NCBI GenBank assembly: GCA_021613535.1
Contig: CP075494.1
Span: 14,756,001-14,820,000 of the forward strand
Length of the DNA stretch: 64,000 bases
Direction of reading: 5' to 3'
DNA from: Adineta vaga
Lineage: Eukaryota; Animalia; Rotifera
The notes under the pieces were generated by a model. The model was not told where the DNA came from, ran no database searches, and saw nothing but the letters and a program-made list of their open reading frames with translations. Position 1 is the first letter of the stretch. Every line of letters starts with the position of its first letter. Positions 1 through 64,000 of this stretch are shown here, one piece after another. Both the position numbers and the translations under genes were made by a program.

Positions 1-578
1 GGAACTTGGCAAGTTGCACTTTCCGATGGTATTCATAAAGTTGAATTTGAACAGTATGACTAAACGAAAAGTTTTAGAAATTTTCGATTTTTGAAATTTA
101 TTCTTTTACTAGTGGCACAACATCTGGTAAACGTGTAATTCGTATTGATGGAAAAGAAACTCTTCGTCGTGATTGGCTTTTTAAACTTGTTGGCAAAGAG
201 CCTTTTAAAATTGGTAAACATCAATGTACAATTAATATCGATGCGATCAGTGGTTTTGCTTATGAATATACTCTTGATGTTGATGGAAAACCTTTAGAAA
301 AGTTCAGTGAGAATCGTTCGAAAATTAGTCGAACTTGGACATTATCACTCGATGGTGTGGATTACCGTGTTGTATTAGAAAAAGATACGTTAGATGTGTG
401 GGTTAATGGTCAACGTATTGAAGCGAATGCTGAATTTACTGAAGACGGAACAGAAACGGCTTTTGATATTGCTGGTCATGCTGCTATTTTAAAAGCTGTT
501 TCGACAGGCTATCGTCGACAAGGAATTAATCATGTATTATTTGTTGATGGAAATGAAATTCCTATCGCAAAAGAATAA
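1..578 (+). CDS. FAIM: Fas apoptotic inhibitory molecule (5'-partial; intron 54-112)
   Basis: Spliced translation GTWQVALSDGIHKVEFE|HGTTSGKRVIRIDGKETLRRDWLFKLVGKE...DYRVVLEKDTLDVWVNG...EFTEDGTET matches hallmark FAIM motifs. GT-AG intron of 59 nt. Confidence 0.93.
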
Positions 579-1014
579 TGTTGAAATAAAAATAGCAAAC
601 AAATCGTTTTTTTTTAAAATTATATTGTATATCAATGTGTATTTACTTTGTTTAATCTAAAGAAATATATGTTGTCAGTGATCTATTTTTTTTTAGATTC
701 AATAATTGAAAATCTTATTTCTTTTGAGGCATTGCTTCAAATGATTTCTGCTAAGATGAATCATTATTTTGCGTTTAATACAAAGTATAATTTATATTCA
801 CAAACCTTTTTATTGATAAGTAAAGATTCGAATAGATATTGATGTACTGAATATAACTAATCAGATGTGATTTTGTTTGTATAAAAATACGGTTTAATAT
901 GGTTGAAAAACCGCATTTTGTTTCTTATTTAGAAGAAGCATTAATTAGTTAGTTTCGTGTTCGATTTATTTATCTTGACTGAACATCTTTTTCGCTTTTT
1001 AATTGCGTTTTTAG

Positions 1015-1556
1015 AAGCAATTAAAACGTTTACTCATCATGAAAGACCGTTTCAAAAAACTCACCAAGAACACATTACAGATTTATCAAAACTTCTTGAG
1101 GTTTATAAAGATATGAAAGAATCGAAAATCAAAAAGATGACGACAGTACCACAATTAATGAACGATCTTTCTCCTGAAAGTGAACTTGTTCGTGGCTTGA
1201 GATTAATTAGTATTGATATTGAAGAAGAACAAAAGATTTCTAATGGTATTCAAGAAGTAATGAATAGAGAACTATCAAAATTTTCTTCATCTTTAGAAGA
1301 ATTTATTCGAACTATTCTAAATATTGCATCAGAAAAATGTCAAGCAGCATTACAATTAACAACTGAATTATTTTCTGATGCCAACTCAAATGATTATTTT
1401 GTAATAACAGTAGTACCCGATAATGATACTGCAGACAAATTTATACTATCGAAAGATTCACATATTCTTCGATGGCCTACTAGTCCAGCAAAACCATGGG
1501 AAACTCCTAGGGAACAAGTTTTGGATATTAATAATTTATATTTAAATAAGAAGTAA
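1015..1556 (+). CDS. Orphan open exon of about 180 codons, unknown product, possibly a gene fragment
   Basis: Long stop-free frame with protein-like composition after a TTTTTAG acceptor at about 1014. In-frame ATG at about 1112. No family recognised. Confidence 0.4.
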
Positions 1557-2811
1557 TCTTATAGTGTTTGATTTCTTTTTCCGTTCAATGACTGAAACTC
1601 AAGTTCATTGTTTTTATCAAGCAGAGTATATGAAGAGAACACTAGAAACAATTTCCTCATGATTTATGTTTAATGGTGATCTTTAAAATGTAATTGTTGA
1701 AGTGTAAAATTCATGATGTATAGAGAAAAGTACTTACGTTGTTGAAAGAAATCAACGAAATGAGATCTGGAGCATATTCGCACCAGATTTTCGACTCTTT
1801 TCTAAGCTAAGTTATATTTATCATTCAATGAATAAAGTATCTAGATCAATTATTTACGGATAGTTCTATATTTGAGGTATCTGTACAGTGAATACATACG
1901 TGTCGTTTGATTAAATAAGGAAAAATAAGCGCATAATGACATCCCAACAGATGAGATATCATTCCACATCGTTGATCATGAATAGTTCTCTTTTAAACAC
2001 AACACTATCATCGAAAAATACGACTAAATATTTTGCATCTACTGAAGCGTGGAACAACATTGTAAATTATCGGATATTACATAGATTGATCACAAGTAGA
2101 CAAGATTGAATGATTAATATTAATATTAGAAAAGAAATAATTAATTATAAAGTGTCACAACTTAACTGATCTTGTAAACGTTTATTAAGTTACAATTGAG
2201 TTGATGGTCTTGGTTCGTATGGTAAAAACGTGATTTTTCGTTATCAAACTATTTCTTTCCCATGTCATGTCTAATCAAAACCTTCGTCTCTTAAAATGAA
2301 CAAGAAAAACAAGAAACTTCCGGTAATATTTAAACAATCTCCTCTAACTACTAATTAAAAACATATTCTCATTGTAAGGATAATTTTGAATTTAAACGGA
2401 AAGTGTCTGAATGTATTAAAATTTTTATTTTTATTAAACATTCACTTTATCTAAACAACATCAAGCAGACAAGAACGTATCTCGAACAATAGAATGATGT
2501 CTTTCGTATACATAAGAAAATCATCGATCTAATATTATCGTGAAGTTTCGATGTTTCTTAAAATATTCTATGAATTCATCTAACAAAGATTATAATTATC
2601 CAATTCTTTTTCGTACTTTTCATTTCCCAAATGATATTTTTCCTTTTCCGGTCTGTTCATTTGACAATAAATTTGATAAGACAAGAAAGATTTTACCGGA
2701 AATGAAGTTTGTAGAGAACAATCGTATAAATCACGATATTTTTTCCAGTATTATTCTATTTTCCACTTACGAACACACGGTATTTCTGCGTAAAATATCA
2801 CACAAAACAAA

Positions 2812-3099
2812 ATGCTCTCAAAAGTACTGATGGTATTCTTATGTCTTACATTACTCTCAATGATTATCCGTGATACAAATGCTTATCGATTAGATCAACG
2901 TCAAATACATACGGATGACAATGAACATCTTTCTCAACCGGAATTTATTGCAAAAATTCAAAAATTACTTGCAGCTGTGCGAACAGTACATGCAAAAGAT
3001 GACGATCACAAAGATTTTGCAACAGATGATCATGATATTCAAACTCGATTAGCAATCAATCGTCGTCCAGGACTTATTCGTTTAAGAAAAAGTTATTAA
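2812..3099 (+). CDS. Secreted neuropeptide/prohormone-like precursor, 95 aa, intronless
   Basis: N-terminal hydrophobic signal peptide, acidic spacer, C-terminal RR-PGLIRL-RK between dibasic sites, AATAAA at about 3136. Confidence 0.7.
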   Translation: MLSKVLMVFLCLTLLSMIIRDTNAYRLDQRQIHTDDNEHLSQPEFIAKIQKLLAAVRTVHAKDDDHKDFATDDHDIQTRLAINRRPGLIRLRKSY

Positions 3100-3373
3100 T
3101 CTTGTCCATCTTTAACTAACTTTATCATTATTTGAAATAAATCCTGACATAAAATTCGTTTTTCTTTATCATCTTTATCTTATCCTAAAGTAATTTGTTG
3201 ATTTATTTAATTCGAAAACAAAATATACAATTGTAATACACACATAAAGAAAAATAAGAACAATGAATGAATCAGATCACAAGACGAAAAAACCAAATAA
3301 TACGAGAATTGTTATAAACAACAAAATATATCTATATGTATTGATCTATTGTAGAAAAATATTATCTCTATGA

Positions 3374-5893
3374 TTATTTCGATATGTTATGAGACGATAA
3401 ACGTGGTTTATCACCGAATATTGCTGGAAATGTTTTTCCATCTGGAAATTGTGCTTGATGTTCTTCAAGAATTTGATTTTTCATTAAACAAGATTCTCGA
3501 TACTGAAAAACGAAAACACATTTCTTTCAATCATGATTAAAGCTGCATGACATACTTTTATTGCTTTTTGTAACATTTGTTTTGTATCGAGTGGAACATT
3601 GAGTTGTTCAATACAATCATTATAATTAAATATGGATGTCATTCGACCAGATGAATCGACAAGTTTGATTTCTAATACTGAATCTAGATGTTCTAAATTT
3701 TTTCGATAGATAGAAATTTTTGTACCATTAATATGCGTAAACTAAATATGTATTGAGTTTATTTTTGTTTAATGAAGAAATAGAATGATTACTTACATCA
3801 AATTCAATAGATGTTTCCATTAGACGACATTTACCATCATTTGTATACATTATTATCTTACATCGAAGTGAACGAATGATATTCACAAATCTAAATCGAA
3901 GGTAAGATAGTTTTATCTCTTTATTATTGTATTCATTTACTTCCATGCTCGACGATATTTACTATGATACTGTTCAGGTAATGTATCGAATGTGTATTGT
4001 TCATAGATTGTTGGTAAGGAAAGTGGACCTTCACTTTCAATATAAGAATTATATTGTTTTCGATCAGGTCGATAGTATATAATCTAGAAAACGAAAATGA
4101 ATCTGTGATAGGATATGGAAATCGATTTGTACCTTTTGTCCATCGGATGAAACTCGAAATACATCGACAATACGTTTTGAACCAGTTTTAGCTTCGACAA
4201 GATGTTGAATAACAACTTCTCCATCATCTAATACATCCATCTAAATATGTCAAGATTTTCGTTAACAAATCAATTCGAATTCTTTAACTTACAATATCAC
4301 TTTTGGTGATAACATGTCGACGATCGAGACGTTGCGTATTCAATGGAATTAATTTTTCATTGATAAATTTACGATGACTTAGACTATTCGTATTACTTAA
4401 ATTATTACAACTTAATACCGATGTTGATGACGCATTTCTACATGATCAAACAAGAAATAATTTAAATGCATTCTTCTTCGATTCAATTCAATTACATTTT
4501 CTGACTTTTACTGATCATTAATGGTGGTAATGAATTTAGAATTGTAGGACCTCTTGATTCATTCGCTGGTTGCCGACTTGAAAGTGATGTATCAAAATAT
4601 CCACTATCACTTCTTAATGACTGAAACGTATTTTCAAAATTCAGAAACAACAAACACGAAAATTATCTATTTTTACATACAGTTGAACTAGTTCTTGATG
4701 AATTCATTCGATCATTTAATTGACGTTTTAATAGAAATGGATGATTACGAATTTGCATCAATGTTAAACGTCTTTTGGCATCTTTTTGTAAAATTCGATT
4801 GATTAAATCTTTCGCTTCGTAACTTAAACCTTCTGGTAAAACATATCGAACATTTGCAACTCGTTTTAATGTTGAAAGAACATCTACAACAAACAAAAAG
4901 TTCATTTCCAATTTCATTTAACAACTCAGATACAAACCTTGATCATCAAATGGTGGTTTTCCAACTAAACATTGATACATAAGTGCACCTAACGACCATA
5001 TATCTGCTTCGAAACTATGGGCTTTTCGTGTTGCAATTTCAGGTGCAAGAAAGTTCGGCGTACCAACCATAGTAAAATTTGATTGTTCATGAGTTATTAA
5101 TTGTTTTGCTAAACCAAAATCAGCGATTTTCTAAATGAAAAAAAAGTAAATATTTTAATGAAAGAATCTTTTCAAATCAACATACGACATTATTTTCTTT
5201 TGTTAGAAGAAGATTATGTAATTTCAGATCACGATGAAGTATTTGATGTGAATGTAAATATTCAATACCCGCCACGATTTGTTTTATATAATGACGTGCT
5301 TTTAGAAAGAGAGAGAAAAGAAAACTTTCAAAATTGTTTTGGAAATTCATCTTACTTTCATCTTCAGTAAATTGTTGACGAATATTTAAATATTTCTGCA
5401 TATCTGTTGCACATAATTCAAGAACTAGATATATATTAGTATCATCTTCGAACACTTCAAGCAACTGAAATGAAGATTAAAAATGAAAAGATAATCGTAA
5501 AAATGTTCACGTACTTGTACAATAGTCGTATTACGTAGACGATAATGTATTTGGACTTCTTCATTGACACGTGATTGAGCATTTTTTAATTTTAATTGTT
5601 GTTTATCCATCTATAAAAAGATTTTTTATTATTTTTATTTGTGAAGAAAAAAACGAAAGAATACTTACAATTTTAATAGCGACATCAAATTTATCACATA
5701 ATCGAATACCTCGATAAACTTTTGCAAAACCACCGGTACCAATTAATTCAAATTTATCATAATTCTAATAATCATAATAGATTTTCATAAAAAAACAAAA
5801 AGTCCATTAGAAAATAATTCTTACTTTAATAGAATCAAGATTAATACATCGATCACATGAATGTGGAGTCCATTCAGCTGCACTTACAGCCAT
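3374..5893 (-). CDS. PLK4: Polo-like kinase 4 (SAK), multi-exon
   Basis: Kinase motifs IGTGGFAKVY, VAIK, HRDLKLHN, KIADFGLA, GTPNFLAPE; DSGYFDT degron-like motif; cryptic polo box signatures LIPLNTQRL, VSSDG, YHSKYRRAWKFVNIIRS...KCRLME, FPAIFGDKP. Confidence 0.9.
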
Positions 5894-6303
5894 GATTTCT
5901 GTTCTAAATTTAGAAGAAGAAAAAAAAAGATGAAAAGTCGATATCTAATTCTCGTAACACGAAATAATAAAATTGATTCGTTCAATGACGCAACTCATTG
6001 TTTCCCACATTTTTCCAATAATGTAACCATTCCCAAAAAATCGTACAAAATTCATCGAAAAGAAAAGATATGTGTAAGAAAATTTTGAATTAGTTTTTGA
6101 AGAAAATTTTGACTCAGATGAATAAAAGATCGGAATAACTAGAGCGCCCTCTATTTTTCTTCTTTTCTCTAGTTCGTCATTTTCTGCGAACGAGGATTGT
6201 CTCTGTGTGTGTATGATAACTTGTTTATTGTTTGTTTCGATCTCCGATCTGATCGGTTACGAATATCTTCTCGTTAGATTTTGAGTAAACAAAAAAATCG
6301 ATT

Positions 6304-9300
6304 ATGAATTTAAACACTGATAAAGAACTCAACGATTTACTCGATCTCAATGCCGTAAGTTTCAGATTTTATCAAACAAAACGAATTGATTTCTTTCTCT
6401 TAGGTAAAAAATCGAACTCGATTTCCAAATACTACAATCGAATCATCTCAACATCCTTCTCTTTCTGTATGCATCATTATTCTTGTCCTTATCAATAAAT
6501 TCTTTATCTTTTTATTCAGATGTTATGTTCAACAATTCCCTACTCAAGTGGTGCACCAATTCTATCTTCAGAAACAATTTATAGTAGTGCAAATAAAGGT
6601 TTGAATTCATTGCTTAATTATATTCATACGTATTTCTTTTCTCTTAAAGACTATTGGAATGATTGTGCATCATCAGCAACATATAACGATGGAGTATGTC
6701 GTATTTTCAATTGAAAAAAGAATAAGAAATTGTTTACATGTATATGATAGATTTATGAAGGCAGTTTTAACAATCGAGATATTCTTCATCCATTTATAAC
6801 CAATGAATCTTTGAATAATATTTCGTCAAATCTTGTATGAGATTTAATTAAAATAATATGTCGAATTCTCTTTCTTCTTTTTTTTTATAGATTTCACGAA
6901 CTACGACAACTGATCAAACTTATTCAGGTTTATAATTAATTCATCGATTGTTTGCAGTCTTCACGTTTTTCTTTTCTATTTAATAGAAAAACTTGAGGAG
7001 AAAACGCACCGATCAACTAATGTAAGTAATGACTTTTGATCATTTCTTTTTTGTTGCTCTCTTACTATGTATATATATATATATATATATATAATTAAAT
7101 TGACGTCAATGATTAACCACTCTTGAAAATTGTTAAACGTTCATTAGATATTTATTGTTTGTCGTCGACATGAAAGTTATCTCTGTTTAAAATCAAACAG
7201 AAGTTTTGTTGAATAAGAAAAGATTTCTTTTAATCATATATCTTTATTTTTTTCTTGTCACATCAGACGTTGACGTGTGAGTAATTGATATAATTATTTG
7301 CTGTCTCTGTTTCTGACATGACGACATCTTTCTTCTGTCGGAAGATCGATTGAGAACAACTTCGCTAATTCACTCGATGATAAATTAAGATGAATGAAGA
7401 GACAATGACAATGGATTGTCTTCATATTTCTTTCTTTCGCACTCTTAAGAAAGAAACTTACGGTTGATTAACAACAATCATCTTTCTCCTCTTACTGACT
7501 TTTTATATTCGTCGTATTTTCTATTGAAAAATGTGTATATGTGCACCAGCTGGTCCAATGACATGAATATATTGTGAACGAATGAATTTCAAGAGAATAA
7601 GAGAGGTTCGCTTCGTCTATCAACTATATACAATGGGCTTGATTGTATGTGTATTGTCTGACCGAAGTCGTGTGTATGTGATAAAATTAATAGTTGTGTT
7701 TATCTACATTCGATGGCACACGAACGAGCTTTCCAGCTGCGCTACGAGCTTTCCTCTTTGTAAACATTATGTACGCTTAGCGGTAAATGTAAAAAGGACA
7801 AACAACGTAATAAACGTTAGTAGTCATGTTGGCTCTCTCTCTCTCTCTTTCTTGCTTGAAGATGTCGTGAGATATGATAATAGATATTCGATTGTTACTA
7901 CTGCTTGTTTCCAACAATGATAAATGGATAAAAAAAGAGAGAGAAAAGAGGCGCTAATCGACTTTGCGCATATATACAAAAGAACAAAGCTTGTGTAATA
8001 ATTGTTCGACGACATAAACAACGAGATAATAAAGAAAGAAGTCTAATGAGAAATATAGCTTGAGGAAAAGATTTTTGCTTCTTCTTCTCTTTTACTTTCA
8101 TAGTGATCTCGACAAAGAACTATCACTACAAGCTAGGATCTTCATTCGTTCCAAATCTATTTCTTTATATACAGTTGTTTATCTTCAGATACGGAGGGCA
8201 ATTCATTCACCCGGGCGCATGATGCCTGCTCGAGATACGAGCCTTTGTCTTTACATTTATTTCACCTTCTCTGTCTTCCGCTAAAAGACTACAGCAAACA
8301 AAAAAAGCAGAGGAAGAAACGCGCGCGCAAGAGAGAGAAATGATGATTTTTTTATGTGTCTTGTTTCTCTCTTTCCTGTTCGTACCCCCGCCTCTAGTTA
8401 ACACATCGCAAGATAAGGATATCTCGCTGTTCCAGTGAAAGGTCTCCCGCATCGATCGACTCTCCCTTCTCTTCCTTTTTCTTCTTTCTCTTTCTTTTTC
8501 GATGCATATCACTTTTTCCCTCTTTTCTGTGCTATCAAGCAGTGCTACATGTAGATACGACGAGTTTATTTGACACAACAATTATAAGTCAATTTTATTT
8601 CATCTTCTCTCTTTTTTTTGGACTAACTGTGATGAACTAATCATTCATTTTCTTTCTCAAAACACAATATATAAATGTTCTACTATTCTCGGCCATCGTA
8701 TCAGGTAAGCAATGGAAGAAAAGACGAAATCTTCAGAGATAATTTTTTTGTACAAAAGACTAAGACCTTCTTATTGTACCTCTAAAATTTTTACAATTTG
8801 TATCGGATTAAGAAGAATACGAAGAGTAATTGTCACCTTCGTCTTTAGGTCAAATACGAGCAAGATGAAGAGAAAAAATAAGTTTTTTTTCGTCATTTCA
8901 TTGTTTGCCTTTAATTGCAATTGATCGAATAAAAAAAGAAAGATAATGCTAATCAATACATTATCTTGCTCAATCGAATGATGTGAATGTCAGCATGAAT
9001 TGCGCTCGTACGTCCTTTGATCTCGTGCCGAGTGAGCACAAACAAACGAATCTTTCTCTCTGATATTCTCTTGATTAGCCAACATTGATATCAGTGGGTG
9101 ATCGAGTTAGTTTTCTCGAATGATACGTTACTGTCGTTAGTCTTAAGTTCGAATGTGTAACTGTTGATCTTCGTTCCTTTTTGATGAAATTGGGTTCTCC
9201 TATAGATGTTTATTACTGGTAAATGTGTATATGCTATGCTTCAATTAGAAAAAGAAGAAGAAGAAGAAGACGAAGGCGACGAAGGAGGAGAATAATAATA

Positions 9301-11623
9301 ATAATCGAACATCGCGAGGGAAAAATAATTAGAATTGATTTTTGCTATGGAAATGTCTGATGAAGAAAGCACTTGTGTAATTTATCGTCAAAGGAAAAGA
9401 ACTAAAGCGTTTGCACATGAGGTCAATCAAAACAACTTAGATATTAATAGGCTAAAGACGTTCGTTATACAATCATTACGTCTTCTTTTTTCTGTTTTAT
9501 TAGGTCTACACATCGGATGATTATAATCCCGAGAATGCTGGACGATATCCAACGGGAAAATCAGCTTACGGAAACGATTCAACATATTATGTTGGTAAGG
9601 GAATTATTAATCAAAGAGAAAAAATGTAGACTTCTTTATTCTTCATCATTTACTAATGAATAGATGGTCAAAATGGTGGTCCATGGCTGCCACCACCACC
9701 AACAACATCAACTTATTTATCGAATGATCTTAGTACTGCTCATGGAACTTTTACCGATGCAGCAGGTTCATGCTTACCATCCATGGCAAGTTTTCGATCG
9801 CAACAAGCAGTAGTAGCAGCAGCATACACGAATAATGGCAATGAACAAACAGTACAAACCGGAGAAACACTGGGAAAAGCACTTCAATCTGTATGAAATT
9901 ACTACTTGAAAAATGAATTCTTGAAAAACTTCTTTATTTTTCATAGATCTATCCAAATGATCATCCATATTCTTCAACACCATCGACTTCCGTCTCTCCT
10001 CCTCCATTGAATGGTACATAACAAAAGAAAAGAGAATTTCTCACAGAAAAAAAAACACAATTTGTTTTCTCATTTTACTCAGGATCTAGTCCATCGTGGG
10101 TTGCTGCACCAACAGTTAATCAATCCTATCACAATCAATTACATCCTCTCGTAAGTTTTTCATCAATCAAGATAAGATAATAATAAAAAAAGCATACCTA
10201 TCTAACCTATTAATCTCTAATCTCAGACAACTCTAGTCGATTTGAATGATGAACCGTACTATTTGCTCAATCTAAATGAGGTTTGTCTATTCATTGGGTG
10301 ATGGAAATTCAGTTCTTTAGATTGTTATTGATAATGGAAATGGTATAATATTCTATTTTTTAGCCACCACGATTAGATGTCGATGATCCATTTCGTCAAC
10401 CATCAACAGATTATCATCATTATTATGCTGGTTATCATCATCCACATTCCACTGGACCTTATTCGGCATTTCTAACTCATCCAACAAGTTTACATCCACT
10501 ACCACCACCAACAACATCTGATACATCCTCACGAAATCGACATCATGATCCATATTTAACATGTAAGATCTATTGAAAAAAAAGCTAAGTAACTGACGTT
10601 TATCTTTAACTCTTCATTTAGATCCTAATCCGCCATCGACATCATCTTCAACATCATCAGTGGATGCCAATGCTGGTACCAATTCAGACTTGAAAGTTGA
10701 ATGCATCGATAAAGCTAAACCAGATAGTGAAAATAAACCACCGCCACCTCTATCAAAGACAACACCGAATGCATCATCACAATTAACAACCGATAGATTA
10801 AATGAATTTAACCTTCGACAACAAACATTAACAGATATTTCGCAAGAAAATGCATCACCATTGACAGTTGCTATCGGCGGAACAACAAATAATGTACATA
10901 TTGGTCCATCATCATCATCGTCATCTAAATTTCGAAAGTAAATAGAAAAGAAATTGAATTAAATATCTAAATGTTAAATTTTCCTTTTGTATTCTTTTCT
11001 AGTTCTTTGGCACTTAGTCCAAATAGTCAAATGAATCTTTCATGTATGCGTGGGGGACCTGGTTCGGAAGGTAGTATCGATCCAGATGAAACTCCTGAAG
11101 AACGTGAACGACGAGAGAAAGATCGACGAGCAGCAAATAATGCTCGAGAAAGGCAAGAATTTATCGACAATCTTTGTATTTTCTTCAAATTTATCGTTGT
11201 TATTTGTTTTTCTTCTTCAGATTACGTGTGCGAGATATTAACGATGCATTTAAAGAACTCGGTCGAATGTGCTCAATTCATATGCGTAATGATAAACCCG
11301 TTACAAAACTAGGTGTACTTCAACAAGCAGTGAATCTAATAACATCACTTGAACAACAAGTTCGAGGTATGAACTTATTTGTTTCTAAAGAAAACCCATT
11401 TGAAATGTTCGCTTTGGACTTTCCTTTATCAGAACGAAATTTAAATCCGAAAGCTGCATGTCTACGTCGACGTGAAGAAGAAAAATCTGAAGATATGAAT
11501 TTAGGTGGAGTTATGCCACCTCCAAATGGAAATCTTATGTCAACCGAATCATCTTCAATTGATGGTTCGAATTATTTGGAACAGATGCATCAATCTATTC
11601 CTCCATCTTATTGGCAACAATGA
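6304..11623 (+). CDS. Class I bHLH E-protein (TCF3/TCF4/TCF12, daughterless orthologue), many small exons
   Basis: AD1-like [10 protein letters not shown]; LGKALQSIY motif; b[30 protein letters not shown]...[39 protein letters not shown]. Phases of exons 1-7 were checked and are in frame. Confidence 0.95.
7070..7092. repeat. (TA)n microsatellite
   Basis: Direct reading. A similar (TA)n lies at about 47603-47622. Confidence 0.9.
8675..8704 (+). CDS. Putative alternative first coding exon of the E-protein ([10 protein letters not shown])
   Basis: ATG at 8675, 10 codons, consensus CAG|GTAAG donor in phase 0, in frame with the exon starting at 9504 (VYTSDDYN). Confidence 0.65.
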
Positions 11624-12311
11624 AGAAAATATCATTTGGTGTGTTTGGTTTTTCTATGTACAAGTTCTGTGTGTGTGCGCTATTATTATTTGCTTATCGG
11701 TGCCTTTGTGTTTTTGTTTTCATTTCTCGCTCTCTCTCTCTCTCTCATTTAAATAATCTATACATAAAAATATGAGACAAACAATTGACATGATGAAGAC
11801 ATTGGTTTCGTTTTCTTTTTAGTATTTGCCTGTATTTTTTTTCTTTTTCTTTGTATATGATATAATGATGATGATCTATGGAGCAATAAATGAAAGTTGA
11901 GATAGGACAAGACAGTATTTTTTTTTGTTTCATTGTGCAACTTCAACATCTTGTTTTGTGCAATTCACTGACAGATTATAGCAAGTGAAACGTTTTGTTG
12001 TTTTTTTTCCTATTTGTACATTACACAAGTTTATTGAAGAAAAAAACCTCGTTTTCTTTTCTCGTCCATTGATCTGTTTAACTGTTTCTTTTTCTTCTCT
12101 TTTACTGTCTGACATTTGTTTGTTTCTTCTCAATTGTCATGCTTGCTTTGGAGTATTTCATCTCTTATCTTTTGTTGCTCTACACATATTGATATGTGCA
12201 CATGTTTAATAATAAAAGAAAGATTTCTTTAATTAATAGTCAAATATTAACAATTACATACAGAAAAGCAAATCGAAAAGAAAATATCTGGCATAACATA
12301 GGAGTTGATAT

Positions 12312-15300
12312 TCAAGTATATGTGACTGGCTTTTGACGTGGTTTAATCTTTTCCGATTGTATCCATTGTGCTTCTTCATTCATATAATCATCAAAATTAT
12401 TAAAAAAATATAAAATACGATCGTTACGAATGAATTTATATTCCCTACAAGAGTCAATCAAAAAGATTAGGAAATTTTTAAAGCAGTTTCTTTACAAACC
12501 ATTTTCGACAATAACGAAGTTTATGTAAAATCGTAAATTGTTGCCAACGTTTCCAAAAATTAATAATACGATCATCTTGTAAATAATCAGAATTGCCAAT
12601 ATGAACAAATGTTAAATCCGATAGAATTAAACCACTGAAAGAAAGAACGATCCTAAATGGATAGTTATTTGATTTATGACTTACATATAGGGAATACATG
12701 GATGACCCACCGATGCATTTAAAGCTTCACGATAGTTTTTAAAAGAACCAGTACTATCAATAAGATCAGTGTGTTCACAAACAGTCTAGAATGATTGTAT
12801 GTTGGAATAGATTGATTGAAATATTTAATCTTACTTCGCTGATATTTTTAGACCAATGTAATCGTTTCAATGGTCCAGAATCTAATGCAGACAGAATAGC
12901 TAAATAGGAATTGAAATTATTCAATCGTCTTAAATGCTAGAAGAGAGAAAAAATACAGTTTGAATTATAAGTCATTGTATGAAATAATGAAAATTACTTT
13001 GAGAATTTTGAGAAATTTCTCAAAATAATTTTCACGTTGTCGTTGAGAATTTTGTTCAAGTATTCGAGATCGTACCCTATGAAGAACGACAAATAGTTCT
13101 CCTCTATACAAATAATGTTTACAATTCTTCTTACCAATAGGATATATTATTAAAATGTTCAGTAAATACTGCTAAATTAGGAGAATATTCTTCTCCTTTT
13201 TCAATAGACATGTACAAAATTTCGGATAATTGAATTTTAAAAAATAATTCTGAATCCATTAATGTTAACTGTTCACTTAGATCAATTGATTGAAAATCAA
13301 GTAGAGTTGCTCGTTTTGATGAAATAGAATTTTGTATAAAAACAATATCTGGTTGAGATTGATCAGAATTATTTTGTGATTTATTAAATCGTTCAAGTGA
13401 TTTACGTCGAAGAAGTTTACTTAATTGAAGTTCACCTTGACGAATAAGTGTTGTAACAAAATGTGACAATTTTTTCATCAAAGTCTCAGACAATTCATTA
13501 CTAAAATATAATCAAATTATCAGGTCATCAAATCTATGAAAGCATTCTTCAAAAGGATTAATTCATATGATACTTCCGTTGCTAAGCTTATGAAAGGATT
13601 AATACTACTTATTTCATAGAATGTAAAACTTATAGTCAGTAATGAATACAAAAAAAACTTACTCGATTTCATCGATAACACGAATAAGTAAAGAAAAAGC
13701 ATGTCGAGCAACTTTCTTCTTCGTATCAAATTGTGCAAAGAATGTATAACGTTGATTAAGTTTGTCAATTAAATCACTCGGAGAAAGAAATGTACGATAG
13801 GTTGTAAGAAATGTTTCTTGATAAAGAAAATCTATCAAAATCAACATATTTACATTTAATAAGACAATCAAAATAGATTACCTTTTTTATCCGATGATGT
13901 AGCTCGAATAATCAATGCATCAATTGTACCACCACGTAATGGAGGATCTTCATTCTATTAAAATTTGATCGAATTAAATATGAAGATAAAAAAAAAATAA
14001 ACAAGTTTTCCTTACCAGATTAAAAACTAATAAATGTGATATACTTTCGAGAAAAAGATCACCTGCATATCGATTATTTCCTTCATGATTGTATTTTGTT
14101 AAACGATCGATCGAAAGATGATTCATTGTACTTTCTTTTATTGTTAAACATTCTTCACTATTTGAAAAGATTTGTGTTTGTGGAAAATGTTGATGAACTT
14201 GTTCGAATAAATCTTCAAAACGTCGTTGTGATGGAGTGAGATAACATGTATTACGAACAAATGATTCCGCTTCATTTTGATCATATCGATTGAATAATGA
14301 CATATATGCTCGAGCTAAAAATCAAAGTAAATACAAATGATGCGTAGAAATCTATTTGAAAATATTTATTTTGAGATCTGACGTCAATCGAGATTATCTC
14401 ACAGGATCTTTCTTCTCTTCCGTTTCCGTCTGCATAGTGCTGTGATAAGTTTTTTTTTTGACGCAGTTACATTTCCGATTTTATTTTATTAACAAATACA
14501 ATTACCGATCTGTCGTTTTGGTGGTAACGGTGGTGGACTATTTGGTAAATTTGTTGATTGATATTCTGTAATATTGCTGAAAGTATTTTGTTGATTAGTA
14601 AAACTATCTCGCAAGGAATATCTGGCTGAATGTCTGTCGTATATGGCATCGATACTATTACGACGACATGATGATAAATAAGAATGATTTTGTTGAGATA
14701 TATAATCAGATGATGGTGAACGTATAGTAGTTTTAGCACGAACAGCATCATCAAGTTCACGTGTATATTTCTCGATGATCTGATTGATATCATCAACAAT
14801 TAATTGAATACGTTCTTCATTATTAAATTCGTATGCTGGAGGATATAGTAGAGAATTTGGACTTGCATTATTTCGAGATCGTGTTGATATTATCGATGCT
14901 GTTGAACTCACCGGACGTTTTTCTCGTTTTGGAGGAAGAGTAGGAAGAGAATCTTCCATCGAACTAGAATACCAATGTAATAAATATGATATTTCAATAT
15001 TTATTCGATGAATTACTTATTAAATGATTGAAAACTTTGTACTGATTCTGATCGAGTTTGTATCGTTGAATTGATACAAATCTACGACAAGAAAAGAAAA
15101 CGAATTTATATATTTTGAAATCGTTTTGTTCGCACTTTCACAGCTGACATAAGATCTTTAGCAAGTTTTCGATATCGATCATCATCATTAATTTTTGAAA
15201 AAAGTAATTTATCCGACCATTCGATTAAGTCCGCTAATAAATGATAGATATCAAATAAAATATACGTTCTAACGAGAAAATTCAAACATGTGTAAATAGT

Positions 15301-15755
15301 TTGTTCTTTTTTGACAAAAATATTTGCTTTACCTATATGAATCTGATTGAAATTCGACGATTCCTTTCAAGATACTATCAATATCGAAGATATTATCAAT
15401 CAATGATGTCATAATATTAGCTAAGATTTCTAGTTTATTATGTGTTAAAACTTGATCAAGATAACTTAAAGATTGGTAAACGTCTTTTTCACATTTATGT
15501 AATCGTTCATAATATGTTTGTGTCGTCTAAATAGACAAAAAAAAGAATTGAAGAAGAAAACACAATAAACAAACGATCGTTTATTTGATTACAACATACC
15601 GATAATGAATCGTTACTAATCAATGAATTCCGATCATTTTTTTTGTTTGATCGACTTGTATTCCAATGATATCCATTTGTTGAATCGGTTTTAATATTAT
15701 AACGATTGACCATATCACCAATAACACGGCGAAATGAGTTTCGAGAAACAGGCAT
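12312..15755 (-). CDS. RAPGEF1: Rap guanine nucleotide exchange factor 1 (C3G)
   Basis: Crk-SH3-type motifs LPTLPPKR and PPPLPPKR; RAYMSLF; REM (LRGGTIDALI, FLYQETFLTTYRTF) and CDC25 domain (SPNLAVFTEHFNNISYW, NNFNSYLAILSALDS, CIPYIGLILSDLTFVHIGN, INFWKRWQQF). Confidence 0.92.
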
Positions 15756-17518
15756 TGTTTTAATTTGATTAACACGAGATTGTTATGACGTAAAAATGGC
15801 AGTGGATAGCAGGAAGAAAAATCTCACTTATTCAATGAGCAATATGTTCGAGTGATGCCAACAGCGGTGCATTGAACTGTTGTCAATGCTCTCACAAGCA
15901 GGTCAATGACGTGAGTTCGTAGTTGCAAGAGCAAAGAATAACATTGCTTCTCGCCAATACCGATCAATCATCATCATTATAGTCGTCGTCGTCGGCTTTT
16001 CTATCGTCGTGTATGGTCTAGTAATGATAGTAATGCACACGAGCGTTCGCTGAACGGAATCATAGTATGGAATCTATCATTATCTGGAGAAGTTGATAGG
16101 AAAAGAAACAGAATAGAAAAGAGAAAGAAAATGAGATGTGCTGTAACATATTCTCCATATGTAGAGATGTATGAGAAGCAATAAACAAAACTAGTTGTTC
16201 AACACTCTACTCATTAGATCTGATGAAGGGAAAAAATGATGTGTTGACAGGTTCTTTTCTTGGAAGAAAAAGGGATGTTCGCTTGTCTATCGATTAAGAC
16301 TAATGATAGGTCAAATTCTTCATAAATGATCCTTCAACTTTTATTTTTACCTACGATCATAAAAACATAGATGAACAGCGAAAAAAATTCAATTAGGTAA
16401 ATAGATCTTCTTATGAATATTTGATGAGATATCATTAATCAAAATTCAGTAGAACAAATATCATATACATCTTTCAGTTTGACTACTATTATGTTGAATG
16501 TAGATCTATCATTGTCATGTTTTCAATAAAATTAATTCGATTGAATAATGAAAAGAAATATGAGAGAATATATATACTATCAATGATTAATTGCAATGCG
16601 ATCAAAAAGATAATAAAAGAAAAAACATAGTTGAAAATATCAATCAATAATTAATATTCTCTTATTAAAATCTTTAGAGAATTTTTTTATTTTATTTCTC
16701 TCATGATCTAAATAGTATAATTAAAAAATCTTTTCCCTCAAAAATACAATAATTCACTTGAGATATTATGAATCTAATTAATATGGTAGTTAAAACTATT
16801 ACAATGGTTCGTATATACGCATTAGTTAGACAGTTATATACTAAGCGAATTAAGATCTGATTCAATCGATTTATATACTTTTGAAGTCGATGAAGAATAA
16901 TGAAATCTCACAAATACGATCAATCATATACTGTAGTATAAATATTTCTATGAAGTTTTTAAGTTTAATATATGATTATTAATCACGCTTCGAATACAAT
17001 TTGCAAAAAACAAACGCCGACAGAGAAAATGATTATATAATATTTCTAAAATGCTCATTAAACTATTTTCTGACCTCACAAGGTGCCAACGCTATCTTTT
17101 ATCTTCACCGTACCACGTATAATCTAAATATCCACGAAATTTAACTTTATTTGATGGATTTTTACGATACTATATAGCAACACATAATTCAAAATGTCAT
17201 TCGAAAGTAAACGAATGTAGTTGATAAAAATGTAAACAATAATCTATTCCGATTGCTTGAGTGCTAGATGCATCTATCGAAACTTCTATCTTTATATAAA
17301 ATTCTATCAATAAATGGAACATTCTCATCCTCAAACAGTCCTTTTTTTGCTTTTCGCTTTCAATAAATGATTTAATAATACTTTGAAATGACGAAAAACA
17401 CTTTTAAAAAGCTTTTATGTATAAAGTTTGCTTGGAGTGGTATCTGGTCACTCTTATCATTCTTTCAGAAAAGAGTCAGCGAATGCAGAGGATGAGTGTT
17501 ACTTGTTAATAATCGAAT

Positions 17519-18069
17519 ACAAAATAACTATTGATGAAATGTTAACAAGTGAATCATTACAGAAACGCATCACTAAAGAATGTGAAGAAACTGGTATTGA
17601 TATTACATCACTTGATACATCATTGACTCATTATTCACGTACTATTCAGCAATGGATAGATATTAATAGTTCAAATTCAATTTATATAATATTTCGATAT
17701 TAAACTGATTTACCCAAAATGCATAGTGAAGAAGAAGAAAAGAAGAATGTTAATCAATCAGAATCATTTACAACTGAAGAACGAGTCGATTTTACGTCAA
17801 GAAAAATAAAAAATGATTAAAAACTAAAGTTGATACACAAAATTCTAAGATTGATAAATTATTACAAAGTATTGGAAAAATAAATGAAAAGGTTAATCAA
17901 CATATGGCCGCTTTCTTAAATGAATTATGTCAAGGTACATCATCATCATCATCACTAATAACATCTGAACAAGAAAAAGAATGTTTAAAACAAGCACTTG
18001 GTCATATAGGATCATATTATCAAGTCATGAAATGTAGCTATTTATGTCATATCACCTATTTCTTGTAAC
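17519..18069 (+). pseudogene. Decayed coding sequence of unknown family
   Basis: Protein-like frame MLTSESLQKRITKECEETGID... is interrupted by TAA at 17701 and 17818. It then shifts frame into DKLLQSIGKINEKVNQHMAAFLNELCQG...CLKQALGHIGSYYQ. Confidence 0.45.
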
Positions 18070-18285
18070 TTGACAATAAAATGAAAACATCATGCTGTAG
18101 AATTAAGATGAATTATTATACAAGTGTATTTTTTCATATAAATTCAATTAAGTCGATACAATCACCAAAAACCTTTTTTATTTTCTATATTCTAATTAGT
18201 TTTTCTTTAAAATACAAAATTTACTTTTTTTTTTATATAAATAAATATATTTTCTATGTACATTTATAAAACATGAAAAACTCTA

Positions 18286-19005
18286 TCACAATGCTATTGT
18301 TGGGCCTGTATATTGCAATGATTCTGTATAATATTCATCATCGAATATTCTTTTCAAAACATAATTTCCTTCGTTACCATTCACATCCACTGACGATATT
18401 GGTATTGCCTTATAACATGTACAATCATTTTCATTTGAATAGGGTGGACTCAAAATATCCAAAAATGCACAATGATCATTGTTAATTGTAGAAATTTCAT
18501 GAATATTCGATTGATTTGGATAGAGTACAGCTGTTTCCGATTGGCAATTGATCGATGTGGACACATGTCGAGTACAAACAAGTTCATCCGAATTTTTTTC
18601 AATTAAAACATTATAAGCATTTAAATGTCCATGTCCATCAAGAACTTTGATCAAACCAAACATGTGTGGATGATCATGTAACGGAATTCGATGATGAGAT
18701 TTAATAATGAAGATTCCGACGGATATGATCTTATCTTCATATAATTTCATATAAAAAACAGGTGCGTTAGACTTGAGAAATTTCTCCAGATTTCTTTCGT
18801 CAATTGTGTCTAATTTTTCATTTGTTTGAACATGATCAAACAATGTGAAATTCAAATCATATTTCGTTATTTTATTCATTAAACGTTTTAATGAATCGAT
18901 TTGATCATTTTGATCGAAATTCTTTTCATTAGTTGCTAATACATTTGAGAAGGTTTGCCGTGCTTGTTTAATCAATGTTAAGATCAATGAGGAAGATGAT
19001 TGCAT
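18286..19005 (-). CDS. ADO: 2-aminoethanethiol (cysteamine) dioxygenase, intronless CDS
   Basis: PCO/ADO cupin motifs SVGIF, IPLHDHPHMFGLIKVLDG, NIHEI, AFLDILSPPY. Confidence 0.93.
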   Translation of the reverse strand: MQSSSSLILTLIKQARQTFSNVLATNEKNFDQNDQIDSLKRLMNKITKYDLNFTLFDHVQTNEKLDTIDERNLEKFLKSNAPVFYMKLYEDKIISVGIFIIKSHHRIPLHDHPHMFGLIKVLDGHGHLNAYNVLIEKNSDELVCTRHVSTSINCQSETAVLYPNQSNIHEISTINNDHCAFLDILSPPYSNENDCTCYKAIPISSVDVNGNEGNYVLKRIFDDEYYTESLQYTGPTIAL

Positions 19006-19156
19006 ATCTGAAAAAGAAAATGACAAAGTTTACAAGACCTTGTTTAACTGATTAGTTTGGCTTGGTTCTTAGAAAAAGAAAAGAAAAGACAAAATGAACT
19101 TGAACTGGACTAAGTAGTATACACAGAAGAAAAAGACACAAAAATGTTGATAATGT

Positions 19157-22100
19157 TCATGGACGATGTGAACGAGATTTGAAATCAATTTGTTGAAGTA
19201 AAAGATCGAGTGGTAATGAACATGGTACACTTGAAAGAATTGATTGATGAAATAAATTGAGTTTTCGAGCAAAATTTTCATCGTTATCATTGGATAAATT
19301 TGGAAGATTGGAACAAATTAGGAAATAATTAAGGAGAGATAACAATCGACGACTTATATCAATAAGACTGATTCTAAAAGAATAATGAAGAATTCAAGAT
19401 GAAAACAAGATAAAATATTTTACTTTTTGAAATATTTGTCAGCTATAACATCAGTTAATTGATCACATAATCGGTGTACTTGAGATAGAATATTCGAATG
19501 AATACGACTTGAGAGTGAAGTCTAGAAAAGAATCGTAAGAGAATTTCATAGAAACTAATATCTTTAACTTACTTGTCCATGTCTAAGTTTATCAAAAATA
19601 ATCAATAATTCAATATATTGTCTTACAAAACCACCACGTTTATTCCAATGTGCAATAGTAGCTCGTTGATGATCCAATGAATCCAATACATCTTTGGCAA
19701 GGTCATAATTTCCTTTAAAAAAAAAGAAACGAAAATTTTATAGTTTCAAAAGAAATCTTTGACAAACCTTTCAAAAGTGTATCATGGAAAACATAATAAC
19801 AATAAGTATCATGTGCTCTTCGCCATTGTTTAGCATCAATCCAAAGTCGAACAGCATTCGTCCATTGTTTATCATATTCTGCTCGTTGTGCTTTTGTTGA
19901 AAGAATTAATTTCAATGGAATATTATATTTGTCAATTAAGATTTGTTCATCTTCATTCAAATCGATATTGGACGAAACATGACGATGGAGAAATTCATTA
20001 ATCATTTTCTCACGACTAAAATGATTTTTTTTTATAAAAAAAAACAAAAACAAATTGAATCTGATGATTTACTTTTGTGAATCATTAATATGAAGTAAAA
20101 CAAAAATGGATAATTGCCAATGACCAAGATGTTCAAGTTGCTGAGCAAAATTTACATGTAAACATGTATCATTTTCAATCAATAATGGACGACTACCTAA
20201 TGATTGAAGTGTAATATATAATATCCAACTAAAACATAATTTACCAATAAAAGACAATGAAAAAGCTAAGAAAGTTTTTCTTACCTAAGTTGATAGTCAA
20301 ATGCATTGTCTGTATAAGAATTTACATCGAATACATTGTCAATGGGATATGTATCATCGGTAAAGAGTTTCAATAGTTTCCAACGAAGATCAAGCGCTTT
20401 TGAATTACCATAATGAGTGATCGGTTCAAGCCAATAATGTTCACGATAAGCAGTTTCAAAATCATGAACAATTGTCGAAATGGAATCTGACGATGAATGA
20501 GCAAACCTAGAGAAAAGAAATACGAATATAATAATGATAGAAGACTAATTACCAAAGGTGTAGTGCTAATGCCATTTGCCAATAAACTGTACGATTTTGA
20601 TCAACTAAATTGTGACCTTTAACAATAAATTCACCGGATAGAATGGCGATTGTTCGTTGAAAATCTTTTGTATAAACATCAACAATCTAAGAAACAAAAG
20701 AAAAGTATCGTAAGAATTTATTAAAAAATAAAAGCTGCTTACATCTTCATGTGCACAATGACGAAGAACATCACGAACGGTATTACTACCCGATGCGGCA
20801 TGAACAAGTGCAGCTAATCGAAGATCACCTTCATCATGAGCAAATTTGACACAATCATGAAATAAACCACGAGATAATAATTCACAATTTTGCATAATCC
20901 ATTGCTAAACAATAGCAGAAAGATTAAAAATGAAACTGACTTTGTGATTTCACTTTACTTGCTGTTGACGTGGTTGACTTAAAATACATTGATGTAACCA
21001 ATTGGATAACATTTGACGTCGTTTTTGATCTTCAAAATAAGCTTGATTGATAATTTGAATATTTTCCGGTATTTCAATCGGTCCCCATAATAAACGACAT
21101 AGGTCAAGCACTTGTAACGAATAATCGGTTAATGATTGAATGGAACTTTGATCATCCATATTTTCTATGAAATAAACAAAGAAAAAGAGGTCATCAGCAC
21201 TATTCCTATAACTGTTGCGAATGTTATCTCCTTTGAAATACATATTAGACTCAACATCCCATGCTTGCTTAACAGATACAATAGAACGATTTCATAGAAA
21301 ACAGTTTATTAAAATCAAGATCAAAAACATTAGTCGTAGTTCATTATCATGTCTATTCTGCATCAATCTTACTTTCTTCTAAAATTTCTGTATAAAATTT
21401 AATAAATCGTTGAGCAACATTTGCATCTTGTCGAACTTGAAAACGTGGTAGTGTTCCTGGACCTTCTATTGGCTGTGCACATGATACGAAATAACTTTCG
21501 AGAAAATGACCCAATTCTTCAACATTATTTGTATTGAATTTCACTGGAGTTTGAAGAAGAATACGCGTTTCGTTTAAAGCTGAAAAAGATGAATCTCAAG
21601 AAGAAATTTTTAATGAATCGTTATGTTTTACTGTCAATTGATCCATATTGAAGTTGATGTGAAAAATTTGTTCGGAAATATTTTCCACGAATATTAGCAA
21701 CATTTTTCGGTAATTTGGTATATGTGCGTTCACGGATAGCTTTTATTGGAGCATTGAACGTTAATTGAGTTTTATCATGATCAACTGTAGTACTTTTTTC
21801 GATTAGAGGTTCTAAAGAAATACATAAATATTGTTTAATTGAAAATAAAAAAGAGAAATGTTTATTTACCACGAATTAATGGCATTGATCGATTGTCCGA
21901 TGTAATAATTTTTGTTGATGTAATCATTCGATCTAAATAATAAATATTAAGTATAGAAATAGATGTGAAGTACTTTTCTTTTTTTTACCATTTGCTTGTT
22001 GAAAACCATCAAAATCATCTTCGTCATCATCACAAAACATTGATTGAGCTAATTGTTCGACAACATTCGGTCTCAAACCAATCAATGATTGATTTGCGAA

Positions 22101-25100
22101 ACGTAAATTATTCGATTGTGATGAATGTTGATGAATTAAAGTTGTGGTATTTTCTTTTTCTTCCATATCCATTGCATGAGATTTCGGTGATGATAGCGCA
22201 TATGTATCATTCAATGCAATTGTTTGATCAAGAAAATTAGTATTGATCGGTCTTGACGGTTGTTGTTGCTGTTGTAGTTGCTGTTGAGATGGTGGTTTTG
22301 CAACAACAAAATCATCTTCACTACCATCAAGACCATAACGTGTAAAATGTTGAACTTTAAATGTCCATGAACCATCGGTAACTTCATAATTGATAAATTC
22401 TCCATCGAATTTTTTTGTTACTTCACGTAAATATTCACCATAATTCATTGCTTTAATACGTTCAATATCGAGGATTTCTTCTCGTGTTGTTCGATCAGTT
22501 GGATAAACACCAAGTAATGTAATACGAGCAGGAATATTTAATTCGACACCAACAGGTGGTTTATTACTATCATCAGGATAAACAGTTAATTCATGTCGAT
22601 CAATTTCAACTAGAAAAGGAAGAAAGTGAAATTTTAATTCTATTAAGCAGATGTGTTACTTACTGATTCGATCAAGATCAAGACCGGCAACATTCACTTG
22701 TCCATAAAATGTGACTGAACCATATTTTTCATGACCAACAGTAAATTGTTTAACAAAACATTGACCTTTATCATCAAAAAGTGGTTTTAATTCGGCTGTT
22801 GAAGGTTTCATATAATAATCTTCACGTGTTAATTTCGGTAAATGATAAGCACGTGCATCGCTATTAGATCGAGTTGGTTTTGTTCGTTGGAATGAATTGT
22901 TTGATGAAGAAGATAGAGGAGGTGGAGTATTTGATCGTGGTGGTGGTGGTGGGTGAGATGTTTGTGATTGAACAAGTGTTGATGATGGATGAGAAACGGG
23001 TGGTGAGGATTGTTTATGAACAATTAATGGAGTTGAATGATGAAGTGGTAACATTCCACGATTATTATCTAAAGAAAATGATACATAGAAATGTTCTTAA
23101 ATAAAGTTCTTAGTTGATAGACTTACTTGACGGATGTAAAGTTTGTTCATTGTGAACTGTTGTTGATGAAACATGAACTGATGCAGTATCGATTGTAGTT
23201 GATGATGTTGTTGATAATGGAGCGGATTGAACAGTCGATAGAATATGTGTATTATTATTCATATTTGCTAATGTTTCTAATTCAGCCAGACGTCTTAATG
23301 GATACAAGGAACGAATTGATTCGGATTGAAATGAAGAATCGATAAAATCGTTTGATAAACGTAATTTTGACATTTTATTTCTTCCCATTAGAATGACTTC
23401 TTCTTCTTCACTGAAATCTGCTGTCAATGGACTTTTAGCTTGTCCACTGGATGTATTTGATTGTGGATTTGGTGATTTCATTTCATCATTCGTTGTATTT
23501 GTTGTTGGTGATGATGAAACAGGTTGTAATTTAAAACGAAAATCAACTAATGGACGAGCAGATGACGTTTTACGGGCATTTGATTGTAATGGTAAAGTGA
23601 TTGGTGCTGTGGTCGATGTTGAAACAGTAGTTGTCGTTGTTGATGACGAACTCGAAACAACAATTAAGTTCGTCGGTGGCTGAATTTGATTTATATTATT
23701 GAAGTCTTTTTTTCCACGACTAGCAAATGGATTTAGAAGTGATGCAGCAAGAAAACTTTGTTGAGCTAATGGAACTATTGGTTGAACTTGAGGTTGTGCA
23801 GCAGCCACTGGTGCATTGAAAGCTGTTGTTGCGCCAAATGGAGCTGAAAAACCGAACGATTGAGTAGCTGTTGTAGCTCCTGCTGGTTGTGATTGTGTTA
23901 AACCAAAACCAGTAAATGGTTGAGGATTAAATATTGATGAAGTTGTAGATGCTGCTGGTGTGCCAAACATTGTTGGTGCAGCAGCACTGGTTGCTGTTGT
24001 GCTAAAAGAAAATTGACCTGGAGCTGCAGTTGCTGTTTGACTACCAAAACCACCGAATATTGGAGTCGCAGTTGCTGTTGATGTAGCAGGAGCACCGAAA
24101 ATACTTGTTGCTGTAGAAGTTGGTGCAGCGACACCAAAACCTGTAAATGCTGGTGTACTTGTTGCAGCACCAAATGCAGGTGCAGCTGCACTAGTTGCTG
24201 TACCAAAAATATTTGTCGTCGTTGGCTGAGTACCAAATGGATTCATTATTGCTGGAGCTGGCGCAGCTGTTGAAGTTGGTGTACCAAATATACTTGTTGT
24301 TGCTGCAGGAGCGACAGAGCCGAAAGGTGTTGTAGTTGTCGGTTGAGCAAATATACTTGTACTTGCAGTTGGTTGAGTTCCAAAACCAAATGCAGGAGTT
24401 GTACTAGTCGTTGTTCCAAAACCTAATGAATATGGTAGAAACAATCTTTTATATCTGTTAGAAAATAGATTTATAATTACCAAATGTAGATTGAGTAGTT
24501 GCTGGTTTTGCACCAAATGGACTTGAAGTTGTTGTTGTTCCAAAAATACTTGTTGCTGGTTGTGGTGCACCGAAAATTGATGTTGTAGCTGGTGTTGTAG
24601 AAGTTGCTGTACCGAATGGAGTTGTTGTTGTAGCTGCTGGTGTACCAAATATACTCGTTGTTGGTGCTATACTTGTACTAAAGGAAAATGGTGTTGTAGA
24701 TGCTGCTGGTGCACCTAAAAGATATATTTGATGACATAAGATTAATTATTTGATGAAAAGAATTATTTTATACCAAATGGAGTTGTCGTTGTTGTACTAG
24801 TCGCACCGAACATACCTGCTGTTGTAGGTGCTGTTGATGCAGCAGAAAATGTTGCTAGACAAAAAAAAATGAAACAATATTTCATTATGAAAAAAAATAG
24901 GTTCGAACTGCTGCTAGCACCAAATGGTGCTGGACTGAAAGGTGTTGTTCCTGGAAAACTTGTTGCACCAAACATAGATGTTGCTGTTGCAAATTTTCGA
25001 TTTGCTTGATAATCTTCCATACGTAATTCTTCTAAAGATTTGTTGACATATTCTTTCATTGCACATATACATTGTAATTTAGTATTAATCGTTTGAAATG

Positions 25101-25824
25101 TATTATTTTTTGTACGCATAGTATCTAAATGAAAATAAGACATAGTTTTCATTCTTCTTCTAAAGAAGCAAGAAAAAAAGAGAGGGTGATCATATACCTG
25201 TTGCAGCTACAGCTTCGAATTTTACAGTTGTACCTCCTTGTGTTGCTCCACCTAATGATGCACCAAACATACCAGTTGGCTGTGCAGGTTGAGCAGCACC
25301 AAATGTTGATTGTGTTGCACCAAAGATTGACGTGGGTTGAGCTGCTGGTTGAGTTGCACCAAATAATGATGTTCCACCGAAACCTTAAATTCCAATGATA
25401 AGAAATCTAGAAAGTTTATTGAATATTTTACCTGTTGTTCCAGTCGATGGTGTCGTTGCTGTTGCTGCACTACCAAAAGCAGTCGTAGAACCAAATGGAC
25501 GAATTGCTGTAGAACTTTGTAAACCAGCACCGAATGTAAGTGGTTGTGTTGCAGCAGGCGCTGCTGTTGTTGAACTGGCAGTTGGCGCACCAAATGTAAA
25601 TGTTGAATTTAATCCCGAAGGAGCAGCTGTACCGGCTGTCGGTGCAGGTGAGGAACCAAAAAGAAATCCGCTTGTTGCCGGAGCTGCAGCTGTCGTCGTT
25701 GTTGTTGTTGCACCGAAAGCTGTAAGATACAAATATATGATGAATAAAATGAAATCTTAATGAAATACATACGATTTGAAGGTGCCGAAGCACCAAATGA
25801 GAATTGACCGGTACCGCCGAACAT
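19157..25824 (-). CDS. NUP98: Nuclear pore complex Nup98-Nup96 precursor
   Basis: FG-repeat N-terminus; GLEBS (INTKLQCICAMKEYVNKSLEELRMEDY); autoproteolytic domain (LTREDYYMKPS, FTVGHEKYGSVTF, GSWTFKVQHFTRYGL); Nup96 region (FAQQLEHLGHWQLSIFVLLHI). Confidence 0.94.
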
Positions 25825-26217
25825 TTTGATTATCAAATCAGTCAAATTTCAGTCGATGAAATGAAGAAATTTTTATCGTCTGATGAATGAATTTCTACTC
25901 TTCTTTCACTCGTGCTTAACAGGATGAAGATTCAACAAATACTGTCATTACGCAGATGTCGCTCGATAATTTCTTTCGAAATTTTATCGAAAATTGATTT
26001 TAATAAGAAAATCAGATTTGAAATTGTGAAATTGAAAATTTGATTTCTTTTTATTTGTTTATCAGTAAACCAATTGGCATGTTGATGACGATGCAACTGA
26101 CGAATTATAATCACTATTACTATTGATTGTTGGCAGTTTATTTTACATTCTTTTTTTCTCTCGCTTTCTCTCGTTGAATACAGTTTAAGATAATTAATCT
26201 TACAAGAAAAATAAATC

Positions 26218-28953
26218 ATGGAAGATCCAACTAAAGCCGATATTGATGCTATTTTTAAACGATTAAGAGCACTTCCTGCTAATAAAGTTTGTTAAGAATC
26301 ATTCGTTGATTTCTAAATATACTTAATCATAACATATAGGTATGTTTTGATTGTGATGCAAAGAATCCAACATGGGCATCAGTGACATACGGTGTATTTG
26401 TATGCATTGACTGTTCAGCACGACATCGTGGTCTTGGTGTTCATTTATCATTTATTCGTTCAACTAATTTGGATACTAGTTGGGGATGGCTTCAACTTCG
26501 GTAGGTTTAATTCAATTTTCTTTTGATTTTCATTGCTAAATATATGATTATTTAGAGCCATGCAAGTGGGTGGTAATGCAAATGCTGTAAGTTTATTTTT
26601 GAATTTCGCACATGAACGAGAAAGAAAAATAACGAATTCATTTATTATCAGGATTCATTTTTTCAACAACATGGTTGTAATACAAAAGATACCCAACAGA
26701 AATATAATAGTCGAGCTGCTCAACTTTATCGTGAAAAAGTTCATCAACTTGCAACTAAAGCTATGAAACAATATGGAACAAAAGTAATTTCACAAGTTAA
26801 CAGAAATACTGTACTATTAAATATGTTCTTTTAGCTTTTTCTTGAAGATGCTCATAAAAGTGAACATAGCCATTCGATTAGTGAAAAAAAAGAAGGTGAT
26901 TTCTTCCATGAACATACTCAGGCACCAGCAAAAGGTGCCTGGGAAGAGAATGTCGAACTCTCGTCTCAAACAAATAAATCAAATCTTGATCGAAGTAAAT
27001 TTTCTTTTATCATCGTCACATATTTTCATCTGTAATCTTTCTTAGATGAACAACCATCTGAAGGACCTTCTGTTGATCCAAATGTATTGAATAGTGATGC
27101 TTCAGGAAAACCTCTCGATCCGAAAAAATCCACGATTGGTCAACGTCGAGCACCACAACCTAAAAAGGTACGATATCGTTGGCGAATTCTTCTTTGTTTG
27201 AAATGTAAACATTTTCTAGAAAGGATTTGGTGCACAAAAAGTAACAACTGATTTTAAAGAAATCGAACGAAATGTTCAAGAACAAGAAAAATTACGTGAA
27301 CAACAAACACAATTTGAGATTGAAAATCGTAAAGAAACTGAAAAACAATTAGAAAAGCAAATGTAAATTTGATCAATCATCGAATTAAAAGGTCATGCTT
27401 CTCTTTTCTATTACATAGGGCTGGTTTAAAATTTGTGTATGAAGACATTGATAAAAAACGTGAAGTAGCGGAAGCAAAATTAAAACAATCAAATCCACAA
27501 AAAGCGGAACAAATGGAACGTCTTGGAATGGGTTTTGGTAGTCGAAGGTAAATGAGAATTGAATCGTTTGAGACAAAAATTATCATTTCGAACTTTGTTG
27601 AACTTTTCAGTGGTGTAAGTCATAGTGCGATGACAGATATGCAAACAATTCAACAAGAAGGTGTTACATCAACACGAAATGTTTCATTGGCAACAAAAAA
27701 TCGAGATTTCTTCGATGATTTTACTTCATCATCATCATCATCTGGTTTCAATAGTCGATCTAAGTATAAATGAGTTTTTGCATGAAAAATCACCGTGTTT
27801 CTTCACTCTTTAGTTATGATACACCTTCAACAAGAGATTATGATCGATATGATGATGAGACTAGAAAGTACTAACATATTCACTATTTTATAAATGCATG
27901 TGCTTCTCTAACATATCATTTCATAAATCAAATGCTTGTCTACCTAGACAAGAAATAAACATAGAAAGATAATACGCACTTATTTTCCTCTGCTTAGGGA
28001 TATTGATAACTAGTACATTCGAGATCATTTGAGATTCGATGCATGAAAATCCTATAGACATATAGTCAAGTTTTCACATGGGAATATGACAAGATTTGCT
28101 TATTTTTTCTTTTTGTTCCATAGATTGGATGATGATTTATTCAAACCCAAATCTTCATCGAAAACTACTGACACATTTACATCCGAATGGGAAGTTATTG
28201 ATCGTAAAACACCAACAAAAGATTTTGGCTCAAGTGGAAATAGTACTTCCTATTCTTCAAATTATGGTAGTTCATCTGCTAATAGTGGTGGTTACAGGTA
28301 CACAGCAATCTCTTTCATTAGAAATTTATATATGTATATATTCTCTTAGTTCAACATCGAAACCATCAACATCTTACAGCAGCAGTAGTAATAATGATGG
28401 CGATGCTTTGAAACGATTTTCCAATGCAAAAGCAATATCAAGTGATCAATTCTTCAATAAAGATTCGGATGTATGTTTTTTTTTGTTAGAAATGAATATG
28501 TTAAACGTAATACTAATCTTCCTATTTCTTGTAGAATGATCGTAATAATGTAACAGCACGTTTTCAAGGAAGTTCAAGTATTTCAAGTGAAGATTACTTT
28601 GGTGATCCAAATAAGAAATCTCAAGATCGTGCAAATTACCAAGGTCCCGATTTAACAACAATGAAAGCTGATTTTAAAGAAGGTGTTTCGAAAGCAGCTG
28701 GTCGTCTCTCATCATTGGCTAGTAGTGTAATGTCAAGTATTCAGGTAAGAAAGAATAAATATATATTCTCAGAGAGAACATTTCTTCATCTTAAATTAAT
28801 ACATTTTTATAGAAGAAATAAGTCATTTGGGTAAGAATGAAAGGGCTTACAATTTAAATATTCTAAAATGGTTATGGGTTTTATTCGAAAAGTTGTTTTT
28901 TTGTATAAAGAAATGAAAACAATGATTATTTTCTTTTCTAGGATCGGTATTGA
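26218..28953 (+). CDS. ADP-ribosylation factor GTPase-activating protein 2/3 (Glo3 family)
   Basis: [54 protein letters not shown]; ERLGMGF; VSHS; Glo3 motif [10 protein letters not shown]...[10 protein letters not shown]; C-terminal SSIQDRY. Confidence 0.93.
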
Positions 28954-29740
28954 ATTGTTTGAGAAGAATGATGTGGCATTGTTATCATCTTTCTATTATT
29001 TGTTTTATCTTCTTTTTCTACACCAGCATTTGACTTCTTGTTCAACATATAAATAAATGCTTTATCATATCAAGAAGATCATTTAATGTCATACATTTTC
29101 TTTTCTTTCTGGTTGTTTGTTATATCTTTGTCATGTGTGCTTGTTCTTCTTTTAATTTATTTTAAAACACAACATACTTGTCCTTCTTATCTAAATGCAT
29201 ATTAATATAAATATAAGGAGAAAAACAAAATTTCAATCGTTAAACACGCCATTTACTGGTACAGATCGATATCGAATATCGTTCACGTTAATCCATGTAT
29301 GAAGAAGAATATGAATTAGTTTGATTTTGTCTTATAATAGTCTTCGTACACGTTTACAAGAATCGAATATAAATAATTTGCAAAGGTTTCGACGTGCCAT
29401 ATTTGTTAAAGAATAACTAAAACAGTAGTGTTTTTATTATACATTTTTCTAATTGATTTTATTCATTTATTTTGAGATGAAGTGTAGACGTAAGAATGAG
29501 AAAAAGTATTTCTTCGAGTATCAACATTTTTTTTCCTTCGATACCAACAAAAAACAACAAGTATCATACTCAACATCGTCGCCTCTCACGATAGGAAAAA
29601 ACACAGACGTCTAAGAGAAAGAAGAGAAGAATAAAACTATACTCATAGTAGTTTTATTTTATTATATCGATAATAGAGGAAGCATCACCTATATTTGTAT
29701 AATCTGCCTACACTGCATTGTTTCTCAGGACATATTCAAT

Positions 29741-30354
29741 ATGAAATACGTCATTACAGAACAATTTTCATTTCGAAATAAAAAATTTCGAATAACTCGA
29801 AATGCAAAAAAACTTTGTAAAGCTCGTGTTAGTCAGAATAAACAATACAAAGATCGTTACAAGTAATGCTTTTCATTGATTTCTTCTCATGTACATATAT
29901 TTGTTTATTTATTTAATTTAGTATAAAATTATCAAATCGAATGAATCGATTTATTGGAGGAAGTACTTGTTTTGTCGAACCAGATCCAAAACAACCACAA
30001 AGTTATTTAATTTATTTACGAAATGATGAAACGAAAGAAAAAAGGCTCGTTTCTCAATTTGCCTATCAACTATCTGGTCACAATAATTATCTTTATACAA
30101 TCAATATTGGTAACAAATTGTATAGTGTACAAAGTTGTGATTTAAAATATCGCCGCTTAGCTGTTATTGATACACTTCCAACAACTACTTCCACACAATA
30201 CAATTGTCCGGAAACCTTATTTGAAGTTATTGATACATTTGCCAAATCAAATAAGGAATATCATATTACAATAAATGATGGTGAAAACCAATATAGTTAT
30301 CTAGCTGTGACGATTCTTCTTCATTTACATGAGCGACAACGAAATAGTAATTAA
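29741..30354 (+). CDS. LURP-one-related / tubby C-terminal-like protein (two exons; intron 29863-29921)
   Basis: In-frame splice YN|IKLSNRM. N-terminal MKYVITEQFSFRNKKFRI and C-terminal YHITINDGENQYSYLAVTILLHL resemble the LOR/scramblase barrel with a buried terminal helix. Family call is tentative. Confidence 0.55.
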
Positions 30355-30778
30355 TTATGATTATTTAATGTCTATCAGAATAAATCAGATGCTTTTTTTT
30401 TCTTCATTTGAATTGAATGATGTCATAATTCATTTGTCGGGAGAATAGGTTAGATAAAAAAGCGTGAATGATTCTTGATTCATGTTGGCAAATACAACTG
30501 TTCTTGACCTTTAGAAATAAAAAGGAAATAAAACATGAGTAAATAGAAAATGAATAAGACATTTCCTTACAAATGAAAATTTGAAACAAATAGAATTTGT
30601 GTATTGCTTTCTTTGTCGAAATCTAAACACTTTTATTATCTAAAGAAAGAAGGTGACTGAAGTAGGATGTGTCATTAGTGGACTAAAGATAGTGAATAGC
30701 GTCATCAAGTCTTGTTATCAAAAATATCAGATCATATATAAAAAAAAAAGAATATTTTTGAGTATCATTTAAACAATC

Positions 30779-31219
30779 ATGAAATTTTTTCTTCTTTCGT
30801 TTCTTGTTACTTTGTTTCTCATTGACGGAATAGAAAATGCACCAGTTATTCATCCTGTACATGTTCATACAATACCTCTACGTCCAGTGACGGCTCGGCC
30901 AGCATCGACGGTCACTACAGGTCATTCTTCCCATCGTCCTCATATGAGTTCTACTACGTCATCATCTACGCACCATCACTATATACCATGGCGATCAAGT
31001 AACTATTCAACTTGGACGAGTGGTCTTCGTATAACAGGTTATGTCTTATTGAGTTTGGCGATATTAAAAGGTCTTTCAAGTTTATGCAAATCAAAGAAAC
31101 CAGAAAAAACAAATACAAAAGACACATCAAAAGTAGTTACGAATAAATTATTTGTTTCAACCATTGATGGTAAACATGAAGAATTACCACCATCATACGC
31201 AGAAATCCATAAAATATAA
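30779..31219 (+). CDS. Small type I membrane protein with His/Ser/Thr-rich ectodomain and PPxY tail
   Basis: Signal peptide MKFFLLSFLVTLFLIDGIEN, low-complexity stalk, one TM segment (ITGYVLLSLAILKGLSSLC), basic stop-transfer, terminal ELPPSYAEI. Confidence 0.75.
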   Translation: MKFFLLSFLVTLFLIDGIENAPVIHPVHVHTIPLRPVTARPASTVTTGHSSHRPHMSSTTSSSTHHHYIPWRSSNYSTWTSGLRITGYVLLSLAILKGLSSLCKSKKPEKTNTKDTSKVVTNKLFVSTIDGKHEELPPSYAEIHKI

Positions 31220-31506
31220 ATATTTGATCAATAATGAATAGTAATTTATTTTTTGTAATTTCATTAATTTTTCTTCATATCATCATATTAGTAAAAAGAA
31301 AATACAGAATCAGAATAAATTGATAGAATATATTTCGAAAGTAATTCATTTTCTTATTCAAAATCGAAAAAACAGCAAAGACAAAAAAATAATTTTACAA
31401 AGAAAAGAAAACAAACATTCGAGACTTAGAATTAATTGTTCGTTTGATCATATCTATTTATATACCACAGAACTAAAATATCAATGAAATCGATAAAAAA
31501 AATACT

Positions 31507-32548
31507 TTAAGCTTCACCTTCTTGATGAAACGATGTTGTTGTTAAAGCTTTTAATGGCATATTTCGATTAACAATAGGTGGTAGAATTGTTTGTAATTTA
31601 ATCGCAGATCGGGATGGTGAACGTCGATTTGTTTCGAGATTTTCAACATGATTATTATTCAGTAATTGTCGTTGTCGTTTAGTAAATAATTGTTCTTCTT
31701 CAAATTCGACACTTTTTGAAGAGAATGGACGTAATTGTTGTGGGGGTGTTGGTGGTCGGCGTTTAACAAATAGAACTTTAGTTGAATCTGTTTCGGGACT
31801 ATCACGATGATCAAGTGACGATGAACGATTCGATATATGTTTATTTGAGAGTAATGGGGGTTGATGTTGTGGTCGTTTAATTACATCTATAGTTTGTAAT
31901 TTTCCTGGTTTATTCGGTAGAATCATTTTGCCTAAACGTGTTCGAGTTTGTAATTGTTGTTGATGTTGTTTCTCTTGATGTAATTGATTCGTTAATTGTG
32001 CAATTAATGTTGAACGTTTTTCAAGTTCAATTTTTAATTCTCGTTGTTTATCATTTTCTAAACGTAAGTCAAGTGTATGATTTCGTTCACTAACAAGTAG
32101 ACGATTTTTATAATCATTTATTGATCTTTCTTTCTCTTCTAAAAGTCTGGTTAGATTCTTAACTGTTTCTTTACATTCATGGATTTCATTTTCAAGTTGT
32201 TCAATAGTTAATCGAAGTTTACCTACAATATAATATATGTATATATATATAAAATAAACGATCATCAGATTTGAATGAACATTTACCATCCTCAGAAGAC
32301 GTAACTACCGTACCACCACCAATTGCTAATTGAAAAGTGAGATCTAAATATGAAATGATAATGAAAAGAAGAATAGAATTGATTTTCTACGAACCACTGC
32401 ATTTTTGTTGCCATTTAGCGATTTCTTCATGAAGATTAGTCAATGTTGATGCATGTTCACGTTGAATAAATGCAATCGATTTTTCTGCACTTTGAAGTTG
32501 TTGAACAAGAGTAGTAGTATGAATCGAATTTGATGTTACATTCGACAT
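31507..32548 (-). CDS. CCDC92: Coiled-coil domain protein 92-like
   Basis: N-terminal QLQSAEKSIAFIQREHASTLTNLHEEIAKWQQKCSDLTFQL (CCDC92/74 signature); coiled coil ELEKRSTLIAQLTNQLH; ILPPI near the C-terminus. Confidence 0.8.
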
Positions 32549-32895
32549 AATTCAAATCTAAAATGAATTGAAAAGATATTTGAACAATGTTCATCGAGAA
32601 GAATGAATGAAAGAACAGATGTTCGATTTTATTTCTGTTTTTTGTTATTGTACGCAGTTATAAAACAAATCTACATAAAAATTCTTGGTTTTCTTTTTTA
32701 TCGTGTTCAACACTAATCGTTACAAAGAAAGATATTCAAGACTATAAAGTACGTAATACGAACAAATTCATGTCTAATGATACATATTATATAAAAGGAG
32801 AAAGAGAATACGCATTGACAAATCTAAAGAAGGAAGAATGTAAAAAGATAAAATAACCTAATATCTGACATCGATTACATTAATTGAGATTTGAT

Positions 32896-35800
32896 TTAAT
32901 CATCACGACTATTCCAATTGCGAATTTTAGAACGAGCAGTACCTCCTCCTCGTGCTCCACCTCGTGTGGGTCCTGCTTGCGAAGGTCTTGTTGAACGTGC
33001 TGTCAATGCTTTTCGTTGTGCATTGATATTCATCGTCGACGATTCTAAAGAATTTTTCGATCATATCAAAACAAATTCAAAAGATAAACAAATGATTTTA
33101 CTCGCTATCGATGGTCCTTTTCCAGGTGTATTATCCAATACTTTCCATAAATCACGAATATTTTCTGAAGCTATAGTTGTGATTGTATTATCACTTTGGA
33201 TTAGTGGATCTAAAAACAAAGAACGAAGAAGATGACGATGGAAATCATTTGATGAGTTTACTTTCAGCTTTTTCAGGTGCACTTATCGGTCTTTGCTGCT
33301 GTTGTTGTTGTTGTTGTTGTTGTAAATCATTGGCTAGTTGATGTGATCGTTTGCGATTTTCTAACTCCTGACAGAAAAGAAAGAAAGAAAGTTATTTATC
33401 ATTGAAAATAAAACACTTCACTTGTTTTGTTAAGGCGTATTGAAGTTGTTCAAGCCGTTGAAGTTTATTTTCAAGGTTAACAACATCTTTTTTAGGAGAA
33501 ATTGAAACATTCGAACGATGATTTGTTGGAATTGTATCAACGATTTGTGGACGTTTGATTAATACTGGTTCATCTAAATCCAAAGAATCGATTAGATTTT
33601 CTAAGAAATAGAATAATCAAATACCTTCATGTTGATTTAATTGTGCTCGTAAATGATTACTTATTTCAAGTAAACGTTCTTTATCACGAATTAATGTTTG
33701 AATACGATTATTCAATTGTTCTAATCGTCGTTTTAACTGTTCATTTTCTTGTCGAAGAAGAACTTCTGTCACATTGATTCCATCTTCATTATTTTCATTC
33801 GTTAGTTTTGGTCGAATTTCTTCAAAATGAAATAAATTACGGACGGAAAGTCGAATATGAAACAACGAACCTGCATATTTTTTAGTTAAACGTTCAATTT
33901 CATCTTGAAGTTGTTGAATGAGAATTTCTTGACCACCATAATTAAAAAGTGGAATACGACCAGCTAATTCTAATTTTGCTTCACTTAACTTGAAAAAAAG
34001 ATTTTCTTTTTAATGTATTCCGAAAGATTCATCTTTATTTCTAACAATACCTTTCGTTCTAATTCAGCTACATCAGCATTTCTTTCAATAATTGACTTTT
34101 GATATTCATCTGCTTCGCGTCTGGTTTCCAAAAGATGTACTTCGATATCACTCATTTTTTGTTTCATACTTGTCAATTCAGTTTGATGTCGACGCTCATC
34201 AGCATTTAATTGATACGTTAACTGATCAATACGTGATTGTCTTTGTCGAAGCTGAGAAACGAGAAAGAGTTAGAATTGATTCGAAAACAAATGAAAATGA
34301 ATTACTTCGCGTTGAAAATTATCATGATTCTTTTCGATTTGAATTAGACGACCTTCTAATTTTCTAACTTGAGATACCAATTGCATCTTTTCCGTTCGAA
34401 GAGCAGCTGAAAACAAACAACAAATTTTCCTTTTCTTTCACAAGATTAATTCGTTTCTTTACCAATTGTATTATTTAATGATTGAACATAACTATTCAAT
34501 TGTGGATTCTTTTTCAATTCATTATTCATAGTTGTATGATCAACATCAATATTCGAATGTCGAGAATCAAGTCGAGCAATGAGATCGCGATTTTGTTGAC
34601 GTAATGTTTGATTTTCATTTTGTAATTCTGTAACTAAACTTGGTTGTCCTGATGTTGTTTGACCTGGTAAATCACTAACTAATGATTCCATTTGTTGTCG
34701 CATTTGTGAAATAACAGATCGAAGATTTTCATTTTCACGTTGTAGAACAACTAAGACATCAGCATCACCACCGCTCTATTGAAGAAAAATGAAATTCAAT
34801 GATTTATTATTGATATTTTACCGATTTATATTGATTCGTATAAGCTTTGAGTAGATCATCTTTAAAACGAAGATCATTTTCGAGTTTTTTCACTTGAGCA
34901 ATGGACTAAACGACGAAAAAATATTGTTTGTAAGAAGAAAAGAAAACGACGACGAGAGGAGACACCTGTTCATGAGCACTGGAGATTTTCTCGATTAAAT
35001 CTTCTGATTTATGATATTCTTGTCTTTGATTTTGTTCGAATTTCTTTTGCCAATCAAGATCTAATTGTGCTTTCGCTTCTTCTAATGCACGTTCTCGGTC
35101 CAAAGCATCTTCTAATTCTTTTTTATATCTATCAAATAATGAATTTTATTCCATCGTTTTCCAAACAAATTTTCGCCTACCGATTAATATGATTATCTTT
35201 GATTTTGAGTTCACCTTTTAATGTATCACATTCTTCTTGTATAGCACGATGTTCAATATTTTCATTTGCATGTTCTTTACTTATTTGTGTTAATTGATGA
35301 TTCCATTGTTTTTTTATTCGATTGATTTCATCTTGTAAACTATAAGAAGTAGAAAATAATCAATTCAGTTCCGAAGCATTTGGAGAGATTGTACCTCGAG
35401 AGAGAAGTATCTTTCTCTCGAATGATTTGTTCATGTTCACGTTGTTTTTCATTCAATTGTTGTCGTAATTGAAAACATTGATCATTTAAAGTTTCCCATT
35501 TACTTTCAAGTTCTTGATAACTTTCTTTAAATTGTTCAAGTTTAACATCTTTTTCGCGTAATAATCGATCGAGTTCACTATATCTAAAGCATATATTTCT
35601 GATGAAGAGAAAAGCACAAGCTACTTCCTTTCGATAACTGATGAGTCATCTCATACTACAAGTTGCTTTTCAACAACTCAAACGGTAAAAATGAAAATTT
35701 TACGCTGTAAAGTGCAAACAAAATGTACTTGACTTAGTTTTTTTTTAATTTCTTTTAAAACTTCCTCAGACATATACTTCATATCTTTCTCACCGATACT

Positions 35801-36887
35801 TTTAAGTCGTATTGAATCGACTTACTTTCGACTATAATCATCTTCTCGTTCTTGAAGTCTTCCATCGACATTGCTACACTTTGATTCTAATTCTTTAATT
35901 CTAAAAAGATGTTGTAGTTTTTTTTTCATTAGAATTGATAAATTAAGCCACGAATTACCTAGCATTTTTCACTGCATCTTGTTCATGTAATTGCCATTCC
36001 TGTTCTTTTACTAATTTATCTAACGTTTTTATTCGTTCTGTTAAATCCGTTTTTGTCAATTCTAAATTTCGAATTGTTTGTAAATGTTGTTCCATTTCTT
36101 CGGATAATAATTTACTCTAAAACATCAGGATATTCAACAAAAAGATGTCATATATTTATTTCTATACCTTAAGTTCACTCGCTAATTGTAAATTATTCAC
36201 ATCATCATATTTTCGTTTCCAATCACATTCGAATTTTTTCGTTTGAGTATCAAATTCATTGGTTAATTCTCGTCGTTGTCTTTCAAGTTCATTTTCTAAT
36301 TCAGTTAATCGACGATTTATTGTTCGACGTTCTTGTTCCAATTGTTCACGTTCAGTTTGAAGAATTTGATCACATTGTTGTTTATAATTCGATAAATCTT
36401 TTTCTTTTATTGATAATCGATGAAGAAAATGTTTTTTTTCTTCATCAATTTGTGATTCGATTTGTTTTTTTAATGTATATAATTGATCATTGACGATTTT
36501 TAATTCTGATATTTCACTATTTTTTTCATTTAAAACTTTTTTTAATTCTAAAATATTCAATTAAATTTCCAATCGATGAAAGAAAGAAATGATGACAAAC
36601 CTTTCAAACGATTATCAAATGTAGCTAATTCTTTATCTCGATCATCGATTAGTTTTAAATTATATTTAAAATCGTCCGATAAACGAGAATATTTCTGATT
36701 TAATTCACCAATTTGTTGATCTTTACGTTCAACTGTTGTCTCCAATGTTATAAGTCTAAACGATAAATTCATCAGTTAGTTCTTTTCTTTTTCGTTTTTG
36801 GCTAGAAAATCAATACCGTTCTTGCATAACAGTTAACCATTCTTTTTCTTTTTGTAAAGCAAGTTGTTTTAATGCTTGATCGTCCAT
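32896..36887 (-). CDS. CCDC57: Coiled-coil domain protein 57 (centriole/cilium)
   Basis: LALQKEKEW start, LSDDFKYNLKLIDDRDKEL, LQRENENLRSVISQMRQQME, EKERLLEISNHLRAQL-like segment, LEQLQYALT, C-terminal KIRNWNSRDD (compare KIRNYN). Confidence 0.88.
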
Positions 36888-36950
36888 ATCGAGTTCGTAT
36901 CAATGTCAATTTCAAGTCATTTTTTTTTCATTCTTCCATTTGGAATTCTC

Positions 36951-36963
36951 GTTACCAGGCAAC
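36951..36963. promoter_or_regulatory. RFX X-box in the CCDC57/ODAD2 bidirectional promoter
   Basis: GTTACCAGGCAAC fits GTNRCC-N(0-3)-RGYAAC. A second X-box-like GTTGCTTAGTTAC lies at 37107-37119. Confidence 0.75.
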
Positions 36964-37214
36964 AATGAAGGCAGAACAAAGTGCATTACCGTACAGGATA
37001 TTGAATGCATATACTTTTTCTAGTGATAAAATGAACGGAATGATAGATCTGTTGATTATAGAAGTATTAATTAATGATTTGAAAGAATTTTAATTGAAAC
37101 AATTAAGTTGCTTAGTTACATAAGATGCAAACTTAGAATGATGGTATCAACTTGAAATGCTTCTAAGTGGTTTACAAATCGATTAGAAAACGAAAAGAAG
37201 AAGAAAGAAAAACG

Positions 37215-39981
37215 ATGTCATCGACAGCAGCAGGTTGGATTATCATTTCATTAAATCAATTAATACTTTCATCTCTTCTTAACTAGATAATACAGCGAAT
37301 GATAAACAACGTCAGAAATTATTAATATCCTCTCGTGATTGGGAAACATTAGTTACAGAGTATGATTTCTTTTCTTTTCCTTTTCTCTATCAAATCTATC
37401 TGGATTATATTCTAGTCGTAGTGCCTTACGAAGAGAACATACAGCTTTATCGAAAAATGCTGGTTCCGAACGTAAAAATAATTCACGTCTAGGTCACCAA
37501 ACAGATCGCAGTCGACGAACAGGATATATGAATTATGCATCGGATGCCTCAAGTGAAGAAGATGATGAAGAAGATGATGAAGTGTTAGAACGAGCACGAC
37601 CTGATCAATCTGATTTACCAGCTGAATATTGGCAAATTCAACGTTTAGTTAAATATCTCAAGGGTGGAAATCCTACAGCTACAGTCATTGCCTTATCATC
37701 GATTCGTGATTTTAATCTATCTGTTGAAACATGTCAAATAGCTATTCGTGATGTTGGTGGCCTTGAAGTTCTTGTCAATCTCTTAGAAACCGATGATCTC
37801 GATTGCAAAGTAATGATAAAAATAAATGAAATGTTTTTGAAAGATCAATTTTATTGTTTTAGATCGGTTCGTTACATATTCTAAAAGAAATTTCAAATAA
37901 TAAACATATTCGTCGAAATATTGCTGATCTTGGTGGTTTACAAACAATGGTTAAATTATTGGATGAACCAGAAAAAGATGTTAAATGTCTTGCAGCTGAA
38001 ACAATTGGTAAATAAGCGATTTATTTTGTTAAATAAAGTAGAAATATATATCGATCTATTTATTTGCAGCTCATGTTGCAAAATTTAAACGAGCACGAAG
38101 AGTTGTTCGACAAAATGATGGTATCAAACGATTAGTAAGGTTTTTATGAAAGAAAGCAGATGATGAACTGAATATTTTAGGTTGGACTTTTGGAAAATGC
38201 TTTGATTAGTAGTCATGGATCAAATAATCACATGTCAAGTAGTGAAAATACTAAAAATATTGAAATTGCTCGTGCCGGTGCTTTAGCACTTTGGAGTTTA
38301 AGTCGCTCGAATCGAAATAAGCATGCGATGGAACAAGCAGGTGTTATTCCACTTTTAGCAAGATTATTAAAAAGTTCAAATGATAATATGCTTATTCCTG
38401 TTGCTGGAATCATCGAAGAATGTGCTACTGATGTATGAATAGATTTTATATGTTTTTTTTATGTAGTTTGAGTAAATTTATATTTAGCAAACGTATCGAA
38501 CGGCTGTACGAGGAATGGTTCCCGATTTGGTGAAGAATTTATTGAGCGCTAATGATGATTTGAAAAAACATTGTGCTAGTGCGATCTTTAAGGTTTGATC
38601 ATTAGTTTTCAATCAAAGAAATGAAACGATTTTTTTTGTATTTAGTGTGCTGAAGATAAAGAAATTCGTGATTTAGTTCGAAAATATTTGGGTCTTCGTC
38701 CATTACATGATCTTTTACAAAAAACAGATGATAAACCTTTATTAGCAGCAGCGACAGGTGCTATTTGGAAATGTGCGATATCTCGTGAAGTAATTCTCAT
38801 CCGCCTTTTCTCATTGTCATCTTTACTAAATTTTGATTTTATTATAGAATATTGTACAATTTCAAGATTTTCGAACACTTGAGGCACTTGTTCAGTTATT
38901 GAACAATCAACCCGAAGAAGTTCTAGTAAACGTCGTTGGCGCATTAGCTGAATGTGCGAAAGAATCTGATAATCGAGCAACTATTCGTAAAGCTGGTGGT
39001 ATTGCACCATTAATCAATTTATTAACAACAACTAATCCTGATCTATTAGTTAATACTTGTAATGCCTTACGTCAATGTGCTGAGGAACCTGATAGTATAC
39101 AGTAAAGTCTTTTTTTATTTTTTATGACATTTGTCTTCTAAGAAATATTTCGGTAGAATGATTGATCGTTCGGATGGTGTTCGATTACTTTGGTCACTTT
39201 TGAAGAATCCTGATCCACGAGTCGAAGCTGCAGCTGCATGGGCAATTTCGCCATGTGTGAAAAATATTAAAGTTTGTTTGATAAGTTCCCAAATAGTTTT
39301 GCATAATGAAAATTTTCATTCTAGGAATCCGGAGAAATGGTACGAAGTTTTGTCGGTGGTCTTGAATTGATTGTTTCATTATTGAAAGCAAAAGATGTGC
39401 AAGTCTTAGCAAGTATCTGCGCTGCTGTTGCTGAAATAGCAAAAGACGAAGAGAATCTCGCTGTTATAACTGATCATGGCGTTGTTAAACTTCTTTCAAA
39501 TTTAGTAACACGAGTAAGTTTTAGTTGATTGATTTTCTTTTCAATCTGAAAAACTTGATTTGTGTTTTTCTATTCAAATTAGCATGAAGATATTCTCCGA
39601 CGATATTTAGCTGAAGCGATAGCAGAATGTTGTAAATGGGGAAATAATCGACAAGCTTTTGGAGAAAATCAAGCTGTTGCTCCCCTTGTCAAATATCTAC
39701 GTTCACCTGATCCGAATGTTCATCGAGCAACTGCGAAAGCTTTACACCAATTATCGAAAAATCCTAATAATTGTGTAACAATGCACGATGCTGGTGTTGT
39801 TCGAGTATGTTCTTCTTCCTGAAAATAAAAACATTGAACTCTTCTCTTCATTCGCAAATCTCTTTAGATTCTTATGGATATGGTTGGTTCGAAAGATGAT
39901 GTCCTTCAAGAAAATGCTGCCATATGTATTTCCTATATTCGTCGTTTAGCATTGGCTAATGAAAAATCACGAAATGGTTAA
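37215..39981 (+). CDS. ODAD2: Outer dynein arm docking complex subunit 2 (armadillo repeat protein ARMC4/Gudu)
   Basis: [28 protein letters not shown]...[18 protein letters not shown]; [23 protein letters not shown]; [13 protein letters not shown]; [16 protein letters not shown]; [17 protein letters not shown]. Confidence 0.95.
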
Positions 39982-40240
39982 ATCTCCTGAAACTCTAATT
40001 GAACAGTGAAAATCGATAATCTTTCTTTTTTACTGCACATTTATTTATAACTTCTTTTTTTCTCAAACGAATAAAATCGTCTCAATGCTTTCATAGCTTA
40101 AAACGAAATAACTGTTATTCCAAGATTAAATTTCAATGCAAATATATCGATATAAAATGATACTTAATAATCGATAGCAACTGAATATGTCGTGACTGGC
40201 AATCAGAACAGTTCTCGTTAATGTGTTTTATTTAAATCGT

Positions 40241-40253
40241 GTTGCTATGAAAC
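40241..40253. promoter_or_regulatory. X-box-like element upstream of the ODF3-like gene
   Basis: GTTGCTATGAAAC resembles the RFX site and lies upstream of a ciliary gene. Confidence 0.55.
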
Positions 40254-40929
40254 GAGCTTTGTTTATTTAATCTTCTATTCTTCTTCTTCTTATTATTATT
40301 AATAAGAAAGATTTTTTCATCATTTGTTTCAAATCGTGTAAATCAAATAAATAGACATGGTTAGTCACTTAGTCTCGAATTCCACTTTCGTTTATTTTTC
40401 GCTAACATCTCTAACGAAACGCATAGACACCAACAGAAGAACAAACGAAGAGTGACAACCATAACAACAATAGCATGATTTCAATTTTTTTTGCTTTCTT
40501 TTTATCATCGAGTAATAGAAAAGTGGTAGTAAGTAATAATAAAAAAGAAAAAAAGGAATTCTTCAATACTTCAATGTAAAAAAGAAATGAGAAGAAGAGA
40601 AACAATAGAATGTTACGTTGATTGATTCAAAACTTGCTTGTTTTCTCCTTCTCCCTTCTTTTCTTTTTTCAATATGAGAAGCACACGCACATACATACAT
40701 AAAAAGAGAGAAACGTTTTTTCCGATACTCGATTGTTGTCTCGGGCGTCAAGGCTCCCATTGTCTGTTGTCACCCACACGTTGATAAGAGACCAAACATA
40801 AGAGAAAAAACGTTTACATTATGAACGTGGATAGATGTGAGAAGGAGTTGAAGAAATTTCTTTTAAACAACTGATTTCTTATTGAAAAAATCATATTTTC
40901 AATTTTTTCTTCTAGACTAATCCGAAAAA

Positions 40930-41863
40930 ATGGTGTACACTGAAACCAAGCCACGCGGTCCTATTTCAGCCATGAACTCAACACCTGGTCCAGTTTATCT
41001 CTTACCAGGTCTTGTTGGTAGTGGTTTTCATGATCCACGTTCGGTTCATAACAAACAACCAGCCTATTCATTTGGTCTTCGACATGGCAAATATAAAGAT
41101 GACTCTTCACCTGGTCCATGTTACTTTCCAAATCCAAGAATTTCTCGAACTGGTAAGGATGGTACACCACAATATTCACTCTATGCTCGACGTGGTGATC
41201 TTAAAGGTGATCGCGTTCCAGGTAAATATCAATCATAGTGATCTATATTGAAAAATCATTTGTGTATAATTTTCAATAGGACCAGGCGCTTATAAACCTG
41301 AAGAAAAAGGACCCATGAAAACTGTCTTTCAATCACCACCTTCCTATTCATTTGGTACTCGTCATAAAGCTTATGGTCTTGATAATACACCAGGTAGAAT
41401 TCTATCAATTATTATTCTATATCGACATTTTTCCGTTTATTTAGCACCAAACGCTTATGGTTTACCAGGAATGCTTGGTAAAACAGTTCAAAGTGTGAAA
41501 AAACAAGCACCAATCTATTCCATGACAGGAAGAAGTAAACGTGGTGGTTTTGATGAAGATTTACAACGAACACCGGGACCCGGTACATATATATATATCT
41601 ACTTAGTTTTCATTAAATCTCTATGTTCATCTATTTTCTAAGGAGCCTATACTGTTACCAAACCTGGTATATATAAGAGCGAACCACCTCATTATAGTAT
41701 GATTGCACGAAATGAAATGCCTGGTGATACAACGCAAAAGCCAGGACCGGGTAATTATTCTCCTGAAAAAGTTTGGCTTCATAAACAACAAGCACCTGGT
41801 TATTCATTTGGTATTCGCCATTCCTTATACGAAGCACCATTAATTGTCGAAGTCAAAGAATAA
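40930..41863 (+). CDS. ODF3/CIMAP1-family SHIPPO (PGP)-repeat ciliary microtubule protein
   Basis: KPRGPISAMNSTPGPVYLLPGLVG start and repeated P(A/S)YSFG.R....PGPG.Y units over 4 exons. Confidence 0.9.
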
Positions 41864-42425
41864 ATTCGTCTCTTTTTTTCTTCCGCTCATAGTTTTCTCT
41901 CGGACTTCAGAAAAAGAAAGAATTCTAATCTTCATTTGTTGCTTGTACTATCTTTTTTTTCTATTCTATTTTATATACATACATCGATTCTCTTATTCAA
42001 TGTCTTCTCAATGCATGACACTATTTTCTTGAACTTTGATTTTTATTTCTCCTAAAATAAGAAGAAAGTTCTTTCATTTGATCTGATTACTGATGCAAAC
42101 GAGTAACGAAAAACAACATATCACGTTTCTATGTACACTTGATAAAAATATTTAAAAAAATGCTTTTTTAACTAAAGTAGATAAGTAAATACTTGAATTT
42201 CATAAATCTTCTCATTTTCGTTTTTAATATAAACGAAAGAAAATGACATTCACATATGAGATTAATACATCAAACACTTGAGCAATGAAAAATCGCTGCT
42301 TTCTTTTTCTTCTAACACAGATAAATATCTTACTGATTTTTATTAGTCTATAGAAAGTGAAACATAACAACTGATGATATAAATATTAAGAAAATAGAAT
42401 GAAACAAATTGAGATTAGAAAACCT

Positions 42426-44843
42426 TTAGCATGCTTTTATATTTGAGGAATATGCAGTTGCTGATGTAGGTAAATCATCAGTGCTCATGGATTTCAATAA
42501 TTGATAACGATAATTAAATTCACTGGATTGAGATTGAAGATTTGTACGACGAGAGAGAAAGGATCGAATTATTTGTGGAGCAAATATGAATAAACAAATT
42601 GTTAATATCAAACAAAGAAGAATAAATAATGTTTTTGGTTTTGTATATGTTCCATATTGATTTCGATGAAATTTCATTCGATCAATAGATTTCAATGGAT
42701 AAAATCGAGTTTTATAAATCATAGCACCAAGTGTCCATTGAACATCATTATTATTGACGAGTGAAGCAGAACGTAAACGTTCATAATCAACAGGAAATTT
42801 TAAACCATCGTGAAGAAAAGCATAAAGCCAAGCTGATTTAAAGCATTGTAACCTACACATCAACTTAGATAATTTCTCATGGAAAATTTCACTCAAACTT
42901 ACATCAATCGATTCAAATTCGCATTTCCATAGACTTTCTTATTATACCACTGTTGAATATCATTCCAATTTGCATTACAAAAACCCTACAATAGAAATCA
43001 TATTTAGAAAAATATAATCTTCATCTATTCTTCTTACTGTAGATGCATTGAGAAATGTTAATGATGCATATGGTCCACCAATCTTCAAAACATCTATAAT
43101 ATCGAAATAAACGAATTGTCAAAAATTCCAAACAATGATTTTGTCTTTCCTAACCTTGCATTGTATACCAAAATTCTGAGAATCCATAAAAATCTTGTGC
43201 TTTATAATTTATTTCTGGTTGATAAACTCCATTAAATGAACATGGTTTTCTCATACATGTCGCATTTAAATTAAGTAATGCAACCAAATGTTTTGTACAA
43301 TTAGAGAAATCTCCTTCACCTATTATTTTAACTGTAGTATTAGCTTTGGTAATATTCGTAGAAAAACTACGAGGCAAACAATCTGCATCATTAATTTCAA
43401 TATCAGATGTGTTTGATGTAGAAGAACTAAAGAAAATTAGTTGATAATGGAAACGATTATGGTGAATTTTTACTTCAAAGCAATATTGACGATACGATCG
43501 ATATATTTTTCATAGACTTTATTAACACCATAACCAAGGAATGTAGTGACGTATATTTTATATTTCAATGATTCTTGATGTTCATCATAACCTAATGAGA
43601 ATTCTGCTACCTCCTCACCAAGTACTGGTGTCTATAATGAAAATGAACACGAACAAAGATGATGAAAAGGCCAAAATGAAACTTACAGTTTTTAAAACTT
43701 CAACTAGAAATTGGAAGAAAAACGAAATTATTTTTTATGATGAAAAATTGAAACTTACAAGCAATTTGTGCAGATGCACCACCCATATCAAGAATTCCGA
43801 CAGTTGATGGTCGTGTAGTAACATCATTCGTTCCTGTTTCTAGAATAATACATCTTATCTTTGTTTTTGATAAGATCGAATTTACTTGTTTTAGAATTAT
43901 TATGTTGAAAACGACCAAGAACATAATTAATAGCAATCCAACTATAAATTCCTTCATATTGTCCAGTAATAACTTGAATATGTGTTTTTTCAATAAGAAA
44001 ACTATAATCACGTACGATATCTGTGAATAAATCTTTGAGTAAAAGTTCTTGCTTTCTAAATTATCGATACCAAAACAATACAATTTATTTGAAAAGAAAA
44101 AAAAACTGCTGTTACTCGGGTGATAAGAATCGTAAACCAGCTGTGGCAAGAATGTATACTAAATAAACCGATATGAACGTAAGAAAACACAAGGATTTAG
44201 AGATACTTACAAGGTGTATCAGCATGTTTCGTTAATGGAATTATTTCTGCAGCAAAATCTTGAAGAAAAGAAATTGAATTATTTAACTTAGATTTATTTC
44301 TCAGGTACAATTACCTAATAATGATTTTAGATATTCTGTTGCATTCATCGGTGTATCTGCCATAGATGAAAGACCTGGTTCGATCTTTTTAACAGTTGGT
44401 ACACCATCTTTATCTAATAATTGTTTTATTTGTAATAATTCATTCGGATTTCCAGAATGATCTGGCCATACATAAATATACAATCGTGATCCACTACTTC
44501 CACAATCAATAACAACACCATAATGTAAATCTGACTTTTCATTTCCAACTTTTTTCGGTATATAAACTCCACCGGCATCACCTTTTTGAATATCTTCTTG
44601 ACCTGTTTTGATCGGCGTTGGATCTGCCTATGGACAAAAAACTATTTATATTATTCATCAATCAAGGAGATTTCAAACGAATGACCTTGATATTTTAGTA
44701 AAACTATTTATAGTTCGAAATATTGAATAGAAATTCAATCTATATACCTGATTGAAAACTGCCCATAGAAGAAGACAGCTGATTGTTAAAGATGTTGCCA
44801 TGATTAAGAAGTTACGGTTGCCACAAGGTAACTGCAATGCCAT
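42426..44843 (-). CDS. Ectonucleoside triphosphate diphosphohydrolase 4/7-like (two TM apyrase)
   Basis: ACR1 YGVVIDCGSSGSR followed by WPDHSGNPNELLQI; YILATAG; GILDMGGASAQIA; YVTTFLGYGVN; FYGFSEFWYTM; QCFKSAW; VQWTLGAMIY; N- and C-terminal TM segments. Confidence 0.92.
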
Positions 44844-45013
44844 GATTTATCAAAACATCTGAAAAAGAATGCATGTTTTTCCAAGTAAAAAATCTGTTAA
44901 CTTTAATTACATTGTAAAGAATTGAAGGCAATCATTCTGTAAAAGGAAATATTAATAATTTAATTTTTGTTTTACTTTTACTCTTCTAAATATTCAATAG
45001 ATAGACAGAGTAG

Positions 45014-45078
45014 AATACCAATCAAAATGCTCGACTTTCATTTCATACGTACAGAAAAGAAAGAGGTCCGTATCTGAC
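45014..45078 (-). repeat. Copy A of duplicated bipartite upstream element (upstream of ENTPD)
   Basis: Plus strand AATACCAATCAAAAT-N22-ACAGAAAAGAAAGAGGTCCGTATCTGAC; matches the copy at 47657-47720. Confidence 0.85.
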
Positions 45079-45230
45079 TGTGTAATATATTGAAGACAAG
45101 TATATCGATAGTCAATTCAACTTTGTTTTCTCAGCATAATTTTTGATGAACGACTCAAGTAAAATGAAACAAGATGTTTTAACAAAGAAAAAATAACTTT
45201 CTGATTTATTTATCCAACAAAAAAGAATCA

Positions 45231-47549
45231 TCATCTAGAAGAAGAATTTTTTAATATTTCATTAGAATAAAGTTGTTCTTCTGTTAATAAGGATATTCCT
45301 AATTGATCTTCTTGTCGTAATGGTTGTGCCATATCTTTAAGCCATTTTTTCACAATTTGTACACATTCTTCAATTGATAAATTAGCTAAACTATCGGTTA
45401 AATATTCTTGTATCCATTTCGGAATCTTTTGCCGTTTATCCGATCGTAAAAATCGTTTATCAGCAAAGATCATTATACCATAATCACTTTTACCACGTAA
45501 AACTCGACCAACACATTGTGCTGCATGACGCATTGCATCAAATGTTAAGAAATCATTTTCTCGTATATGAAAATTTTCTCTTAAATAATCTAAACGTGCT
45601 TGTAATATTCGTGATTGTGTATAAACATATGGAATACCAAACATAATAACACATCGACCAAGATGATTATCAAAATCGACACCTTCACTAACTTTACCAC
45701 GTGCAACAGATAATAGAACTGCACCACGACCATTATCACACGCTTTTTGATAATTATATAAAGCTAAAGATGTTTCTACACTATCGGGAGTTTCAATGAA
45801 TAATAATTTATATTTTTGAACTTGTCCTATGATACCTAATTCATACCATGTTGCGACAACATGTTCCATATATGTATACGATGTGAAAAAGCAAACAATA
45901 CCATCCGGAACATGTGTACACATTTCAATAAGTAAAATTCCATAATTACGAATAACAGCTTGATCTTCACGTAATTCAAATTTTGATGTTATAGCAATTT
46001 GATCATTTCCACGTGTAACTATCATTGGAAGAATACACGGACGTGTTAATGTCATCGTAAATGATTCCATAATTGCAGGTGTAAATGAAAGAATCTTTGG
46101 ATACATATCAATTGGTGAAAGAGTACCTAAAGAAAGACTAGACGATGAAAATAATGATACGAAATAAAATTTACCGGATGTAATAATAACTGATTGAAAT
46201 CGATCAAAAACAGGTTTGATTGCAATTGATGAATCCAAACAAGTAAAATGTAAAACAGGATTATAAACTGTTGATTTACTATCGAAAAATGGTTCAATAA
46301 TCAACGTAAAACCTTTTGTATATGTACTGATAATTGTTGCAAAATTACAAAGTAACATTAATGGTTGATATAGATGAATATCTCGTGTTTCTAATGTTCG
46401 TAATAGAGAACGTAAACGTTCCGAACAAAATCGTAATGGTTTACGTTCAATACACACTCGTACTTGTAGATCTTTTAAGAATGATGGTGGTGATTCTTTA
46501 ACAACATGTTGTATATTCATTCTTGTTTTCATATATTCTAAAAAACGTTTGATAAATATCAAAAAATGTTCGGCTTGACGAATATTTCCGGGTATATTTT
46601 CTTGTAAAACATGTTCAGGTAAGATTGGATTGGTTAAAATAACATCAGTTTCACGTTGAATCGCTTGTTCACGAAGACCTTTAACAAGATTTTCATATTC
46701 ATTTTTCAATCGATTTGCATCTTTTAGTTTACTATCTTGTACAAGTATTTTTAAACTTTCCACATTTGCTTGTGCACGTTCAAGAATCTTTCGTGTTAAT
46801 GTTATCGACATGGAATCAATACAAACATTATCTATATTATGTGCTTCATCAAAAATAATAATCGATGTTTTTGGTAATTCTTTCGAAATAATTTCAGCAA
46901 TTTTCGGATCTAATAAATAATGATAAGAATAAACAATAACATTTGCATGAGTTAATATATAACGTGTGAGAAAATATGGACACCAATGTTTAGTTTTACC
47001 ATAAAGTTTCATATCTTCTAAATTATAAATTCCATACGGAATACTTTCTTCACGTCCATTTTTATCATATTGTTCATAGTAAGAACATGTTTTAATCGAA
47101 CGATTTTCTTTCGCTTGTTCACGTATATATGATGCGGTTAAATTCATACATGCACTATCAACTTCTTTTCCTAAACGTAATTGACTAACATCTGGATGAA
47201 TACAGAGATTCTTTCTTGAACTCATGGCAACACCAATAAATTTCTGTTTTTCTTTCGTTTCTTTTTCGTAATAAGCCATTAAACGTTTCATTTCGGACAT
47301 AACTTTTTCAATTTCTGGAACAGTACGACTGCAATAGACTAATTTATTATATTGATCTGGATAACGTCTCATATATGCAATAATAAGTGATAAAAGTGTG
47401 ATGGTTTTGCCAGTTCCTGATGGCATTTCAAGTACGCAATGACCTTTATGATCAAGACCACGTTTGAGTTCTTGCATGTATTTATATTGTTCAGGATAAA
47501 TAAAATCATATGGCATATAAACAAGTAAACCATCTATATTTAGTTTCAT
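45231..47549 (-). CDS. ERCC2: TFIIH helicase XPD (one 48-nt intron, 46127-46174)
   Basis: [31 protein letters not shown], Fe-S cysteines ([13 protein letters not shown]), [12 protein letters not shown]|[36 protein letters not shown]. Confidence 0.97.
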
Positions 47550-47656
47550 TTTATCTAGAAATATCTGATGAATAGGTTTTTCAAAAGAAAAAATGAGACT
47601 TCTATATATATATATATATATATGTCTTTGAAACAATCAACAGAACGATCGAATTC

Positions 47657-47720
47657 AATACCAATCAAAATTTTTAAAGCTTTTCCATGATTCACAGAAA
47701 GACAGAGGTCCGTACCTGAC
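47657..47720 (-). repeat. Copy B of duplicated bipartite upstream element (upstream of XPD)
   Basis: Plus strand AATACCAATCAAAAT-N22-ACAGAAAGACAGAGGTCCGTACCTGAC. Confidence 0.85.
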
Positions 47721-48098
47721 ATACCTTAACGGTTTGCTCTTCAAAACGAGAATGATCATTGCGTTTTAGTCATACTTAAAGCTCTTCACGATAAACGGTG
47801 AACTCTTCAGATACATTCAACACAAATATTGCTTCATAAACAGACTTCAATCATTTGAATATTATTTTAAAAATCGCAAAGAGGTTCAAGGAGAAATAAG
47901 CACAAGCAACTGTATTCAGTGGTTCAAATAGAAAAATATAAACTTTACATAATAGAACTAAAGAAGAATGCGTATATATGTATATATTTATGTATATCAC
48001 AGAAGTCAAAATGGAAAGAGATGATTTGAATCTCAGATGAAAGACAAATTAAAAGATAAAACGAGAAACTAACTTCATTCTTTTATAAAGAAATTCGT

Positions 48099-49619
48099 CT
48101 ATGTTTGTTTCTTGTATTGAACATAAGCATAAACTGGGAATGCAAAACAACCAACAACTAAAAGTATCGGAATACCAATGATAACAAGTGCAATAACAGC
48201 AGCAAGAGCAATTGGCGTTAAAATAATCAGTCCAGTAAGAATTGATCCTCGTATAAGCCAACGTAATAAAGCACAATTTGGCCATAATTTATATTTGCAA
48301 CCAAAAACCGAATACTTGGCATCATGTCCAATATAAAGTGGTAATCTCATTCGAGATCCGCAACGATAACAAAATTTTGAATTACATTTTGAACATAACA
48401 TATGATCGCATCCATCGATTTTTTCGATATAAATCAAACATTTTGGACAACGTTGCGCATTTCGTTGATGATTATCCGATCGACGTGCATGCGCCCACAT
48501 ATCCAATTGTGTATGATTTTTTTTAAATTGTCGACATGTTTCATTCGGATGTGATGGAGCATAGCATGACCAACACCATTCTTTATTACATTGTTCACAA
48601 TAAATCCATTGTTCTGATTCTTTACGCAATTTCTTACGATTAATTCTCGGATCATTATCATCAAGAATCGTAATGAAATTACAATGTGGACATAGTTTTA
48701 TATTCGTATGTTGTTTTTCCGCTAAATTTTGAGCTAACATTTCTTGATAACGTTCACGTATTGGTACGGGAATATCCGTATTATATAATATTGTTAAGGA
48801 ATTCATTTCTTCCGAACAGGCTGGACATTCAATTTTAACTTTATTATTACGAATATTTGTTATTGTATGCGTTAAAAGACATGCCGAACAGAGTTTCATT
48901 GAACAACAAGCCATCTGTTTGATTTCATCGGATGAAATAGCGCAGCAACAGATTGGACATTCGTCAAGCTCTGTAGAATTTTGATGAAAACTTGTTGGTA
49001 CCATCTCACTAGAAAAGACGAAATTTAGTTATTTATTTGCAAAAATTTTATTGTCGTATTACATTACTTTTCAACGAATATTTTAGTCATTCTAGTAATG
49101 TACTCACGAACGTTATGATTTAGTCGTTTATATTTAAAAAAAAAATCAAAATTTTATCAATCGAAAATAGTAGCAATGCCGTTGGATTCTTTTTTCCCGA
49201 CAAGAACAGAAAGAAAGAATGGCATCTCACATGTGTTTTACCCTCGTTTTATTATTGAAAGAAAAGAAATGAAAGAATCGATGTAGCTGCTTTTTGAGAT
49301 TTCATAATGACATGAGAAGTTCTCAAAGAAATGGGAAGATTTTCATCTCTCTTCTAATAGAATCCTGAAGGTTTCATTCGACAAATACATCAGAATCTAT
49401 GTCATATTACCGTTTATCCATTGATATAATGATATGATCTTGTTCATTAATTTCAAGTCTTTTCGATGAATCAGTAACAAATATTGATTTTAACGATTGA
49501 TGATGTGTTAAATTATGTTCTGAATTCAGATTGAATTCTTTCGGAGTATTTCCGTTCGAAGAAGGTACCCGTTGATGAAATGGCCACGTTTGTAACCGTC
49601 GATTTTCAGTCGCAGACAT
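48099..49619 (-). CDS. RNF217: RBR E3 ubiquitin ligase with C-terminal TM, RNF217-like
   Basis: RING1-IBR-RING2: NAQRCPKCLIYIEKIDGCDHMLCSKCNSKFCYRCG, then SVFGCKY...LIRGS and a TM segment. The upstream exon starting at 49619 splices in frame (DKR|EMVP). Confidence 0.87.
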
Positions 49620-52200
49620 CTGTTAGAAAAATCAACAGAAAGCAAAAGGAAGTTGTGTACGATTGATCGTTCAATTTATTTTAGAAAACAGAAGAAAAAA
49701 AACACATCGATTTAAAAGTATTTCTAGAAAATGATTTTCTCGGTGATGACGAGAAGAAAAAATGAGTTCGGTCTCTCGGCACGATCCAGTGTATACACAT
49801 ATATATATATACACGTATTCAAAATTTATTCATTCTGTTTGTCTACTTGCTTGACTGTCATCTCAAAAAAAAAACTGTGCGTCAGAGTTATGAAGGTAAG
49901 TAAAAAGAAAAAAGAGAAAAATGTTCGTGAGAGTGATACAGAATAACGCGAACATCATATGAAAAGTAAGCATGCGAAAGTGCGAGAAAAAGAACAGAGA
50001 AGCAATACGAAAGCACGAGACAAAACGTATTGCGATGACTTTTTTCTTCTTATCAATCTAGGAAATAGAACTATTCTATATGTATCATTCATCTTTTTTC
50101 TTTTATTCAATTAATTGCCATTTACATACAGGAATTACTATTCATTTTCGAGACTTACTCTAAACTAGTTGATAGAAATGCTTTTTTAATCGACCATAGT
50201 CTATAATTTATAATTAGACGTAGTACGCATTTATGAAACAGTCATTTTCCAATTAATCAAATTAATTATTGACAATTTACGTTCTTTTAGTTCCTGTGTA
50301 ATTTTCATTTCCGAACAAGGTAAAACTATATCATTTATTCAGCAGATAATATATCAAGATAAGAAACTAAGAACAAGTGTTTTTTTTATTTCACAAAATA
50401 TTACTCTCTGTATAACATAAATTATCTCCTATTTAATATACAATTGTCATTGCATATGGACTCAACATGATTATATAAGAAAATTTATCATTGAAGATAA
50501 TTTTTTACAATAACATATTTTTATCAACCTAATATAATCATCTCTGACGTATATTTAGACGTATTCATCATTTATGCGTGCAAACACCGTCAGAATAATA
50601 AAATTTAGACATTGAATTGATTAATCAAGTTTTTTTTTTCTTAATGAAAACAACAACAATAATACATGAGATGACAGTCGAGAAAAATCTATATTTATTT
50701 GCAGATGATTTTCAAGTAGTTACCAATCATCTATAAATGAGTTCGCTATCTCACTTGAAAATCGTTTAATGGGAGAATGAACATCCGCTCGAAGCTCTAT
50801 CTATCCACTTTACTCAACATTGAGATTTGTCACAATTTCATGTATTCCACTCGAAAGTCTTCTTCATCATTCTATCAATGTTTTGCATGATAACACAAGA
50901 AAAAGAACGCGTAATAATAATGAAGTAGAGGCAAGGGAATTGAATAAATGCAAATGGCCGCAAGCATTTGTCTCCACATTTTTGCCTTGCTTGTACACTG
51001 TCTGCTCTTGTATGCTTCAATATATATAGATATACTTTCTAAGAATAAGAAGACGAAGACACAATGAATTAGAACAAAAAAAAACAGCAAGTGATCTGAA
51101 AATCGTCATTGTCGCCTTTATTGACTAGAGTACAGAACGAGCGCAAGCACAAGTCAGCATGTTACTGCTGTAGCACAGCTCGGAATCCTCTTTGCATCAT
51201 CAGCATGCATTGCTATTACTTCATCCCGTCGTTGATAACAACAACGACGACGAGGACGGCATTCTTGTCGACATTGCCGCCGTCGTCGTCGTCGTCGTCG
51301 CTAGCATCATCAGCAGGATTCTTCTACTACTAGTTGTGCGTTGCCTATCTAAGAAATGACGAAAACGACAAGAAGAAAAGATGAGAAAGAGAGAGTACAA
51401 GAAAAAGAAGAAGAAAGAAGGGAGAATAGGAAAAAAAAGAATGAAGGAAGTTTCTGTATGTCGTTGCATATTCTCTTAGCTAGCTTGCCACTATTTCCAA
51501 AAAAAAATAAAACAGTCGACTATTCCTTCTTGTTCTATGTGTATGTGCGTGCTTGTTGTATCCTCCTTCTTGCTCCTCCTTCTCAAATTATCATTATTCT
51601 TCTCTATATATCTTATCTTCACTGACTCTGTCCTATTAGTAGTAGTACTATTCTAATCTATGTTGAACAAACAAAACTTATATGATATAAAAATATATAG
51701 ATATCTCAATACATAATTGATCAAGATAGAAAAAGAAATCATTGAATAGTAGTACTTTACTAGAATTTTTTCTCTCTTTTTCTTTCCATATGTTTCAGAT
51801 TCGATCGATAAAAACATATGTCGTAGCATAGTATTGACATTGCTCATCGTTACCAAACCGAGTTCATATTTGTATTACAACAACTCGTTGTCATCTGTGA
51901 TGAACGTCGTTTCTCTCCGTTTCTGTGATCATTCCAAGAACAACAAACACAATAAAACTAGATCTTCTAACAACATTCGTCATCTCTATCATCATCTATT
52001 AACTCTTCAAAACTTAAAACAACAACAAACTTTTCTTCATCATTGCTGACAATTAATTTTTCGACTTATCTCCTCTTCATCATTTGAACTAGGACAATAG
52101 AATTTACTCGTTGAACAACGGAAGATAGATTAGTATCGAACGACGTAGACTCTTGCCGGAAATCTAATGCTGGCCGAGTCGATAATTTGATGATGCAAGT

Positions 52201-55091
52201 ATGAAAAAACAAAACGTTCGTACCTTAACACTTATTGTTTCAACATTCAGGTTTGTTTCAAAACGAAAATTGATCGAAAATTGAAATTTTCTTCTTTAGC
52301 TATTTGCTTGTTGGTGCGGCCATATTCGACGCACTTGAATCCAATACAGAAGATTTGTTACGCAGACAATATCAAACAGCTGAAAAGAGCATGCTTATTA
52401 CTTATAATATCTCTCCTACTGAATATTTTGAACTTGAAGATATTGTTATCAAATATCAACCGCATAAAGCTGGTGCACAATGGAAATTTCCAGGAGCATT
52501 TTATTTTTCACTCACTGTTATAACAACTATCGGTAAGAAAGATTATTATTCATGATTGATCTTCTAAATTGAACTTATTCATTTTTTTTCTTCTTCTCTA
52601 TTTACTCATTGTCTTTCTCTTTCTATCAGTTCGAAGATTTATTTTTTATCTATATATATATACATGTCTTATGGGAACAAGAAAAGGATAAAAATAAGGT
52701 ACCCATTGCGTGTCAATTAAGGCAACTCACGATTCTCTCATATATTCTGTTTACTGATTAAAGAAGAAAAACGTTTCCTAAGATGTTCATGTGTTAGAAA
52801 TGTATTGGAAGAGAAGAAGTTTTTCTCATCCATTTGCTTCATTTCTTTTTATGTTCGTTTGATTGTATTGAGAAAAGAAAATCGGTAGACGTTTTTGTTT
52901 CAATTGTTTTTTGATGCATTTTTTTCTACTGTTAATTGTCAAAGTTTTTCTCCTAGTTGCGAAGACAAAAGGAAAAAAAAGGATGGGTGGAACATGAACG
53001 ATTTTTTGTTAATCTCTGTTGTATACACACGCACGAATCGCATTCCATTTTTTCCCCACAAAAAAACACAGACAGAAAGAAAGCCTAGATCTTGTTTGTT
53101 ACCAATGACATTCGACTCATTAGACTCTGTTGAGTGCGTCCTGTCACACAAATATATTTGGTTGTCGATAGGAACGTGAGAGAGAGAGAAAATAATTGTC
53201 AAAATTATAGTGATAGTATACGAGTTCTCGCGATGACGTCAATGAATGAATGTCATGTCCCTTATACACATATCAAGGTAATGACATGGAGATAATGCGG
53301 AAACCAATGGTCTGTTTAATGTATTATAACTTGTTAGAAATAAGAATATTTTTAAGCAACAGCTTGAGGCAAAAGTATCCTTGATATATGTGACATGAAT
53401 TCTCCATTTTTCTGTTTGTCTACGACCTTGGTTGATGTGATTATATCACAATAAAGCGAGAGAGAACAAAACCGAGTTATTATGATCAAAAGATATCGAA
53501 TGTAAATATGTGTAGATTTTTTTCCAGAGAATAAATCAATCACAAGAATAAATCGAAGATATTTATTAATGAAAAAAAGCTGTTATTTAATTCTCTAATG
53601 TATAGAACTGACTTTCTAATGACAGTTTAATAATTCTATTCGACATTTATTAGATCCATAGGGTTATTAGAAAAGATTTTTGAAGAGAAAAAGATTATGA
53701 CATTCATCATGTTTCTATTCTATCTGTAATCTAATTTTGAAAGAATTCCTATTACAGTAAAAACATCATTTATACGAGAAAAAGAAAGAAAGAAAGAAAG
53801 AAAGAAAAAAGATATTTTTTGAACACTTATTTCAATTCTAATCATAAATTTTCGATTGATTTCTAGGCTATGGCCATTCTTGTCCGACGACAAGTAAGTT
53901 CACAATTGATTGAGAATTTCTCTATGTGATTTGTTTGTTCCGTAGCTTGGGGAAAATCGTTTTGTATGCTCTATGCTGTTATTGGTATTCCACTTTGTCT
54001 TGTTATGTTTCAATCGGTTGGTGAACGTCTAAATAATTTTGCTAGTTGGTGTATAAAAACGATCAAGAAATGTTTGAAATTTCGTTTTTATGAATCTACC
54101 CAAACAGAACTTGTGATTGTTGGTACTGTTCTTGCAGTAGGAGTTGTTACAGGTGGTGCCGCTATGTTTCATCATTATGAATCATGGGGTTATTTCAATT
54201 GTGTTTATTACTGTTTTATAACATTAACAACTATAGGTAAAGAAGAAAAGCAAATTCCAAAGTTGATTGTTTTCTTTTTTTTTTGTGTCTTAAGGTTTTG
54301 GCGATTTTGTTGCTTTACAAACGAATGAAGCCTTGAATTCCAATGTTTTTTATGTAGTTTTATCTATGACATTTATTCTCTTTGGTCTAACAGTTGTCGC
54401 TTCGTCAATGAATTTACTTGTCCTAAGATTTTTAACAATGAATACGGAAGATGAACGACGCGAGGAAATTCAATCGGCTGTTGCTCGAAGTTCACTTCGA
54501 TTTGGTAGTGATATAATTAGTGCAAATGGTAAAAGAAAGAAAAAATTCTCTTTTAACAAACTATCATCTTTTTATTTAGGTACATTGATACCGACCTTTA
54601 GTCCTGATCAATTAGAATATCTTTCCACGGAATTAACTCCATCGGAATCCGAACCGTGTCATTGTTGTTCATGTTTTATGCGTCGACGAAAAGAACGTAA
54701 AAAATTTACTGTTCGCCGTATGCCAGGAAAAGTTGCTCATCTCGTACCAATGCAACGTTTTGATTCAGGAACAACAAAACGAAGTCTATCAGTAGCTAAA
54801 CCGTCCAATACTGATTTCAATCTTTCGTCATCGATGAAAATACCAACAATGACAAGAACATCCGTCGATAATCCTTCACTGGCTAATCGATCACCGCCAC
54901 CTCCTTTTCCTTCTTCAACATCAACTCATTCATTAAAACCACCGTCTGAACAAGCAACTCATGTGAATAAAAAAGACTTAGACAAGACATTATCACCAAC
55001 GAAAATCAAAGCAATTCTATCTCGTTTTCGACCAGATATCGAAATGATTCCAGTTCGATTCGATGGCAATGTCAAACGATCTTCCGTGTGA
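52201..55091 (+). CDS. Two-pore potassium channel, TASK subfamily (KCNK3/9, sup-9-like)
   Basis: [89 protein letters not shown]; C-terminal KRSSV 14-3-3 motif. Confidence 0.95.
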
Positions 55092-55357
55092 TCTCTTTTG
55101 TTTCTATACTGTATCTTTCAAAAAAAAACACAAACATGAAAATCTATCTTATTTCTTCATTCATACTTTTATTTTTTATGGTTATTATTATTATTATCAT
55201 CATCAAAGGAGAAAATAGGATTACACATAAACACATGAGAAAGAGAAAAGAAACTAATGAATATTGAATGTAAAAATAAATGATAAGAGATTCCTATATA
55301 CATATTGGATTATCTATCTAATCTACCATACATGTTTGGATAAGAGAAGATTTTTTT

Positions 55358-58300
55358 TTAATCAAAATCGTCGTCATCTGAGATATGATAAGTTTTCTTT
55401 GCAGTATTTTCACGTTGAACACGAGCCTAGAATGAAAACCTAACGAAATTCAATACTATCAAAGTTTTCTCAATACTTTTTTATTTGAATTTGGTGAAAT
55501 GGAAACAATAGCAATGTCATCATCTTCATCACTATCCTAGAAAGAAGAAAAAAAAGAAGATTTAAATAATTAAAAATGATGGATCAAATGAAAATTTACA
55601 GCTGTCGGTTTTGGTCGTTTGGCGGTTTTCGTTTCTTTTTTTGTAGCTTCTTTCTTTGTTGTTGTTGTTGTTGTACCAGGTTCTTTTTTAGCCTAGAAGA
55701 TTTTTATTGCAAAGAAAACAAAAAAGAATGATGAGAGAATCAATATTGACTTACTCGAGGTTTTTTTGGTTTATCCATTTTATTCTCATCTTTTGTTTGT
55801 CGATTTTGCATTAAAACATTCAATGCATTTGTCTTTTCAGGTGACTAGAAAAATCCATGGAAACTTATCAATAATGATCTTCCAAAACAAAAGTCACAAG
55901 AATTTACTTGAGGTTTTGCTTTTGGTTTACTTTTTTTAACAATTTTTTCCGTTTCTGAATCACTACCATGATAATCAGATTCATTGTCATCGAGATTTTC
56001 TTGATTTTCACCATCATCATCATCATCATCACTACCATAGTTAATCTTTTTGTCTTTAACTGTTCGTTTCACAGTACGTTTTGGAGAAATATCATCGGAA
56101 TTATCTTTTCCATCGATAGAAACAATAGATGTATTGCTATTTTCATCCATTGTACCATTCATTTTCTTTTCTTTCGTTTGTTCACTGGATTTCTTTTCTA
56201 GAAAGTGAAAATCAAAAGATAACGAAACGAAAATGAATGAATGAATGAATGAATGAAATACAAACCTGTTACACCACCGATTCTTCTCTTTTCTTTACAA
56301 CGTGTTTGCATCATTTGAGAAATTTCTTCGGATGAAACACCTTCATTAACAAGAAATTCAATAATCGTTCGTTTATCAGCAATAGTTTTTTCTTCCTAAA
56401 ACAATTCTTCATTATAAAACGAGGAGAAAAATAACAACAACACTAAATTGAATCATACTCGATTACGTTTAGCAAGTTCTTCGGCAACTTTCTTTACAAA
56501 TCCTGGATCGAGTATCGGTGCAATACGTTGACCATTGGGTGCAGGTCTTGTTTCAGCTCGTTGGGGTTTTGCTCCTTGGTTTTTACGACCTTTACTATCA
56601 CCACCCACTTTTTTCGTTGTATAATGAGCGACTTCGGACATTTCATCAGCACGTTCTTTTGCAATAGCCTAAATATCTCGAAGAAAACATGTTTCTATTC
56701 TTTGATACACTGAACTTACTTTATGATATTCTGATTCGAAGTTATTTAGATCATCTTCATATAAATCTTCCGGAGATTTCTTTTGTAAAGCTTCGAGTTT
56801 GTCATGTTTTTCTTGTTGATCTCGAAGAATTTCATTTCGTCGTTCTTTTGTTAAATTACGTAAAGACATGTTAATTAAGTAATCATAATAAGTTGTATCA
56901 ACTTTATTAGTTGTTACTACTGTCGTTGTTTTCGATTTTTGATTTTCATTCGAATCATCATCATCTTCATCGTCTTCATCATCTTCTTGTTTTCGTTGTA
57001 AATCAGCTAATTGATCAGGATTATCATTTGCAGAATTCACTTGAAAATCAACAGCAAACTAAATTTAACAATCTATAACTTTTTTGTCTAAATTTATTCT
57101 ATTAATTTACCTTCTTTTTTGCTTCTTCACGCCAGACTTTTTCCGGATCTCGATCATATTTACGTTCAATAAGCATTTCAACAACAGCACCGATCTTTTT
57201 ATTTTCTACACTAATAACATTTTCAATTTTTTCTTTAATAAATCGTGCAATATTATCCAATTTTGAACATTGTGATTGTAATGTTCCGACCATATATTCC
57301 TTTCGTTTGACATACATTTGAAGACGAACAGTAAAAAATTCTTGACAAATTTCTTCAGGACTTCGATAACGACGTAGAATACCATGATGATCAAAAAGAA
57401 CCATATTTGTTAATTTAAATGTTTCTTGTAAACGAAAAGTTTTATGAAGACCAGATTCATGAAATTTAGCAAATTGTCCTTGAGATAATTTCACAACGAA
57501 ACGAACTGTTGTATCCGTATGGTATTCTTTATAATCAAGAATACTTGGTGGAATATCATTACGTTTTGGATGAAGCATTACTTCGAGAACATTTTCTTTA
57601 TAATATTGTGTCCATGTACCAACAGGTAAATCTGTTATTTCAATTGTAGCTTCATCAAGTTTTGCACAAACACCATTGATAACTCCACGTGTACGATCAT
57701 TATCTAATAATTTAATTTCACCTGTAAAATTCTTATACCATGGAACTAATTCTTCCAATGTGAAAGTATCCGAATATGTAAATGGTTGACCAGTTGGATC
57801 ATTTAATGCTCGTTGTCGATTACGTTCTTGTCGAATGTAATATCTCATATTATTACTTAACGTTAAGGGATTGTAGGCAGGAATATCCGTTGAATAACCT
57901 GTTCCAACACCATGTGCACCGTTAACAAGAACAGTTGGAATAACAGGACAATACCATTCAGGTTCAATACTCATTCCATCTTCATTTAAATAAGTTAATA
58001 ATGGTTCATCATTTTTATTGAATAATGATAGAGCAAGAGGACTAAGTCGTGTGAAAATATAACGTGCAGAAGCTGCATCACTACCACCATGTAATCGTGT
58101 ACCAAATTGACCAGCTGGTACAAGAAAATTAATATTATTTGAACCAACAAAGTTTTGTGCAAGACCTACAATTGTATTGGTTAATGATTGTTCACCATGA
58201 TGATAAGCAGAATTTTCAGCTACTTTGCCACCTAATTGTGCGACTTTAATTTCACGTATTAAATTTTTCGTGAAACAAACAAACATGATTTTACGTTGAC

Positions 58301-60824
58301 CTGGTTTAAGACCATCCATTATACTTGGAATAGCACGTTCAGTACTTGATTTCGAAAATAGAACTAATTCTTTATTGATAAAATCATTAAAATTAATTTG
58401 TTTCGTATCTTTTTTATATAAATAATCCGATGGTAGATTCTGTTCACGTCTTTGATTAACATCTTCTGTATGCCATTTAATCCAATCTTTTCGATCATCA
58501 CTTAATGCACTATTGAATGCTAATTGTATAGCTAAATCATCTTTAATTGAATCATATTTAAATAAAATACGATGACGATCCATATTCGAAAAATATTCTT
58601 TCGCTTCTTTAGCAGTTGATGTACCCAAACCTGAGATTGACGATATAAATTCAAGAGATCAATTTCATAAGAAGAAAGAAAGAAAAAAAACCTTTGTAGT
58701 ATTTGCATTTCCATTTTTGCCAATTTGGTGTTGATGCTTGCCATTGTTCAAATTCAGGCATGGAATAAAATGGAATTACATCATTACCTTTGGTAACCTA
58801 GATGAAAGATACAAGTTAATGGCAATTGAATTAATCTGATGGATGTTCTTCTTACTTTAAGAATTGGTGTAATGAAAACTTCAATGTAATCATGTTTAAG
58901 TAAATTTGGCCATTTATAATGAATAAAATTAATAACTAAACCTTTAATATGACTACCATCTTGATCTTGATCAGCCATAATCATTAATTTTCCATAACGT
59001 AATTTGGTTAAATCACTTTTATTCACATATTTTTCTCCATAATTCAATCCAAGAATTTTCACTAATTGTGAAACTTCACTATTTTCCGTCATTTTCTTTG
59101 TCGTTGCTTCTCGAACATTTAACATTTTACCTTTCAATGGATAAACACCGTAACGATCTCGACCAATAACACCAAGTCCAGCTACAGCAAGTGCTTTAGC
59201 TGAATCTCCTTCAGTAACAATCAATGTACAAGATTGTGAATTCTTTGTTCCGGCATCATTAGCATCATCAAGTTTAGGAATACCTTTTAATTTCGATGTT
59301 TTCGAGCCACTTTGCTTTTGTAATTTCGCATCTTGTTTATGTTCAAGCCAATTAATGACTGATTCGACAATGCCAGTTTTTTTAATAATATCTTTAAAGA
59401 ATGTTTCATCATCTTTCAATGTACATGTTGATCCAAAATGTTTTCGTTCAGTTGCTAATTGTTTCTTTGCTTGTGATTCAAATTCAGGATTTTCAATTAA
59501 ACAATTAACAAAAACGAAAAGATGACTTTTCAATTGCATTGGTTTAAGATTTTCTCCCGCTGCTTTACTTTTCTTTTTAATATGTTCAACTAATTTCGGA
59601 CAAATTTGTTCAGTAATATAATCAACATGTTTTCCACCTTCGGATGTTAAAATTGAATTGACAAAACTAACTTGTGTAAAACCATTATTATGATCATTCT
59701 TTGCTACACCAACTTCCCAACGTTCATTGACTTTTTTATAAACAATTTCTTTTTCTGATGTTTCAAGATACATTAACATATAATCTTTCATATTTTTCAC
59801 TGGAATACGTTTCCCATTGAGTGTTACTTTACAACCAGTTGATATTGCAACATCATAAGCACGTCGTTTGAATAATGCTACAAGATCATCATCAAATTTT
59901 TCCAATTGAAATCGTTTTAAATCCGGTACGAAAGTAATTCGTGTAAATTCTTTTGGATTATCACTTGTTTTAGTTACAATTGCATCTTGTGGATCACGCA
60001 TATTATTTGTCCAAGTCTAGAAAAATGTCATATTCATTTATTTAAACGAACAAATAAATCATACTTGTTTAAAAGATTTTTTATATTCTTTTGAACATGT
60101 TTCAACGGTAAATTTTGTACTAAAAATATTTGTTACTTTCGCACCATAACCATTCCGACCACCTATGTTTAGAAATGAAATGAAAATTGGAAGAAAAATT
60201 TATAGATTTATTTTACCAGTAATTCGTTTTTGATTATCATTGAAATTATCAGATGTAAGAAGTTTACCAAAGATTAATGTTGGAATATAAATCGATTCAT
60301 CTTGAGCCCATTTACGAACAGGAATACCACGACCATCGTTACAAATTTTAATTTCACCTTTTTCTCTAATCATATCGAAAGTTAATTGAATCAATTTTGT
60401 AAAACAATATCTACGTACTGATTGATATCTACATCGATGGAAGTCATTGTTGAATCACGTTGCTTGTTATCAGCAGCATTAACTAAATATTAGACGAAAT
60501 TTTCGAAAAGTAAACACAATTTTCTTATCATTACCGAGAATTTCATCAAAAATTTTGTAAAGACCAGGTATATATGTGATCTGTTTTTTGATAATTTTTG
60601 GTCCTTCTTCACTTGTCTCATCAACAATCCACATTTCCTATAATATCAAAATGATTGAAGACGATATTCGGAGAAGATGTTATTTTTACTTCATGACATG
60701 GTTTATTTGATCCAATATATGTTTCAGGTCGTTTGAGAATATGATCAAGTTGTTCGAGAAGTTGATAAGTTTCTTCATCTTTATTTGGTGCATCACTTAT
60801 AGATTTATTCATTGAAGACGCCAT
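55358..60824 (-). CDS. TOP2: DNA topoisomerase II
   Basis: HILKRPETYIGS, GLYKIFDEILVNAADN, GGRNGYGAK, TEGDSAK, PLKGK, IMADQDQDGSHIKGL, DGLKPGQRK, YHHGE, catalytic ASARYIFT; low-complexity acidic/basic CTD. Confidence 0.97.
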
Positions 60825-62292
60825 GATACAAAACAACGTCTTTCAATCAATGTGAAGAACGTTTCGATACAATGATGAATTATGTGTATATTCACCGCCA
60901 ATCTAAGAATGAATAGAAACGACGTTTGTCTATTTCTCTCTCTTTAAATAATCATGTGATACTTTGTTTAACAAAGTCTTTGTATTTATATGTTGGATTT
61001 TTGTTCGTTTCTCTTTATTTAAAATGATGAGTTCATTTCAAAGTATTATCAGGATGATAATAAACTATTAAATGAAGTTGAGAGGATTTTGAATATATGT
61101 TTTGAGAAGTACAGAGAAAAATCGTTGAATTTAAGTTCGATAGATGCCTCTATTTGTCATTTATCGATATGAAAACTATAGAAAAAGTAGGTCCTATATC
61201 TTTTTTGATGAAATCGTTGAATACTAACTGAAATTTTCCAATGCTAGATGAACTCAGATTTCTTACTTTCATACTATATCTCACCGACAAAAGAAATACA
61301 TAGTAGATAAAACAAAATGAACACTATCACCATAATAATCAATATTTTGTATTTTCGCATTCTAATTATCTTTCATAAATTATATATAAATCGATAGAAA
61401 ACAGTGACTGTTTAATTATTTTCAATAAAACATCATAGAAGTTCATGTGAAAAGAAAAATTTCATTACATAGGTCATTTAATTATTCATTTAGGGCATGT
61501 TAACACAAAGGTGCGTGAGTGTCTTCTTGCACATTTTGATGCCAAAATAGATGTTCTATTGCTTTTAAATATAGAAGCTCGAGTAACCAATGTTCATTAA
61601 AACACAAAATTCGACGTCATATTTTCAAGTAGGAGTACACCATAGGTGTGAAGAGAAAAAAAAACATAGTCCAAAGAAATTTGAAGACTTATTCAAGCAG
61701 ATAATATATCTTCTGTTTCTTTTTTTTTCTCTCTTCATTTTAGTCTACTTCGTGTCAATGGTAACACTAAAACATAATCTAAGCGTATTTCCTATCCTCT
61801 TTTTACCGTTTAGTTTAATTACATATTATGAAATTTATGAGAGAATATAGATTACTTCGCAATGAGAACCATCTAAGTAACATTACGTCGTAGTTTTTTT
61901 TCTATATTGAAGATAAGAAGAAAAAACTGTTCTGTTTTATTTCAAGTATATACGAAATCCTATTCCTTTACGTTTTTTTTCGTTAATTTTTGTATATTTA
62001 CATATAATTCATAACGATTCAGTTTTTTTCTTTTTTCAGACTAAACCATATAGTATTTATGGCCAACGTATTTGTTATTTTTAGTTCTTTCTGTATAATA
62101 TATCAAACTTAGAGTACGTTGTGTGCTTAGCAATTTAAATAAGTTGACACTCTTGCATTTTTTTAATCAATTTTTTACGATGATTCATTCTATGTCTCAT
62201 CATAAACGACAATACTTACTCATACATAAGATTGAGTATATAAAGTATTGAAGTTTCTATTTTTCTTCATATTATTTAAGACAAATCGAATT

Positions 62293-62492
62293 ATGGATTC
62301 ATTAAATAGTACGGAACAAATATTTCAACAAGAGAATAAACATTATTTACATAAACCAGTCCAACAAGTTCGAAGTTATGATAATACTCGTCAAAAACAA
62401 AAGAAACAACAAACATTTATTAGACATAATCGTTCAAAGTCTACCGGTTTTCGACATTCTATACGACATTTAACTTCATGTGCTTTAGTCAG
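62293..62492 (+). CDS. Probable first coding exon of an unidentified gene continuing beyond the window
   Basis: ATG-initiated protein-like frame MDSLNSTEQIFQQENK...RHLTSCALV ending at an AG|GTAAAT donor. No family motif visible. Confidence 0.45.
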
Positions 62493-63526
62493 GTAAATCA
62501 TTGTGACTGAATAATTATAAACCGTCTTCAGGTATGTGACATTTTTCTGTTTCTCTAGAACTAGGTTTTCCCTTATGTTCTGGAACGTTCATACGATGCT
62601 TATCGGACTCGACAGCCTAGTCGTTCGATTCCACCATTATATATTCTGCATTTTGCCGAAGAGAAAAAGCGAGAAGATAGTAAACATAGTTTCTATTGTG
62701 GAGATTTTTCTTCTTCTTCTTCTTCTTCTTCTATCGCCTAATAAAGAGGATCTAATGTTGCCGTGAGCGTCCTGACGGTATGTGGAAAAAAAAGAGATGT
62801 TGATGTCACTTAGTCGATTTTCTAGCGTCTCGTTTTTGTTTTATCGCACGTTCGCAGTTTAAATGTAGAAGTAAGTAATCAAGAAAACAAAAGGCAACAA
62901 TAGACAAAAACAAAAAAAAAGAAATTTTAACACGTGCTTAATGAATAGAAAAATGAAAGAAGGGTAAGTCGTTTTTCCCATTGTACTGAAATTAGAAACT
63001 AACATTTTTTTTCTTTTTAAGAAAATATTTATATATATGTGTGTTTATTCATCTTGAATGAGCTGAGAAATATTTCTTCATTTATAGTTTCTCTTTGATT
63101 AGAAGCAGAAGGACAAGAATAGGATAGATATCAATATCATTTTTCATTTATTATTCAAAAGAGTGAAATAATATAAGATAGAAAATGTTTTGTTAGTACA
63201 ATTTTCTTCATTCTAGTGGTGAATAGGAGTGCCATTCTCCTGAATATATAGAAAATGTTTTACTTCAGTTGTCGTCTCGTTCGACAGCTACTAGTTGAAT
63301 CATTAAGTATTGCCATAACTAGAAGTCGTCAGAGAAAAAACAACAGGAAAACGAACATTTATAATCGATTACTTTTTCTTTAAATGAGAAAAAAACGAGT
63401 ATGTGAATGTGTCACTACATCGACAATAGCTTTCTTAGTTTGATAAAAATCGACGAGAAATAAGAAGAATATTGAATTTACTTTAACGTTCTTTTATTTC
63501 TCGAGAACGCGACTACTATTCAAATT

Positions 63527-63553
63527 TTCTTCTTCTTCTTCTTCTTCTTCTTC
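63527..63553. repeat. (TTC)n microsatellite
   Basis: Direct reading. Other short tandem repeats: (GAAA)n at about 53783-53806, (GAAT)n at about 56233-56256, (CTT)n at about 62709-62731. Confidence 0.85.
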
Positions 63554-64000
63554 CCAATGTTTATCACTTTATAAACACTATTCAAAAACCAAATGTTATT
63601 ATTCAGGTAGGGAAAATGAATTTCATTAGGAAGACTTTGATAAAAAAACAGACATATAATTATTTACGGAGGAGTTTCAAAATATACATTCACATATAGG
63701 CGAATGAATAACCTATAATATTACTTCTGAAGAAAGACATTTTCTTCGTGTAGGTGTATTCCTTTATTTTTTTAAATTTATTCATCAATACCATCATCAA
63801 TCGGAAATGCAATTTTCTTCCGACTACTTTCACGAGATATATATATATGAAAGAAAATATTGATAATGATCATCAAAAATAAACAAAAGAATATTGAGAT
63901 GAGAGATATCGATCATTTCTTCTGATCAAATGTCAAGTATACTTAGAAAAGATTATATCAATGATATAATATATCCGAAATTGTTGTATTTTATTTGGAT

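Follow-up and report, generated by a model that had tools for sequence, protein, structure and literature searches.

An alternative first exon in the E-protein gene of the bdelloid rotifer Adineta vaga, at the splice junction where vertebrate Alt forms diverge

In every animal, tissue-specific bHLH factors depend on E-proteins as obligate partners, and the short Alt forms of two E-proteins, HEB and TCF4, play distinct parts in the lymphocytes and the nervous system of vertebrates. A stretch of 64,000 nucleotides of the Adineta vaga genome (contig CP075494.1, positions 14,756,001–14,820,000; hereafter the window, in whose numbering all positions are given) contains an E-protein gene with a ten-codon open reading frame lying inside its large intron. 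The question which this locus raises is whether these ten codons are the start of a second, shorter E-protein and, if so, whether that start has a common origin with the vertebrate Alt exons.

The gene encodes an E-protein, that is, a class I bHLH protein of the daughterless/TCF12 type. Pfam PF00010 is precomputed for the public A. vaga protein P0020 (GenBank I4U23_026670), and the best non-rotifer matches to the protein of this gene are E2A, TCF12, TCF4 and daughterless proteins. The canonical mRNA has seven short coding exons upstream of the large intron (Table 1), the first of which specifies an N-terminal start identical to that of canonical bdelloid proteins. The acceptor AG of the large intron lies at 9502–9503; the exon which follows is separated by a 69-nt intron from the next, which begins D/GQNGGPW (a slash marks a junction), and the downstream exons are 9664–9890, 9947–10013, 10083–10150, 10364–10562, 10622–10937, 11003–11152, 11221–11366 and 11433 to the stop. 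Eleven other introns confirmed by RNA joints measure 49–213 nt and three downstream introns without read cover are about 65–70 nt in the public model, which bears out the view, taken earlier from the sequence alone, that the gene has a single large intron. This intron holds both the Alt first exon and conserved non-coding blocks.

Table 1. Positions of the features of the A. vaga E-protein gene in the window, with the evidence for each
Feature	Positions	Strand	Evidence and remarks
First coding exon, canonical isoform	6304–6354	+	AD1 core (...DLLDL...); RNA joint 6354 to 6404 in X1, X2 and X5; per-exon translation
Last canonical-only exon	6987–7021	+	Ends in phase 0; small basic cluster; RNA joints 6927 to 6987 and 7021 to 9504
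Large intron	7022–9503	+	2482 nt; GT..AG; joint 7021 to 9504 in three runs (X1, X2, X5)
Conserved block at or near the Alt transcript 5' end (start region/5'UTR)	8370–8465	+	Near-identical in the ohnologue; at the 5' end of L030; equivalent covered by an ohnologue-derived contig
Alt first exon (5'UTR plus 30 nt coding)	8388–8704	+	3' end exact; 5' end inferred from a relative's mRNA
Alt coding part	8675–8704	+	ATG 8675–8677 plus nine codons; phase 0 into the 9504 exon
Alt splice donor GTAAG	8705–8709	+	Joint listed as 8702 to 9502 (cut +2), GT..AG, equal to 8704 to 9504
Conserved non-coding block 3' of the Alt exon	8906–9116	.	84% identity to the ohnologue, 78% to L020; depth 0 in X1, X2 and X5
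First exon common to both isoforms	9504–9594	+	Joints 7021 to 9504, 8704 to 9504 and 9594 to 9664; VYTSDDYNP...YYV plus one base
Remaining common exons	9664–11623	+	RNA joints, translation, match to P0020; bHLH domain included

It is quite likely that two mRNAs are made from this gene, a canonical one from the upstream start and an Alt one that starts within the 2.5-kb intron, a grading which we apply to the explanation as a whole, the inference of shared ancestry included. The sequence-only reading had placed a mini-exon with a phase-0 donor in this intron, and both its coordinates and its frame are confirmed in the sequence. The junction reads proposed as a check are present beside the canonical junction in RNA contigs from two samples of one study: X1 has the junction of 8704 with 9504 as a joint, and X2 has a contig (8529–8706) which continues into CTACACATC, equal to 9506–9514. 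The Alt exon is covered by contigs 8505–8618, 8613–8702 and 8529–8706, which make up a discrete transcribed block; elsewhere in the intron, at 7138–8229 and 8776–9321, RNA cover is zero (X1, X2 and X5). All of the RNA runs consist of assembled contigs, whose ends cannot be taken as true 5' ends and whose depths cannot rank the isoforms.

A transcription start near 8600–8670 had been predicted; the transcript in fact reaches well upstream of this. Contigs of the window copy end at 8505 and 8529, an ohnologue contig ends at the equivalent of ~8378–8412, and the mRNA of another bdelloid (L030) extends to the equivalent of ~8388. In this and two further bdelloid mRNA contigs (L028 and L029) the 5'UTR is colinear with the genome and canonical exons are absent; it follows from the colinearity that the Alt exon is a first exon. 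The start of the Alt transcript is probably near 8370–8390, and we infer that the Alt form has its own internal promoter. About 1 kb of sequence 5' of the Alt exon (7581–8485) is conserved in comparison with the ohnologue and other bdelloids, as would be consistent with a promoter. A joint between 8445 and 8561 in X1 was rejected as a splice: it is non-canonical and stems from an ohnologue transcript aligned to the window over a segment that is deleted from the ohnologue, and its loose end at 8594 reads as ohnologue sequence.

The public protein P0020 (494 aa) is the Alt isoform of the window. The exon had been thought hidden, which it is not, the GenBank model already starting with the Alt peptide. 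The same peptide begins the mRNA-derived proteins P0009, P0018, P0019, P0034 and P0039, so that other bdelloids have full-length, spliced Alt mRNAs which open with it. P0020 lacks the L[LF]D[FLI] motif of AD1 and retains the downstream activation region and the C-terminal part with the bHLH domain, and the expectation of an isoform devoid of AD1 was thus correct. Translation from the ATG at 8675 would put ten residues in place of the ~158 N-terminal residues of the canonical form, so that the short protein would lose AD1, together with the small basic cluster that adjoins the junction, and would keep everything else, the bHLH domain included. By analogy with HEBAlt and TCF4-A it might activate transcription more weakly or under different regulation, might enter the nucleus with a dimer partner and might be regulated via its tyrosines.

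The ten Alt codons are kept in the A. vaga ohnologue, Rotaria socialis, Didymodactylos carnosus and several environmental bdelloids, and the GT of the donor is retained at every homologous locus; the mini-ORF and its donor are thus conserved in orthologous loci, as the earlier reading had required. Exons were used singly as queries, the full-length queries being the database proteins P0009, P0020 and P0066. In the ohnologue the ten residues are identical, with two synonymous third-position changes, and the alignment collapses directly after the donor. The peptide is followed by GTATGA in R. socialis, and D. carnosus, whose protein is only ~50% identical overall, has MFYYTRPSYQ/GTAAAC with the single change S5T. 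Over seven loci or transcripts chosen independently of the peptide, the variable sites at codon positions 1, 2 and 3 number 2, 0 and 6, the only residue change being the conservative S5T, and the flanks of the exon are unalignable, at chance identity. A metagenome scan yielded 15 contigs of several sequence types with the mini-exon 680–800 nt 5' of the VY exon and 3' of the KL.EKT.RS.N exon; its search pattern fixed the exact peptide, so these contigs inform on position and synonymous variation and not on peptide conservation, and for this reason the codon-position count was taken from loci found otherwise. The pattern of substitution points to strong purifying selection on the Alt exon in all of the bdelloid families sampled and in both ohnologues.

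HEBAlt uses an alternative first exon that lies inside the gene, 3' of the AD1 exons, and has its own transcription start; within its 23-aa Alt domain, function resides in the last third, which opens with a natural Met and includes the YYY motif (PMC3346973, PMC9385190). The function of the vertebrate Alt forms is treated in PMC9385190, PMC3346973 and PMC3137626. TCF4-A starts at a 5' exon (10a–c) that directly precedes exon 10, the first constitutive one, and is without AD1 and without the NLS for which the exons immediately upstream code (PMC3137626). The rotifer segment 9504–9594 aligns with the vertebrate VY...[DE]Y...YP..K...DG...W segment and is the counterpart of HEB exon 9 and TCF4 exon 10. 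The vertebrate canonical form reads ...PPGLPSS/VY at this point and vertebrate-type short forms read ...NVKP/IY and MYLCNGKT/VY, so at the protein level the splice junction is the same as in vertebrate short forms: the Alt exon joins directly before the exon where the Alt and canonical forms of vertebrates part.

As in HEB, the rotifer Alt exon is inside the gene, 3' of the AD1 exons, and splices to the VY exon; the product has no AD1, has the bHLH domain and starts with a short tyrosine-rich N-terminus. It differs in that the peptide has 10 residues rather than 23, with FYY and one later Y instead of YYY and without NGK, and in that the intron measures 2.5 kb as against tens of kb. The rotifer M-F-Y-Y...Y resembles the last third of the vertebrate Alt domain (M-Y-[YCL]-[YC]), though ten residues are too short for a significance test, and kinship between the two is plausible but unproven. 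Like TCF4-A, the rotifer short form loses a basic cluster adjoining the junction, KTHR (KTRR in relatives), which is a putative NLS. In human TCF4, 21 alternative 5' exons are distributed over the gene (PMC3137626), whereas one internal start was seen in the rotifer.

The sequence-only reading regarded the Alt exon as usually a vertebrate feature, a view by now outdated. The title of Schrankel et al. 2016 (Dev Biol 416:149) announces a conserved alternative E-protein form in the sea urchin, which, as far as a title tells, is an Alt/Can arrangement outside the vertebrates as in the rotifer, in a deuterostome rather than a spiralian. Database gene models of E-proteins from tubeworms (Lamellibrachia and Ridgeia) and krill have Alt-like tyrosine-rich N-termini, MFC..YPYY, and no AD1. 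In Lamellibrachia this N-terminus is a first exon ending ...GKLGA/VY in phase 0, directly before VY, with position and phase as in the rotifer; in the 10 kb preceding it, no canonical AD1 exons were found. The rotifer peptide matches the annelid one without gaps at M1, F2, P7 and Y9, that is, at four of ten residues including the Met, but the annelid exon continues for ~21 residues beyond the MFC Met and includes a further motif, LVYMPGK; the rotifer exon is devoid of that half. LVYMPGK resembles the vertebrate-type LMYCYNVK of P0119 and P0133. With the annelid N-terminus as query, in a method which requires shared five-residue words, only the two tubeworms were returned. The monogonont Brachionus calyciflorus showed no MF.YY-type mini-exon, whether in the 270-nt intron that precedes its VY exon or in its 2.2-kb intron, the latter being its large intron and placed one exon further upstream than that of A. 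vaga. P0090, which starts MYYGSD, may be a truncated ORF and was not counted as an Alt form.

We consider the Alt exon almost certainly to be a real, translated alternative first exon; it is judged real because of the RNA junction and the conservation, its sequence by itself being not beyond chance. The intron contains 42 comparable phase-0 ATG...GT mini-ORFs of 5–41 codons, just one of which, the Alt exon, has a GTRAG donor, and one might think of a chance ORF beside a chance GT with nothing functional about it; this is already refuted by the RNA junction, the conservation throughout the Bdelloidea and the spliced mRNAs of other species. A real transcript in which the mini-ORF is not the protein start, being a regulatory upstream element with a later Met or part of a non-coding RNA, would accord with the long 5'UTR and its upstream ATGs (8502, 8549 and 8632), and is nevertheless very improbable given that eight variable sites over the seven loci or transcripts produce one conservative residue change between flanks at chance identity, and that the ORF reads on in frame into the downstream exons, with an A-rich ATG context and an in-frame TAA (8672–8674) immediately upstream. 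Spliced-leader trans-splicing is reported in bdelloids, and it or other processing in the intron might produce the short mRNA from the canonical pre-mRNA with no internal promoter, the assembled contigs being unable to reveal a true 5' end. Against this, two of the transcripts, with 5'UTRs of 142 and 256 nt, follow the genome without a break and bear no foreign leader at their ends, there is no RNA cover in the intron upstream of ~8380 in X1, X2 and X5, and the upstream sequence is conserved as expected of a regulatory region. We regard such processing as improbable and an internal start as the better account.

Given a real exon, its origin is the more delicate matter. We lean slightly towards ancestry shared with the vertebrate Alt exon, in which case the rotifer exon would descend from one ancestral Alt exon common to vertebrates, sea urchin and annelids. 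Our opinion is evenly divided on the wider proposition that the two-start E-protein architecture, with a short tyrosine-rich Alt peptide in phase 0 directly ahead of the VY exon, was already present in the animal from which both protostomes and deuterostomes descend. Flies and some other lineages would then have lost it, while annelids, crustaceans and rotifers would have kept it, the rotifers with a peptide cut down to 10 residues. The exon and isoform might also be real and yet have arisen independently in bdelloids, the ancient pre-VY intron being a handy place for a new promoter and the tyrosine-rich start being convergent. The shortness of the peptide and its modest annelid identity, together with the B. 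calyciflorus results, speak for this, as do the 21 scattered 5' exons of human TCF4, from which it follows that new first exons arise easily in the E-protein family (PMC3137626). It is harder to reconcile with the junction and phase shared with the annelid exon, the junction shared at the protein level with vertebrate short forms, and the common MF/MY start, tyrosine cluster and short length, which match the last third of the HEBAlt domain, its functional part. Moreover, the annelid and krill N-termini are closely alike, and an old protostome Alt exon therefore exists. An independent origin is accordingly possible but somewhat doubtful in our estimation, and shared ancestry is the slightly preferred reading.

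The rotifer Alt form is a further example of the known Alt/Can two-start arrangement, with an exon already in a public model. The practical gain is modest, since the public gene model contains the exon and, by the title cited above, an invertebrate Alt form has previously been published. The retention by a spiralian of a form without AD1, whose tyrosine-rich start joins at the splice junction used in vertebrates, lends weight to the view that the choice between long and short E-proteins is an old, general regulatory device. If the exon does go back to the bilaterian ancestor, the tyrosine cluster would be an ancient signal-responsive module and not an invention of the vertebrate immune system.

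With its 2.5-kb intron and sharply bounded conserved blocks, the locus is compact and suits dissection of the internal start region. Rfam gave no match on 7000–9600, and the conserved intron blocks are therefore not a known RNA family. The block 3' of the Alt exon, at 8906–9116, is by its conservation a candidate regulatory element.

The E-protein gene lies in an A. vaga assembly of 100.8 Mb in six contigs (~30% G+C). The sequence-only reading had placed a hidden first exon of ten residues in its large intron, of the type that opens HEBAlt and TCF4-A, the AD1-less short forms of vertebrate TCF12 and TCF4. The observation is confirmed: the intron is the only large one of the gene (eleven others with RNA joints measure 49-213 nt, and three further downstream, from the public gene model, ~65-70 nt), and the letters of the exon, both splice sites and the phase are exactly as described. 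Because the same intron holds 42 phase-0 mini-ORFs of the form ATG...GT, the pattern by itself is unremarkable; a GTRAG donor is found in 1 of the 42, the Alt one. The reading as an Alt-type first exon is supported because both of its own tests, RNA junction and conservation, came out positive.

Features of the E-protein gene in the window
Feature	Position	Strand	Remarks
E-protein (class I bHLH) gene	~6304-11623	+	AD1 core in first coding exon, bHLH domain in last exons
Large intron	7022-9503		Acceptor AG at 9502-9503
Alt exon, coding part	8675-8704		ATG at 8675, then nine codons; in-frame TAA directly 5' of the ATG; donor GTAAG at 8705
VY exon	9504-9594		Starts VYTSDDYNP; joined by the Alt exon in phase 0
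Conserved sequence 5' of Alt exon	7238-7380, 7581-8485		70-80% identity to ohnologue and other bdelloids over much of this stretch
Conserved islands	7270-7301, 7868-7935, 8567-8606		Kept even in Didymodactylos carnosus
Block near Alt transcript start	8370-8465		Almost identical between ohnologues
Upstream ATGs in Alt 5'UTR	8502, 8549, 8632
Non-coding block 3' of Alt exon	8906-9116		210 nt; 84% identity to ohnologue, 78% to environmental bdelloid locus
Intron in bHLH region	11153-11220		Splits ...ANNARER and LRVRDIN; GC donor (GCAAG), not GT, apparent from frame and public protein

Four runs were placed on window positions 5500-10950. Three are plainly cDNA (X1 and X2 from organism A, one study; X5 from organism B): the twelve introns from 6354 to 10622 are spliced out of their contigs at GT..AG and have no cover. 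All three carry the canonical joint 7021 to 9504. The predicted junction of 8704 to 9504 is present in X1, where a contig covering 8613-8702 is joined with GT..AG to 9504 onward (listed as 8702 to 9502 with a "cut +2"), and is supported by X2, in which a contig of 8529-8706 runs on into CTACACATC, that is, 9506-9514. Another X1 contig spans 8505-8618. Since cDNA depth is zero on both sides, at 7138-8229 and 8776-9321, the transcribed block is a discrete exon and not a retained intron. An apparent joint 8445 to 8561, with a loose end at 8594, proved to be the ohnologue's transcript placed on the window; the ohnologue's copy of the Alt exon is therefore also expressed. The fourth, X6 (from organism C and tentatively taken as RNA), has contigs identical to the window at 7782-7932 and 9100-9540, within the intron and across the 9504 border, and thus behaves like DNA or unspliced RNA, uninformative on splicing.

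On C2 (minus strand), the ohnologous copy of the mini-exon is conserved except for two changes, both synonymous and third-position, and the alignment of that locus with the window collapses immediately past the GTA of the donor. Scans of the homologous introns with no preset peptide recovered the same ten residues followed by GTATGA in Rotaria socialis, and MFYYTRPSYQ followed by GTAAAC in D. carnosus, the E-protein of which is only ~50% identical to that of the window. Among seven loci or transcripts, all found without constraint on the peptide, there are eight variable sites, six of them third-position and none second-position, and a single amino acid is replaced, conservatively; for 30 nt to either side of the mini-exon, identity is at chance level. 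The Alt exon is thus maintained under coding constraint in three bdelloid families. A degenerate DNA pattern (peptide plus donor) also matched metagenome contigs, 15 in all and belonging to several sequence types, which we left out of the peptide argument as the pattern forced the peptide. In 15 of 15 the mini-exon lies 680-800 nt 5' of a VYT..DYN exon, and wherever the contig extends far enough it is also 3' of a KL.EKT.RS.N exon.

A search with window 9666-9890, from the second exon after the Alt one, returned P0009, a 476-aa protein opening with the Alt peptide, which was then used as query; four more such proteins come from transcript-sized contigs (P0018, P0019, P0034 and P0039). P0020, the GenBank "hypothetical protein I4U23_026670 [Adineta vaga]", is the window's Alt isoform exon for exon, so that the exon is not hidden: it is present in the public annotation and was never given a name. 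The ohnologue's model I4U23_006553 (466 aa) begins with another ten-residue exon, MTLLHYEPYL, ~1.3 kb 5' of the MFYY exon (1449-1478 vs 2771-2800 on the reverse complement of G000:C2:2513000-2522999). It is not conserved in the window, the ohnologue's MFYY exon being conserved and transcribed, and is probably a mis-call.

The 5'UTRs of three mRNA contigs (142, 29 and 256 nt) are colinear with the genome 5' of the mini-exon and lack the canonical exons. The longest extends to the position corresponding to 8388 in the window, within the almost identical block 8370-8465, so the Alt transcript probably starts ~290-300 nt 5' of its ATG, further upstream than the 8600-8670 originally guessed. From this position and ~1 kb of conserved upstream sequence we infer an internal promoter, and the conserved sequence likely regulates the internal start. 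The non-coding block 3' of the Alt exon, amid unalignable surroundings, contains CAATTG (an E-box) and TAATCAA/TGATTAG-type motifs, with no transcription in the cDNA runs and no Rfam match; it is a candidate enhancer. Of the upstream ATGs, 8632 heads an ORF of two codons and is missing from the ohnologue, and 8502 persists in the transcript L030; translational control by them is possible.

The Alt protein has 10 residues in place of ~158 N-terminal ones and, as foreseen, lacks AD1, like TCF4-A and HEBAlt; the remainder, bHLH domain included, is retained. Also lost is a basic cluster (...KTHRSTN) just before the junction, a putative counterpart of the upstream NLS, encoded by exons 8-9, which short TCF4 loses. 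TCF4-A and HEBAlt enter the nucleus via dimer partners and differ in activation strength (PMC3137626; PMC3346973), and the rotifer short form would do likewise. The activity of HEBAlt resides in the last third of its 23-residue Alt domain, which starts at a natural Met and holds a phosphorylatable YYY motif (PMC9385190). The rotifer peptide is similar to this core in size and make-up, and by analogy only, its tyrosines may be regulatory.

At the protein level the rotifer Alt junction is the vertebrate one. Vertebrate canonical forms read ...PPGLPSS before VY; the short forms read MYLCNGKT before VY in a ray TCF12-like isoform X2 (P0126) and ...NNSLMYCYNVKP before IY in the vertebrate-type P0119 and P0133. 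The tubeworm models P0066 and P0136 and the krill model P0125 lack AD1 and begin MFCTTYPYYRHLVYMPGK... and MFCPYPYYKPPLVYMG... respectively. In Lamellibrachia a first exon encodes the Alt-like N-terminus; its donor is GTAAGT and it splices in phase 0 onto an exon starting VYSPNPEEF, a junction equal in position and phase to the rotifer's, and four residues of the annelid start, M1, F2, P7 and Y9, recur in the rotifer peptide. Position, phase and residues together suggest that the Alt exon is old in protostomes; common descent of a ten-residue peptide with other Alt exons cannot be proven by sequence. At the locus of the monogonont Brachionus calyciflorus (L027, 3426-6006) a counterpart of the mini-exon was looked for and not found. 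The large intron there (2.2 kb) sits one exon further upstream, and the exon before VY ends in a tyrosine-rich ...APYYDDQ, resembling the bdelloid ...PSYQ.

The Alt exon had been regarded as a vertebrate feature. Schrankel et al. in 2016 reportedly described a conserved alternative E-protein form in sea urchin, and going by that report the rotifer case is not the first from an invertebrate; Alt/Can E-protein genes are now documented in rotifers, by RNA as well as by strong comparative evidence. The bHLH-coding exon, present in one version in the A. vaga window, occurs in two tandem versions in D. carnosus (L024, 19078-19225 and 19644-19894) and in Lamellibrachia (L023, 31707-31853 and 32452-32601), where the gene model strings both together, recalling vertebrate E2A with its mutually exclusive exons for E12 and E47.
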